Shown: one piece after another, positions 1 through 64,000 of the stretch
Layout: every line of letters starts with the position of its first letter
Numbering within the stretch: the first letter of the stretch is position 1
Origin: Mizuhopecten yessoensis
Lineage: Eukaryota
Length of the DNA: 64,000 nt
Assembly: GCF_002113885.1 (NCBI RefSeq)
Contig: NW_018404536.1
Coordinates: 142,705 to 206,704, forward strand
Reading direction: 5' to 3'
Notes under the pieces: generated by a model
Databases searched by the model: none
What the model was told of the DNA's origin: nothing
The model's input: only the letters and a program-made list of their open reading frames with translations
Translations under genes and position numbers: made by a program

Positions 1-934
1 ATCTAGATAAACAAAATATTTGCACTGTGTTGAAATTGCTTAATCATTTATAATAAAAATTATAAAAATTAAAATGGAGCAGTAAAATATTCACCATTTA
101 CAGACTAACATATCAATCCTTTTTATCATAAGAATTTTGTTCACAGTTGGTCAGATAACAATTAACTGACAGCTATAAAAAAAAACGAGAAATTAGTGAA
201 TATTTTTACATTATTAAACAAGATGCCCATAAGGTCCATATTGCTCATTTGTTTCTTTTGTAATCTTAACATTAGCCCGAAGAGAGCTATACTTTTCATT
301 TGTACATTTAACTACAAATGATTTCCAACGACCAAAGACACTTCCGACCTGATCCATAGATACATCATATATATATATGGTTATAGGTAAGGATCTAAGT
401 CTTTCCATGTAAGGACTCCAGGACTAAGTCACCAGGGGGAAGGCAGCACCCCTGTGCAGTCATGGTAGAATAAAAGTATTTGTAACATTTTACCCAGCAA
501 TAATATATATATAAATCATATAATGTACTGTGTTATCCAGTGAATATACCCATGTCATATTGTTTTGCCTATTAACCCATACAATATGACATATCAGCCC
601 TGTGTTTGGTTGTAAGTTTTAATTGTTTCAATTGTGATGTCACGCCTAGGACAAGTACATGACTTCACAGACTTTATGCATTGGAGTCAAAATGGCAGCT
701 TTTTACATTTCAAGGTTGCATGAAAATTGTTGTTTTACACGAATAAATGCCACAATTAAATCTTGATTATGTGATAAAAATGATCTTACACTCGTTTTCA
801 TTTCATATGAAATTTATGAAACTTGTCACAAATGTTTCATTTTAGTTTGCCAGAGGCTCGATTAATTGAAAACTTCTTCAGACTCGTTTTATAAATCTCA
901 TATGAAATGGAAACTCATGTAATATCCTATATAA

Positions 935-1060
935 ATATGGTTATGGTATGGGGATCTTCATCGCTTTCACATTATGAACCAGGTAGTAAGTCCCTTTGAG
1001 TCGGGTTGAACCCTGGGGCCAATCTTGGTAAAATAACGTATTCTCTTAACTCATGACCAC
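935..1060 (-). mobile_element. Short degenerate tRNA-derived SINE-like element (diverged relative at about 375-490)
   Basis: Minus strand shows an A-box-like GTGGTCATGAGTTAAG and a B-box-like GGTTCAACCC. It shares the ATATGGTTAT...GGATCT end with the 375-490 segment. Confidence 0.35.
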
Positions 1061-1902
1061 TATGTGTGTATCTGGTTATACATGTACGGTGGGAATATAA
1101 ATTGTTTCTAAATAGTACTACAGTACACCCACAATTCCCCTAGTGGGGTCTCTCCGGCCCTAGTACGTAACAATCTGTGAAGTCCCATTGAGGGAGTTTT
1201 AAGCTGCCTTTTAATGGTTAAATTTCCTAATTTTTATGGCTGTCACAATAAAATGGAAAACCGGCATATTGCAATACACCAGTATATCATAATGTGTGCC
1301 AAACAGAAATGGAATATCGCTGTATCAAAACATTTTTCAAAGGCTTATTTTTATGCATTTTTTATAATGTATCAGCTATGCATTTTACTTTGCAAAATAC
1401 TAGATATTCTAACAGATATCCTTATACCCATAAGTAGGCTATTGCTAGCGGTGAGAATCGGTTGTTCCATGATCAGTAGTTAGTTTAATGAAAACCTTAA
1501 AGATGATATACAATTCTGTTGATAACATTCAAACAACAATTTCCTTTTGAACTGGGCACTTTATTCCTATGAGAGTATTTCGGTGCATGTATTGCAATGG
1601 ATTCCCTCTGTTGCAATATATCGTGATACACTCCAGGTGTATCATTGCATCCCTACAATTATTTTTTTACTGTAAATTATTATTTGGTTAAAATCAATCA
1701 AGCTGCTCTTCAGAAGTAGTCTTTTGAAGGTAAACATCCATCAATTCCCTGTATTTGGTCCTGTCCCTGAGACAGCCCCCAGGGGACAAAACTCTTCCTT
1801 TATACAACATTAGATGTTCTGGTTCCAAAGATGTATCATTGTGAATTTGGTTAAAATCCAATCAGAAGCTTATGAGGTTTACGTTTTATACTAAATACTT
1901 AC

Positions 1903-3906
1903 TCTGACATAGGGATCAGGCATCTTGGACCGCAGATCTCTCATTCTCAGATCTCGACATTTGATGACCTTCACCAGAAGGAGACTGCGTTTGAAATCAT
2001 ATTTGAAGGAAAGTTGAATTTCTCCTCTGACGTCCTCCGTTACTTTCATCATAGTTGGATCCAAAGTCTTGTATAACCCTTTCAGTAACTGGGTGTTTTT
2101 CTGGAGAATGATAGTCATACAATAATGTAACATTCGTCAATTCTAAAACTTACTGATTGAAAAAAAATTACATTCAATATTAGACTTGAACATTGAATAA
2201 ATTATCAGTAAATAGGTACCAAGGTACCTGAGAAATGCCGAGGAGTATGGTGTTCTGTATATTAAAAGTCACCAGCAATTACCCAGCAATGTAGTGTATA
2301 ACAGTAGAACACTGTTTCTGTCACTTTGATAAATTAGTAACTGGCCTTCAATATCATACTACATTTTTTTTAAATTAACTTTATATGAAAATTCCGAAAT
2401 AGGTTTGGTTAAAATAATGTAATGACATTTTAGTTGTTTTATGTTTATACACAAAAAAAAGGTAATTCAATCAATAAAGTCAATTAATTATTATTTACAA
2501 AATATTGTGAATCTAGGGTTTAGAGTATTGGGAAGGGGAGGTAAAGGGTGCAAAGTTCATTTCAAAAAAATCCTCTTTTTTATTTAAACAAGAGGCCCAA
2601 TGGGCCTGCATCGCTCACCTGGTATAAAGCTCACACTTGTAACCTTAAAAGTGATCTAAAATAAAGCTACAGGCAAAATATCAGTATTTATTATTAAAAT
2701 TCATTCAAAAGACCCTGTTATTTTTTTTTAAAACATTTCACCCCTGTGATTGAAAGTCGAACAAAGTCATTATGTTGAACAAATTTTATAGCCTTTCATC
2801 TCAGGATGCAACTTGCAAAGTATCAACATCCTGGGACCCATGGTTATTCAGAAGAGGTCATTTAAAGATTTTAAACAAATTTGACCCCTGTGACATTGAA
2901 TATAACTCAAAGTCATTCACTTTAACAAACATAGTAGTCCTTGATCCCAGCATGCTACTGACTAAATATCAACATCCTGAGCCTTTTGGTTATTCAGAAC
3001 AAGTTGTTTAAATATTTTGAACATATTTGCTCCTTGTGACCTTGCATATGATTCAAGGTCATACATTTAAACAAACTGGGTAGCCCTTGATCCTAGTATG
3101 CTACTGACTAAATATCATCACCCTGGGCATTTTGGTTATTCAGAAGAAGTTGTTAAAAGTTTTTAACATATTTTATGCATGTGACCTTGAATATGGGTGA
3201 AGGTCATTTATTCGAACAAACTTTGTAGCCCTTTATCTCAGCATGCTACTGGCCAAATATCATTACCCTGGGCATTTTGGTTATTGATAAGAAGTTGTTT
3301 AAAGTTTTTAACATATTTGACCACTGTGACCTTGAATATGGGTGAAGGTCATTCATTTGAACAAACTTTGTAGCCCTTCATCTCAGCATGCTACTGGCCA
3401 AATATCATATCCCTGGGCAGTTTGGTTATCGAGAAGAAGATGTTTAAAGTTTTTAACATATTTGACCCCTGTGACCTTGAAAATGGGTGAAGGTCATTAA
3501 TTTTAACAAACTTTGTAGCCCTTCATCCCAGTTTGCTTTTGACCAAATATCGACACCCTAGGCCTTTCGGTTATTAAGAAGAAGTCGTGCCAGGTGAGCT
3601 AAAAAACTTAATTTATTTAGAAATGATCTTTTTATAATTTTCAATGTATTGTCCTTTATTGTTATCATTTTTTTTATCATTATCATAAACAAGAAGTAAG
3701 CCTAATGTAGTAATGTAGATATGTGGTTTACACCGAGTGCCTACCATGTTCTCGTCGTGTTTGTCCCAGCCTTTCACAGCAACAACTTGGTTGTGATCTG
3801 CCTTTGCTGTCATCAAACGTGATAACCCATAGATTTTCTGTGGATTTTGCCGAACTCGGCCCTCTTCCACATCTTTTGATGAGGAGTGTGACTGATTTCC
3901 ACCCAT
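1903..3906 (-). CDS. C2-domain (synaptotagmin-like) protein, partial: first two coding exons; gene continues toward or past the left window edge
   Basis: Exons 3906-3745 (MGGNQSHSSS...DENM, donor gtaggc) and 2100-1903 (acceptor ttctccag, KNTQ...GEIQLSFKYDFKRSLLLVKVIKCRDLRMRDLRSKMPDPYVR, donor gtaagt) join in phase 0. GEIQLS-Y...L-VKVI-C-DL...DPYV is the start of a synaptotagmin-type C2A domain. A possible next acceptor lies at 3-5. Confidence 0.8.
2586..3605 (-). mobile_element. Non-autonomous Helentron-type (HINE/DINE-1-like) element with an internal ~145-147 bp tandem array
   Basis: Ends are AACAAGAGGCCCAATGGGCCT...GCTCACCTGG and CCAGGTGAGCTAAAA (sub-TIR plus 3' stem-loop). About 5-6 tandem units (GACCTTGAATATGGGTGAAGGTCA recurs at 3183, 3328, 3473). 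Same family as 45379-46683. Confidence 0.8.
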
Positions 3907-5098
3907 CTTTTTTTGATAATGCAAACCTGTAACATAAAAAGGAACACAACATCAATGTACAATATATTCATCTAGCGGGTCAGGAGCCTGTTTGTTTGAC
4001 TTACAAATATTCAATTCTTTTGGAAGTTTTGATTGGATCTGGTAATCCCATATGAAGCATTTTCTAAACAGATTAAAACCAGATCCTGATTTAATGATTC
4101 TCTGGTATATTACAGTAAGCATATATATATATATACATAACAGGTCAAAGATCCATAAAAATGTCAGTTTCTGTACATGACATACCTACAGGTATTGATT
4201 ATTTAAATAATTGTGATTTTGAACATACATGAGTACTATTTAACATTAATATTCATCTGTCCCTGACTGCAGATGATTATACCGGTACCTGCTTACAGGC
4301 ACAAATAATCTCAATGTTATGTTTTTTCCCCAATCAGATTATATACCCTTTTTACTACTGTACTTATCAAAGTTTAATTTCCGTTTGAGAAGATGATAAG
4401 CTATTACATGCTTTGTTTTTTACAAGTATGTTGGCCATATATAGGTTATAAGCTTTAGACTTTATAAGGGTCTTTATTTCAAGGATAGCAAAGTGTTAAA
4501 ACTAAACTATGGAATAATGTCAGACAAGCTATTTTACTAATCTGGCCGTCAAAGTTGGTCAGCCTAGGTCATTTTGTCAGATGGAAGTGGGTCAAGGTCA
4601 TGCATTTGAACAAAATCAACAGCCCTTAATCCGAAAATGCTGTTGGACAAATATCATCAAACAAATTGACGGAAGAACAAGGCAGCTACATATATATATA
4701 CAGTCCCTCTCTACTTCATATTCAGTTATCAAAACCGAATATCAAATCATCATTTAAAATACCTAAAAATATATAACGAAAAATGTATACAATGGATCTG
4801 AATAACATTGTAAGGTGATTTTTGTAATTTCTTCAATCATCTTGCTTCCCCCTATAAAAAAAAAAATGAAAAAAAATGACTTACAATACAGTACATAGTA
4901 CCTGCCCGAGCTGAGTATTAAATTGATCCTATGCCTTGAAATGGAGCAAGCCTGGTGTGAATCACACCAGGGTGATTTTAGCAATAATTGACTGCACGTG
5001 GGTCCGCATTAATACACTGGTTTGTAATTAATATAAATTATTTCTGTTGATCTCCTATATAACATGACGTTCAGCTCTGTCTAAAATGTCATTGAATT

Positions 5099-5459
5099 AT
5101 AATAATAACAATTTGAGGTTCTTTACTGATACTGCTTTATCACAAACTAGGTCCTAAATCGTCTCAAGGTGGTTCACAAATTATTATCCATTGTTATTGG
5201 GCCTTAGAAACCAGCAAATATGTTTCTCAACTCACTGGGGAGCATACAGCCGGTGCTGCCATTTAGGCGCTCACAGCTAGCATTACTAAATAGTAACCGT
5301 TCCATCACTGCCCAACAATGTACAGTGAGTCACTTACAGCTGAGTAGACCGGAACAAGCCAAGTATCTTGTTCAAGGATACAAAACAGTGCTGCGACGTG
5401 ACTCGAACCTGCAACCCTTCGGTCATGAGGCTGGCGTCCTACCATTAGACTAGTGTGCC
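5099..5459 (-). mobile_element. tRNA-derived SINE
   Basis: Minus-strand head GGCACACTAGTCTAATGGTAGG (A box) and GGTTCGAGTC (B box), body TCCTTGAACAAGATACTT...ACTCAGCTG, and a (TTA)n-like tail. Confidence 0.7.
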
Positions 5460-6067
5460 TCCATTTATAAAGTTTACGTAGCGAGGGCAATCAAAATCTG
5501 AATTGACCGCCATAATGGAAACTTTGTCTCTCTTTCGATATAGGTCATACGTCTTGGATGAATGAGTCATTTTTCATTTTGTAGAGAGTGGTAAGCCTTT
5601 GATCTTTTCTTTTATCAGCTAAAGAGCGCCATTCTAGGGTGTTGAGCATGTCACAGATGCTCAAGGGTGTTTCTAAACTTGGAGATGTAACAGGCTCCTC
5701 CAAGTTGAATCATTTCAATTTTGTTTATGTCTGTTTTGGTTTGTGGGTTCAAGGTAGATAGATATGCCTGTTGACTGTTTTGGATCCTACTTTGGTGTTT
5801 CTTCTTAAACAAGCCATTCAGATTTATATGTCTCACCTATATGCCCCACTTTGACCATCATTGCATATATCAGAGACAATAGGTTATATGGCCCCATCCA
5901 GCATTTGATGCATGGGTTGAGATGACATCATGTACTACCCAAGATGCACGCACTATGGTCCAAGTTTAGTTGGTCTAGCACTTATACTTTCAGTGAAACT
6001 ATCTTAAATGCAAAAACTTAATGTTGACAGTGCCAACTCGCCGGAAAATCAACATCTTAATATCACT

Positions 6068-6290
6068 CTACTTTGTCAAGTGGCAAGAAAAACCTAATGT
6101 TGAATTTGTTTTAGAACATATATCATTAATATGGGTTTCCCACTTTAAATTTGATTGTAGAGTAACACTCAAATACTTTGCTTTGGAGATGTGCTGAACT
6201 GTAGTTGTCTTCTGTGAAGCACATATGGATAATGGACATTGTTTTTGTTGATTAGAGACGAAGAGTACAGTACATTTATCAGAAAGGACA
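6068..6290 (-). pseudogene. Old LINE (CR1/L2-like) reverse transcriptase fragment
   Basis: Translation KAKYLSVTLQSNLKWETHINDICSKTNSTLGF matches the KYLG-L-W--HI--I--KA---LG motif at the end of LINE RT domains. Confidence 0.65.
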
Positions 6291-6339
6291 TATATATCCC
6301 ATTTAAGTTGGCATATAGTGACCAATCGTAGCTCTGACA

Positions 6340-7367
6340 TTTGATTTAAACATTTATTTGTCATTCAACAAAAAGGATTAGGCACAAGTTATCTCAACTT
6401 AGAAATGCCCTCTCCAATACATTTCATTATATTGATTACATGACAACAACAACAAATATATTTATAATATATAGGAACAAAGAAGAAAGGAAGGGAAAAG
6501 TGAAGAAAAAGAAATTTAGAAGAATAAGAAAGAGAGATGATAGGATAATACTACTAACCTTAAAATCTGTTACTATTTTTAATGTAGGTTTGGACTATAT
6601 ATGGAAGATATTTTCATTGTCTTCATCTGACAAATTTGGAGAACAGTACATAATAACATTTAGAGAAATATTACAATAACGTGAGATATCATCAATCAAA
6701 ATTTGTCTTTGTCTGATATACAGCATACAATCAAAAAAGTAATGGACTGCATTTTCACATTCATTTCCACATGCACACATTGGATCACCTACAATATTAA
6801 CTCTATACAAATCATAATTTAAACTACTACATGAATGACGCAATCGTGTATGTAAAATATTTAGTTTTCGATTTCCTACATGAAAAAAAATAGGCAAAAA
6901 GTAACCTTGGTTACGCTGAATCGATGATTTAAAAATGTTAACGGATGGCTGCTCTCTGACAGTATTTGGTAAATAAATGTTCCATAGTCTTATAGAAGAA
7001 GGAATAAAGGATTGAAATGAACTAGACAGATGGAAATTGGGAACAGTGTAGTTTTCAGTATTTCTTAAGTTGTAGCTATGGCGTTCGCATACTTTAGGAG
7101 GAAAAATGTTAGTTAAATAAGAAGGTGTTTGTTTATTATGGAGTTTGTACATTAAGGAAAGTTTCTTAAGTTTTCTTCTTTCAGATAGAGGTTCAAGTTG
7201 GGATTCTTGATACAGTGATTGTTTACTAGAAAAAGAGGGTAGGCCAGTAATAATTCTTGCTGCTTCAAGCTGAACTTGTTCAAGTTTAGTTAGATCTGCC
7301 AGAGAACAACCATCCCAAACTTCACAGGCATATTCCAACACAGGCAACACAAATACTTTATATATTC
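6340..7367 (-). mobile_element. 5'-truncated CR1/L2-like LINE with intact ORF2 C-terminus and 10-bp TSD
   Basis: ORF 7350-6595 (PVLEYACEVWD...LEQVQLEAARIITG...CACG...E...HYFFDC) is post-RT LINE ORF2 sequence. The 3' UTR has AATAAA. The direct repeat AGCTCTGACA at 6330-6339 and 7368-7377 flanks it. Confidence 0.85.
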
Positions 7368-7861
7368 AGCTCTGACAATACAATTATACAAAAATTGTCT
7401 AATCGCCAGGAGCTATGTTATCGCAGCTATAATGAAAGTACAGTACCCTATTTTTTCCAATAATGTTTAAAAAAAAATGGCCTTTGAACATAATGTTGAC
7501 ATATTTTTCTTATTTCATTTGAAAAAAAAGGACAAACTATATGTCATGGCATTTAGAATCTTCTTCTTCTTCCTTGTATTTGCCTCCTTCAACTGGTTGA
7601 AGATACTGAATATGCATAGCACTGTCATATTTGAAAATATAATAATCAAGTTTTCGCTTTCAATTTAGATTTATTTTTATTGTCAATATTTTGGGGGCTT
7701 AGATAAATTTGCAGTAAATTAGGCTATTAAGTTACTATTTCAGTAAAAAATATCTAAAATTTCAGCAGCTCTTTATGTTGCAATAATTGTTATGTTTTAC
7801 ATGTTCGGTTGGTCTTTTAAGACAGCAGACTAGATTTATCAACCCTGGCCTAGTAACTTAC

Positions 7862-8248
7862 CAGCAGTCGAGCACCTGCTAGTCATTAGACGGCAGCCAT
7901 TACAGTTTACCTTAGTGACGTCAGAGCGCCATCTTGAGGAAATGTTTTATATTCTATAAAATTTATAGATTGAGCAGGAAATGTATATTTCCCTTTTGTT
8001 TTATATCAATTTCAAAAATGTAGAAATTTTGTTGATTCACTGGATAAATAAACATATCTGATTATCTTGACGTTATTATTATCATGAAATCTCGAGAAAT
8101 CTCGCAATGTGCCACGTGAGCCAGCCCTTTACACAACGGCGACACGACCATCCGGGTGTAGTTTTGCATCCGTGCTGTTGTAAGTCGCAGTTTTTCGTTG
8201 AACTGCGCTGAACCTGTTTTGCAGATACAGTCAGACGTATCTGCCATC
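7862..8248. promoter_or_regulatory. Probable bidirectional promoter region (SEC61A and the C2-domain gene)
   Basis: CpG-enriched. Contains CRE TGACGTCA (7916-7923), YY1-like GCGCCATCTT (7926-7935) and GCCACGT (8111-8117, XBP1/UPRE-like). A strong minus-strand donor CTG|gtaagt at 7862/7861 suggests a divergent first exon. Confidence 0.5.
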
Positions 8249-12988
<4,740 letters not shown>

Positions 12989-14145
12989 ATAACGAAATTG
13001 ACATTTTAATAACAGATTGATAATAAGTCAATTACCTACATGCTGAACATGTAGAGTAAAGCTGCCATAAGAAGACTGTGGTGTCATACTTGCACAATCC
13101 TGACTCCATATTTGAGCATTTCATCTGGGGATGATCAACATCCAGTACTTAATATATGATCTGCAGTTAATTATACTGGTTTTAAAAACTTCATAAGATT
13201 TATGTGTTGTTTAAAAGACTTAAAGAAAAAGATGAAATGTTGCACAGTATGGCTACGTATGATAAATGAATTAATTAAAGGAATTATATGACAGACTGGC
13301 AGCTTTAATAAAATAAACCGTTTTGTTATAATCGCAGGCATTTAATAGAAAGTGATAAGAAATATGTACAATCACAAATATCTGCATCGTGTAGAAACCT
13401 CAAGAAAATAAGTATTTCTGTGACAGAAAATATGTATATTAGGTTCTTTTTTAAGAAACAAAGAAAATAAGTAGTCGTTTCATATTTATATTTTATTCAT
13501 CAAGGACAACGTTGAACACTTTATTTCCTATCTGCTCTGGGTTTTGGTGACTTGAGTTGAGAAATTGAATGTAAGAAGAGAAAGTGACTGTGAAAATGCA
13601 GGATGTTTTACCTTTAGTCATTCAACATTAAATGTCCTCTTGATGTTGTGATATGTGTTTGTTTCTTTATTTCATGAAAAATGTGGTTTTTATTTCCACA
13701 ATGAAGGAGATGTTAACATTTTAGATACATTTGGGCGTTAACATTTTAGATACATTTGGGCGTTAACATTTTTGCATTAAGTTCAGTTATGAACCAAGTG
13801 CTGCAGCTAGGGTCGCTCAACTTCACCTGCTGATGTTCCTTGAGAACAGCATTAATTTTTGTAAGGGGTTTCATGTATGCCCCAATTGGTCCAGGGTTTC
13901 TGAACACATATATTTCATGAAGACCAAAGCAAAGTTTGAAATTGAGGCTAATATGCAGATGATCTGTTTCTGTTCTGTGATTCATCAAAGGTTAATGATA
14001 AAATATTTTTATAAAATCGGACTTGATTTTGATGAAACTCTGTAAATATTTGCAAAATTTGTCGGTAAGGATGAAGCACTGAGAAGGTCTTTGGTTTTGA
14101 TGAACCTATTGAGGGCAAAAAAGTGGGGGATACAAATATCCTTTT

Positions 14146-15757
14146 TTAGCTCGCTGGGTCCAAAGGACCAAGGTGAGCTTATGCCATACCGTGGCGTCCG
14201 TTCGTCAACTATTTCTTTAAACGACTTCTTCTTAACCACTGATTGGAATTTAACTAAATTTGACTGGAAGCATTCATATGTGGTGGGGATTCAAAATTGT
14301 ACAAATGGGGGGGTTGACCCTCCAGGGGGCTGAGGGGTGGGGCAAAAAGGGGTCAATTTGGCAATATTGCTTTAAGCGAATTCTTCTCTGGAACTAAGAA
14401 GTGGATATTGACCATATTTGAATGGAAGCATCCCTAGGTGGTGGTGTTTCAAAATTGTACAAATGATGGGGCTGAGGGGCGGGGCAAAAAGGGGACAATT
14501 TGGCTATACTGCTTTCAGCGACTTCTTCTCTGGAATTCCGAGATCGATATCGACCATATTCGACTGGAAGCATCCCTAGGTGGTGGGGATTCAAAATTGT
14601 ACAAATGGTGGGGCTGAGGGCGGGGACAATTTGGCTATATTGCTATAAACGACTTCTTCTGTAGAACCATGCCATGGATATTGATCATATTTGGTTGGAA
14701 GTATTCATGGGAGGCAGGGATTCAAAATTGAACAAATGGTGGGACTGACCCCCCGGGCTAAGGGGTGGGGCCAAAAAAAGTGTCTTTCTTGGAAATGGTT
14801 GAGATCCCCAGCATATAACCATGGTATACAATTGCTGAGTATAAAGAGAAGAATGCACATTTGCTTCCAGGATGGCTATAGGGTCTGGCCCCACCCTTGG
14901 CCATAACTTTAAAACTGTTTAGATCCCCATCCAAAAACTATATAGACAAATGCTGGGCATAAAAAGACGAATGCAGTCATGGTATCAGAATAGACCCAGG
15001 GGTCTGACCGATCCCCTAGGGACCTAGTTTGTTGGTCACAACTGGGAAACAGTTGAGAGCCCCACCCTATAACGGTATATACAATTGCTGAGTATAAAGA
15101 GATGATTGCACATATGCTTCCAGGATGGCCCTTGGGAATCAGCCCCACCCTTGGAGACTTAACCCCTGGGTCATAACTTCGAAATGGTTTAGATCCCCAC
15201 CCCAAAACTATCTATACATTTGTTTGGCATAAAAAGATGAATGCAGTCATGGTATCAGAATAGATCCAGGGGTCTGACCGATCCCCTAGGGACCTAATTT
15301 GTTGGTCACAACTGGGAACCAGTTGAGAGCCCCACCCTATAACGGTATATACAATTGCTGAGTATAAAGAGATGATTGCACATATGCTTCCAGGATGGCC
15401 TTTGGGACTCAGCCCCACCCTTGGAGACTTAGCCCCTGGGTCATAACTTTGAAACGGTTGAGATCCCCAGCCCAAAACTATATATACAAATGCTGGGCAA
15501 AAAGAGACAAATGCAGTCACCATATTACACTTGATCCTGGGGTCTGGCCACACCCCTAGGGACCTGGTTTCTGAGTCAAAGCTTGAAAACAGTTGAGATC
15601 CCCACCCCATAACCATACATACAATTGCTGGGCATGAAAGATCTAATACAGATATGCTACAAGGTTTGGCCTTGGGGTCTGGCATATTCCCTTGATCTCA
15701 TTTGGAGAATGTTTTGTCATGATTGCTTTGGTATCCAGGCCCTCTGGGCCTCTAGTT
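14146..15757 (+). mobile_element. Helentron-type (HINE) element with two different internal tandem arrays
   Basis: 5' TTAGCTCGCTGGGTCCAAAGGACCAAGGTGAGCTT (sub-TIR/IR), then a CGTC-type microsatellite, ~130-150 bp units, 270-bp units (ATGCAGTCA at 14971, 15241, 15511), and a 3' stem-loop AGGCCCTCTGGGCCTCTAGTT. Confidence 0.8.
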
Positions 15758-16150
15758 TTTGTATGGTTTGAAATATAGATATGGAACTAAATATCCGGTA
15801 CATATACCAGACCACCCAATCAGAATTCTTTTTCTAAATAAAGAGGCTGCAGATAACTATCTTGGTCAATTTTTGGCTGTACTCTTTGTGTTTTAAATAT
15901 AGTCATGAAAAGGTGACATTTTCATAGGACTGTTCACAGATTATACTCATTTCAAGCAATGCTGGTTATTTAATTCCAACACCTTTTGAAACAATCTGAA
16001 AACAGCTTAATAATTAATAATAATTTTTAAAATGTTCATTACCAATTTTTTTTTTAATATATATATAAGGACAAGTAATAATATATTATCAGGAGCCCAA
16101 CAAATTGAGGTCACTTGTATCTTCCCCGCAAGTGAGACAGGTTAAATATA

Positions 16151-17563
16151 TACTAGCGGAAAAAAGAAACTGCATGCCTAAAATGTGTTATAAAAATAAA
16201 TGTGTATGACGTAGAACAACAAGGTTTTCAGGGACAATTTATTTTCTATTTATTAACAGTTGCATTCCATTTTCCACGTTATGGAATCAATAAGTTACGT
16301 TCAGGAGCGACGTAAACACAGCAGGGGCCAATACTGAGTTCACAAAGTTAATACCTTGTATGTACACCGTTTGCCTGAATGCAAGTCTGGCAACGTCGAC
16401 GCATGGAGCCTATCAGACGGTTCAAGAATGCTTGTGGGATGGCATTCCAGATCTGTACCAACGCTGCAGCCAAATCAGCCAACGTCACCAGTTGATTAGG
16501 TAATGCCCGTAATCTGCGCTTCATTTCATCGTAGACGTGTTCAATGAGCGACAGATCGGAGGATACAGCAGGTCAGGGCAACACGTCAACGTTCTGCTGG
16601 GCCAGAAAGTCCATAGCGACACGAGCTGTGTGTGGCCTGGCGTTGTCCTGCTGTAGCCTAATGTGACGTTGCTGTCCTTGCACGAATGGAACGATGTGGG
16701 TTCGGAGGATCTCGTCATGGTAACGTAGCGCGTTCAAATTCCCGTTAACAACCACCAGAGGCGTTCTCCAGTTGGCTGTGATGCCGCCCCAAATCATAAT
16801 GCTGCCTCCCCCTAAAGAACGTCGTTGTACCACACACGCGTCACGGAAACGTTCTCCAATGCGACGATACACTCTGGAACGTCTGTTACTACTATCCAGG
16901 TGGACTCACGACTCGTCCGTAAACAAAATGTGTGCCCAATCCCGTCGAGTAAATTGCAGATGCCTTCTGCACCAGTCCAGGCGTGCTACAAGATGATGTA
17001 ACACAAGAACTTGGCGGATTGCAGGACGTCGCGGACGGATAGTTCGTTTTCGGTTCTGTACAGTTCTCGGGCTTATTGGTAGCAACCCCAGGGATTGTCC
17101 GTGAAGTCAAACTTGCCGTTAAGCGATTGTCAATTGGCAAGCTGAATATGGTTGTCCTGTTGACGTGATGTCACACGTGGACGTCACGCACAAGGTCGAT
17201 CGCCGACGCCCCCAAACTGTTGATGTCGTCTCCACAAATCCCGGATTGTGTTTCAATGGACATGAAAACGTGTAGAGACGGCTTGGCCCATACCAATAAT
17301 CCGGAGGCGGTCATTTTCATAGAGCCACGGCATAGCATTAATCACAAATTAAAACGTTATAATGCTGTTTTTACTGTTCACTGGTCTCAACAGAGTGACC
17401 CAACAGTTGAAAAATAAACTTTCATTGTCGAATTGGATGGCTGAACGAGAAAAACGTGCAAACTGGTCAACGCCTATAGAGAGCAAATTGCACAAGAACT
17501 GTCAGTGGTAATACATGTTCTGAAACAATTCTCAACATGCACAGTTTCTTTTTTCCGCTAGTA
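16151..17563 (-). mobile_element. Tc1-family DNA transposon (DD34E), transposase inactivated
   Basis: 22-bp TIRs TACTAGCGGAAAAAAGAAACTG / CAGTTTCTTTTTTCCGCTAGTA in a TA context. Motifs ILFTDES, GGGSIMIWG, LQQDNARPH, (W->TGA)PAVSSDLSLIEHV, with 34 residues between the second D and E. In-frame stop at 16573-16575 plus frameshifts. Confidence 0.92.
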
Positions 17564-17588
17564 TATTTACAATCTATAGCCTTAATAC

Positions 17589-17712
17589 ACCATTTGGATT
17601 ATCTCCCTTTATCATTGTAATGTTGCAAAGTCGAACCATTTGGATTATCTCCCTTTATCATTGTAATGGTGCAAAGTGTAACCATTTGGATTATCTCCCT
17701 TTATCATTGTAT
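17589..17712. repeat. 46-bp tandem repeat, about 2.7 copies
   Basis: ACCATTTGGATTATCTCCCTTTATCATTGTA starts at 17589, 17635 and 17681. Confidence 0.9.
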
Positions 17713-17807
17713 TGTTCATTTAAGAGATTGATGATAAGTTAATGTTTCTAATATGCACAAAATAAGATAAAGAAGTTTTCAATAACTAGACCGATTAAAG
17801 AACTAAA

Positions 17808-18147
17808 ACAAGATTACAACATGTTACCCTTAGTTATAACAAGATTACATTAGTTGCAACATGTTACCCTTAGTTACAACAACATTACATAAGTTGCAAC
17901 ATGTTACCCTTAGTTACAACAAGATTACATTAGTTACAACATGTTACCCTTAGTTACAACAAGATTACATTAGTTACAACATGATACCCTTAGTTACAAC
18001 AAGATTACATTATTTACAACATGTTACCCTTAGTTACAACAAGATTACATTAGTTACAACATGTTACCCTTAGTTACAACAAGATTACATTAGTTACAAC
18101 ATGTTACCCTTAGTTACAACAGGATTACATTAGTTGCAACATGATAC
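17808..18147. repeat. 40-bp minisatellite (20-bp heterodimer), about 8.5 copies; remnant at 18551-18580
   Basis: Unit ATGTTACCCTTAGTTACAACAAGATTACATTAGTTACAAC. Confidence 0.95.
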
Positions 18148-18152
18148 GCCTA

Positions 18153-18544
18153 GGTTACCTATGTGTATCCTGGTTGAAACGGTTCAGGTTGGGCAGAAAT
18201 ATTCCACGATAAACGAACGCACTTGGACCGAACTGTAGGCTAGCTAAAACAACTGCAATAGTTTCAGAGAATAAATAACAATATATCAAGAATATTATGT
18301 CAGGTTCTATTACACGTCCACTAAATTATATAACCGAGTTAAAATCTGCATCTGGTTTGACATTGTTTTATAAAGAAATAACGCAAACTAGCAATAGTCA
18401 GTATTTTAGTTTTGGTCCGGCACGTCTGGACCACTCAATCTAAATCACGTGCCAAATGTTCCCGAGGTCGGCCTCGGTTCAGATCTGCGCCTGTTGCTTT
18501 CTTTCCAGGTTCGACAACCGTTTCGAGTCAGGTACGCAAAGGCC
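18153..18544. mobile_element. ~400-bp MITE, same family as 43734-44145
   Basis: Shares TATCCTGGTTG...CAGAAATATTCCACGATAAAC...GCACTTGGACCGAAC...AAACTAGCAATAGTCAG with the 43.7-kb copy. Imperfect TIRs. Confidence 0.7.
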
Positions 18545-19172
18545 CTTACTTACAACATGATACCCTTAATTATAACAAGAAACAGTTCACCGTGACCAGT
18601 GAATTCTGCAGATTAGATGAAACAACAAATTCTTCATTTAACCAAACTCTTTTAATATTTTTTTATTCATTCAAATTTACAAAAATATTTGTGTGCTAAA
18701 ATGCAACTCACTATATAGAACGACAAATGGATGACATATAATTTAACCAATAATCACATGTGGCTTTGAACATGAAGAAAGACGAAGGGATGACATAAAT
18801 TTCAACCAATGATCACATGTGACTTTGAAAACCACAGACCTGTTTACATTAATCATCGATACAAATCATATAGATAAATATCCAGCCTTATATTTTATTT
18901 AAGGCTGAATATTTACCTTTACTTAAATCAATGACCCAAAAGTCAAATTAAAAAATTCCAGATATTTTTTTTATATTGAAATGTGACATTGATATGATTG
19001 TTTACTAGCTAGATGCCATGGAATATTTTACAGGAATGCTCAAATACAGTAGTAGTGAGTGACATACTTAATGGAATACTGTATGGCACTTACTGCTTGC
19101 TATGTTTGAGGTACTTTGTATGTACATTATTATATTGACCAGAACAGTGCATTTCAAAGCTGAATAAATTAA

Positions 19173-19255
19173 CCCTTTCACCACTGTAGACCATAATGGA
19201 CTCATATTGATCAATGCATTGTAGAGTCTACTAAATTTACATAGGGGTGAAAGGG
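19173..19255. mobile_element. 83-bp piggyBac-like MITE
   Basis: TTAA|CCCTTTCACC...GGTGAAAGGG|TTAA. Confidence 0.75.
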
Positions 19256-19769
19256 TTAAACTAAAATATTCCATTGCAAATTTAGAGAGAGAAAAAGTAT
19301 GATAAATAGCATGTGTATGATTATATTCAAAGCAAATGATTTGGACAAATTTGGTAAACCTTATCTATTTGAACGTAAAGTTTTCCTTAAAACTTACTTG
19401 TAACATGTATAACGTCACGCTACCACAAATGGTACAATAATTTTGACAGTTTTTTAGTGATCTTTAAAAATTCAGATCTTGTATCTTGAAAGTTTCTTGA
19501 TTCTTGACAAAGACTACCTATTGGTGGTTCATTTTCAGGAAAAGTTTTACATCTAAGTAATTTGTTTTTGAAAAAAGAACGCTAAACTTGCAGTGTTCTT
19601 TTATTTTTTTTGGCGGTAATTTGTACCAAAATTGGTACACCATATCACAGGCTATGGAATTTGGTTTTATTTCTACAAGTTAATATGCTGATTACAACAA
19701 AATATATTGCTTTTATAGATACCATACTGAACTATAATTGTATATATACACTTTAATATTATCCTGTTA

Positions 19770-20663
19770 CAGTAGATTTCTCTTAATATCACTTCCCATT
19801 TGTCAGAGAAAAACATGATATTAATAGAAACATGACATAAACAGAATACATATTTTCTGATGTTTTTCAGCCGTCAAAACCAGAAGTGAACTTAGTCAAA
19901 TGCCTAAGTGATGTGGCTCTAGGAAGAAGATTGATATTTTGTAACTAACCTTGTTCTTTACCCTAGTTGAAATATAGATATAAGTAAATGAGTATAGAAA
20001 TATTTGTATTTCATTTCAGTATGCAGTTACATTTCATATAGTTAGTAGCAATATGACGATCAGAACGATTGTAATTATGATTGTTTACTGCAGTAGTGAT
20101 GTAGGCATACAAGTGTTTGGCTGGTATTCTGCATCAAATTCAATTGTAAACATGAGACTTGGTAAATATTTACCTATATCTTGATATATATACTGTTCTT
20201 TCGCTAGTAACATCTTTTTATAGGTTAATTTCCTTAGATATTTGCTGCAAGTGTGTAATCGAAGATAGTACACATGTTATAATTAGTTGAAAGAATACAT
20301 CACATGTTAACAAGTATGTGAGTCAACCTATTGTTTAACAGTCAGCCAGGTGTAACCTATTGTTTAACAGTCAGCCAGGTGTAAAAAATACCCTGTTAGG
20401 CCGAGGCATTGTTTACATAATGCGTCCAGGGTGTGACAGAAGGTCCCCAGGGCATTTATCATAATTCATTACCACCATTTACCTGTATTTTTTTGTGACA
20501 GTGGCCAAAATAAAGTGATATTAAGAGAAATCGACATAAAATCAGGTGATATCAAAATAATTGAATTGCATAGATTATATAGCAGGAGAAACGGTGCATC
20601 AAAAATACATGATAATAACTGAAAAGTAACATTAACAGACGTAGTATTAGGTGAAATGTACTG
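19770..20663. mobile_element. Non-autonomous Tc1/pogo-like element
   Basis: TA|CAGTAGATTTCTCTTAATAT...GTATTAGGTGAAATGTACTG|TA, with internal sub-terminal repeats (GTGATATTAAGAGAAAT). Confidence 0.6.
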
Positions 20664-21779
20664 TATAAGGACCAAATTTGTCCTTGGTCAATATCAGGTC
20701 CATATACAACGTATCAACATCGACAAAAGACCATAATTGATAAATACTATAACTTAATTTTAATTAACATTGGTAAAATCTGTTATATTTTAAAAGAAAT
20801 TATTATATCTAGGAAAATGCAGGAAAAAAGTCAACCCGTCCATTACAATGAAAGGGATTGATAAAAATAAAATGAAACAAAGTTCTGACACCTTTGCATT
20901 CAGTAATAAATTGTTTCTACAACACAACTACAATGCTAAACAACACAGAACCCAAATTGATACAACTATTGGTACAACCATGGCATTTTTCCTATATTTC
21001 TTACTTATTTTAACCTTTATAGAATGTCCTTTTGTTTCCTGTGTAAACTTGTTTTCCTGTTTATATATGTTTAGGTCCTATTTTGTGTATTTATTAGCAA
21101 ATTCATTTGTACCACTCCCTGGACGTATCGACCAACCTTTGCAGAACAAGAACAATGGTGACAGTATCACAATGTTTCAGGGTACATAAGTCTGTTTATA
21201 TGTTTTATGTTGTTTTGACAACTAAAACAACACTATATTTCAAAAAATAATAATGGTAACCAATATGACAGGTGTTCATTGAGAAGTATCAATCTGGGTT
21301 CTATGACTTTATCACAATTAAACATTTAAACGTAAATATTTTAAATAATTAAAAAATCTTGATTTCAAACTAAAGAAAAAAACTTCACAAGCAAACTTGA
21401 TACACACATACATCATTAACATGCTGTTCTCACATAATCTTTCATTCTCATGCTAAATACTGGGTAAATATAATAGTGTAGGGAGACAGGGCACACTAAG
21501 GAACAATGGCAGTGAAACCTCAATAAATACAGTCACCATGGTTTCCATCTAAAGTGTTGAATCAAGGACAATATGTATAAAAAGACTAAATTGTCCGATA
21601 AAAACACTAGGACAGATGTAATCTGAGTTAGGAACATGTATAAAATATTGTAAAAATACAAAAGATCATCTAAAATCTATATTATTAATTATTGACAGTT
21701 TCTTTGGCTCATCATCAGTGTTACTGAGCATTAGGCATTGGTTTGAAGTACTCATCAACACAAAAATTGATCAGATACC

Positions 21780-23230
21780 TATTAAAGCTGTAAAATCTAA
21801 CTGGTTACATATAAGCCATCCCCCCCCCCCCCAATATATTCAAGCTGTAAAGTCTAAATATCTTAAAAGTGTTAAGTCAAACTAGATAGCTACAGTGTAA
21901 AGTCTACCTCAGGCTGTAAAGTTTACCTCAATATCGAAGCCATGAAGTCTACCAAGATATTCAAGCTGTATAAAGTAGATATCTCAAAGCTGTAATAGCT
22001 TCCTAGATATCCAGGCTGTTACAGTTTGTAATTCTTCCTAGATATATACAAGCTAGATAATCTACATAATATATAAAAGCTGTAAAGTTTTTCTAGATAT
22101 CTTAGTTGTTATTTAAAAGTTTATCTATAGATATCCCACCTGCAATTTCTTCCTAGATATCATTATGTATAGCTGCTACGTCTACAAATATTTCTTAGCT
22201 GTAATTTTAAAGTCTAACTATAGAAATCCAAGCTGTAATTTTATTAAAGCTGTAAATGTTAAGTCTTTCAAGATATCTAAGATATAGCGTCTACCTTAAT
22301 GTCTAAGCTGCAATGTCTTCAGCTATAATCTTAATCTTAGCTGTAATTTTAAAGTCTACCTATATATATTTAAGCTGTCATGGCTACAAATATATCTTTC
22401 ATATCTTTCTGTAATTCTTAATTATACCTTAATATCTATGATGCAAAGTCCAGATATCCAAGCTGTAAATCTGCAGTCTTTACTGTCACTGTACCCAAAT
22501 CGGAACAGTACCCAAAACGGGACACCTATGGGAAAACGGCCCAAGAAACTGTCAATTCATAGAAGTTCTTTTATGTATACAGTTTTCATTTCATAATACT
22601 TTTACGACAATTTAACTATATGTAAGCTTTATTGGCTGCTGATTATCGTTACATGGACAATTTAAAGGTAAGGTTATTGACCAAAACTTTCCCTGATTTA
22701 CGTGCCATGCGATGCTATTTATTTGGATATCATTTTCAAAAATCTATTTTATCAAAACTTATGCTAGTTTGGAGAAGAAATTTAATCAAAACCATGTTTG
22801 ATTCTTAAATATTTGAAATATGTCTACTCTTCTTTTCTGCTGATATTGATCGTTTATCCCCAAATATTAGCCAAAAATATACCAAAATGACCTTTTCAGG
22901 GCACAGTTACGCCAGATCAAGGGCTTAAGTAACCCTGATGGTATTTCACATTTTATTTATAGAACCACGCACCCCAAATTCAACTTGTAATAGAAATGAA
23001 AAGTGGATAGTATCTATTTATGAAAAATGAAAAACATTTTTGAACCGATAGTATATGATATAAAGAACATTGAGATTTATCTAAACAGTGTCCCGATTTG
23101 GGCACAGTGACGTCATAGATATCTAAGCTGTCAAAAGTTTAGTAGATATCTCAGCTTTATGTCTACCTAAATCAAAGCCGTAATGTCTACATAGCTATCT
23201 AAGCTGTAAGGTCTTAGTATGTAGATATCT
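21780..23230. repeat. Decayed ~26-bp tandem array interrupted by a transposon
   Basis: AAGCTGTAAAGTCTACCTAGATATCT-like units recur on both sides of the 22483-23112 insertion. Confidence 0.7.
22483..23112. mobile_element. Non-autonomous TIR DNA transposon (mariner/pogo-like); truncated relative at about 57203-57440
   Basis: TIRs GTCACTGTACCCAAATCGGAACA / TGTCCCGATTTGGGCACAGTGAC. The first ~240 bp align with the sequence from 57203. Confidence 0.75.
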
Positions 23231-24036
23231 ATTCCTGGCTTCAGCAACTGATTAGGACATATATTTAGTAGTCCACCACAGGCACGTGTTGAAGATTAAA
23301 AGACTCAATTGATAGGTTTGTCGTGAGGCTTATAATTAATCCTATCAAATTATATACCATAGACAGAGTGAATTTACCATACATTATTTATGCGGCACCA
23401 TGGCTAAGGATTAAGAAAGATGATATTTTCAGATTCAGTAATGCTTATCTAACAACCTAAAATTCAATGCTATACAAATTGGTACTTAATCAACAATGCT
23501 TATCTAAGAATTATGAACCTCAAATAAAACCATGCAAAAGTCTTTTTCACCTAAGTGCAAAAATAACACCCTGTAAAATAATAAACACAGTATGCAGTAG
23601 CCGTTATGACTAATTCTTGGCCTAAGATTTACCTTTCAACAGTATCAAACGTATCGGAACATGTGATCAGACAGACGTCAATTTTATCTATAGATGTACA
23701 TCATTAATACCGCTGGTTACTGTGGAGTATTATACATTGCATATATATTTTGATAGTTATGACTTATACACCTTAAAGCATGCCTTTCTCACATTGTCAG
23801 TTGGAGACTAATTCCATCTGAGATGTGTGATGCAAGGTCTTGGGAACAATATGACAATACAATCTTCTAATACAAAGACTAGCTTCATGAATGCAAAAAT
23901 TAAAAAATGTAATCTGTGAACTTGTAGAATTTTTTTCTCCAATGACATTATATATTTTTTTTAAATGATTTAATGACAGTGAAATGTAATGGTGTGTGTG
24001 ACAGTGAAACAAAAATGCCATAGAAATGACGTAACA

Positions 24037-27000
24037 TCAGCTTTGCTTGGTTTTAAGTTCGCCCCTAAATTTTAAAATGGCTTTGGTCTTTGAGCCTGGT
24101 CTATCCAGGTTGATGGCGTGACCACAGCGGGAAATGATGTCCACAGATTGGCAGTTTGGCAGCTTTTCTTGCAGTACCTTCACTCCTGATACATCTATCA
24201 CCTACAAGTACAAAGACAAATTATTATTTTCCATTTGACAAAGTAACACCTTTCCTATGTTCCACGTAACCAGACCTATCAAAAACAGCATATACTGTTG
24301 AACTGACATCAAGACTGTGATGTCATAAACAAATGGCCTGATGAGACAATACATTCAGTCAGTTCAGTAACATGGGCACATAATGAATAGTTACTTTTTT
24401 GTAATTATCTCCCCTTTCTGGCTTTCATACACTTATAATATATAATTTATCATATAAAAAATACTTAAAAAACAGAGAGAAAAAGTGTTAACTCAAACAG
24501 TGGAAACAGAGTGGTTTTCAGTGATTGGCCTGCTCCCTGATAGCCCTTTCTGTAAATATTTATCATTTGAATAACATTCATGGTTTCCTTTTTTACCTGT
24601 CTCACCGATTCAAATTACTGTGTAAGAAATGTTAAAGTGTTATCTCACGAATATATTGAAAACTCCATATGCCACAGATTATTAATATTATCTTGGAAAG
24701 TCTATCATTAAATTGAAATATAATTGGTATACACTTAAAATATAAACGTGTTAACAGTAAGACTAGCTTAAAAAGTAGAACAATAGGCCTGATGGATCTG
24801 TTAATTAGTCTACCAGTGCAACACTTGTTCCAATATATAAGAAATGTGCAAAACATGCAGACCTTGTGTGACCTCATGCAGCTATTGGCCTCATTCTTTA
24901 TTTGTACATTAGCACAATTTGTGTTGTTGTTTACATTGTTTTAAGATTCCTATAAATAATGCGCAAGGTACAGATTTATCTGTTTAATAAGAGAAGAAAT
25001 ATATTTTGCTTAATTCATGCCAGTGTGATTTGAAATATGTTAGATACGTAGAAATGTCACTTGAAACAACTTATTCACAAAGATTTAAAGTCATGAACTT
25101 CCCAACAGCAGTTACATATCTTGTTTCTTCAAATGTTTGACTGGGCCATCTACTTAAATCCCTTGCACATTTTACACAAAAACAAATAAATAAATCACAC
25201 AAAACAGAAGGGACTTTACTGTTCAAGTGCTTAAAAAGACAAGTACAGAGTTATCACCTTGTCAACATTGTCTAAAGCTTGAGCTTCAGGGGAGAATGAA
25301 TCTGCTGATATCCCTATCCATGATTGTATGAGGAGATTAATGTGGGGCCTAGCAGACTGGGGTTTTCCTTAGATATGTCTTCTGCCTTCAGGATATTGGA
25401 GCAACCAAAATTGATCTGCTGCCCAAATGGCAAAACTCGGGACCTCTGTATTTTGTCTTCACTATACTAATTTTACTGCTCTTTAGTTTTTGCAGTATCT
25501 CCCTTTGAATTTATAGTTAGTCAGGTGTCAAATAAATGTGACCGGTAATTTAATGTCTTGTCTATTACAAAGTCCAGGTTATGACATTACAGTGATAAAG
25601 CACTTTAAAGTAGCCCTGAATTGGCCCTGTTATCTGTTCACTGTTGACAATGTCTCCATATATGACATTATATAAAAAACAAGAGTACCGCGGGGCGGAA
25701 CAATATACACCCGTCCAATGCCATATAGTGGTATAAACTTTCTTACATTGAAATAAGATCTGCATCATTCTAAGAGTGGTTAGCTGACATGCTATAAAAA
25801 TGTAGGAAAAAAACTCCGGATAAAAAAAATCAAATACTGAAATGAACAAAGGGCAATAACTTTTGCAAAAATCGTCGAAACAAAATTCTTTTCAAGGAAA
25901 CACAACAACATATTATGATTATGAAGCCTACTAAGTTTTAAAGAAATCTGTCAAAAATGTAGGAGGAGATCTCCGGACAAAAAACAAATAATGAAATGAA
26001 CAAAGGGCAATAACTTTTGTAAAAATTGTCGAATCAAAATTCTTTTAAGGGAGACACAACTTCACATCATGATTATAATGTATACAAAGTTTCAAAGAGA
26101 TCCGTTGAAAAATGCAGGAGGAGATTGCCGGACAAAAATCAAATACTTAAATGAACAAAGGGCAATAACTTTTGCAAAAATTGTTGAATCAAAATTCTTT
26201 TATGGGAGACACAACTTCATATCATGATTATAATGTATACCAAGTTTCAAAGAGATCTGTTGAAAAATGTAGGAGGAGATTGCCAGACAAACAAACCATA
26301 CCATAATACTCCCGTCAAATTTGACGGGCGTATAATAGTAAGCTGTTGCAAGGACAGAAAACCCTTGTATGTAAATTAAACCAAAACCAAGAGTTCCATG
26401 AATTACCTGGTCTTCCTCGCCCCATATAAGCTGGCTTGGTACAGTGATCTTGTGGGCTGTGTTCTCTAATATTGCTGCATATTCCCAGCTGGCAAGGGAC
26501 TTGAACACTACAAAACAACCATGCTCACTTTAAGAAACCACACATCAACTGATGAAAAATTGCAAACTATTGAATATTAAACACATCCCAATTCTAACTG
26601 CTAGACAATGAAGATTTCTAATATTAAAATGATTTCATAGATATAAAGCTTCTATAAATAGGTTAACAACATTTTAACTCATTCACCCCTGAAATTTATC
26701 AATGAACTATTCCAACCTTTGAATTGGAAGGGTTCAAATGTGTCTTTAGGGGTGAATGATTTAATTGACCAAACCAAGATATCACCATGCATGTCTATCA
26801 AAGCTGGAAAATTCAGTGACCCTCGAGTTTGAATCACCATTGTGATTTCACATATCAATCAAACATTGTAACGTCCCAATAGGCTCACAGGAAAGTAACA
26901 TCCCTCATTCTAACTGGCATTGAACTGCTTAGAGCTTATAAAAAAGTTTTTACCATTTTGAATGTAAAGGTTTGCGAGAAATACAATCTATCCCTGGGAT

Positions 27001-30000
27001 TGAGGAATAAGTACAGTGATTAAAACTGACAGCCTAGGGTAAAATGTCTAAGAAAACCCTTGGCAAACTTCCAGTTTTTTTTGATACAATATTCCATCCC
27101 TTTGATTTGAATCACCTTGTCTATAACTACCCCATGGGGGAAAAATCTATTATTAATAGTAACACTCATTATACTATTGGAATCTGTAATAGCACTAGCA
27201 GTATGTTCTGATAAAAAAAAACCCATCTTTTAAGTACAAGTGTAACAAGCTTTTCAAGAAATGATATCTATTACTTTAGTAACTAGATAACTTACGACGA
27301 AAGAAAAAAATGTTGTTTGGTTTTCTCATTTCAACAGCACCCTGTAGAATCTGTTAAAACAAAATAAATTTAAAAGTATAGATCAAGACAATTAATTAAT
27401 ATTTATTTATATTGTTACCTATGGCTCTGATGGTCAAAACTATTTTGTAATGCATAGTACACAATTATTAGCTTGTTTACAATAATTGCGTAAATCTATG
27501 ACTATATATATAGATCATAACGACGAGAATTTATCAGAGTGTTATCAATATATGTATTATTAAGTACATATCAAGCATGCCTCAAAATAATTGTCATCAA
27601 TTGTCTATTTTACAAATCATGAATGCTCTTTTTCTGGTTTTCAAGCAGAAAACTCTTTTGGAAGGAGTACATATTACATGTAGCGTAAAGATAAGATATA
27701 TCTAAAACAAAACTCACTGTACTAAACTAACAACATGACAACAGAATGTTCTATGATTGCCAACAATCCCTATCCAGGAGGGAGACTCCCAATTTTGGGT
27801 CCTCAAATTAAGCTTTTTCAACCAGTGAATTTGCTAAACTCTTCCTAATTTCAAAGGTCTGATGATTTTATCTGAAAGAACAGCTGAAAAGATGCCATTT
27901 AAAAGTGTAACTTTTTCTCTAGGGTGTACACACCCTTATTTTATTTATGTTTTTAATTCTGAGAACATGTGATCTCCTCTATGGAAATTTCAAAACGTTG
28001 GCAAGAAGGATGTTCAATCATAACATCCTTCAAACAAATCTCACTGTGCCAAATATGACAAGAAAATATTCAATCATAAATTACTGACATATAGAATATA
28101 TGTTGACCTACCTTGTTTGTAAAAAAGAAATTTGGCTTGTAAAACTGAGCAAAGCCTAGCATATACTTCATCTCCTCAGGGTTTTTTGGTATAAATGGAC
28201 ATTCTCTGAGGATGGTTTCATCATCCTGTGTCTCCATAATCTCCCGAATCTTTATGGAAACTTCACTGTCTATGGGTGTCTTCACTATAGGAGAAAGAGA
28301 ATGTTAAGCTGTGAAGAGTTATGTACAGACAATGCCATTATTTCAGATCTTAATTGAAGTTACCATAAATGCAAAGCAGAAAAAGATTCAAATTTTAAAC
28401 AACTTTTTGTTTTGCTTATTAAGTTTTTAAGGTAAAATATATCAAACAAGAGGCCCAAGGGCCTTAGCGGTCACCTGAGTTATATCATAGGTACTGGTAG
28501 CTTTATTTTATTGTTTAGATGTTATGTGGAAATCAGCATGTAAACTAAGTGAAATACAATACTTGTCATGTCATCAAAGGATAAGAATTTGAAAATGTTG
28601 GTAAATGTTCCCTTTGGGGCCCCGCCCTAGCCCCTGGGGAGGGGACAGGAACCCCAATTTTACAAAGTAATACTCTCATTCACCAAAGATGATTCTGACT
28701 AAGTTTGAGTAATTTTCTGCTGAAAATGGATAAAATATACCCAAAAGTGTTATTTCCCTATATAAACTATAGTAAAATTTACCCCCTCCCAAAGGGAGAA
28801 CGAATAGCTCGGGGGTCCTGAAATTTACAATTTAAGTAAAGCCCCTGATGATCTTTCTTTCCATGCAGGGAAAATGACTAGTACCTGAGTCTGGAGAAGA
28901 AGATTTTTGAAATATTGGTAAATTTTCCCTTTGGGGCCCCACCCTGGCCCCAGGGGTTGGGGTAGGAATTCCAATTTTATAATTTTGTATCCTCATCTAC
29001 CAAGGAAGATTCTGACCAAGTTTGAAAAAAATCCATCCACTGGTTATTGAGAAGTTGAAAATGTCAAAAGTTTACGGACGACGGACGAGTACGGAAGGAA
29101 AGCGATTAGAATAGGTCACTTGAGCAAAGCTCAGGTGACCCAAAAAAACAACATCATGTCTAAACTATGTTTCTTTCTCTAAGGAAACCTTTAAAGTCTT
29201 GTATGGATTATGGTAATACATGTATATTCATAATGTAAAACTTACTTGCTGGACACATCATAGAAAGCCTTTCTATTTGGTCTGGGTATTTGGCAGTGTA
29301 CAGGCCAGCTATAGACCCACCCATAGACATTCCCACCATGTGGAATGGTGTCTTGTCCAATCCAACAGCCTCCACAAACTGCAAACAAGAACATGAATCA
29401 ATGTCATATTTTATATTCTTTATCATTACACTATCCTACTTAAGGATGTACACCTCTGAGAAGTCAAAAATTTCCTGTATTAAACTTTTTTCTTATAATG
29501 ATTTTTGGAAAAAGGAGATAATGGCATAGTAGAAAATGCGAAAACAATTATATGTCCGTGTGTTCGTTTTTGTGCTATGATCGGTCAAAGATACCAATTT
29601 AACACAATAGGTGATTTTAGCTGAATTTTCGGGTTTTGACCATTTGCAGAACAAATTCATACAATTTCTTCCAAGTGTGTTATCAGATAAGTATGAATGT
29701 TTGTAGAATTGATAAAAATATTATTTTCTTTTAAATTATGGAAGTAAAATTTCTTAATTTTATTCATTTTACTCAGAAATGCGATTTTAGTCACCCCTAC
29801 CCCTGTTTTTTAATGAAAAAATGCACATTTGTTCACCATTTTTTGCAGATTAAACGCTTGATATAAAAAATTCCTGTATTAAACATTTTTTAGTATTCAA
29901 TGAATAAAAAGTAAATGTGTTTCTCTTTCTAAAACAGCCACAAAAATGGGGGGTCGGTGTGCTTCTTTTTTGTCCCATTATTATTTGTGTTATTTTTCAC

Positions 30001-32697
30001 CTTTTTCGGGGTCAAAAATCAAAAGTGATTCAGTTACCCTAATATGTAAAAAAAATACCAATAATATATAACTTTCCACTTTTTTGCATATTATTTTAAT
30101 CATATTGAACATTATAAAGTTGTACAGCAAAATTGAACCTGCTACATTTAAAAATGGTGACACAATGACAATTTAAGTGATCAATCTAGTGTAAAAAAAG
30201 GTGAAATTTTGCCCTTTGTGAAGCGCAAGAAATTCACATAAATACACTTTTTCAAAATGGCCGCCAAATTGGTCATTTTTTTCAAATTCTTGTAAAAAAT
30301 GTTCTACACACAACAGACATCTAGTTTTTTGACATGTTTTTCAGATGTGTGTGTGCTATTAAATCTATCATAATTTATTAAATATTACAAAAACCCGTTA
30401 CACCAGATCAAAACGAGACTTGAACGTGACTGAAACCTCAGAAGAGTACATCCTTAATCTACACAAACTCAATCATGTGGCTAAAGAAAAGTTCAAACAA
30501 CACAACCATTAATTTTTATTGACCACGACTGTGCAGCTATCAAACAACCAAATGTAAATATCAACTTTGCCATCTGTGTCCTGCTTCTTCAAAAAAAAAT
30601 CTTTATCCAATATCAGATTTTGATATACTGGCTAAGCAACAACCTCACTTCGTGCCTCAATAAATCTGAATACTTAGAGAAGGGTTAATTACTTATATAT
30701 ATATACAGCTTAAACCCTTTTAAGTTATACTTTTCATTTTTTTATCAATAAATGATAAAAAAAAATATGTGTTTTATGACATCCATCTTTTAAATGGCAA
30801 TTAAAGGATTAGATTTCTTTGAACCATTGATGATAAGACCATTTTTAACTCATGAAAAAAAAAAGAAAATCTTTTCAGATTCCTAAAACAAAACAAACTA
30901 CCAAGCTGTTTTGCAGGATACAAATACCATCTGAAACCAAATCAACGTTACCTAAATATATTGTTACCGGTATGCTTAGATATGAGTTCAGGGCCCAACT
31001 ATGACATTTTCTTGGATAATTACATAATATTTAAAAGCATTTAAAAGTATATTACTGTTCTATATGAGCCTACCTCGCGAACCCTAGACACCTGTCCATT
31101 GAATGAAATGTCTTCACCTTCTGAGGGAATGTCACTGTCCCCGTGTCCTGGCAAGTCCAGTGCAATCACATGGTAGTCTGTAAGATTCTGGTGGTAAACA
31201 GATTTATAATACAGTTGTAGTTACAAACTCATTATAATGTCAGAAAATGTATGTTATAAAACAAATACAGCATTTCTCACCTACCTACGACCATTAAACA
31301 AACTCCTTAAAAAAAATAAGGTTTACGTATTGAAAATGATCACAGAGCAATTCTTTTGATAAAAGAGGACATGAGACTAAATTTCAGTATGTTACACTTT
31401 GCTGTCCAAACAAGTTTTCACATACGACATTTGGTACTGTAGGTGACAGAGTATATATGATATACCCCAGACAAATGTACATATGGTAAATAAAGGGTCA
31501 TAACTCTCCATAAAGTGGAGTGCTTGTTCCATTTTCTGAATTGGACACATCACCATCCAAATGATATCATACACTATGGTCAGTTGTGCAATTTCTTTTG
31601 ACAATTTGTTCTGTTATAACATTGTCAAGTAATCAACTTTATTGATTTACAAACAAGTCAGGATGAAAAGTATATTTTTTGAGGTGATAACGCCATTTCA
31701 TTATAAAGGCAAGTACTTCAGTTAATTTTGGATTGTATGATTTTACCAAAATCTGAGTGCTTGTAAAGCGAAGTAGCATCCATTATGGTACTGCACAGCA
31801 GATGACATATATAGCAGTTGGCTGTCCATAATGATCCAGGATATCGACCAATCAAATGACACACAGTTTTAATCAACCAATTCATTCACACGTGTACATC
31901 TAACTAAAACCTTTGTTATTTAAAGAATGGCCAGGTAGTTGATAAACAAGGGCGAGTTTATACATTTTACTAAATTAAATAGACTACAATATATATTATT
32001 AATATTTTCATGTAACAGGAAAGAGAGTAGTGTGCTTCCACCGGGGATTGAACCTGTAATCCCTAGTCGGACACTCTACCACTGAGCTGAAGGGAAATTC
32101 CCTCTAGCGCAAAGCTAGAAGGTGACCATAATCCTATGAACAATAAAAATCTGCCATATTCAGTACACATGGAGGACACATTATTATAACATTTACACGT
32201 CTGATCGAGACAGACAGGAAACATACCTTCACCAGTGGCACCCACATAAACTTGTCAGCTGAGAATCCATGCAGAAGGAGAATAGAAGACTTGTCAGGTC
32301 GTTTCCTGCCTCTCTCTCCGTAACATAATGTGAGGTCTCCTAATTTTACATACTGAATCTTCATCCCACTAAACAACACTGCAAATCTGAAAGAGAAAGA
32401 TGAACTTATTCTAGTTGCCAGAAAATTTAAATCATTAGAAATTTGCTTTTTCAAAATCATTGTTATTTTTAAGAAGCAAAGAAAACCTTTTTCAAAATCT
32501 GTTCAATTTTGATATTTTAAACAATCACTCATTGTGTTGTGACAGTTTATATTAAGTACATACTTCATGTACATCTGAACCACAAGAACCGGTCGGTTGA
32601 GGTAGACGAGGAGGGTTGCCGCTGTCACTGTAGCTGTTGTGACAAGTACAGGGTAAATCATCAAAGACATTGCAAATTCTGGGACTAATGCAGCCAT
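24037..32697 (-). CDS. ABHD6: Monoacylglycerol lipase ABHD6-like alpha/beta hydrolase, 344 aa
   Basis: Coding exons 32697-32564, 32386-32227, 31187-31074, 29378-29246, 28284-28112, 27350-27296, 26507-26407, 24201-24037; all GT-AG; 1035 nt. N-terminal hydrophobic anchor, LLLHGFSA, VIALDLPGHG, nucleophile GMSMGG, acid WGEEDQV, His in RCGHAI. Confidence 0.93.
25678..26335 (-). mobile_element. Helentron-type element (second family) with ~154-bp internal repeats
   Basis: Ends AACAAGAGTACCGCGGGGCGGAAC...ATACACCCGTC and the hairpin CCCGTCAAATTTGACGGG-CGTATAA. AAATGAACAAAGGGCAATAAC recurs at about 25840, 25993 and 26148. Confidence 0.75.
26678..26760. mobile_element. 83-bp piggyBac-like MITE (relative of 19173-19255)
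   Basis: TTAA|CTCATTCACCCCT...AGGGGTGAATGAT|TTAA; same length as the 19.2-kb copy. Confidence 0.7.
28445..29143 (-). mobile_element. Helentron-type (HINE) element
   Basis: AACAAGAGGCCCAAGGGCCT...GGTCACCTGAG at one end; a GACG microsatellite and GGTCACTTGAGCAAAGCTCAGGTGACC at the other. Confidence 0.8.
29444..30453. mobile_element. Non-autonomous Kolobok-like DNA transposon
   Basis: TTAA|GGATGTACACCTCTGAG...CTCAGAAGAGTACATCC|TTAA: TTAA TSD with purine-purine termini. Confidence 0.75.
32011..32158 (-). mobile_element. Solo LTR of tRNA-containing TRIM family A
   Basis: Reverse complement of the LTRs at 34903-35066 and 35160-35301. Perfect 4-bp TSD TTCA (32007-32010, 32159-32162). A box CAGCTCAGTGGTAG, B box GGTTCAATCCC. 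Confidence 0.85.
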
Positions 32698-33328
32698 GAC
32701 TTAGTGGAGTGGTGTCTGTCAAACTGTAACAAAATAGTATCAATTAATGACATAAAGTGTTTACATGTACAAATGAAATGGTATAAATTGTATAGGCAAA
32801 TAAACATTTTGATCAGTACAAAACTAATTTGATAATTATCATTATAGTACATTCTTTATCAATTATTAGCTCTATGTATATCATGCATTTCTGAACCTCT
32901 GAAATTCTTTAATAATCAGCAGTACATTATTTCTTAACCTCAGATTTTCAACCTCCAATATACTATACCAACTTCAGAGTATATGTATTAGAGAATCAGA
33001 GTAAAACTGTAACATTCATTAACTCCTTCAGTATGTGTCATACTCATGTCTACACCTGTACTGAATTTACCTGGCAATTAGAGGTCACTGTGTACGTCAA
33101 ACAGCACATGCATGTTATCAAACTAATAATACAACAAGATAATGTATAATCTATTTATTGTTTATGATCGGTTGTGATGAAGATAAGATAAACATTTCCA
33201 TTGTTATAGTGCAACATACTTATAAAAACAACAATCCTTAGCATTGTGATACAGTCATAATTCTCCTTGAGATAACAAATTTAATTTGCAAAACTACTTT
33301 ATGGACCTTTACAGTACATGTATATGAA

Positions 33329-34077
33329 GTTAGAAGAACTAAACTGGGTTGATTACCACCAACCAGTCCAGCTGGTACAAGATCAATTAGTTAGAGAACC
33401 CATCTAGAGTTTGGAGGGTCCTGGGTTAAAATCCAGGTCTGGCCATGCATTTTTTCCTCTCCTATTACATTTGGTGCCCAACTAAATATACTCACAAGTC
33501 TTGTGTGTTTTCAAGTTCAAAGACTTTGTTAAATGGAGAGAGGAATGTAGCAAAACTGGACTGGGTTGATCAATACCAGATAGCTGTGTAATAGGATGAG
33601 GAATAGCGATTAAGATAGTGCTGTCGCTGGGGCTCCAACCCGCGGCCATTGGCTCTCCAGCCTGATGGTCTATTGCTGAGCTAAATGGAAATTCCCTACA
33701 GCTGACGCTTGTAAGGCAACCTAATTAACCCACATCTTTTACACTATTCTACCCTTTTTTCAAACACCAAAACCAGGCTCTTCGACTTCCCACCAAGGGT
33801 TCTCCTACCTTGAACGGGGAGGGCCACTGGCACCAATTTGTAATAGAACGAGGAAAAGTGATAAAGATAGTGCCATCGCTGGGGCTCGAACCCGCAATCC
33901 TTGGCTCTCCAGCCCGATGCTCTCCCGCTGAGTTAAAGGGAAACTCTCTACAGCCGACACTTGTAAGGCAACCTAATTTAAATCCACAGCTGAATTAGTT
34001 AGAGCACATGTTCAGAGATTGGGAGATTCTGGGTTCAAATCCCAGTCTGGAGGTGCATTTTTTTCTATCCCGTTACA
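33329..34077 (+). mobile_element. tRNA-containing TRIM family B, with its 3' LTR interrupted by another TRIM
   Basis: LTR1 about 33329-33469 (ends TATTACA), PBS TGGTGCCCA at 33472, PPT AAATGGAGAGAGGAA at 33531-33545, LTR2 33546-33586 plus 33989-34077 (ends GTTACA). Flanks TGAA/TAAA. Confidence 0.7.
33587..33988 (-). mobile_element. tRNA-containing TRIM family C nested in family B
   Basis: Two ~150-bp direct repeats (33587-about 33743, 33839-33988). Minus-strand PBS TGGTGCCAGTGGCC and PPT AAAAAAGGGTAGAATAG; A box TAACTCAGCGGGAG, B box GGTTCGAGCCC. Perfect TSD GCTG (33583-33586, 33989-33992). Confidence 0.85.
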
Positions 34078-34902
34078 TAAAAGTCATTTCAATATATATA
34101 TATATATACACTAGACATTTACAATACTAGTTGTTTATCTTCATAATTTATCAACGAATGGCCTGGCATTTACAGGATGTCTGCAGTTATGGTTTATAGA
34201 GTCTAGCGTCTGATCAACAGCATAGTCATTTAAGGACATGCCTCCATGTGTGTTGTGCATATGTGTTAGCTGGAGAGAGAATGCTGGTGTATTTGCCTCC
34301 TTGTGATTATGTGGATCTGATGACAACTATGAAGTGCTACCTCACTGAATTATAGTATTCTTTCCAGGCACATTACCCAGTATACAATATCTATACATTT
34401 AGGTAAACATCTGCATTAAAGAGACTTATTTATAATATGAACTAAATAAGCAAGTTTAATATTTTTATTTTCTAATTTGCAAGGGTTTTGAAATTTTTGA
34501 TAGTAGATAGTTAACCAACTATTCCATGAAGAAGCAGCTACCTTTCCAAAACTTACAAATTCTTACATATCAGTAACTTGGCAAGGTCAGATTGTCTTAT
34601 TGGGTAATAGTTTTGGATTTAACTGGAGAACCTGTACTTGATGTCTGTAAGACAATTTTTCCAGACTTTCTGATATAGTGTTCCAGCTGTCCTGTGGTTT
34701 GGGAATCATGTAGTCTTACATTTCATTGATGCAACAATGATAGCGAAACCAAATCTTGAAGATCAGTTTTGAATGAAATATTTTCATTTAATACGATTTA
34801 ATAGAAAATTAGTGGATGCAGGCAATTTGCTGCCTCTATATCCACATCGATAATCATGTAGTTTAAAATTCATTATGGTAAACATAAAATAAGTCATAGA
34901 TG

Positions 34903-35301
34903 TGTCGCAGATTTTAATTCTACACATACAGTAATAACGGTCACCTTCTACTTTGCGCTAGAGGGAATTTCTCTTTAGTTCAGTGGTAGAGTGTCTGACT
35001 AAAAAGTATGGGATCGCAGCCAAGTTCGATCCCCGGTGGAAGCACAATACTCTCTTTCCTGTAACAAATGGTGTCCGTGGCACTCCCTTCGGTGACAGGG
35101 AGTTAGAACCTGGGTTGTGGTGTTTAAGGGTGAACACATTTTAAAAATGGGGGGAATAGTGTGGCAGATTTTAATTCTACACATTATTACAGTTGCCTTC
35201 TAGCTTTGTGCTAGAGGGAATTTCCCTTTAGCACAGTGGTTGAGCGTCCAACTAGGAAGTAGTGCATCCCTGCAGGAAGCACTACTCTCTTTCCTGTTAC
35301 A
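34903..35301 (+). mobile_element. tRNA-containing TRIM family A, full length
   Basis: LTR1 34903-35066 (TGT...ACA), PBS TGGTGTCCGTGG at 35069, ~90-bp interior, PPT AAAAATGGGGGGAATAG at 35143-35159, LTR2 35160-35301. Flanks GATG/AATG. Confidence 0.85.
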
Positions 35302-36695
35302 AATGATGTAACCACACCAATATTTTGTCTGATTGTGCAAATGGATTCAGAGATACAAATTATGTTTCTGCCTCGATAGCATGTATATCTTGCCTACCTT
35401 TAGGATCAAGAACAAAAAGAATCTATTAAAGCATTATAAAAAACAGTCAGTGCGACTCGTACACTATATTTTTTCTACTAGCCTTCGATTTGCTGCACTA
35501 TTGATTTGTGATATTACAGCGATCCAGACCTTGGGTCGGATACATTTCCCAGCACAAGTGAAAATAAGGATATCCCAGTCTAGATCTGGTAGACAAGGAA
35601 TGGCTATACAGTTCAATAGGCAGGAACACATGCTTGTTATTGTCTGCTAATTAAGATATCAGGTAATGCTGAATATTTATTATACTTGTGAAATTTTCTA
35701 AGTAAAAATATAAGACAAAGGTCGAAGAGACTCGTTCCGGCGGGTGGTAAAGAGAAATATAGGCGAATGGTCCCGTTGCTTCCCTGGTCGAATATTTTAA
35801 TATATTTATCATTGACGATTTTGTTCGAGTTCAAATACTCAAACAGAGTGTCTAATTATACACAAAAGAAAATAACATTATTATATCGACATACATAAGT
35901 AAGAATCGCTAACAAGACGGATGCATCCATGGGTAACAAGAGACAGAGACAGAGAAATGGCACTGTTATTTAGGCGAGGTGAAATTAGGCCGCGTTTTCT
36001 TTTCGCTTCCCCTGGTGTTTTATGATATTTCTCAATTAAAGTAATTCGGTATTGTAGTACACTTACAATTTCAATCAATATTTAGCACATGTAGCTCATC
36101 TGCGGATTTCAAATCGAGGATTAAAGTGGCAAAAACAGCATTTCGTCTTCTCCTCCCTTACTGTTACGTGAAATTACAGCACAATTTCCGTTAACCGGAT
36201 ATAAGATAAGGGCGACTAAATTTTGCCAAATTCTGGTGACGTGTCGGAATTTGTTACATGTAAATTGACGCTGCTGTATTTTCAGTAAAAAAAAGCAGGA
36301 TTTTTAACCCTTGAAATGACAGAATATGATAACCAAATATTGCAATATATAATATCACTTATCATCAGCGTAATCAAAATTCATAAATGACTAGAATGAT
36401 TGTTTTCCGGAAAATATGACCACCGTACTCTTGCAAATATTACTCGTCTTCTCTATACTTCCGCTTATGAAGAGTAAGGTTTGTTGCATGATAGAATGGT
36501 AGTTTACTTGATTACACGACTTTTATCGCTCATTATTCAACTTTTTTATTGAATGAAATGTACTATGTTTAGCGAAATTATTTTTGAAAAGGGTTGAAAT
36601 GCAATACTTATACGTGTTCTTCAAGTACAAAGGTTCCAGCCTCCATTCCCGGGTCCGAGTTGTACGCCCGAAATCCCGCTCGCCCTCTGCCCAAG

Positions 36696-36727
36696 CATAG
36701 GTGGTGGGCACGTGCCCACCACCTATG
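36696..36727. repeat. Perfect 32-bp palindrome flanked by a 7-bp direct repeat
   Basis: CATAGGTGGTGGGCAC-GTGCCCACCACCTATG, with GCCCAAG at 36689-36695 and 36728-36734. Confidence 0.9.
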
Positions 36728-36962
36728 GCCCAAGTAATACACATGATACATTTTTTTGTGTGTTAAACGTTATGTTTGAAGAAAGACATCAGTAACGTCT
36801 TTGAGGTATGTCTATTCTTCCAATCCCAACATCACCTCCGTCCTCTCTCGCTGGATCATATTGTCATTTCACAAAAGTCTGAAATTTTATCAAAAATAAA
36901 ATAATAACAGTAATAAACAAAAATGTAATATGCTCTGTTTTAATCATGTTCTAGTTTTTTGG

Positions 36963-37498
36963 TGTCACCCTGGTAAGATACTAGTTGCTTCCTACCGACT
37001 CGGCTAGGGAGATCATCTCTTTAGTTCATTCGGTAGAGCGTAAGCCAGATGTCCCGGGTTCGACTCCTAGCGGAGGATAAATAATGACCTCTGTTACATT
37101 GGCATCCACCTAGGGACCCGCTAGATATGACAAAAATACTCAGCGATACTTGCAAAGGAACAGCATTGACCACCTGGAAAACTCTGTGACAAGTTCTTTC
37201 CTGGAGGTACTCCCATAACATGAGAGGCCGCTGGTCGGCCGTTTTTCAATCATATATATGATTTTGCCGACTGTTACGCGGCGCCTGTCAAAAGTTTTTC
37301 CCCGTGTAAAACCTCTAACATTGTTAGAGTATCCCGGAGGGGGAGTATGTCGCCCTGTTAAAAAACTAGATGCTTCCTACCAACTCAGCTAGGGAGAATT
37401 TCTCTTTAGCTCTTGCGGTAGAGTGTAAGACTAGTAAGCCAGAGGTCCCGGGTTCGACTCCTAGCGGATGCATTGAAAAAATAATGAACTCTGTTACA
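36963..37498 (+). mobile_element. tRNA-containing TRIM family D, full length
   Basis: LTR1 36963-37098, PBS TGGCATCCACCTAGGGAC, PPT GGAGGGGGAGTA at 37336-37347, LTR2 37348-37498 containing TAGCTCTTGCGGTAGAG...CT-AGT-AA...GGTTCGACTCC (tRNA-Thr(AGT)-like). Perfect TSD TTGG. Confidence 0.9.
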
Positions 37499-38220
37499 TT
37501 GGTTTTTCTGTTATTTTGTAGTTTTGTCAGAATTACTATTAGTTACTATATCTATATTCCCAGACTTGACTTATAGTTATTGCCATTCAGTTCAGTTAGA
37601 GTTAAAAAATCCTGATCCTTAATGCCCACTCAGTTTAAACACCAGTGTGGCCATGCCATTGTGAGAGTATATACAAAAGAATAGGATATAATTACAACAA
37701 CTTCAAAAAAGCTTCACAGGGCTCTGCAGGTTTATTTCAAAAGGACACTGATAAATGAATAATAATAAGACACCCAGTGATTCCACAGACTTTATTGGAA
37801 AATTGTGAGAGGACTACAGCATTTAGTTTTGGTTGTGTTCAGTTGATGGACTTATTTTTTTTCTTATACATTATTCTTAATTTCTTTTAAGTTTTCTTCG
37901 TATACTTTCTAAAAAACTAGTCCCCGGGGAGGAGATAACTAATCATTTACGAATGTACTGTGTATATATACATTTCAGGTATCAGTCATCCTTATGATTA
38001 AAGATATAAAACTAGGAAGATGTTGACTCTCATTTATACGTGGTTACTGAAAGATATTTCTTCCAACATATATTTCAATTGACAGGTGTATATGCATGCT
38101 TTGAACTTGTTGAAGTTGTTATTATGGAGAAGATATGATTTTAAAGTCTGCTTTGACTGTTTTAAAGGAATAATAAAGTGTACTTGAAGAGGACAGCCTA
38201 AAGACTCTACACCCGTCGAG

Positions 38221-41200
38221 ATGTCTCTCTATGATGGGTTAGATATTGACAGTGACAAGGGTGGAAGTGAAACAAAGACAGATGTTTGTATGTAAAAGTA
38301 TTACAAAATTGATAAGCTGAATAAATCATATAAATACTATAACTTGGCAGTCAACGTGTAATTTATTTGTGTTGATGCAATTCCATTGAAACAAAATCGA
38401 TTCTTATTATGATGATATTGAATGATTTGTGAAATTCAATTCCTTCTTCAAGAGCTATCTCGATCGTTTGTATTTTTTCAAATGAACAAAATAAAGTCAT
38501 GTCATACACATAATTGAAGTTTAAGTTTTAATGATGGTATAAATCTCAATGTACATAACATAGACAATCAGACTGACCATACATTTTATATATATTTTCA
38601 ATATTTCAGCTGCATGGTCTTCAAGCTATAAGCTGTTGATGTCACAGCTGCAAGCGAAAAAAGTCTCACTTGTACAAACCAAGGTACAGATTGTATAGAC
38701 AGTAAAGGCAGAGAGTCCTACTTCATGGTCTGTCCTACTGTATGTCAGGCACTGACTATTTTTATGTTAAATCTACATCATTTCTTCTATATTCAGTGTA
38801 ATGATATAGCAGGCCTTTTTGGTTCCTCAATCATTGGTAAAATCATTCCTAAAACTGTTGCTGGAAAGAATTATATCATATTAACATAACGAATAACTTA
38901 TGATATCATAGATAGATTTCTTTTGCATAATATAAATCTTGGCAAAAATGAAAGTAAATGGGCAAGTAAGTTCAAGTAAAATAGAAAAAATAACTGCTGA
39001 ACAAGTTTGAACTGTATTTTATTGGAGACACAACACATGGCACTGTGACTGTCCACCATAATAAGGGAGGGGGGGGGGGGGGGGGGGGATATGTGTGTTT
39101 AAGATATCCTGACCTACCCTAGATTTTACTGCTGACACTAGATATTTTATCACCCACTTGTATCAAAGATTAATATATAAGCCAGGTAACTTCACAGCCA
39201 CTCATGAAAATTTACTTTCTTCCTGTTCTGGGATTCTGACTTCATCCAAATTAATAGCCATAATTGTAATGTGTGGAAATGCATTAAAAAGTTTGAAATA
39301 AAGCATAATATTAATTCACAAAAATAAAAATTTGTATTAAAATAAAAATTATTTGCCTACACCAACCTACCGGTATCCTATTTTTTCCGGCATGTTACCT
39401 GAAACATTCATGCATGTATTTATTTGTTGGGCCTAAAATAGAAAATAAATTGAATTATTGGTATCCAGAAGTATAATATTAACGTAAATATTTTGAATGC
39501 TTACACATGTACAGTGGATAAATATAAGCTCCGTGCTTTATAACCAATTGTAACAAGACAGGGGATCAAGTCCCTTGGCCGAGATATTTTCATGTAAAAG
39601 GAAATTAATATAGGTATATTTCTTTTGTATAATACAAATCTATGAGTTAACAAAAGTACAGAGGCAAGCAACTTCAGTTAAAAGAATATTGAACAAGTTT
39701 GGACTTTATTTCAGTAAAAATTACAACACGTAGCACTGTGATTGTCCACTTTAAACGAGAAAATAGGCTCCTTTGTTGTTTTTCTTACTTCATCATAACA
39801 GTTATTTTTATTCATAAAAGTGAAAACACCTTGAAATTTTTTCAAGAAAAAAAGTTCTTCTGTGATTGAAGAATCAAAACTTTTATGATATACAATACAT
39901 GTAGTTGTGAATGGTAACTTTGATTAAAATAATCTGTTTCACAATATCTTTGAAATTGTTAATTAGAATGTAATTTATTCTCTTACAGCGCCAGCGTCAG
40001 AACACCACTTTGGCACCAGTCGTGGACCTAAAAAGAACTCCTGATTCCTCAGAACTACACTTCAATCTACAGACAGGCAAGGTAGCTATATTATATAAAG
40101 TCAATTTATTTTAGTATTGATTATACTGTATAAAGGTACATAAAGTCTGTGTTTAATTAAAATTGTGGTGGTCAGGTGGCACATGTACCGTGGATAGTGA
40201 ACTTGCCTTTCATCAAGTCGGTCAGGGTTCAATTTTCCTATCAGATGTGAAAGGTATGGGGTCACCTGCCCGATCATGTTGGTTTTCTCCGGGTACTCCA
40301 GTTTCCTCCCACATTAAGACCCCCAGTACGCTAATATCCAACAAGAGGAATCAGTATAAGTTGCTTCTGAATTGTTGTAAAATAGATAAAGTTTATAGTG
40401 AAGTTCTTAAAAGTGGTTTAGGTATTGGAAACACATGTTGAAAAGTTTTCTGATTTTGTTATTACAAATGTTTGCAGAAAACAATTAACACAAAATATGC
40501 TCTCAGATTTAGTCAGATTTGTGAAAGTAGTGAGATTAGGGGAAAACAACTTGTGTATGGTTAAATGTTTCTGAGCTTAAGACAGAAATTATTGTGACTT
40601 TTGGCTTGTTTGCAAGCTCGAGAGCAGAGGAGGAGGTGGAGGACCAATCAACAGTGGCGGGAGCAATGGAGGTGGGGGCGGGGGACCTTCTATAGCAATA
40701 GGAGGATCTCCTTTCCTACCCACAGACCCTGTTCCCTCACTCACGGGGGTCAGTGATGAGTACAATCCTCTTCGACCAAATGATTATGAAGAATTTATGA
40801 AGAAAAGGAAAGATCAGAGACAAAAGGAGCGGGAAGAAGAAAGGAGAAAGGATGGTGGTGACGAGCAGGAAAGAATTCCTCAAGAGAGCCCGAGAGGGTC
40901 GGGCAGGTAGGGAAAAAGAGCTAGTGGCCATGGGTCATGAACATTGGTCTCCACAAATGATTATCATGACCCATTTCCACAAAATATGTTGTGTCGGAAA
41001 CAGAGGCCTCTCACTATTGTCCATTGTTAGAACTCCACAAGTCTTCAAACTTCATGTTTTGATACATCAGGAGGTTATTCACAAATAATCAAAAATGTCA
41101 CTCTGACCTATATTTGCTACTTCACTGCCTTTGGTCAGACTTTGCATTTATAATTTAGCTTCATATTTATCAAAGCATGGACATACATGTTTTACTAGTT

Positions 41201-44200
41201 CTGAACAACGTTTCAGAGCCAATTTGTGTTCAACATTTTGAGTTGCACACAATTCTATATTTTTCACTTAAACTTACTTTTCATAGATATAGAATCTGTT
41301 ATTTCATTATGAAATAGTGTCGGTGACATATAGGTTTGTGTGCTATGTTTTCAGAAAGAGGCGTGATCGTGATCGGGACAGCACTCCTGACCACTTTGGT
41401 CTCAATGAGATGGAAAGAGCCAGACGGAGGAAAGAAGAGGAGGAAGAAGCGGAGTACGAACAGAAACCACGTGGCAAAAGTAATACAGTAGTACTTTGTC
41501 TGCATAGCTCATTCATTCACTGGCTGTGTTAATTTATTACATGAACCAGAAAGTGTCATAATATGATGTAATAATAACTTTAAGACTCCTCAGACTTTTA
41601 TAGCCCAGCTACACAAGTATATAATTAACCTTTGTTTTATAGCCCAGATACACAAGTTTATAATTATACCCTCGCAACAAAAGTTCGCGGGGAAATATAA
41701 CTCGGCCCATTTGTACATACGTATTATAAACTCATCGCTCTAGCGTCCTAATTTCTCAACGGACCTTCATAAACTCATCGCTCTAGCGTCCTAATTTCTC
41801 AACAGAATTTCATTAAACTCATACATAATGAAACTCATACATATATATACACGATGTGTGAATGTGAGGGGATTTGTATCACTTGTGATGCCTTGTTGAC
41901 CTTTTGTTTTATGGCCCAGATACACATCTATAGAACTAAACTTTGCTTGTTTTCAGGTCAGGGGGCGGCCATTGCTCCTCCATCTTCCCTAATTAATGAA
42001 GACATGATCATCAAGGAAGGTAAGTACCCACAATTCTGGGCAGATGCTCATTATACTCAAGGGACGATTAAGGAGGTGTTTCTATGGATCTAGGTTGATA
42101 CTTACTAAAATACTACCTGGTGGATTTAGACAGGGGGTCGGTCATTCATAGTAAGGTTTAATTATTTTTTTGCTGATATCTCTGTCATTTTCACACAAGT
42201 TAGCCCTATTAGGCATACCGCAGGATCATAGCTAGGCATTGTTCTTTACAAATTGCTAAATCCACCACTGATATTACAGTTTCATAACAAAAAACTTCAT
42301 GTCAAACAATTATATTCACATTATCACTTATAATTAGAATATAGCAGATACATTGACATGTATCATTAGTAAGTATTTAAGTCAGAGATATTCAGGAGAT
42401 ATTTGAATTTCATAAAAATTCTTCATGAAAATCAATCAATATAAAGTAAAAACTGAACTGAAATTTAAATACTATTTGATACATATAATGTGTGATTTGT
42501 TCCTATTTGAGGACTAATTTCAGTATATATGTTAGAGGTTTGGTTATAACAGATGTTATTTTTTTTACAGAATCCATGACGCCAGACAGATCCAGGTCAC
42601 CTCCTATGGGTTACACTATAGGATTAGGGTAGGCTAAAAAATAGAAATATGAAAACCTGAATAACATAAATGTACTTTATATCTAAGCATATTCAAAAAC
42701 AGCATATAGAAAATCAATTAGTTGTATCATAATCAAATGCATTATTTAAAAAAATTAAAAAGGATTACCAACATGTATGTTTACAGTATTGAAATCAATA
42801 TTTTCCTTTTCAGAGAATAATTGCTATTTTTTCAATCACAAAATTGAGCAGATAACAAAAACCAATACTCAATTGTTTTGATAGCAAAATTAAATGAAAT
42901 CTAAAATGTTATGTATCTATTCTCAAAATGTTTAAGTAATGTTTTATGCTGTGTTTTCGTTAGGGTACTTTTGTTGATTTCCCCATTTGTTTTATGATAA
43001 AAAAATATGTAATTTAATCAACATTTATTGTATAACTTCACTGTATTAAAATTGTTAAATGAGATATCAGTGTCCTCATATGATTGTCATTTACTTGTAA
43101 AACACACAATTGGATAGATCTGAAATATTGTACACGTATGTGTATTGAGGTGAGTTATAACAGATAACCTTCTTTCTGCAGTGGTTCTGTTGCTTCAAAG
43201 ATCATGGCTAAATATGGATACAAAGAGGGACAGGGACTGGGCAAGTCAGAGCAAGGCATGAGTACAGCCCTCCAGGTGGAGAAAACCAGCAAGCGTGGTG
43301 GCAAGATCATACACGAAAAGGATATTCCAAAAGGTTGATGAGCAAAAACATAATTATAAATACTTTTGATTCTGCATAGTTTTATTTGTGTGTAAAACGT
43401 TAATGTATAGTGACTAATTTGTATAAGTTTTGTTTAATCTGGTTTTCTCTGTAAAAGGCAACCATTTTATTTGTTCTCATATATTTTCATTTTAAAGTTG
43501 ATGTAATGTAGAGTAATGTAAAATTTTGACCATCATATAATGATATATTCGTTTTGTTTATTTGTTTCAAATGTCATATTTTATTTCCTCAGAATTGCCC
43601 AGAGAACCAACACCCAATACTAACTTGCTGAAAAATCCATCCAAAGTAATATTACTGCGGGTATGTGGCTTTATTATTCAAATATAAATTATCACTGTAT
43701 TATTGCTGTAAACAGGAGATACTATGTTACCATGGTCGCTTTCGCATATCCTGGTTGGAACAGTTCAGGTGGTACAGAAATATTCCACGATAAACAAAAG
43801 CACTTGGACCGAACCGTAGACAGAGTTAAAAATGCACAGTTTTGGAGTTTTGTGACAAATAAATAATAAGATATCAAGAAAAAACGGTTCTTTCTTCACA
43901 CATCATCGAAAGTATACATGTATAACATACCCTAAAAATGCATAATTATGTGAATCAACCTTGTTTTATGAAGAAATAATACAAACTAGCAATAGTCAGA
44001 TTTTTAGTTTCATTCAGGCATGTCTGAACCCCTCGTTAAGCTTATACTGAATATTCCTGATGAGGTCAGCCTCAGTTCAGAGTCTGTCATTTTCTTTTTA
44101 GGTTCAGCTAGTTGAAACAGTTGATCAGGATACGCGAAAGGGGCCGATGGTTTTACTTTTAAAGGGGATAAAAAAAATGTCGTTGTCAAGGAAAGTTACT

Positions 44201-47200
44201 GTTACAGGAGAAAATTTTGTTACCACAGTGTTAATTCTAAAGGGGTGTTATTTCCTTTTTTCGTTATCATAAAAAAATACTGTTACAGGAGATACTTGTT
44301 TATCATGTTCTTTTAAAGGAGGATAATTTCAATTTTTCATTATCATGTAAAACCACTGTTACAGGAGATATGTTGTTACAACAGTGCTACTGAGTATGAC
44401 ACTATTTTATGAGAGGATTGTTTGATACAACTATGTTACTTTTAGACTGATGATTTGTATCCTATGAATGTTACTGTATTCGAAGGGGCGCTTTGCTACT
44501 GTCTTAGAATTTGTTTCATCCTCAAATTCTGTCCTTTTCTTTTCACAGAACATGGTTGCTCCAGGTGATGTTGATGAAGAATTGGAGCAGGAGACATCTG
44601 AAGAATGTACCAAATATGGTCGTGTCATAAAATGTGTCATATTTGAGGTAAATATAACACCTGCAATTGCTCCGTATCATAAGAGAAGCTAGGATTCTGT
44701 ATAGTGATATCATGATTTACCTAATTTTGAACAATCTTCTGAATTTTTTCACAAATCTTCCCCATGATCTTTAGTTAGGAAAACTACGGAAAATTTGATG
44801 AGAATTGGTTTATATTTTTTTGCTAAAGGGAAATTTTAAAGCGGTTGCTGTAATTTGGAGATTTTATATATCAGTATATATACTGGTTTGGTGGTAGGGC
44901 AACCAGATAAGTGATGGCAAGATTATTACACTAACGAGGCTGAATATTAAGACACCTGGATTAGTAGTGGCTTTATCAACAAGGCTGGAGTGAGTGTAGG
45001 GAAAAGATTTTAAACTGATGCTTATCACACGTATGCATAGTACAAAATAGTGGGATTTTAAAAAAAAAAAAAAATTCGGAATATTAACTTCGATTATCTA
45101 TTTTTAATCATAATGGGATTTACAATTGGGAAACATATTCCAAAGATTATTCATTTATGATAAATCATCAGAATAACAAGAAAATCTTTACCCTTAGATT
45201 CCTGAATGTGAGGAGGAGGAGGCAGTGCGGATATTTCTGGAGTTTGAAAGAGTAGACTCAGCAATTAAAGGTTTGTTTGGACAACTTATCATTTTATGCT
45301 CGGTTTCAAAATTAAATTTATCAAAGTTACTTAGAGCTGTTCCAGAAATAAGCATATGGAAAGGGTGGGAGGCACTTTTTAGCTCACTTGGCCCTTAAGC
45401 TTATGCCATGGCGTGACGGCCGGCCGGCATCAACTTTTCACTTTAAACAACTTCTTCTAAATAACCAAAATGCCCAGGATGATGATATTTGGCAAATATT
45501 ATGCTGGAATTTTGTTCAAATGAATGACCTTCGCCCAATTTCAAGGTCACAGGGGGGTCAAATAAGTTTAAAAACAGCTTCATCTAAATAACCAAGAGGC
45601 ATAGGGTGTTGATATTTTGGCCAGTAGCATGCTTGGATAAAGGGCTACCAAGTTTGTTCAAATGAATGACCTTCGCACATATTCAAGGTCACAGGGGACA
45701 AATATGTTAAAATCTTTGAACAATTTGAATACGGTAACAAAAATCTTCAGGGTGATGATATTTGGTCAGAAGGATGTTGGGATGAAGGGCTACCAAGTTT
45801 GGTCAAATGAATGACCTTCACCCATATTCAAGTTCACAGGGGTCAATTGTCTTAAAAACCTTTAAATAACTTCTTCTGAATTACTGAAAGCTCCAGGGTG
45901 ATGATATTTAGCCAGCAGCATGTGGAGATGAAGGGCTACCCAGTTTGTTAGAATGAATGACCTTTGCCCATATTCAAGGTCACAGAGGTCAATTGTCCTT
46001 AAAACCTTTAAACGACTTCTTCTGTTTAACCAGAAAGTCCAGGGTGATGATATTTGGCCAGAAGGATATTAGGATAAAGGGCTACCAAGTTTGTTAAAAT
46101 GAATGACGTTTGCCCATATTCAATGTCACAGGGGTCAATTGTCTTAAAACCCTTAAAACAACTTACTCTGAATAAACAAAAGGACCAGGATGGTGATGTT
46201 TGGCCAGTAGCATGCAGAGATTAAGGGCTACAAAGTTTGTTCAAATGAATGACCTTTGTCCATATTCAAGGTCACAGAGGTCAAAAATGTTGAAATCCTT
46301 AATTGACTTCTGATAAATAACTAAAGCATCCAGGGTGATTACTTTTTCATGTGAATGACCTTGACACACTTTCAAGGTCACATCTGGTCCATAGTGCATA
46401 CATCTAAAAGTCTACTTCTCAATAAACAAAAGGTATAGGGTGGTGATATTTGGCAAATTGCATTCTGGGATGAAGGGCTATAAAGTTTGTTCAACTTAAT
46501 GTCCATGTTTGACTTTCAATGTCACCGGGGTCAAATGTGTTTAAATCATTTAATATGTTCTCCTGAATGACTTAAAGTCAAGACACTGATATTTTGCCTG
46601 TAGCTTTATTTTAGTCCACCTTTAAGGTTACATCTGTGAGGTTAATACCAGGTGAGCGATGCAGACCAATTGGGCCTCTTGTTCAGAAATGCCACCACCC
46701 ATGATATATTAAAAGTGATTTAATATCAGGAATGGTTCGCAGATCTGGTTTTAACTCCATCACCCATATTATGATAAGATCAAATAAAAATATATGAATA
46801 GGGTAGGAATGCAGGAAAAACATTTTATTTTTTATTTTATCTCCTGATTACCACTGTGAATGTTAGAAATAGGTTATTATTTTAATCAAGTATGAATGAC
46901 ACCAAACTAAATGTATCTTTTTTATGCATGTAAAATAAATACATGAATAAAAATTCCTAGTCTTTGTGTTGAGCAGCTGGCTCACAGGCTCACGTTACAA
47001 ATGTCTGAAATACACATATGCTATACTGATACGGGTCACAACACACATATGTTTATGTGTGTTGTGACCCGTATCAGTATAGCATATGTGTATTTCAGAC
47101 ATTTTTAACGTGACCCTGTGGCTCGCTCGAACAACACATGTACAATGCAGTAAATTACTATTTGATCCACCTAAATGTTTATGGAATAGCCAACATCATT

Positions 47201-47849
47201 TCAAAGTTATTGGTGTTTTCAATTTGTTCAAATTAATCAGTCTACAGATCCCAACCTATACCATAAGCACAATTGTCTATGGCTACTTAGCTTCTATTTT
47301 CAAATAAAGCTGATATACTGACCAGGAGCCAAGGCTGATAAAATGCATAGCAAATTATATGTACATTTTGAACAATTAAACTGCTAATAAATACATTACA
47401 GCCTCGGTAAAACCAATAAAATGTATCGGGGTCGGCATGAAAAAATAGGGTCGGTCGGGAAATTGGAAACACTGCTATATTTTTATTTGGCCTAATCCAA
47501 GTACAGGTGCTGCCCACCTCCCCCATAAGATTAAATATGGAATAGCCCTAATATGTAATAGCTCTTATTATTTTCATTATTTCAATATTATATATCATTT
47601 TTTCCATATAAATACATGGAACAAAATAGTTTTAAGAAGATTCAGAAATATTGATGTGTAGTATTATGAAGTAATTGATCAATTACATTAAATATTGTTT
47701 AGAATCTGTTATGTTAAATAACTGCCTTTTTCTGTTCTCTAGCCATCATCGACTTAAATGGAAGATTTTTTGGTGGACGTATTGTGAAAGCTTGCTTCTA
47801 CAATTTGGATAAGTTCCGAAGGCTAGATTTAGCAGATGAAGTTGAATGA
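38221..47849 (+). CDS. RBM17: Splicing factor 45 (G-patch plus UHM/RRM), 422 aa
   Basis: Coding exons 38221-38287, 38610-38683, 39989-40081, 40617-40906, 41355-41479, 41957-42019, 42571-42628, 43182-43333, 43593-43660, 44549-44647, 45198-45270, 47743-47849; 1269 nt. MSLYDGL..., DEYNPLRPNDYEE, G-patch SVASKIMAKYGYKEGQGLGKSEQG, UHM NPSKVILLRNMVAPG...DLNGRFFGGRIVKA. AATAAA at 47947 and 48132. Confidence 0.96.
40188..40395 (+). mobile_element. V-domain SINE
   Basis: Degenerate tRNA head followed by GGTTTTCTCCGGGTACTCCAGTTTCCTCCCACA, the conserved V-SINE core. Confidence 0.75.
43734..44145. mobile_element. ~410-bp MITE in an RBM17 intron
   Basis: TIRs GGTCGCTTTCGCATATCCTG / CAGGATACGCGAAAGGGGCC; homologous to 18153-18544. 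Confidence 0.75.
45379..46683 (+). mobile_element. Helentron-type (HINE) element with a ~145-bp array, same family as 2586-3605
   Basis: 5' TTAGCTCACTTGG, about 7 units (GAATGACCTT recurring), 3' CCAGGTGAGCGATGCAGACCAATTGGGCCTCTTGTT. Inserted in a T-run with no TSD. Confidence 0.85.
46984..47120. repeat. Near-perfect fold-back (59-bp core arms, 1 mismatch, 4-nt loop)
   Basis: 46991-47049 CACGTTACAAATGTCTGAAA...ACACACATA pairs with 47054-47112. Confidence 0.9.
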
Positions 47850-48640
47850 CAAGGGCTTTGTTTTCAGAGGGTGTGGTTGAATGAGTGAGAATGTGTGAGA
47901 GTTGGACTAAAAATTTGGAATGGCTATAAACAACTTTGTGAATTTGAATAAATTTACAACAATATTCTGGCCAAGTTTATGTATACAAGCATTGCATTTT
48001 ACATCTAAAGCAAACACAATGTATGTTTGAGGTCATTTACATAATCTTAGATATTTAGGTAAAATATGATGTGCTGAGATGTTCTTGTGCACTTTTTTTT
48101 GTTTAAATATTCATTTCTAATAATCATTTAAAATAAAGACTTACAAAAGCCAAATTTTCTTCGTTTGCTATTTAAGCATGCCATCAAAGACTTACACACT
48201 GTAGTCAAAATGGCATCTTTTTACATTTCAATGTTGCATGGAAATTGTCGTTTTATACAAAAAAATGCCACAAATCTTGATTATGTGATAAAGAGGGTCT
48301 CATTTCATAAATCTCATATGAAATAAGTAAGTGCTTAAGGTCACCCAGTCTATCAATGCGAGACCCTCAAATGCATCAAAAGCTGCTTAAAAAATAATAC
48401 TAGTAATCTAAAATATTCATTTTGAACTCAAAAGATCTATTAAACTTTAAAGTGCATATTCCAGATTGAAATATATTTCATCAGGTATACATTTTGATAT
48501 TTTTGCCCGATTCTGTTATTTTGAATACTAATATAGGATTTAATTGGCTGCTATAATTATAACAGAAAGTCACACTTGTTGCAATAACATTCAGTGCTTT
48601 TGTTTGAAGGGTTTTTTTTCTCTATAAGAAAAAATCATCT

Positions 48641-49290
48641 TTAGCTCACCTGGTCCGAAGGACCATGATGAGCTTATGCCATACCGCAGCGGCCATCGTC
48701 TGTTTATCGTCGTCTTCCGTCCATCAAATTTTCCTTTAAAACGCAACTAGTCCTGAATGGCCAAGTAGATTTTGACTAATTTGGTCTGGAGCATCCTTAG
48801 GCCAAGGGGATTCAATTTTGTATAAACAATGGTGTGGACCCCTAGGGGGCAGAGAGGCGGGCCCAATTGGGGAAATAGAGGTTAAACCTTTAAGATCATT
48901 CTTTTACCGTAGGGATTAAGGGATTTTATCCTAATTTAGTCTGGAGCATCCTTGGGGCCAATGGGACTCAATTTTGTACAAACGGTGGGTGTGACCACCC
49001 TGAAGGGCAGAGAGGCGGGGCCCAATAAGAGATATAGAGGAATAGCTTTAATATCCTTCTTTTGTTTGGATGAAGCTATTTTGAACAGTAGCATCCTATT
49101 TGGAAGGGAAACCAATTTTGTATAAATGGTGGGTTTGAAACACATGGGGGCAGAGGGGCGTGGTCTAATAATGAAAATAGAAAATAGCTTCAAAATCCTT
49201 TTTCTGTAGGAATTGCATGATTATGTCCATATTTGATCTAAAGCATCCTTGGATGAAGCAAACCTAATTTTGTATCAACGGTGGGTCTAA
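48641..49290 (+). mobile_element. 3'-truncated Helentron-type element, related to 14146-15757
   Basis: TTAGCTCACCTGGTCCGAAGGACCATGATGAGCTTATGCCATACCG, a CGTC microsatellite and ~155-bp units. Confidence 0.7.
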
Positions 49291-51396
49291 AACCAAAAAT
49301 AACCTCATCATTTCAGAGCAGTGGATTTCCATGGGAAATGGTTAAAAAATTGTTTACAGTAATGAATTCTTAAAACAATGTTTAGGTAATTATAAAGGTT
49401 TGGTAGGGGTACTTAATAAGACAGTTTCTATGTACAGTACTATAGGGAGTGTTATTAGTCAAGATCAAAACCCAACAAATTATTGATGTACCATCAATGT
49501 TCAAGCATTCAGGTGCAGAATGTCAGTCCATTGAGTATTCTTGGTCAACTCAAAGTTTTTCTTCGGTGTAAAACATGAGCAACCTTTTCACAATGTTTCA
49601 CAGTCGCATACTCTCAAAGGTCTAGGTCACTGTAAGATTAAAGGTCAAATTATCTTATTGCTAATCTGGTCAAGACTTAATACAGAAGAGCTCATGATTA
49701 CATCACAAACCATTCCTGTCTTAAACTCAAGTTCACACAGCAAGGGTCAAAGGTTGAATAATTTAATTCTTGTCGGAACAATAACTTGCAGGCCTGAATA
49801 TGAATTGATGAAACTTTATGACTATACAGTAAATTTTGTATCAATAAACCTTGTGTAACCCCACGAAATCAAGTCAGAAGTCCAAACCATTATAAAGCTT
49901 GTCAGGAACAGCTGAATTATGTCATTTACAGCTCTTCATGTCTATTCTAAACTTGTCATGAATCAGTCTAATCATTGTCCAAGCAATGATTTTGCTACTG
50001 CTGAACCATGTTAATAAATTCCATTTATGAATGTATGAGGAGGACCAGACCAGACAATGCATTACAGTAGAGATCATGTGTTGCTTTAAAACATTTTAAC
50101 AAATAATTAAGTGTTTTGTCAGTTCCTTAAAACCATCAATATTACTTTGCACATAATTAAATTATAAGAATTATAAAAAAAGTATAATATAATGATTTTG
50201 AAAGGTTCAACCTATTTTATTGTTGAAATGAAATTATAAATACTTTCAGATCACAATCAATAGTTCACAGTGTAAGTCAATGGGGATTTTCTTTAAAACA
50301 TGAACATTAGAAGAGAGTACTTCAATACTCTAGCATATTCACCTGCAAGTACATTATATGATATCAGACTTGGTCAGTGTACAGATGTTCTAAAATGCAG
50401 ATTTGCAAAGCTTCAATTTTATCAATGAAAACAACTTTTCCCCATGATGGCCATATTGTTTATAAACTTACAATTCTAGGATACCTTTTTTTTGGCTTTA
50501 TGTGAATCGCAAAGACCAAGTCATAATTCATCAAAAATTGATTACAATATAAAATGAAACAGAAACATATGTTACCTTTAACATGAAAAAATTAACAATA
50601 CAGAATAACATGAGGATGGGAGTAGTTTGTAAATGAATTCATATGGAAACGATGAATTATGATACACATTACCTTAACATTAAGGTAAATTGCATTTATG
50701 CACACAATCTTTCTTATATCTCTAAATCCAAAATACTTAACATTCATTATATGTAAATATTCTTATATATGTGACTTCACATTTGACTTGAAATAAACAT
50801 CCATTCACTTTCATGCTTCAGCCACACTAGTACTCTTGCATCCCTGTATAACACATTTACACTATAATATTGGGGGTTTTTTTTGGTGTTTTTTTACAAA
50901 AGTAATTCAATGCTTACTTAAGATTGGTATATTTATATATATATATATACATGTAAGTTATATTATCAGTACGTGTCTGTTCTATAGAATAGGAAAACTC
51001 CACCTCCAGTTTATATTCAAAATTCCAACTGAGAAGAGAACAAAATGCCCGGTATTTACAAACAGTTAAAATCAAAACACACATTTATTTTTTATTCAAA
51101 TCTCATAAAAGCAAAAAATAGTAAGATTAAAACTACTGTATCTGGTTTTTATATTGTCAGACATATCTCTTTTAAATATTTTTTGCACTATTTGTAAATA
51201 CTGTACATGTGGGAAGTAAATATTAAGAAGAATTAAAGCCTTCACATCATATCTATTTCCAGCTCTCAATATACATAAATAAGACATCATATAAATAAAT
51301 GTCTCTCAATGGCAATTGAGTGCATTAGCACAGTAAAACAGAATACTTAAAACCACTGTACAACAAAAGAACAAATACATGCATTAAGTAAGAAAT

Positions 51397-51492
51397 AAAT
51401 TATCAGTGATTAAGCTACAAAACATCAGAAAATCTTTACTTCCATAGAAGTTTACAAGATTTTCGTCATACTGTTGTTTCACTAACAACTTT
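51397..51492 (-). promoter_or_regulatory. SECIS element (type II) of SELENOK
   Basis: Minus-strand RNA: AUGA-C-GAAAAUCUU-GUAA-ACUUC(UAUG)GAAGU-A-AAGAUUUUC-UGAU. AUGA/GA kink-turn core (51469-51466, 51427-51424), 9-bp helix II, conserved AA(A) at 51453-51451, apical mini-helix, and a lower helix AAGUUGUUAGUGA/UCACUGAUAAUUU. AATAAA pair downstream at 51096-51084. Confidence 0.92.
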
Positions 51493-51713
51493 GTAGTCTT
51501 AGCACTCGCCACATCAAGTTACAAGGAGTAGAATAGATCAGGATTTTAATATTACTGCAGATATTTTCTTCTGTTAGCCAGAGTTTATATGGATGCCCAG
51601 CACCTTCTGAAACTCTGCCTAAACTTTTATAAACAGTATATAAAATTAAATTAAATGAGCATCAGAGATGTCCTGAAGGTCCTCGAGGATATGCGTATAT
51701 GTTCTGCTGAGGT

Positions 51714-52270
51714 CCTGTTAGATGTCCTTCCGTAGGTTTGTAAGATGTCCTCCTGTAGGTTTGTGAGATGTCCTCCTGTAGGTTGGTGAGATGTCCTCCT
51801 GTAGGTTTGTGAGATGTCCTCCTGCAGGTGTGTGAAATGTCCTCCTGCAGGTTTGTGAGATGTCCTGTAGGTTTGTGAGATGTCCTCCTGTAGGTTTGTG
51901 AGATGTCCTTCTGTAGGTTTGTGAGATGTCCTTCTGTAGGTTTGTGAGATGTCCTCCTGTAGGTTTGTGAGATGTCCTTCTGTAGGTTTGTGAAATGTCC
52001 TCCTGTAGGTTTGTGAGATGTCCTCCTGTAGGTTTGTGAGATGTCCTTCTGCAGGTTTGTGAAATGTCCTCCAGCAGGTTTGTGAAATGTCCTCCTGTAG
52101 GTTTGTGAGATGTCCTCCTGCAGGTTTGTGAGATGTCCTTCCACAGGTTTGTGAAATGTCCTCCTGTAGGTTTGTGAGATGTCCTTCCACAGGTTTGTGA
52201 GATGTCCTCCTGTAGGTTTGTGAGATGTCCTCCTGTACTTTGTGAGATGTCCTCCTGTAGGTTTGTTAAA
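51714..52270. repeat. 23-bp minisatellite, about 24 copies, in the SELENOK 3' region
   Basis: Unit GTAGGTTTGTGAGATGTCCTCCT. Its reverse complement has no stop codon, which explains the spurious ORFs 51651-52190 and 51662-52144. Confidence 0.95.
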
Positions 52271-52383
52271 TGTCTAGGATTTTGAAGATATTTGTGTGAA
52301 GGTTCTTCGGGGTATCTGGGAGATTTCCTCCTGGATTTCTGTAAGTTTCGGTATCTACTCAGTATAACTTAATGTGTGGATTT

Positions 52384-52430
52384 ACACTCGACTATGGTCT
52401 CCCATAAAGGGAATCAACACAGCCGAGTGT
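52384..52430 (-). promoter_or_regulatory. Stem-loop immediately after the SELENOK stop (SRE/proximal stem-loop-like)
   Basis: ACACUCGGCUGUG-UUGA-UUCCC(UUUAU)GGGAG-AC-CAUAGUCGAGUGU: 13-bp lower stem with two G-U pairs, starting 9 nt after the Sec UGA. Confidence 0.7.
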
Positions 52431-55400
52431 TTACCTTCCTCATCCTCCGCCACCCATTGGTGGGGCACTAGGTCCTCCTAAAATGATAGATGCAGTAACA
52501 TGCATTAAATGTAATCCAATAAATAGTTGTATACATAGTATACATGGTTTATTTTACCGTATAATTTAATGCTGTTAATTATGTGATTATAATAGCCATA
52601 ACAATACAAAAGACAATGCTTACAAGATACTGTTGTACAAACTTTTTTAAGTTAACATACTTAAAAGTTGAACTTTTCATTTCATTGTTGATTTTTTGAT
52701 AAACAAAATGTACAAGTCCTGGGATTTTTAATGACGCCCAAGATAAAAAAATATTTTTTTTATAATTTTCTGTATATGTTTTTCAGAAATTCTAAATTTA
52801 ATGATGTAAAGTTCATGCAATCAGAAGATTTCTCTTTGTGTAGGTAACTTGAACGTGAGGTGGAATTGTCGACATAAACTTACCTCCACCGCCTCTAAAT
52901 CCACCCATTCTTCTCCTTGGAGGGGGTGGGGGCCTGAAGAAAACATGCATCAAGGTCATTTGATCACTTGAAATACATATTTAACATACATGTATTTACA
53001 ATTTATAACATGCTGTGGGTTACGTATTTAAAAGAAAGAAATGTACAGAAGTAACAAATATAAACCATCAATTAAGAAACAGTCAAATTTAAAAAGAGGA
53101 ATATTATTAAAGTATAGAGGTGGTACTCCTTATTCCCCTGTTCACTTCTATTTTACTACATGTACATTACTGTACTGGTAATATAAAATATTCACAAAAG
53201 ACTTGAGTACATGTAAATATACAGTGTATATGATTATAATAAGGAATGACTAACAAACTAAATAATAAAAGTATTACTACTGAACATGAACAGCCAGTAA
53301 TTGAGAAGTTTAAAACATACTATGGGCCATTACCCAGTTTTCAACTATTACAATGAGCCAGTTTCTATATATAAATCTACATGAAATCTTCCTAAATTTA
53401 ACAGGTCATTCCTATCTTGAATGCAAACATGGAAACCGTCCTTCTTTATCCCTGGTTAATGTTTGTGCACCTCAGTGTTCATTATACACACACTTGATTA
53501 TGTGTTATAACATTTCTTCTAGAAATACTGGTGCAATACTAGCCACTCACCCCTGTCCTGATCGGTAGTCGGTCACGTGAGAGTTACCTTTCTTTGTCAT
53601 ACTGGGCTGTAAATTAAGTATTATATATATATGTAAATATATTGGAAAACTATAACAGTAAAATTCAGTGGTACCGAGTCAGAGTGACATAAACACATAA
53701 CATGAAAGATCTGTATAATAATCAAGCAGATTTACATTTACATGACACCGGGTTGGTTTTCTTTAGAACTACATTGTTTGATACATGAAGTATTCCGTCT
53801 TTGCGTATTGCAGAGTTACATGTATCTTCTCTTGTGAGCAGGTATTGATTGTTACGTCATTTGTTTGTGTGAGAAAATTACATCGTTTTCTCAAAAATTG
53901 ATGACGTTACTCTCACAAACAAATGACGTAACAATCAATACCTGCTCACAAGAGAAATAACTCTGCAATATGCAAAGATGGAATAGAGCTTTACATTAAT
54001 TTTCATTAATTAAATTCGCCTTTTGTAAGATATATGTTGGATAAACAACTATGAACATGTACACAATAATTTGATTTTATCAATTTATGTGTTCTATCAT
54101 CTGTAGTTTTAATATATATCATGAAGGATCAACTAAGAGTATATGGTATATAATCTACAGTCTTTTTTTCAACACACGGACATGTATTATAATCTGTGTC
54201 TTTAAAAAGCTTTTAAGCGTATGAATATACTTACTGACACCAAAGTCTGGAAGCTGAAAAAAAATATGAAGCATGTTGGATCATTGAAAAATAAACTGGT
54301 AACCTGTTAGCATTAGAATAGATAATATATATATATATAACACCACATAGTGGAGTTGTACCACCATTGCCATTCGCAAGTTTTTATATGTTTATAGTTA
54401 TAGACTTTTTAAATTTCCAGGGATTATCAAGAGATCATGGATGTTTTGTGGTGAAAAAAAATACATTGTTCAACATTTTAGTACTTACAATAGTACAATG
54501 AAATTAATTAGTCCCCAAAACATTTCTGGAATGTAGGACAGTCTCCATGGTGACTGTGAGTCGACCACATTCCCTGTAACAAAAAGTCATATTTTGAAAT
54601 TAAAATCTACACAGGAATTCATATATATTTATTGTGTTACATGTTCACAACACTAGTATATATATGTACATATGTAGTCAAGCATGGTATGCACATCAGT
54701 TTACTAATCACTGCTCTACCAGGTGAAATATGGAAATTCATTTAAGCCGAGTTTGTATTCACCACTGTAACTGTTACATATATACCTTCTCATGGAAAGA
54801 ACCATTCATTTGAGTAAATAACTTAATACAATCTATACAATGTTTGAGGAATTAGATTATCGTTCAAAGTGCACAATTCCTTTCATTGGTGCAAATTAAA
54901 TGATGTCTCTGATATAAGGAGTCTGAGGTCATTTCTCAAGCACCAAAATTAAGGGCTTAAAGCTGAATCTATAAAATACAAGTGACAAGTCCAATACTTT
55001 ACCAACTAATATCAATTACAAGGAAAGTCTTTCTTGGTTCACCCCTGCGACAATGTAATTATCAATCATCTTAACTGAGATTGCATTTCTTACTTTCAGT
55101 TTATATAGCACTCTATGTATGCTGCCACTTTTGTTAATTTAATAAGTGTATCTGCAATATGTCTGACGCTTGGTAGTCCACTTCAAATAACATTTTACAC
55201 AGTTTTAAATAATTTCTTCAGGTGCAAAAAAGTTTCGTGATTATAGGAACTCAGAAATAATTAAGAAACATTCCTCTGTTCCTGTGAATTATGATCTATT
55301 AAATTATAATTCTACACTCCATTAGATCGGTCACTGGTATTATAGGCTACTAACCCGAGTTTCCTCTGGCCCCACACTAGCTGCAATAACATAGCCTCTG

Positions 55401-56311
55401 ATGATAGGACTTTTTTTATATATATATTGCCAGGTCCAGTACACTCTGCCGATTGAGCTATATATAATATATATAACTGATCTATCTGAAATAGGACTTT
55501 TGAGCTATTTTCATGTGATTTTCTTTTTAAGGAAAACTTAACAAATTTGCTTTTAAAAGAAGATTTTATCATTAGGTTGATAACAAAAGACATTAAATAT
55601 AAGTTTTCTTTTTTAAGAATATTGTAAAAAAGTCGCAAATTTTGCATTTATGAAAAATGATTTTTTTTTTATAAATGTATGCTTTTTGTAGTCAACATTA
55701 CCATCAACATTGTTTTATGCGACTTTGTTTCAATTTAATGGAAATTTGAGTGTACTGGACCTGATTGCGTCAGACTCAGAGGCCGGATATTAATATTAGT
55801 ACTAGCCAACACACCAGCCATCTATCTGTCAAAATGTCTAAGTCTGGTGTCAAGGCCAGATGAAACTCAGTTTACATAGGCTAACAAGCTAGAAATAAGA
55901 CCATAACGTCTACTTAGTGTTTTTCCATCCATTTCCAGCTATTTTTAGAATGTGAAATGATCACAGATCTCGAAGGTTCGCTTTCAATTTCATTACAGAA
56001 AAAATATAAAGATATCTAGTCATTCTGAAAATGTATCGATACAAAGAAATTTACACGTTTGCCAAGTATACTATTTGCTTTGGTTAACTGTTTGATATGA
56101 AAGAAAATGATGAAGAAATAAATGAGGTCGTCGTGGACCGGAAGGGTAAACATTCACTGTTTTATCTGCATACAGTGTACAATGACGATAATTTGGTATA
56201 TCTTACAATTACAATAGTTGACATACTCAAACTGTGACAGATGTTTCGCCCTTATATCAGAGATTTCACTGACATAAAGTATTTTCACTTACCTTGTGAC
56301 ACGTAAACCAT
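52431..56311 (-). CDS. SELENOK: Selenoprotein K, 91 aa, Sec at residue 89 (TGA at 52442-52440)
   Basis: Exons 56311-56293, 54573-54489, 54253-54235, 53606-53551, 52933-52884, 52477-52431 (276 nt, all GT-AG) give MVYVSQGNVVDSQSPWRLSYIPEMFWGLINFIVLFFQTLVSPSMTKKGNSHVTDYRSGQGPPPPPRRRMGGFRGGGGGPSAPPMGGGGUGR*. This matches the SelK signature MVY-S-G...SPWRLS...FWG...FF-TL...GGUGR, and a SECIS is present. Confidence 0.96.
53791..53985. mobile_element. Fold-back MITE in SELENOK intron 3
   Basis: TATTCCGTCTTTGCGTATTGCAGAGTTA...TCTCTTGTGAGCAGGTATTGATTGTTACGTCATTTGTTTGTG pairs with its reverse complement ending GCAAAGATGGAATA. Confidence 0.85.
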
Positions 56312-56764
56312 CTTGTTTATTTTCGGCTTGTCACACGTCCTGGTCAATCTAAAGCTTCAACTTTCGAACCAGGAATAAGGCAAATAAAGCGTCTTTAAAA
56401 TCCCGATCGAATAACATTACAGTAGTTAGGCAAATAGGGATGAAGTTCGGCAAATCATGACTAGGCCTACTAGTACACTACTAACTTTCATGCAACGAAT
56501 CTGTAGCACTTGTAAATGTCACTTTTGTAATAGAAAATTAACATTGATATTTCACAAACAATCGTTAAAATTAGTTGACCAGAATTACAAAGGAATGTTT
56601 TTTTTAACATATGAAATCTCCAATATACTTAAAGCTAACATTACAATATGATAAATCAAAGCTTTGTATTTTTTCTTATTTTCGATCATTTTACCAGTCC
56701 GGAGAATTTCCCCGAGAATTGTTCATTCCACAGGTATATTTGGGCCTGAACTAACAAGTTCAGA

Positions 56765-56923
56765 GTAGTTTTACCTGTTTTAGGAGTTTAGATCGACTTT
56801 CGGTAAAAATGACACCCCAATGATTATATATATAAAAACGACACCCAACACCCCCAATGATAACCATTTGGGGTGTCATTTTTACCGAAGGTCGATCTAA
56901 ACCTCTAAAACATGTAAAATTAC
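56765..56923. mobile_element. Fold-back MITE upstream of SELENOK
   Basis: TTTAGATCGACTTTCGGTAAAAATGACACCCCAA versus TTGGGGTGTCATTTTTACCGAAGGTCGATCTAAA. Confidence 0.8.
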
Positions 56924-57463
56924 CACGAACGCATTATTTAGCTGTAACAAATTGCCAGGTCCCTGTGGTTCATTCCTCCATTTCAGACACAGTCGCAAAA
57001 CCTTTGAGGTCGTATAGATTCTAACCCAGTCTCGCGTCTTTGCATACCCCACTTCTGCTGATTAATGTAGTATATGTGGCTGGAGATGATATTTCAGCAT
57101 TTTTTTTATACATAAAACATATAATATCAGGTATATACTAGCCCGAGTTTTCAGACTTAAACATTTTGACAGATAGATGTCCACACCTGACATCTATATA
57201 TACCGTCACTATACTCAAATCGGGACAGTACCGAAAACGGGACACTTATGGGAGAACGGCCCAATAAACTGTCATTCAAAGCAAAGAAGTACATTATGTA
57301 TACAGTTTTCATTTCATGATACCTTTCTGATAACTTAACTGTATGTAAGCTTTAATGGCTGCTGATTGTCGATGCATGGACAATTTGAAGGTAAGAATAA
57401 TGACCAAAACAAAACTTTCCCGATTTACGTGCCGTGCGATTTACGTGTCATGTCTGAAGTCTG

Positions 57464-57730
57464 GGCCCGTATTCATAAAACCGTTCTCGTGCTCAAGCAT
57501 GGTTTCTGTGCTCAAACCAACTTTCTTTTAACTCGCTTAAATCATGTCAAATGATCAAAAAGTCAAAAATAAACATTGAAAACAGTTTTCGTCTTTAAGT
57601 CTCTTCAACGTTTTCCCAAACCATTGCCAAAATAAGATTTACTTATTAATGCATAGCCTTAACAAGAAATTCGGCTTGAGCACAAAATCCATGGTTCTTC
57701 AGCATGAGAACGGTTTCATGAATACGGGCC
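57464..57730. mobile_element. Harbinger-like MITE
   Basis: CTG|GGCCCGTATTCATAAAACCGTTCTC...GAGAACGGTTTCATGAATACGGGCC|CTG; 3-bp TSD and long TIRs. Confidence 0.85.
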
Positions 57731-57961
57731 CTGGTCACTGTGTAAGGGCCAGAGGAAACTCGGGCTACTGCCCATACATATACGGTATAATTTTAATTTT
57801 CAATTAATTACTGAAATTGTATGAAATATGCTGTATAATATACACATATTATGTGCATGTACTCGTGGTCATCGATAACATTCCGTGGTGTCACAATTCA
57901 GTTTACAGTCCTTTGCTATATATATATATATATATACAATAAAAACATTTTTTTCAGATCG

Positions 57962-58002
57962 TCCGCTAGGCCTTTCTGCCTTCTAGGGCTTCTTCAGGCG
58001 GA
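57962..58002 (-). ncRNA. Minimal type I hammerhead ribozyme motif (Penelope/retrozyme-like), imperfect
   Basis: UCCGC-CUGAAGA-AGCC(CUAGAA)GGCA-GAAA-GGCC-UA^GCGGA: 5-bp stem I, palindromic loopless stem III AGGCCU, CUA cleavage triplet, and an A-A mismatch at the base of stem II. Confidence 0.6.
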
Positions 58003-58064
58003 TACATATATATAATAAAAAGGGATTAAATGTCCATGCGAAGGAAGTAAATATAGAAAAAATA

Positions 58065-58133
58065 AGATTACCGACCGACTAAACCTGAAGAGCCCTGTGA
58101 AGGGTGAAAGCAGCTAGTTTTATAGTCGGTCGT

Positions 58134-58139
<6 letters not shown>
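58065..58139 (+). ncRNA. Minimal type I hammerhead ribozyme motif with extended stem I
   Basis: AGAUUACCGACCGACUAAAC-CUGAAGA-GCCCU(GUGA)AGGGU-GAAA-GC(A)GC-UA^GUUUUAUAGUCGGUCGUUAAUCU. All core nucleotides are present; predicted cut after 58116. Confidence 0.75.
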
Positions 58140-58177
<38 letters not shown>

Positions 58178-58304
58178 NNNNNNNNNNNNNNNNNNNNNNN
58201 NNNNNNNNNNNNNNNNNNNNNNNNNNNNNNNNNNNNNNNNNNNNNNNNNNNNNNNNNNNNNNNNNNNNNNNNNNNNNNNNNNNNNNNNNNNNNNNNNNNN
58301 NNNN

Positions 58305-58360
<56 letters not shown>
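58137..58360. repeat. (CT)n microsatellite spanning an assembly gap (N 58178-58304)
   Basis: Read directly from the sequence. Confidence 0.98.
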
Positions 58361-58374
<14 letters not shown>

Positions 58375-60397
58375 ATTATATGGGGCAAAGAAGTAATTCC
58401 AACAGTGTGGACAAGTTTAGGTTGTCAAGATCTCCATCCCATATACTATTTTAAGTAATTCGTATCCTACGGACATACCTCCATTAGGATCCAGTGTTAT
58501 ATGGGATTTTGGATTTTACCGTCTATATTACTTCTTTGACCCATATATAATATGGAATATCATGTTCTATAAATAACACATTTTTATCTATTAATAAATT
58601 TGAGAGAAAAAATGAAAATAAAGTGTAAGGGGGATGAGATTGGGATTGTTATTGGCAGCCAACCAATTAAATATGCACGATCGTAACCTCGTGCATGTGT
58701 AGATTTAATTGGTTTGTTTCTCCTCATCCCATATATAATCAGCTTCCCATGAAAAACACATCTTCGACAGCATAATTAATCGAGTCATTTATCAAATTTC
58801 ATTTATTTGTCTAAAAGATCTATTTTTGTATAAATTTTAAAAAAGGAGATAAGAAACTTACAAAACTTAAATATTATATCCATAAACAGCTTGCATTAAA
58901 GCTATCTTCCAGAAATAAGATTGCAGAGCATTGCAATTTTCTCTTTGTCAATATCTCCATCTTGACATTTACCTGCAATAAATCAAAAGTGAACACCTCA
59001 CTAGTAAACCCTATAATCTTAACGACTTTATTTTTAAGAAAAATTTACTTTCTCCTTCTCGGTAGTAACAGAACGGCCTCCCCGGTTTATGAAGTTTATA
59101 CAGATATACCAAAGTAATGCATTACCAAACAACCTGTTCGGTATCAGGACAGTTTAAACAAAGGCGTGTTGTGTGTGGCCAATAATGATATGGTTTCTGA
59201 CTATATATAGCATGTCTCAGTGTCTGCCATGTTCACTGTACTTTAGGTCTTTGGTGGGTTCGTTTCGCTTACAGAACGTATTTTTGTCTTTCCATGTTTT
59301 CCGAGGTTCCTCCAAAGCCGATGTGAGATGATAACTCTTTAACTACCAAACATGCAGCAAAGCTTTGTTTGCAAAATCTTAACACAAAGACATAGCTTTT
59401 AGCGTAAATGGCTCACCCAATAAAATTGGCCGCCGAATGTATTAAATTATTTGTTTTGTATTCTTCTTTTGATTATTTTCTGAAATGATTTCTCTTTCCT
59501 AATTTTGTTTTCTTTTGACTTTTATATTCCAAATGAAATACCTTTTTTGTAAAGGTGCTGCAAATTTATATTTTGAAAAAAGGTCTTTCTGTGCTTTTTT
59601 AAAAATGGCGGATCTAAAGGTTGTGGGGTTAACGTGCAAGGAGTCAGGGGTCCCTTTAGCCTTTGATCTTTTGACCAATGGGAATCCCCCATTCACTCTG
59701 AAGCAGGGTCTCACAGGGGAAAACCTAACTGTGGGGTCCCCAAAGGAATATTTTTAAGTGAAAAAACAAATTGTCCAAAAACATCGTATTTTATTATACT
59801 TTTTATTTTTACCCTCCCGGTGGCGCATGATTTCGTCATATGCATTCTTTGTCATATGGATGGGTGTTATACAGTATAAATATGTAATTTCGTCACGTGT
59901 TTGGCTTACGTCATAGAAAGCAATTTGAATAAACTTGTTAAAGATGTTAACATAGTTCTTAATATTTGATGGTTATTTTAGACTTTACATTGACAAACTG
60001 GAAAATAATATTTTGGCCGAAAGGAAAGTTCTACAACACAAACAATTTCTGGTGAACATATTCTTTTATTCCACATTTCTCTCAAATTATCAAATAAATT
60101 TACACAATGTAACAATAAGTAAATATTTTACCCAGCTGTAAGACACTTATAACGTCATAATGAATTATTATATTAGCATACCAGTCTCGAGGATCCATGT
60201 TACTGGAGCAGGCAACTTTGAGAGAGATTGAAACAGATCTAGTCATGCATCTCTTTGGAAATACAAATACATTGTATTTGAAATAGATTAATAAAAATGT
60301 CTCTTCGGCAAATTCACTGTGGCACAATATTATTCAACAACAATGAGAAGCACACGTTTAGGACGTGGACGGATGGCACTCCGCTCTTGAGGTATTC

Positions 60398-60970
60398 AAC
60401 AAGACAATTCCGGCACTGAAGAGGTGTTCTAAAGGATAATCCAAGCAGTATATAGTACTCGACCGAGTTCTATATAGGTTTTGATAAGAGAATCACAGCA
60501 CTTTATATATGTATGTGTTCTTCGGGACACTTCCAGCAGTGCAATGTATTTTACATGACAATTCAAGCACTAAGCAAATGTTCTACAATATACCTATTCT
60601 ACTGGACAATCATATATGTATATAGTACTCTTCATGACAATCCCAGCAGTATGTAGTATTCTACAAGATAATCCTAATTTTATATACATATAAAGGTTAT
60701 CGACAAGACAATCTCAGCAGCAGTATGCATTTATGATGACTTTATGTATCCCAGCGGGATATCGGTAATCTAATGGACGGTCCCATGATTATACAGACAT
60801 CTTTGTATTATACAGGACAATCCCATCAGACTGAGATTAAGTAATCTATAGGAGGATCACATCAATTAAATATTATACAAAACCCAACAGTATATACAGG
60901 GTTATATTGGGTTTCTACAGAAAACAGTTTCAGCAATGTATCATTTAATACTATAGGCTTTTACCAGGAG
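60398..60970. repeat. Decayed ~31-bp tandem repeat
   Basis: Recurrent GACAATCCCAGCAGTATATAGTATTCTAC-like units. Confidence 0.6.
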
Positions 60971-63900
60971 TAGATAATACACCCGAACAAGGGAACTGAT
61001 TGTTTTCGAACAACTGTGAGCGCTTTCATGGTTTGTAATTGATTGTGATCCATTGATTATCACAGAACAAACTTATCCAGGTTTACAATTTATCAAATAG
61101 CACGCTTTCGGCTATTGCAACACACTGATTTGGACACGTACAAGGATCGCTGACATCTGATTGATTGAGAGCGAATCAAATGTCACGGGTTTTTATTTTA
61201 GGAGCAGCATTGAAACCTATATTTATGTAAAGACGACTAATAGTTTATTCTAGAAGGCGCATTGACAAACGTTAGCAAGAGATTGTCAATAAAGAGGAAG
61301 AAAAACCAAATGGTCTGCAGAAGACATGTGTACAATCTCATGATCATCAGCAATGTTGGAAGTCAAAATATTTAGATTGAAAAAGTGTGAGATAAAGCCA
61401 AATACCTATATACAAATATGAAAACAATTAATAAATGAAACTGGGAAAGGTGCTTAGTCCTAGTTACACAATTAAGAAATTCAGAAACTGCATTACTAGT
61501 ACATGTACATGCTAAATGTGTGTAAATGTAATGATTTCTACAAATAATATCGTAACAAAAAATACAAAATAGCATTTTCTACTATAAAACACATATACCC
61601 TCAACGTTTAAATGCCATCGTAATTAAATAAAATCTTACTTAAGGCCATGTATGTACATCCACGGAAACCAAAAGATACATTGAAATTGTTCATCTTTGA
61701 TAAAACTATGCTCAGCTATAAGAGCCCTCCGTGGTAAAACCCTTCCCATCTCCTTTAGTTTATACATCTTTGATGATTAGGAAAAAAGCTTATACCCTAT
61801 TTTATCATTAATTTTAAATAAGAATTATGAGGCCATAGAGAAAAATTTGCTTCTGTTTACAGATAGAAAGAATATTCCAAGCTATCACCACGTCTTCAAA
61901 TATGACACAATTGCATTTTTATGAATATTCATGGCATACAAAAGTTCATATTAAGAAGAAAAATAATACTGAATTAAATGTTGTTTCCAAGTATATGATC
62001 GTTTCTTTTATATCATAAGGATCGATCCTGTATTTATAAACGAAAAATGGAGCATGGCTATTGGTTACAAAATCATTTGGTGATATTCAGTCTCAATTTT
62101 CAATTGAAATTATACATGCAATATTATATTTAAAAAGGTATAATTTCTTGTAATCAATATATGTATTCAATATGATACAACTTTACAACGTGCCAAGTCG
62201 ACACTATAAAAGTACAGTTTCGGGATTATAGTAATCTTATCGAACGGATTATCGTGAGTAAAGATGATTAGCAGGTGTAACCGTTGAATGTACACATGTA
62301 CGTGATTGGTCTCACTGTTACGTCTGTATAATACACGGTTTTACCAACGTCTGCTTTAAGTAGCTGTTTATTACATGGCAGCTATGGATTTGGCTTCCCC
62401 GTGATTCATCTACGATCTAGCATACATATACATTAAATAACAAGAATATCTTACCATTATTTCTGTGCTCCCAACAAAGTAACGGAATAGGGTCTCAGTT
62501 TTTATACGTGAAAATCTTACCACTATTTCTGTTTTCCAAACAAACTAACGGGGTAGGATCAAGGGTTAAAATGGCAAAACTGAATTTTATCATCACGAAT
62601 CTTAAAAAAGATTTGTGAAATTTACTAAACCGTATAAATATTTTACGTGTCATGTTCATAAGCATTTTCATACAAGTATATAAAAGAAAGTCGCAGTAGA
62701 CAAATCAACATTCAAGGAAATCACAATACGTATGGATAAGTTATATGTGAATTAGCACATAGATGACGGATTTTCATGTCAAATAAGTAAGATTGATGTT
62801 TTAATAATCTTCTCTGCTTTGGACTTAATAACAACATAACGTGAATATTTGATACATTATCTTTCCATTTGTTGTAAATTCATATATCTAATTATCAGAA
62901 CGTTTTTTGTGACTAAAAATCCTGCATGGTAATAATTTCATTTACAGTAAAATAGCTAAGAACTTCAGATATTTTCAAAGATGGGGCTATGAATAACCAT
63001 GTTTTTTTATCAGATATGAAAGTAATCATCTGTATCCGATATATACCATTTCATATTTTGACAACATATCGAAATGATGTACACAAAACACTCTGGTATA
63101 TCATAAAATGTCAGTCAGGTTGTGGATTGGTCAACGTACATCAGTATGTCATTTTTCACTTGCGACCAATAAGAAAGTCTAACATAAACCATAGTGCACG
63201 ATGATGAATAACGAAATCTAATGAAATCTTTCCATACTCCTCTTAAAGGAATAACATATGTTCTTCACGTGCATGCGTGAATTAACGGGAATTAAGTGTC
63301 GTCTGGTTGGCTTGCCCCCACGATTCCGCTGGCAACATCCTCTTAGGCGTATATACATTTTTAACCCCTTGGTGCATGTGCATGCGTTGTTCTGCTCCGT
63401 GCGGATTTACAGGGCCTACCTGTAATACACGTGCAAAAATACAAAATCAGTTTTTGTTATAAGTTTCATATACGCACACAACACGATTACTATAACAGAC
63501 GAAACCATAAGTGATAACTAAGTTCTGTACTTATCGTACAATTTCAAAAATATAATATCATGAATTGGCCCAGTGTCATTTAGTAAATATATCGTTTCGT
63601 CTGTCATAAAACATTCAAAAATGATAATAATCTCAAAAAAACAATTTACATAACTCAGAGACGATTCTAATGAAAGTTCAAAGCTACCATATCTAAAGGT
63701 GAAATAGCATTGATGAATTGAAACAGTACAAATGTATAGTGCATGGATGAAATAATAGACACAATAAAAAGTACATATCGGTGAAATTGAATAGAAATTA
63801 AATTGTGATAAAATTACTTTTCTAAACACGTGATACATATAAGACAAATTTCATAAAATATATAAAATAATACGGCTTTTATAGAACAACATTATATTTC

Positions 63901-64000
63901 ATTTACGTGTACATATATGTATAGAATAAATACCACACGCCGATATCGTGCAAATGAGAAAATAGACTCTCCGAGTGAAATTATCGTGCAACAAAACATG

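What the first reader, a model, noticed from the sequence alone, without database searches (positions are those of the whole stretch)
51397..56311. Selenoprotein K gene invisible to the ORF track, with in-frame UGA and a type II SECIS
Seen: six exons of 19-85 nt give a 91-aa SelK ending GGGG-TGA-GGA-AGG-TAA, with a canonical SECIS about 970 nt downstream and before the AATAAA pair. Known: UGA plus a 3' UTR SECIS specifies selenocysteine, and SelK ends in U-G-R. Automated annotation would probably stop the protein at the UGA or miss the gene.
Basis: partly seen in the sequence, partly recalled or inferred. Interest (0 to 1): 0.7.

Follow-up and report, generated by a model that had tools for sequence, protein, structure and literature searches.

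The report
Ordinary scallop selenoprotein K gene
This is an ordinary scallop selenoprotein K gene: its spliced message likely reads a late UGA "stop" as the amino acid selenocysteine, and the public protein record stops at that UGA, three residues short.

Summary
Six minus-strand exons (19/85/19/56/50/47 nt, all GT-AG) give 91 codons with TGA at codon 89, then Gly-Arg-TAA. An Rfam SECIS_1 hit with a form-2 apex starts 970 nt behind the TGA. Transcript-like contigs support all five splices and cover the SECIS. Six of seven distant homologous loci keep TGA at the same place. The genome has tRNA-Sec and SepSecS.

The gene is already annotated: XP_021346478.1, 'selenoprotein K-like [Mizuhopecten yessoensis]', equals residues 1-88 exactly, so it is cut at the UGA. 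22 of 25 database hits end the same way. This is a textbook selenoprotein with a routine annotation error, not a hidden gene. Selenocysteine insertion itself is inferred.

Corrections and extras: contigs run 700-900 nt past the 'AATAAA pair'; a 23-nt minisatellite fills 559 nt between UGA and SECIS; two studies show an extra, repeat-like 5' leader that the assembly does not explain. No earlier scan note on this gene turned up.

The parts
56293..56311 (-). Coding exon 1 (19 nt from the ATG at 56311)
   Evidence: GT donor; joined to exon 2 across 1719 nt in 4 of 4 runs and 1 of 4 runs
56312..56361 (-). Transcribed 5' UTR part of the ATG exon; holds an in-frame TGA at 56359-56357; genomic AG at 56362-56361
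   Evidence: Covered to 56361 in X2 and X12 and to 56341 in X15; frame
54489..54573 (-). Coding exon 2 (85 nt), start of the hydrophobic helix
   Evidence: Pfam SelK_SelG 36.5 bits for this exon alone; covered by contigs
54235..54253 (-). Coding exon 3 (19-nt micro-exon)
   Evidence: AG/GT ends; contigs of 4 of 4 runs leave the genome at 54235 and go on with the start of exon 4
53551..53606 (-). Coding exon 4 (56 nt)
   Evidence: Joint 52932-53550 in 4 of 4 runs
52884..52933 (-). Coding exon 5 (50 nt), Pro/Arg/Gly-rich
   Evidence: Joints on both sides in 4 of 4 runs
52431..52477 (-). Coding part of exon 6 (47 nt) with the Sec codon and the TAA stop
   Evidence: joint 52476-52883 in 4 of 4 runs, and contigs run on into the UTR to 52217/52208
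52440..52442 (-). In-frame TGA, codon 89, predicted selenocysteine
   Evidence: same position is TGA in 6 of 7 homologous loci
51716..52274 (-). 23-nt minisatellite, 24.5 copies, inside the 3' UTR between UGA and SECIS
   Evidence: Tandem Repeats Finder; covered by contig pieces
51414..51480 (-). SECIS element, form 2 (AUGA at 51469, unpaired AA, extra 4-5 bp apical helix, GA)
   Evidence: Rfam SECIS_1 36.8 bits; fold; best of 129 scored candidates in the genome
51084..51096 (-). AATAAA pair (51096, 51089), possible proximal poly(A) signal
   Evidence: contigs read through it
50216..50221 (-). Distal AATAAA, candidate for the farther 3' end
   Evidence: one contig (X5) ends at 50196, 20 nt behind it; weak hint only

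Best explanation
This is a six-exon, spliced selenoprotein K (SELENOK) gene of the Yesso scallop whose UGA at codon 89 is likely read as selenocysteine, giving a predicted 91-residue protein ending Sec-Gly-Arg. Shown: exon structure, splicing, a SECIS-shaped hairpin in the transcribed 3' region, a conserved UGA, and tRNA-Sec and SepSecS in the genome. Inferred from the standard eukaryotic pathway: SBP2 binds the SECIS kink-turn quartet, eEFSec brings Sec-tRNA to the UGA, and translation ends two codons later at UAA; when recoding fails the 88-residue form is made. Inferred from mammalian SELENOK: an ER membrane protein anchored by the hydrophobic stretch (about residues 18-45), with a disordered Gly/Pro/Arg tail that binds SH3 partners such as the palmitoyl-transferase DHHC6, and a Sec that stabilises the acyl-enzyme intermediate.
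For: Model and splice sites. One 600-nt contig of X2 has exon 6 at record 1-260 and exon 2 at record 387-470, the exact spacing of the predicted splice. Pfam SelK_SelG 97.7 bits. One locus in the genome. TGA at the aligned codon in 6 of 7 homologous loci, 5 followed by Gly-Arg-stop and 1 by Gly-stop; one database homolog has Cys-Gly-Arg there (P0020). SECIS above the Rfam cut-off on the same strand. The 970-nt spacing lies within the mammalian range of 207-5207 nt, mean 872 (PMC3316567, passages). tRNA-SeC with anticodon TCA and SepSecS exons. SelK is listed as a selenoprotein in the mollusc Lottia (PMC3473315, passages). Human SELENOK has Sec at 92 of 94 (10.1101/2021.05.15.444318, passages). 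DHHC6 role: PMC5789314, abstract.
Against: No direct evidence of selenium in the protein. The SECIS passes the cut-off by only 1.8 bits. No covariation test was possible, and only 2 of 7 homologous loci gave a SECIS_1 match, both below the cut-off (24.0 and 23.2 bits). No single contig links the UGA to the SECIS, because the minisatellite breaks them. An ATTAAA at 51550 lies just upstream of the SECIS and would give SECIS-less messages if used. The runs are only guessed to be RNA, and no DNA control was obtained. The DHHC6 function is carried over from mammals, untested here.
Confidence: 0.95

Rival explanations
1. The UGA is the real stop: the scallop makes an 88-residue SelK without selenocysteine, as the public record has it, and the hairpin is a relic or chance.
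For: XP_021346478.1 is 88 aa, and 22 of 25 database hits end at the same Gly run. The SECIS score is marginal. Even human SELENOK often terminates at the UGA when overexpressed.
Against: The three codons from the UGA on are conserved as U-G-R-stop in 5 of 7 distant loci, which a true stop would not need. The SECIS has an intact quartet and AA. Regular annotation programs are known to mis-handle TGA in selenoprotein genes.
Confidence: 0.03
2. The gene makes two message classes, and many messages are polyadenylated upstream of the SECIS (ATTAAA at 51550, or within the minisatellite), so that 3' end choice switches between Sec and truncated protein.
For: ATTAAA at 51550, about 70-80 nt before the SECIS.
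Against: Contigs cross 51550 without a break in 4 of 4 runs, and no loose end is listed there, although 373 loose ends were not shown. Contigs drop rare variants, so this does not exclude a minor form.
Confidence: 0.05
3. The locus is a silent or decaying copy, and the functional SelK lies elsewhere.
For: The assembly is fragmented (82,659 contigs), so a second copy could be missed.
Against: Only this locus matches. The frame is intact, the splice sites are canonical, and spliced contigs appear in runs of six studies. Identity to the Pecten protein is 93%.
Confidence: 0.01

Closest known systems
XP_021346478.1, selenoprotein K-like [Mizuhopecten yessoensis] (P0024)
   Same: Identical to residues 1-88 of the model; its contig has the length of the window's contig, 244,580. 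It is this gene.
   Different: The record ends at the UGA and lacks Sec-Gly-Arg.
Animal SELENOK/SelK family (Pfam PF10961 SelK_SelG), including Pecten, Crassostrea, Mytilus and Owenia members
   Same: About 90 aa, conserved N-terminal motif and hydrophobic helix, Pro/Arg/Gly-rich tail, Sec third from the end; 93%, 85%, 69% and 82% identity over 88 aa.
   Different: Nothing qualitative in the protein. The 3' UTR here carries a 559-nt minisatellite; whether relatives have it was not tested.
Human/vertebrate SELENOK
   Same: Sec two residues before the C-terminus (92 of 94 there, 89 of 91 here) and a SECIS in the 3' UTR.
   Different: In vertebrates an intron lies right behind the stop codon and the whole 3' UTR is in the next exon (PMC3316567, passage). 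Here contigs run from the stop into the UTR without a joint.
Eukaryotic form 2 (type II) SECIS (Rfam RF00031)
   Same: Non-Watson-Crick quartet, unpaired AA, additional apical helix with a short loop; form 2 is the most widespread form and also the form of Drosophila SelK (PMC2673426, passages).
   Different: None seen; the score is just above the cut-off.

Membership tests
SELENOK / SelK | Sequence match to the family profile PF10961 | tested here: met
   97.7 bits against cut-off 23.3, profile positions 1-86 of 86
SELENOK / SelK | Small protein with one hydrophobic helix and a Gly/Pro/Arg-rich tail | tested here: met
   91 aa; 19-residue hydropathy windows of 1.4-1.6 over residues 18-45; 79% Gly+Pro+Arg in residues 59-91
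SELENOK / SelK | In-frame UGA two codons before the true stop, conserved in homologs | tested here: met
   Codon 89 of 91; TGA at the aligned place in 6 of 7 loci, the seventh diverges earlier
SELENOK / SelK | SECIS in the 3' UTR of the same message | tested here: inconclusive
   SECIS on the same strand and covered by contigs in 4 of 4 runs, but no single contig bridges the minisatellite
SELENOK / SelK | Host has Sec machinery | tested here: met
   tRNA-SeC (TCA), 77.3 bits; six SepSecS exon matches on one contig. SBP2, eEFSec, PSTK and SPS2 were not searched.
SELENOK / SelK | Selenium actually incorporated at the UGA | not testable with these tools
   Needs 75Se labelling, mass spectrometry or a reporter
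SELENOK / SelK | ER membrane location; DHHC6/ERAD partners | not testable with these tools
   Inferred from mammalian work
Form 2 (type II) eukaryotic SECIS | AUGA...GA quartet with a helix of about 10 bp above it and unpaired AA | tested here: met
   9 of 9 tested helix positions pair; AA begins 11 nt above the quartet
Form 2 (type II) eukaryotic SECIS | Additional apical helix with a short loop | tested here: met
   Predicted 5-bp helix (4 G-C/A-U pairs in the stem plus a closing pair) with a 4-nt loop; definition
Form 2 (type II) eukaryotic SECIS | Covariation across orthologous SECIS elements | not tested
   No close relatives' UTRs available; distant loci gave only 2 sub-threshold matches of 7
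Form 2 (type II) eukaryotic SECIS | SBP2 binding and UGA recoding activity | not testable with these tools
   Needs gel shift and reporter assay

The most novel reading that the evidence does not exclude
A repeat-derived 5' leader seen in contigs of two studies supplies an upstream AUG in frame with the SelK start, with a second in-frame UGA (56359-56357) eight codons behind it. Under the same SECIS this would act as a selenium-sensitive switch: a short upstream ORF when selenium is low, and a 24-residue longer, two-selenocysteine SelK when it is high.
Probability: 0.03. Interest if true: 0.55.

Novelty: already known. Interest (0 to 1): 0.12.

Why it matters
Little beyond curation. The public protein record of this gene, like most invertebrate SelK records returned here (22 of 25), lacks the last three residues, including the one residue thought to matter for function. 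Anyone cloning, modelling or doing proteomics on scallop SelK from that record would use a truncated protein. The corrected model and the SECIS position give a ready reporter test. The biology (UGA plus 3' UTR SECIS, SelK in molluscs) is established.

Tried and rejected
(1) Hidden or unannotated gene: rejected, the record exists. (2) Second copy or paralog: none beyond one E = 4 match elsewhere. (3) The exon 2 frame was too short for the word-indexed protein search; a profile-free search of the 33-residue frame gave 16 hits, one of which seeded. (4) No run is on record as RNA ('no RNA holder listed'); the runs are treated as transcript-like only because they skip GT-AG introns. X15, meant as a DNA control, was spliced too. 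(5) Contig depth is 4-5 times higher on the coding contig than on the SECIS contig in X6 and X9 but about equal in X2 and X5; the tool says depth cannot rank parts of a gene, so it is not used. (6) Spliced-leader trans-splicing for the extra 5' piece: considered and thought unlikely, since the X2 piece is 60 nt, longer than leaders I recall, and both halves of the 30 letters shown match genomic repeats. (7) Locating that piece in the assembly failed: 0 matches for the 30 letters at up to 1 mismatch, none in the window, and no match of 11 letters or more in the 38.6 kb fetched upstream. (8) The stop-free frames over the minisatellite (203-216 aa) are taken as a by-product of the repeat unit, not as genes; no protein search was run on them. 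(9) Rfam miRNA matches in homologous loci are far below gathering scores and are hairpin noise. (10) Four literature searches listed no paper on scallop SelK by title or abstract start; only listings were seen for all but five papers, and no supplements were opened, though the supplement of PMC3473315 should hold the Lottia SelK model.
Full report
1. Observation. The gene lies on the minus strand. Six coding exons at 56311-56293, 54573-54489, 54253-54235, 53606-53551, 52933-52884 and 52477-52431 (19, 85, 19, 56, 50, 47 nt) are separated by five GT-AG introns of 1719, 235, 628, 617 and 406 nt. They give 91 codons with a single internal TGA at codon 89, followed by Gly, Arg and TAA. Rfam finds one match at gathering level in the whole window: SECIS_1 at 51480-51414, same strand, 36.8 bits against 35. 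Its AUGA starts 970 nt after the TGA. The predicted fold has a helix above the quartet, unpaired adenosines and a short extra apical helix with a 4-nt loop; z = -2.77, 3 of 200 shuffles as stable. That is form 2 as defined in PMC2673426 (passages). A plain SECIS-like pattern occurs once in the window and 0.64 times on average in 100 shuffled windows, so the hairpin counts mainly through its place behind an in-frame UGA. In a genome-wide SECIS_1 search it was the best of 129 scored candidates out of about 18,995.

2. Identity. Exon 2 alone hits Pfam SelK_SelG (36.5 bits). A search seeded by a homolog returned 25 proteins of that family, among them P0024, 88 aa, named 'selenoprotein K-like [Mizuhopecten yessoensis]', XP_021346478.1, on a contig of 244,580 bases, the length of the window's contig. 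P0024 equals residues 1-88 of the model letter for letter and scores 97.7 bits on the Pfam profile. So the gene is annotated, and the record stops at the UGA. Of the 25 hits, 22 (P0024 included) end at the same Gly run, 1 continues Cys-Gly-Arg, and 2 end otherwise. The genome holds one such locus.

3. Is the UGA a Sec codon? Six have TGA at the aligned codon, five followed by Gly-Arg-stop and one by Gly-stop; the seventh diverges before that point. Only 2 of the 7 gave a SECIS_1 match, both under the cut-off, so conservation of the SECIS is not shown. The genome has a tRNA-SeC with anticodon TCA (77.3 bits; the three other loci checked were tRNA-Ser) and six SepSecS exon matches on one contig. 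SelK is listed among the selenoproteins of the mollusc Lottia, and regular annotation is said to mis-handle these genes (PMC3473315, passages). The spacing of 970 nt is ordinary: 207-5207 nt, mean 872, in mammals (PMC3316567, passages).

4. Transcript evidence. Twenty of 24 listed runs hold the 3' region; none is on record as RNA. I laid 7 of them. In one search, 4 of 4 runs skip introns 4 and 5 at the predicted ends and 1 of 4 skips intron 1. In one search, 4 of 4 skip intron 1, cover the 19-nt exon 3 and go on from it into exon 4. Intron 2 is not listed as a joint, but the 600-nt contig of X2 places exon 6 at record 1-260 and exon 2 at 387-470, which leaves exactly the length of exons 5, 4 and 3. 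Contigs cover the SECIS in 4 of 4 runs and run past the AATAAA pair at 51096/51089 to 50341, 50196, 50428 and 50396. A further AATAAA stands at 50221. No contig bridges UGA and SECIS, because a 23-nt minisatellite of 24.5 copies (51716-52274) breaks them. No DNA control was obtained. Contigs run from the stop codon into the UTR without a joint, unlike vertebrate SelK, where an intron follows the stop.

5. Mechanism. Shown: structure, splicing, conserved UGA, SECIS-shaped element, part of the Sec machinery. Inferred from the established pathway: SBP2 on the SECIS quartet and eEFSec with Sec-tRNA recode the UGA, giving 91 residues; failure gives 88. Human SELENOK has Sec at 92 of 94 and is often cut at the UGA when overexpressed (10.1101/2021.05.15.444318, passages). 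The scallop protein has a hydrophobic stretch at about 18-45, no cysteine, and a tail of 79% Gly, Pro and Arg. By analogy it is an ER membrane protein whose Sec helps the palmitoyl-transferase DHHC6 (PMC5789314, abstract); this is untested in scallop.

6. An unexplained extra. In X2 and X12 (two studies) the contig goes on past 56361 with 60 and 30 letters that lie nowhere in 54030-57000, the 30 shown being the same in both. These 30 letters are not in the assembly at up to 1 mismatch. Sixteen of them match the end of a dispersed repeat with short terminal inverted repeats, present at 37208-37345 and, by its flank, in 9 of 10 loci looked at. Thirteen match 58491-58479, inside another dispersed repeat (41 matches listed), directly before a GT. 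A splice from 58478 to the AG at 56362-56361 would be canonical but gives one G fewer than the contigs show, so the origin (splice on another haplotype, insertion or deletion allele) stays open. Read by hand, the leader holds three AUGs; one is in frame with the SelK start and meets a TGA at 56359-56357 after eight codons (frame). That is the basis of the novel case. It rests on one letter at the joint, two other runs start downstream of it, and a plain upstream ORF in a minor isoform is more likely.

7. Verdict. The thing itself is a known, single-copy member of a pan-animal family with the textbook recoding signal. Four literature searches listed no paper on scallop SelK, so the three-residue correction may be unpublished, but it is curation. 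The scan's own notes held nothing near this place, and the eight notes shown for a word search concern other genomes and families. Novelty: already known. Interest 0.12.

Noticed in passing
window 56361 (minus-strand 5' side) with 58491-58478: Contigs of two studies carry an extra 5' piece built from the end of one dispersed repeat and 13 letters of another that lies 2.1 kb upstream before a GT; the joint differs by one G from a canonical splice and the piece is not in the assembly. It brings three upstream AUGs, one in frame with SelK and closed by a TGA at 56359-56357.
   Followed up: partly
window 51716-52274: A 23-nt minisatellite (24.5 copies, 89% matches) makes up 559 of the 970 nt between the Sec codon and the SECIS; its length may vary between animals.
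   Followed up: partly
window 50196-51090: Transcript-like contigs extend 700-900 nt beyond the AATAAA pair, suggesting a longer 3' UTR that may end near the AATAAA at 50221.
   Followed up: partly
window 53780-53960 (intron 3): An inverted-repeat element of about 180 nt, very abundant in the laid runs (hundreds of contigs fit it), probably a high-copy MITE.
   Followed up: no
window 37208-37345, between 36963-37100 and 37348-37502: A short element with terminal inverted repeats beginning TA-CTCCC (Stowaway-like, label recalled) sits between two 79%-identical copies of a repeat that looks tRNA-derived.
   Followed up: partly
window 53599 (exon 4) and 51478 (SECIS flank): Run X10 has a variant that would change Met44 to Thr; run X9 has a variant at 51478, outside the SECIS core.
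   Followed up: no
window 58178-58304: A 127-base N gap flanked by (GA)n lies between the gene and the upstream repeat; its true length is unknown.
   Followed up: no
G000:C5588:1005923-1027621: Three sub-threshold SECIS_1 matches on one strand within 22 kb (31.6, 31.5, 25.1 bits), possibly a cluster of selenoprotein genes; another match above the cut-off at G000:C1046:1018692-1018756.
   Followed up: no
window 2766-3585, 14326-15641, 25825-26291, 45511-46284, 48776-49063: Several tandem arrays with units of 130-160 nt, likely satellite or Helitron-related repeats common in bivalves (recalled).
   Followed up: no
P0003: A 1567-aa database protein with 24 stretches matching the SelK exon 2 frame; not inspected.
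   Followed up: no

What the first reader, a model, noticed from the sequence alone, without database searches (positions are those of the whole stretch)
57962..58139. Back-to-back pair of minimal hammerhead ribozyme motifs between microsatellites
Seen: a plus-strand motif at 58065-58139 with the complete core (CUGAAGA, stem II GCCCU/AGGGU, GAAA, 3-bp stem III with a 1-nt loop, CUA cut site) and a ~20-bp bulged stem I. A minus-strand motif lies 62 nt to its left at 58002-57962, with a palindromic loopless stem III (AGGCCU) and one A-A mismatch. They point away from each other, have different helix sequences, and are bracketed by (TA)n and (CT)n tracts. Known: minimal type I hammerheads with very short or palindromic stem III occur in Penelope-like element repeats and metazoan retrozymes, and are thought to cleave as dimers. 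Inference: remnant of a non-autonomous PLE/retrozyme unit able to self-cleave in both polarities, about 1.7 kb upstream of SELENOK.
Basis: partly seen in the sequence, partly recalled or inferred. Interest (0 to 1): 0.78.

Follow-up and report, generated by a model that had tools for sequence, protein, structure and literature searches.

The report
Penelope-like retrotransposon tails with minimal hammerheads
The two hammerhead ribozyme motifs are real, but they are ordinary cargo of three broken, recently inserted 3' ends from two Penelope-like retrotransposon families that each have hundreds of copies in this genome, not one element that cuts itself on both strands.

Summary
Both motifs are in the sequence exactly as described and are far beyond chance. 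They are not one unit.

- **Minus-strand motif (HH2):** an exact copy of a 486-copy ribozyme. It lies about 150 nt after the stop codon of one Penelope-like element (PLE) family.
- **Plus-strand motif (HH1):** belongs to a second PLE family with about 700 copies. [quoted passage not shown]

Window 57937-58380 holds three 5'-truncated insertions. One is a family-2 tail on the minus strand. The other two are family-1 tails joined head to head, which is the usual PLE layout: an inverted truncated copy, a 39-nt extension on one side only, and (TA)n target sites.

The striking ~20-bp "stem I" of HH1 is a by-product of that inverted junction. Full-length copies have a 4-bp stem I, plus 2 more pairs beyond a U-U mismatch. 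The flanking (TA)n and (CT)n tracts are the elements' own tails.

Neither motif reaches an Rfam hammerhead threshold. RNA-seq reads cover them at low depth on both strands, with no ends piled at the predicted cut sites.

Minimal, dimer-type hammerheads in PLEs are published (Cervera and de la Pena 2014; Craig et al. 2021). The scan noted the same kind elsewhere in this genome (s1-512523, s1-545962).

One side result: family-1 5' ends cluster inside the ribozyme, not at the scissile bond.

The parts
57917..57936 (.). (TA)n tract at the 3' end of the family-2 copy. It is the target or tail microsatellite.
   Evidence: Read. All family copies end in (TA)n. (TA)n is a published preferred PLE target (PMC8557442).
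57937..58002 (-). 5'-truncated 3' end of PLE family 2: the HH2 ribozyme plus the short tail form, without the tail extension.
   Evidence: Same sequence as L009:1381-1450, which follows the stop codon of a GIY-YIG ORF. The 36-nt ribozyme is an exact match to the commonest of 486 genomic copies.
57962..58002 (-). HH2 minimal hammerhead. Stem I is 5 bp, stem II is 3 bp plus an A-A pair, helix III is the palindrome AGGCCU, and the predicted cut is between 57967 and 57966.
   Evidence: RNAcofold gives the dimeric hammerhead secondary structure as the minimum-energy dimer, -30.7 kcal/mol against -20.0 for two monomers.
58003..58084 (-). 5'-truncated 3' end of PLE family 1 (left copy). On the minus strand it starts within 4 nt of the position just after the HH1 cut site. 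It then runs through the 39-nt tail extension (58013-58051) to a short (TA) tail (58003-58012).
   Evidence: BLAST of the pieces against 30 family loci, 95-100% identity. Aligned copies. A tail extension on one side only is described in PMC8557442.
58081..58139 (+). 5'-truncated 3' end of PLE family 1 (right copy), head to head with the left copy. It holds the complete HH1 core with the predicted cut after 58116. The junction with the left copy lies in a 4-nt overlap (58081-58084) that fits either copy.
   Evidence: The 22 nt before the cut are an exact match to the family's main form (place C1209:200799-200820).
58065..58139 (+). The 5' strand of the long stem I (58065-58083) is the inverted left copy, not part of the ribozyme of the parent element.
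   Evidence: Inverted arms. In full-length copies the 5' flank is different and pairs over only 4 (+2) bp.
58138..58380 (+). (CT)n, an assembly gap (58179-58305, left unfilled), (CT)n, then (TA)n. Inferred to be the expanded 3' tail of the right family-1 copy.
   Evidence: Other copies show the same tail growing short (CT)n runs before the terminal (TA)n (L005 minus-strand copy and L006 plus-strand copy). Continuity across the gap cannot be shown.

Best explanation
Window 57937-58380 is a small pile-up of dead-on-arrival 3' ends of two related Penelope-like retrotransposon families. [quoted passage not shown]

Each family carries its own minimal type I hammerhead in the 3' untranslated region, about 50-90 nt from the element's end. 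One family-2 tail (minus strand) brings HH2. Two family-1 tails, inserted head to head, bring HH1 on the plus strand and create its artificial long stem I.

Shown here:
- family membership of both motifs
- linkage of each ribozyme to an RT/GIY-YIG ORF in other copies
- copy numbers
- the head-to-head rule
- the one-sided tail extension
- the (TA)n ends

Inferred from published work on this class: in a transcript or RNA pair holding two ribozyme copies, the palindromic helix III pairs between copies. The resulting dimeric hammerhead cuts after the CUA triplet and trims element RNA.

Inferred for this locus: the fragments have no ORF, and each strand holds a single ribozyme. Self-cleavage here is therefore unlikely to matter. 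The motifs are inherited cargo rather than a local function.
For: **Repeat status and layout**
- Window 57940-58140 has at least 1411 first-look candidates in the 987.6-Mb genome.
- Where family-1 and family-2 tails are adjacent in other loci, the order on one strand is HH1, then the tail, then HH2.

**Link to autonomous elements**
- HH1: in L062 a 794-aa ORF (1693-4077) scores RVT_1 35.1 bits (cut-off 29.6) and GIY-YIG 24.2 bits (cut-off 22.6). The HH1 core starts at 4188, about 110 nt after the stop.
- GIY-YIG is also found in L054 and L055.
- HH2: in L009 a 391-aa ORF ends at 1232, and HH2 is at 1381-1421. This protein is 54% identical to the family-1 protein over 390 aa.

**Whole-genome pattern counts (reversed-pattern controls gave 0-1)**
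- 718 copies of the 22 nt just before the HH1 cut
- 636 copies of the 22 nt just after it
- 660 copies starting at +7
- 329 copies with the 5' arm and core start
- 253 copies at the ORF end
- 486 copies of the 36-nt HH2

**Head-to-head rule**
- Among the first 100 places listed, 14 of 17 neighbouring pairs are on opposite strands. All 14 are in minus-then-plus order, as in the window.

**Agreement with the literature**
- PLE features match PMC8557442: 5' truncation, an adjacent inverted truncated copy, a 30-40-bp tail at one end, (TA)n targets, and a hammerhead near the 3' end.
- PLE features match PMC4209133: minimal hammerheads with a short helix I, a palindromic helix III, and pairs 100-700 bp apart on opposite strands.

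**Comparison of the ribozymes**
- HH2 and a third family's ribozyme (in L004) share the core and the stem II loop. Their stem II pairs differ. Helix III is AGGCCU in one and AGUACU in the other, and both are palindromes.
Against: **Nothing here shows catalysis**
- Neither motif reaches an Rfam gathering score: 22.6 bits in the window and 16.9 bits for a full-length copy, against 52. HH2 gives no hit.
- The usually conserved G10.1-C11.1 pair is G-U in HH1 and A-A in HH2.
- For HH1 the catalytically competent dimer fold is predicted at -18.0 kcal/mol. An alternative duplex that buries the cut site is at -30.7.
- In four raw RNA-seq runs no read ends pile up at either predicted cut site.

**Gaps in the reconstruction**
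- Continuity of the right-hand copy through the assembly gap is inferred.
- The PLE clade (Neptune-like or other) was not placed by phylogeny.
Confidence: 0.9

Rival explanations
1. One reading: a single non-autonomous PLE-dependent or retrozyme unit that self-cleaves in both polarities.
For: Two complete cores on opposite strands within 180 nt. Short copies made of HH2 plus its tail dominate family 2: only 114 of 486 copies keep the family's own upstream sequence. Some copies could therefore behave as non-autonomous units.
Against: The two motifs belong to different families, each linked to its own ORF. Where the tails are adjacent in other loci, the ribozymes share one strand. Their helix III sequences cannot pair with each other. 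Neighbouring copies are head to head, not direct tandems. Reads showed only opposite-strand joints and no back-joints.
Confidence: 0.04
2. A domesticated ribozyme or hairpin acting on SELENOK expression, for example by processing an upstream transcript or giving a small-RNA precursor.
For: It lies about 1.6-2 kb from the 5' side of SELENOK, which is on the minus strand (note s1-561950). The HH1 hairpin is very stable (-32.6 kcal/mol). There is a weak MIR2118 hit at 24.4 bits, E = 0.17.
Against: The copies are identical or nearly identical to the main forms of their families, so they look recent and unselected. The MIR2118 hit is far below its gathering score of 85 and rests on the (CT)n tract. 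The hairpin is explained by the inverted insertion.
Confidence: 0.03
3. Chance resemblance to the hammerhead core inside an unrelated inverted repeat.
For: The Rfam scores are sub-threshold.
Against: 0.01 hits are expected per window against 2 found. Hundreds of copies exist with zero reversed-pattern controls. The position in the 3' UTR of RT/GIY-YIG elements is where such ribozymes are published.
Confidence: 0.01

Closest known systems
Minimal hammerhead ribozymes of metazoan Penelope-like elements (Cervera and de la Pena 2014, PMC4209133; Lunse et al. 2017, cited in PMC6765202)
   Same: - Type I topology
- CUGANGA and GAAA core
- Short helix I (4-5 bp) with no defined loop 1
- No stable helix III as a monomer, but a palindromic 15.1-16.1 segment fit for dimers
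- Location beside the RT/GIY-YIG ORF
- Most genomic copies are single motifs in truncated elements
- Pairs occur 100-700 bp apart on opposite strands
   Different: The published consensus keeps a G10.1-C11.1 pair, plus an extra nucleotide after position 9. Here the base of stem II reads G-U (HH1) or A-A (HH2). HH1 has a 1-nt interruption in its palindrome. Activity was not tested.
EN+ Penelope-like elements with C-terminal GIY-YIG (Penelope/Poseidon, Neptune, Nematis; Craig et al. 2021, PMC8557442)
   Same: - One ORF with RT then GIY-YIG
- A cysteine motif (C-x4-C-x2-C) in the linker before the endonuclease, seen
- Heavy 5' truncation
- An inverted truncated copy at the 5' side
- A 39-nt tail on one side only
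- (TA)n ends
- A hammerhead near the 3' end
   Different: The clade was not determined. The window itself holds only 3' fragments with no ORF.
Metazoan non-LTR retrozymes (Cervera and de la Pena 2020, PMC7229834)
   Same: Type I hammerheads in AT-rich repeats of invertebrates. They are probably mobilised by PLEs.
   Different: Retrozymes are direct tandem repeats of about 150-450 bp. They carry canonical hammerheads with loop-loop contacts and give abundant circular RNAs. Here the copies are head to head, the ribozymes are the minimal kind, and no circular joints were seen.

Membership tests
Hammerhead ribozyme (minimal type I, PLE kind) | Conserved core CUGANGA ... GAAA, with a non-G nucleotide at the cut site | tested here: met
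   Both motifs have it. The cut triplet is CUA in both.
Hammerhead ribozyme (minimal type I, PLE kind) | Helices I and II flank the core, with a G10.1-C11.1 pair at the base of helix II | tested here: inconclusive
   The helices are present: HH1 stem II is 5 bp, HH2 stem II is 3 bp, and HH2 stem I is 5 bp. Position 10.1-11.1 is G-U in HH1 and A-A in HH2.
Hammerhead ribozyme (minimal type I, PLE kind) | A palindromic helix III segment that allows dimer formation | tested here: met
   AGGCCU in HH2 and AGC-A-GCU in HH1. Cofolding gives the hammerhead-type dimer as the minimum for HH2 but not for HH1.
Hammerhead ribozyme (minimal type I, PLE kind) | Reaches the curated score of an Rfam hammerhead model | tested here: not met
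   HH9 scores 22.6 bits in the window and 16.9 bits in L062, against a gathering score of 52. HH2 gives no hit. Rfam models expect a closed helix III, which this class lacks.
Hammerhead ribozyme (minimal type I, PLE kind) | Self-cleavage at the predicted bond | tested here: inconclusive
   No pile-up of read ends at L009 1416|1417 (HH2) or 1520|1521 (HH1) in four raw RNA-seq runs, at depth up to about 70 per strand. Standard libraries and multi-copy mapping make this a weak test. No bench test was possible.
Penelope-like element (EN+) | A single ORF with reverse transcriptase followed by a GIY-YIG endonuclease | tested here: met
   In L062 the ORF scores RVT_1 35.1 bits and GIY-YIG 24.2 bits, both above the Pfam cut-offs. 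This is not present in the window itself, which holds only 3' fragments.
Penelope-like element (EN+) | Insertion architecture: 5' truncation, an adjacent inverted copy, a one-sided 30-40-bp tail, and a microsatellite target | tested here: met
   with the counts. The tail extension is at window 58013-58051 on the left copy only.
Metazoan non-LTR retrozyme | Direct tandem repeats of 150-450 bp, each with a canonical type I hammerhead, expressed as circular RNA | tested here: not met
   14 of 17 neighbouring pairs are head to head. Only opposite-strand joints appear in the reads, with no back-joints. The ribozymes are the minimal kind.

The most novel reading that the evidence does not exclude
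The ribozyme may be more than a cutter. It may be a structural landmark for PLE reverse transcription.

In family 1, about 390 of about 720 copies have their 5' end or inversion point inside a roughly 29-nt stretch of the ribozyme's 5' half. Many of these are perfect palindromes centred on the stem II loop. None pile up at the scissile bond.

In family 2, about three quarters of the 486 ribozyme copies lack the family's upstream sequence. In the five short copies I could read, the 5' end lies within a few nt of stem I.

This would fit two ideas. One is that the stem II hairpin is a template-switch hotspot that makes the head-to-head copies typical of PLEs. The other is that 'ribozyme plus tail' is the smallest unit that can be mobilised.
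Probability: 0.3. Interest if true: 0.45.

Novelty: new member of a known kind. Interest (0 to 1): 0.18.

Why it matters
The finding turns an apparently special double-polarity ribozyme unit next to a selenoprotein gene into an ordinary transposon scar, so it needs no follow-up as a local regulatory element.

It also adds two points for the wider scan:
- Long "stem I" helices around minimal hammerheads in animal genomes can be artefacts of head-to-head PLE insertions.
- (TA)n and (CT)n tracts beside such motifs can be the elements' own tails.

The 5'-end profile may interest people working on how PLEs make inverted copies. Ends are about 20 times denser per nucleotide inside the ribozyme than in the 115 nt upstream, and there is no excess at the cut site.

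Tried and rejected
- **Rfam scans.** I scanned the window region and two full-length loci. Only sub-threshold HH9 hits appeared for HH1, and nothing for HH2.
- **RNA cut at the ribozyme as the template.** If so, family-1 copies should start at the cut site. This is rejected: the counts are flat across the cut, at 718, 636 and 660 copies.
- **Retrozyme-style tandem arrays or circular RNA.** Rejected.
- **Read ends at the cut sites.** I looked in four raw RNA-seq runs and found none. The ends reported at L009 1414 and 1422 coincide with variable positions between copies, not with the bond at 1416|1417.
- **The MIR2118 and mir-297 hits near the site.** They rest on the (CT)n and (TA)n tracts and were dismissed.
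- **Window 57500-57961.** It is not part of the family. Positions 57500-57735 belong to an unrelated MITE, and 57740-57916 is unique.
- **Pfam on short ORF pieces of L028.** This gave nothing. Longer ORFs were needed.
- **Lunse et al. 2017 (PMC5785218).** The paper is not held, so it is cited only through PMC6765202.
- **More genomic loci.** The 5'-end profile therefore rests on whole-genome pattern counts, not on aligned copies.
- **Large protein searches.** Not used, because Pfam already settled the ORF. For the same reason the species and the PLE clade were not determined.
- **Assembly gap.** Its letters were neither filled nor looked up.

Full report

On the plus strand the core CUGAAGA is at 58085-58091. 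A 5-bp stem II closed by a G-U pair is at 58092-58105. GAAA is at 58106-58109, followed by a 3-bp helix III with a 1-nt loop, and the CUA cut triplet ends at 58116. The arms at 58065-58081 and 58123-58139 are 94% complementary.

On the minus strand (58002 down to 57962) there is a 5-bp stem I, the same core, a 3-bp stem II with an A-A pair at its base, GAAA, the palindrome AGGCCU, and a cut site between 57967 and 57966.

A minimal-hammerhead descriptor I wrote finds just these two hits in the window, against 0.01 expected per 64 kb in Markov simulations. Rfam gives only a sub-threshold Hammerhead_HH9 match to the plus motif (22.6 bits, gathering score 52) and nothing for the minus motif.

**The region is a repeat.** The stretch 57940-58140 has at least 1411 first-look candidates in the window's own genome, which is 987.6 Mb in 82,659 contigs. 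I mapped the three pieces (minus motif, spacer, plus motif) onto 30 fetched loci.

- The usual order on one strand is HH1, then the reverse complement of the window's spacer, then a (TA)n run.
- In some loci HH2 then follows on the same strand.
- The window's arrangement, with HH1 turned the other way, is a head-to-head junction.
- Positions 58003-58084 are a family-1 tail on the minus strand. It starts within 4 nt of the nucleotide just after the HH1 cut site.
- Positions 58081-58139 are a second family-1 copy on the plus strand.
- The "5' strand of stem I" at 58065-58083 is therefore the inverted copy of the very segment that forms the 3' strand. In copies that extend upstream, the flank is different and pairs with the 3' strand over only 4 bp, plus 2 more after a U-U mismatch.

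**Link to autonomous elements.**

- Following longer family-1 copies upstream leads to a 794-aa ORF in L062. It scores RVT_1 35.1 bits and GIY-YIG 24.2 bits, both above the Pfam cut-offs. Its stop codon lies about 110 nt before the HH1 core.
- The GIY-YIG end of the ORF is also seen in L054 and L055.
- The 306 nt spanning the ORF end and 3' UTR recur at 96-98% identity in at least 40 scored places.
- HH2 lies about 150 nt after the stop codon of a second ORF in L009. That protein is 54% identical to the first over 390 aa and carries the same cysteine motif before the endonuclease.
- A third ribozyme with the same design sits in a third tail family in L004, L012, L025 and L029. It has the same core and the same stem II loop as HH2, different stem II pairs, and the palindrome AGUACU in place of AGGCCU.

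**Fit to the published architecture.** Craig et al. 2021 (PMC8557442) describe the following PLE features:
- heavy 5' truncation
- an inverted 5'-truncated copy next to the insertion
- a 30-40-bp tail often present at only one end
- (TA)n as a preferred target
- a hammerhead near the 3' end

All five are seen here. In head-to-head pairs one copy carries a 39-nt extension before its (TA)n and the other does not. In the window the extension is at 58013-58051, on the left copy only. Among the first 100 places listed for the ribozyme's 3' half, 14 of 17 neighbouring pairs are on opposite strands, and all 14 are in minus-then-plus order.

The (TA)n at 57917-57936 ends the family-2 copy. The (CT)n after 58138 resembles the short (CT)n runs that other copies grow inside the same tail, so I read it as the right copy's tail. 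Continuity across the gap cannot be shown. The gap was not filled.

Cervera and de la Pena 2014 (PMC4209133) describe the matching ribozyme class. It has a short helix I, no stable helix III, and palindromic positions around 15.2-16.2. Most motifs are single copies in truncated elements, and some pairs lie 100-700 bp apart on opposite strands. In vitro activity is low even as dimers.

**Copy numbers and 5' ends.** Whole-genome pattern counts (22-nt probes with up to 2 mismatches; reversed-pattern controls gave 0-1) give this profile for family 1:

| Probe position | Copies |
|---|---|
| End of the ORF | 253 |
| 5' arm plus core start | 329 |
| 22 nt just before the cut | 718 |
| 22 nt just after the cut | 636 |
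| Starting at +7 | 660 |

There is no excess of 5' ends at the scissile bond. This argues against ribozyme-cut RNA being the usual template.

About 390 copies end or invert within roughly 29 nt of the ribozyme's 5' half. That is about 13 ends per nt, against about 0.7 per nt in the 115 nt upstream. Several fetched copies are perfect palindromes centred on the stem II loop (L013-L017).

For family 2, the 36-nt ribozyme has 486 copies with up to 3 mismatches, and the window's copy is exact. Only 114 of these keep the family's own sequence just upstream. The short copies that I could read start 0-4 nt before stem I.

**Function.** Nothing here shows catalysis.

- Cofolding predicts the hammerhead-type dimer as the minimum-energy state for HH2: an intermolecular AGGCCU helix, stem I formed in trans, and stem II within each strand. 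The energy is -30.7 kcal/mol, against -20.0 for two monomers.
- For HH1 the competent dimer is at -18.0 kcal/mol. A rival duplex that buries G12-A14 and the cut site is at -30.7.
- I laid raw reads of four RNA-seq runs of the same species label on L009:1100-1660. Both ribozymes are covered on both strands at depth up to about 70. No ends pile up at 1416|1417 or 1520|1521. The only joints are opposite-strand ones that mirror genomic head-to-head junctions.
- This is a weak test, because the libraries are standard and the reads come from many copies.
- In the window each strand carries one ribozyme, and the helix III sequences of HH1 and HH2 cannot pair with each other. The dimer route is therefore not available in cis.

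**Verdict.** It is wrong on the main point of interest, a single unit cutting in both polarities with an evolved long stem I.

This is an ordinary instance of a published kind. The scan's notes s1-512523 and s1-545962 report the same kind elsewhere in this genome. The only mildly new element is the clustering of 5' ends and inversion centres inside the ribozyme.

SELENOK is on the minus strand. A Sec-containing C-terminus lies near 52451, and the gene span in note s1-561950 is 51397-56311. The pile-up therefore lies about 1.6-2 kb beyond the gene's 5' side. Nothing suggests it acts on the gene.

Noticed in passing
window 58381-58543: A 163-bp MITE with roughly 16-21-nt terminal inverted repeats (95% complementary) sits between TA runs. 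The same element lies next to PLE copies through a (TA)n run in L008, L010, L026 and L062. (TA)n tracts therefore look like shared landing sites for several element types.
   Followed up: partly
window 57463-57731: A MITE-like repeat with 35-nt terminal inverted repeats (91% complementary). It has at least 3477 first-look candidates in the genome at 85-92% identity and is unrelated to the ribozyme families.
   Followed up: partly
L004:1193-1234 (minus strand); also L012, L025, L029: A third minimal hammerhead family. It has the same core and the same stem II loop as HH2, different stem II pairs, and helix III AGUACU. Its tail is built like the other two. Its stem I and its autonomous partner were not determined.
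   Followed up: partly
window 58013-58051; L009:1455-1490; L004 tail: The one-sided tail extensions of the three families differ in sequence, but each holds a small TCC...GGA hairpin in a similar position. Its meaning is unknown.
   Followed up: no
L013-L017 (G000:C1444 near 882600; C5544 near 396250; C2474 near 1269100): Perfect palindromes made of two family-1 tails joined inside the ribozyme's stem II. Flanks identical on both sides in L013-L016 suggest long inverted duplications or assembly foldbacks. RNA reads show the same kind of joint.
   Followed up: partly
L028:1-1154 (minus strand): A family-1-like RT ORF runs straight into a family-1 tail that starts just after the ribozyme cut site (L028 near 37-67). 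This looks like an internally deleted copy.
   Followed up: no
window about 52451 (minus strand): A reading frame ends with a glycine run, an in-frame TGA, then GR and a stop. This fits the SELENOK C-terminus and places the gene on the minus strand.
   Followed up: partly
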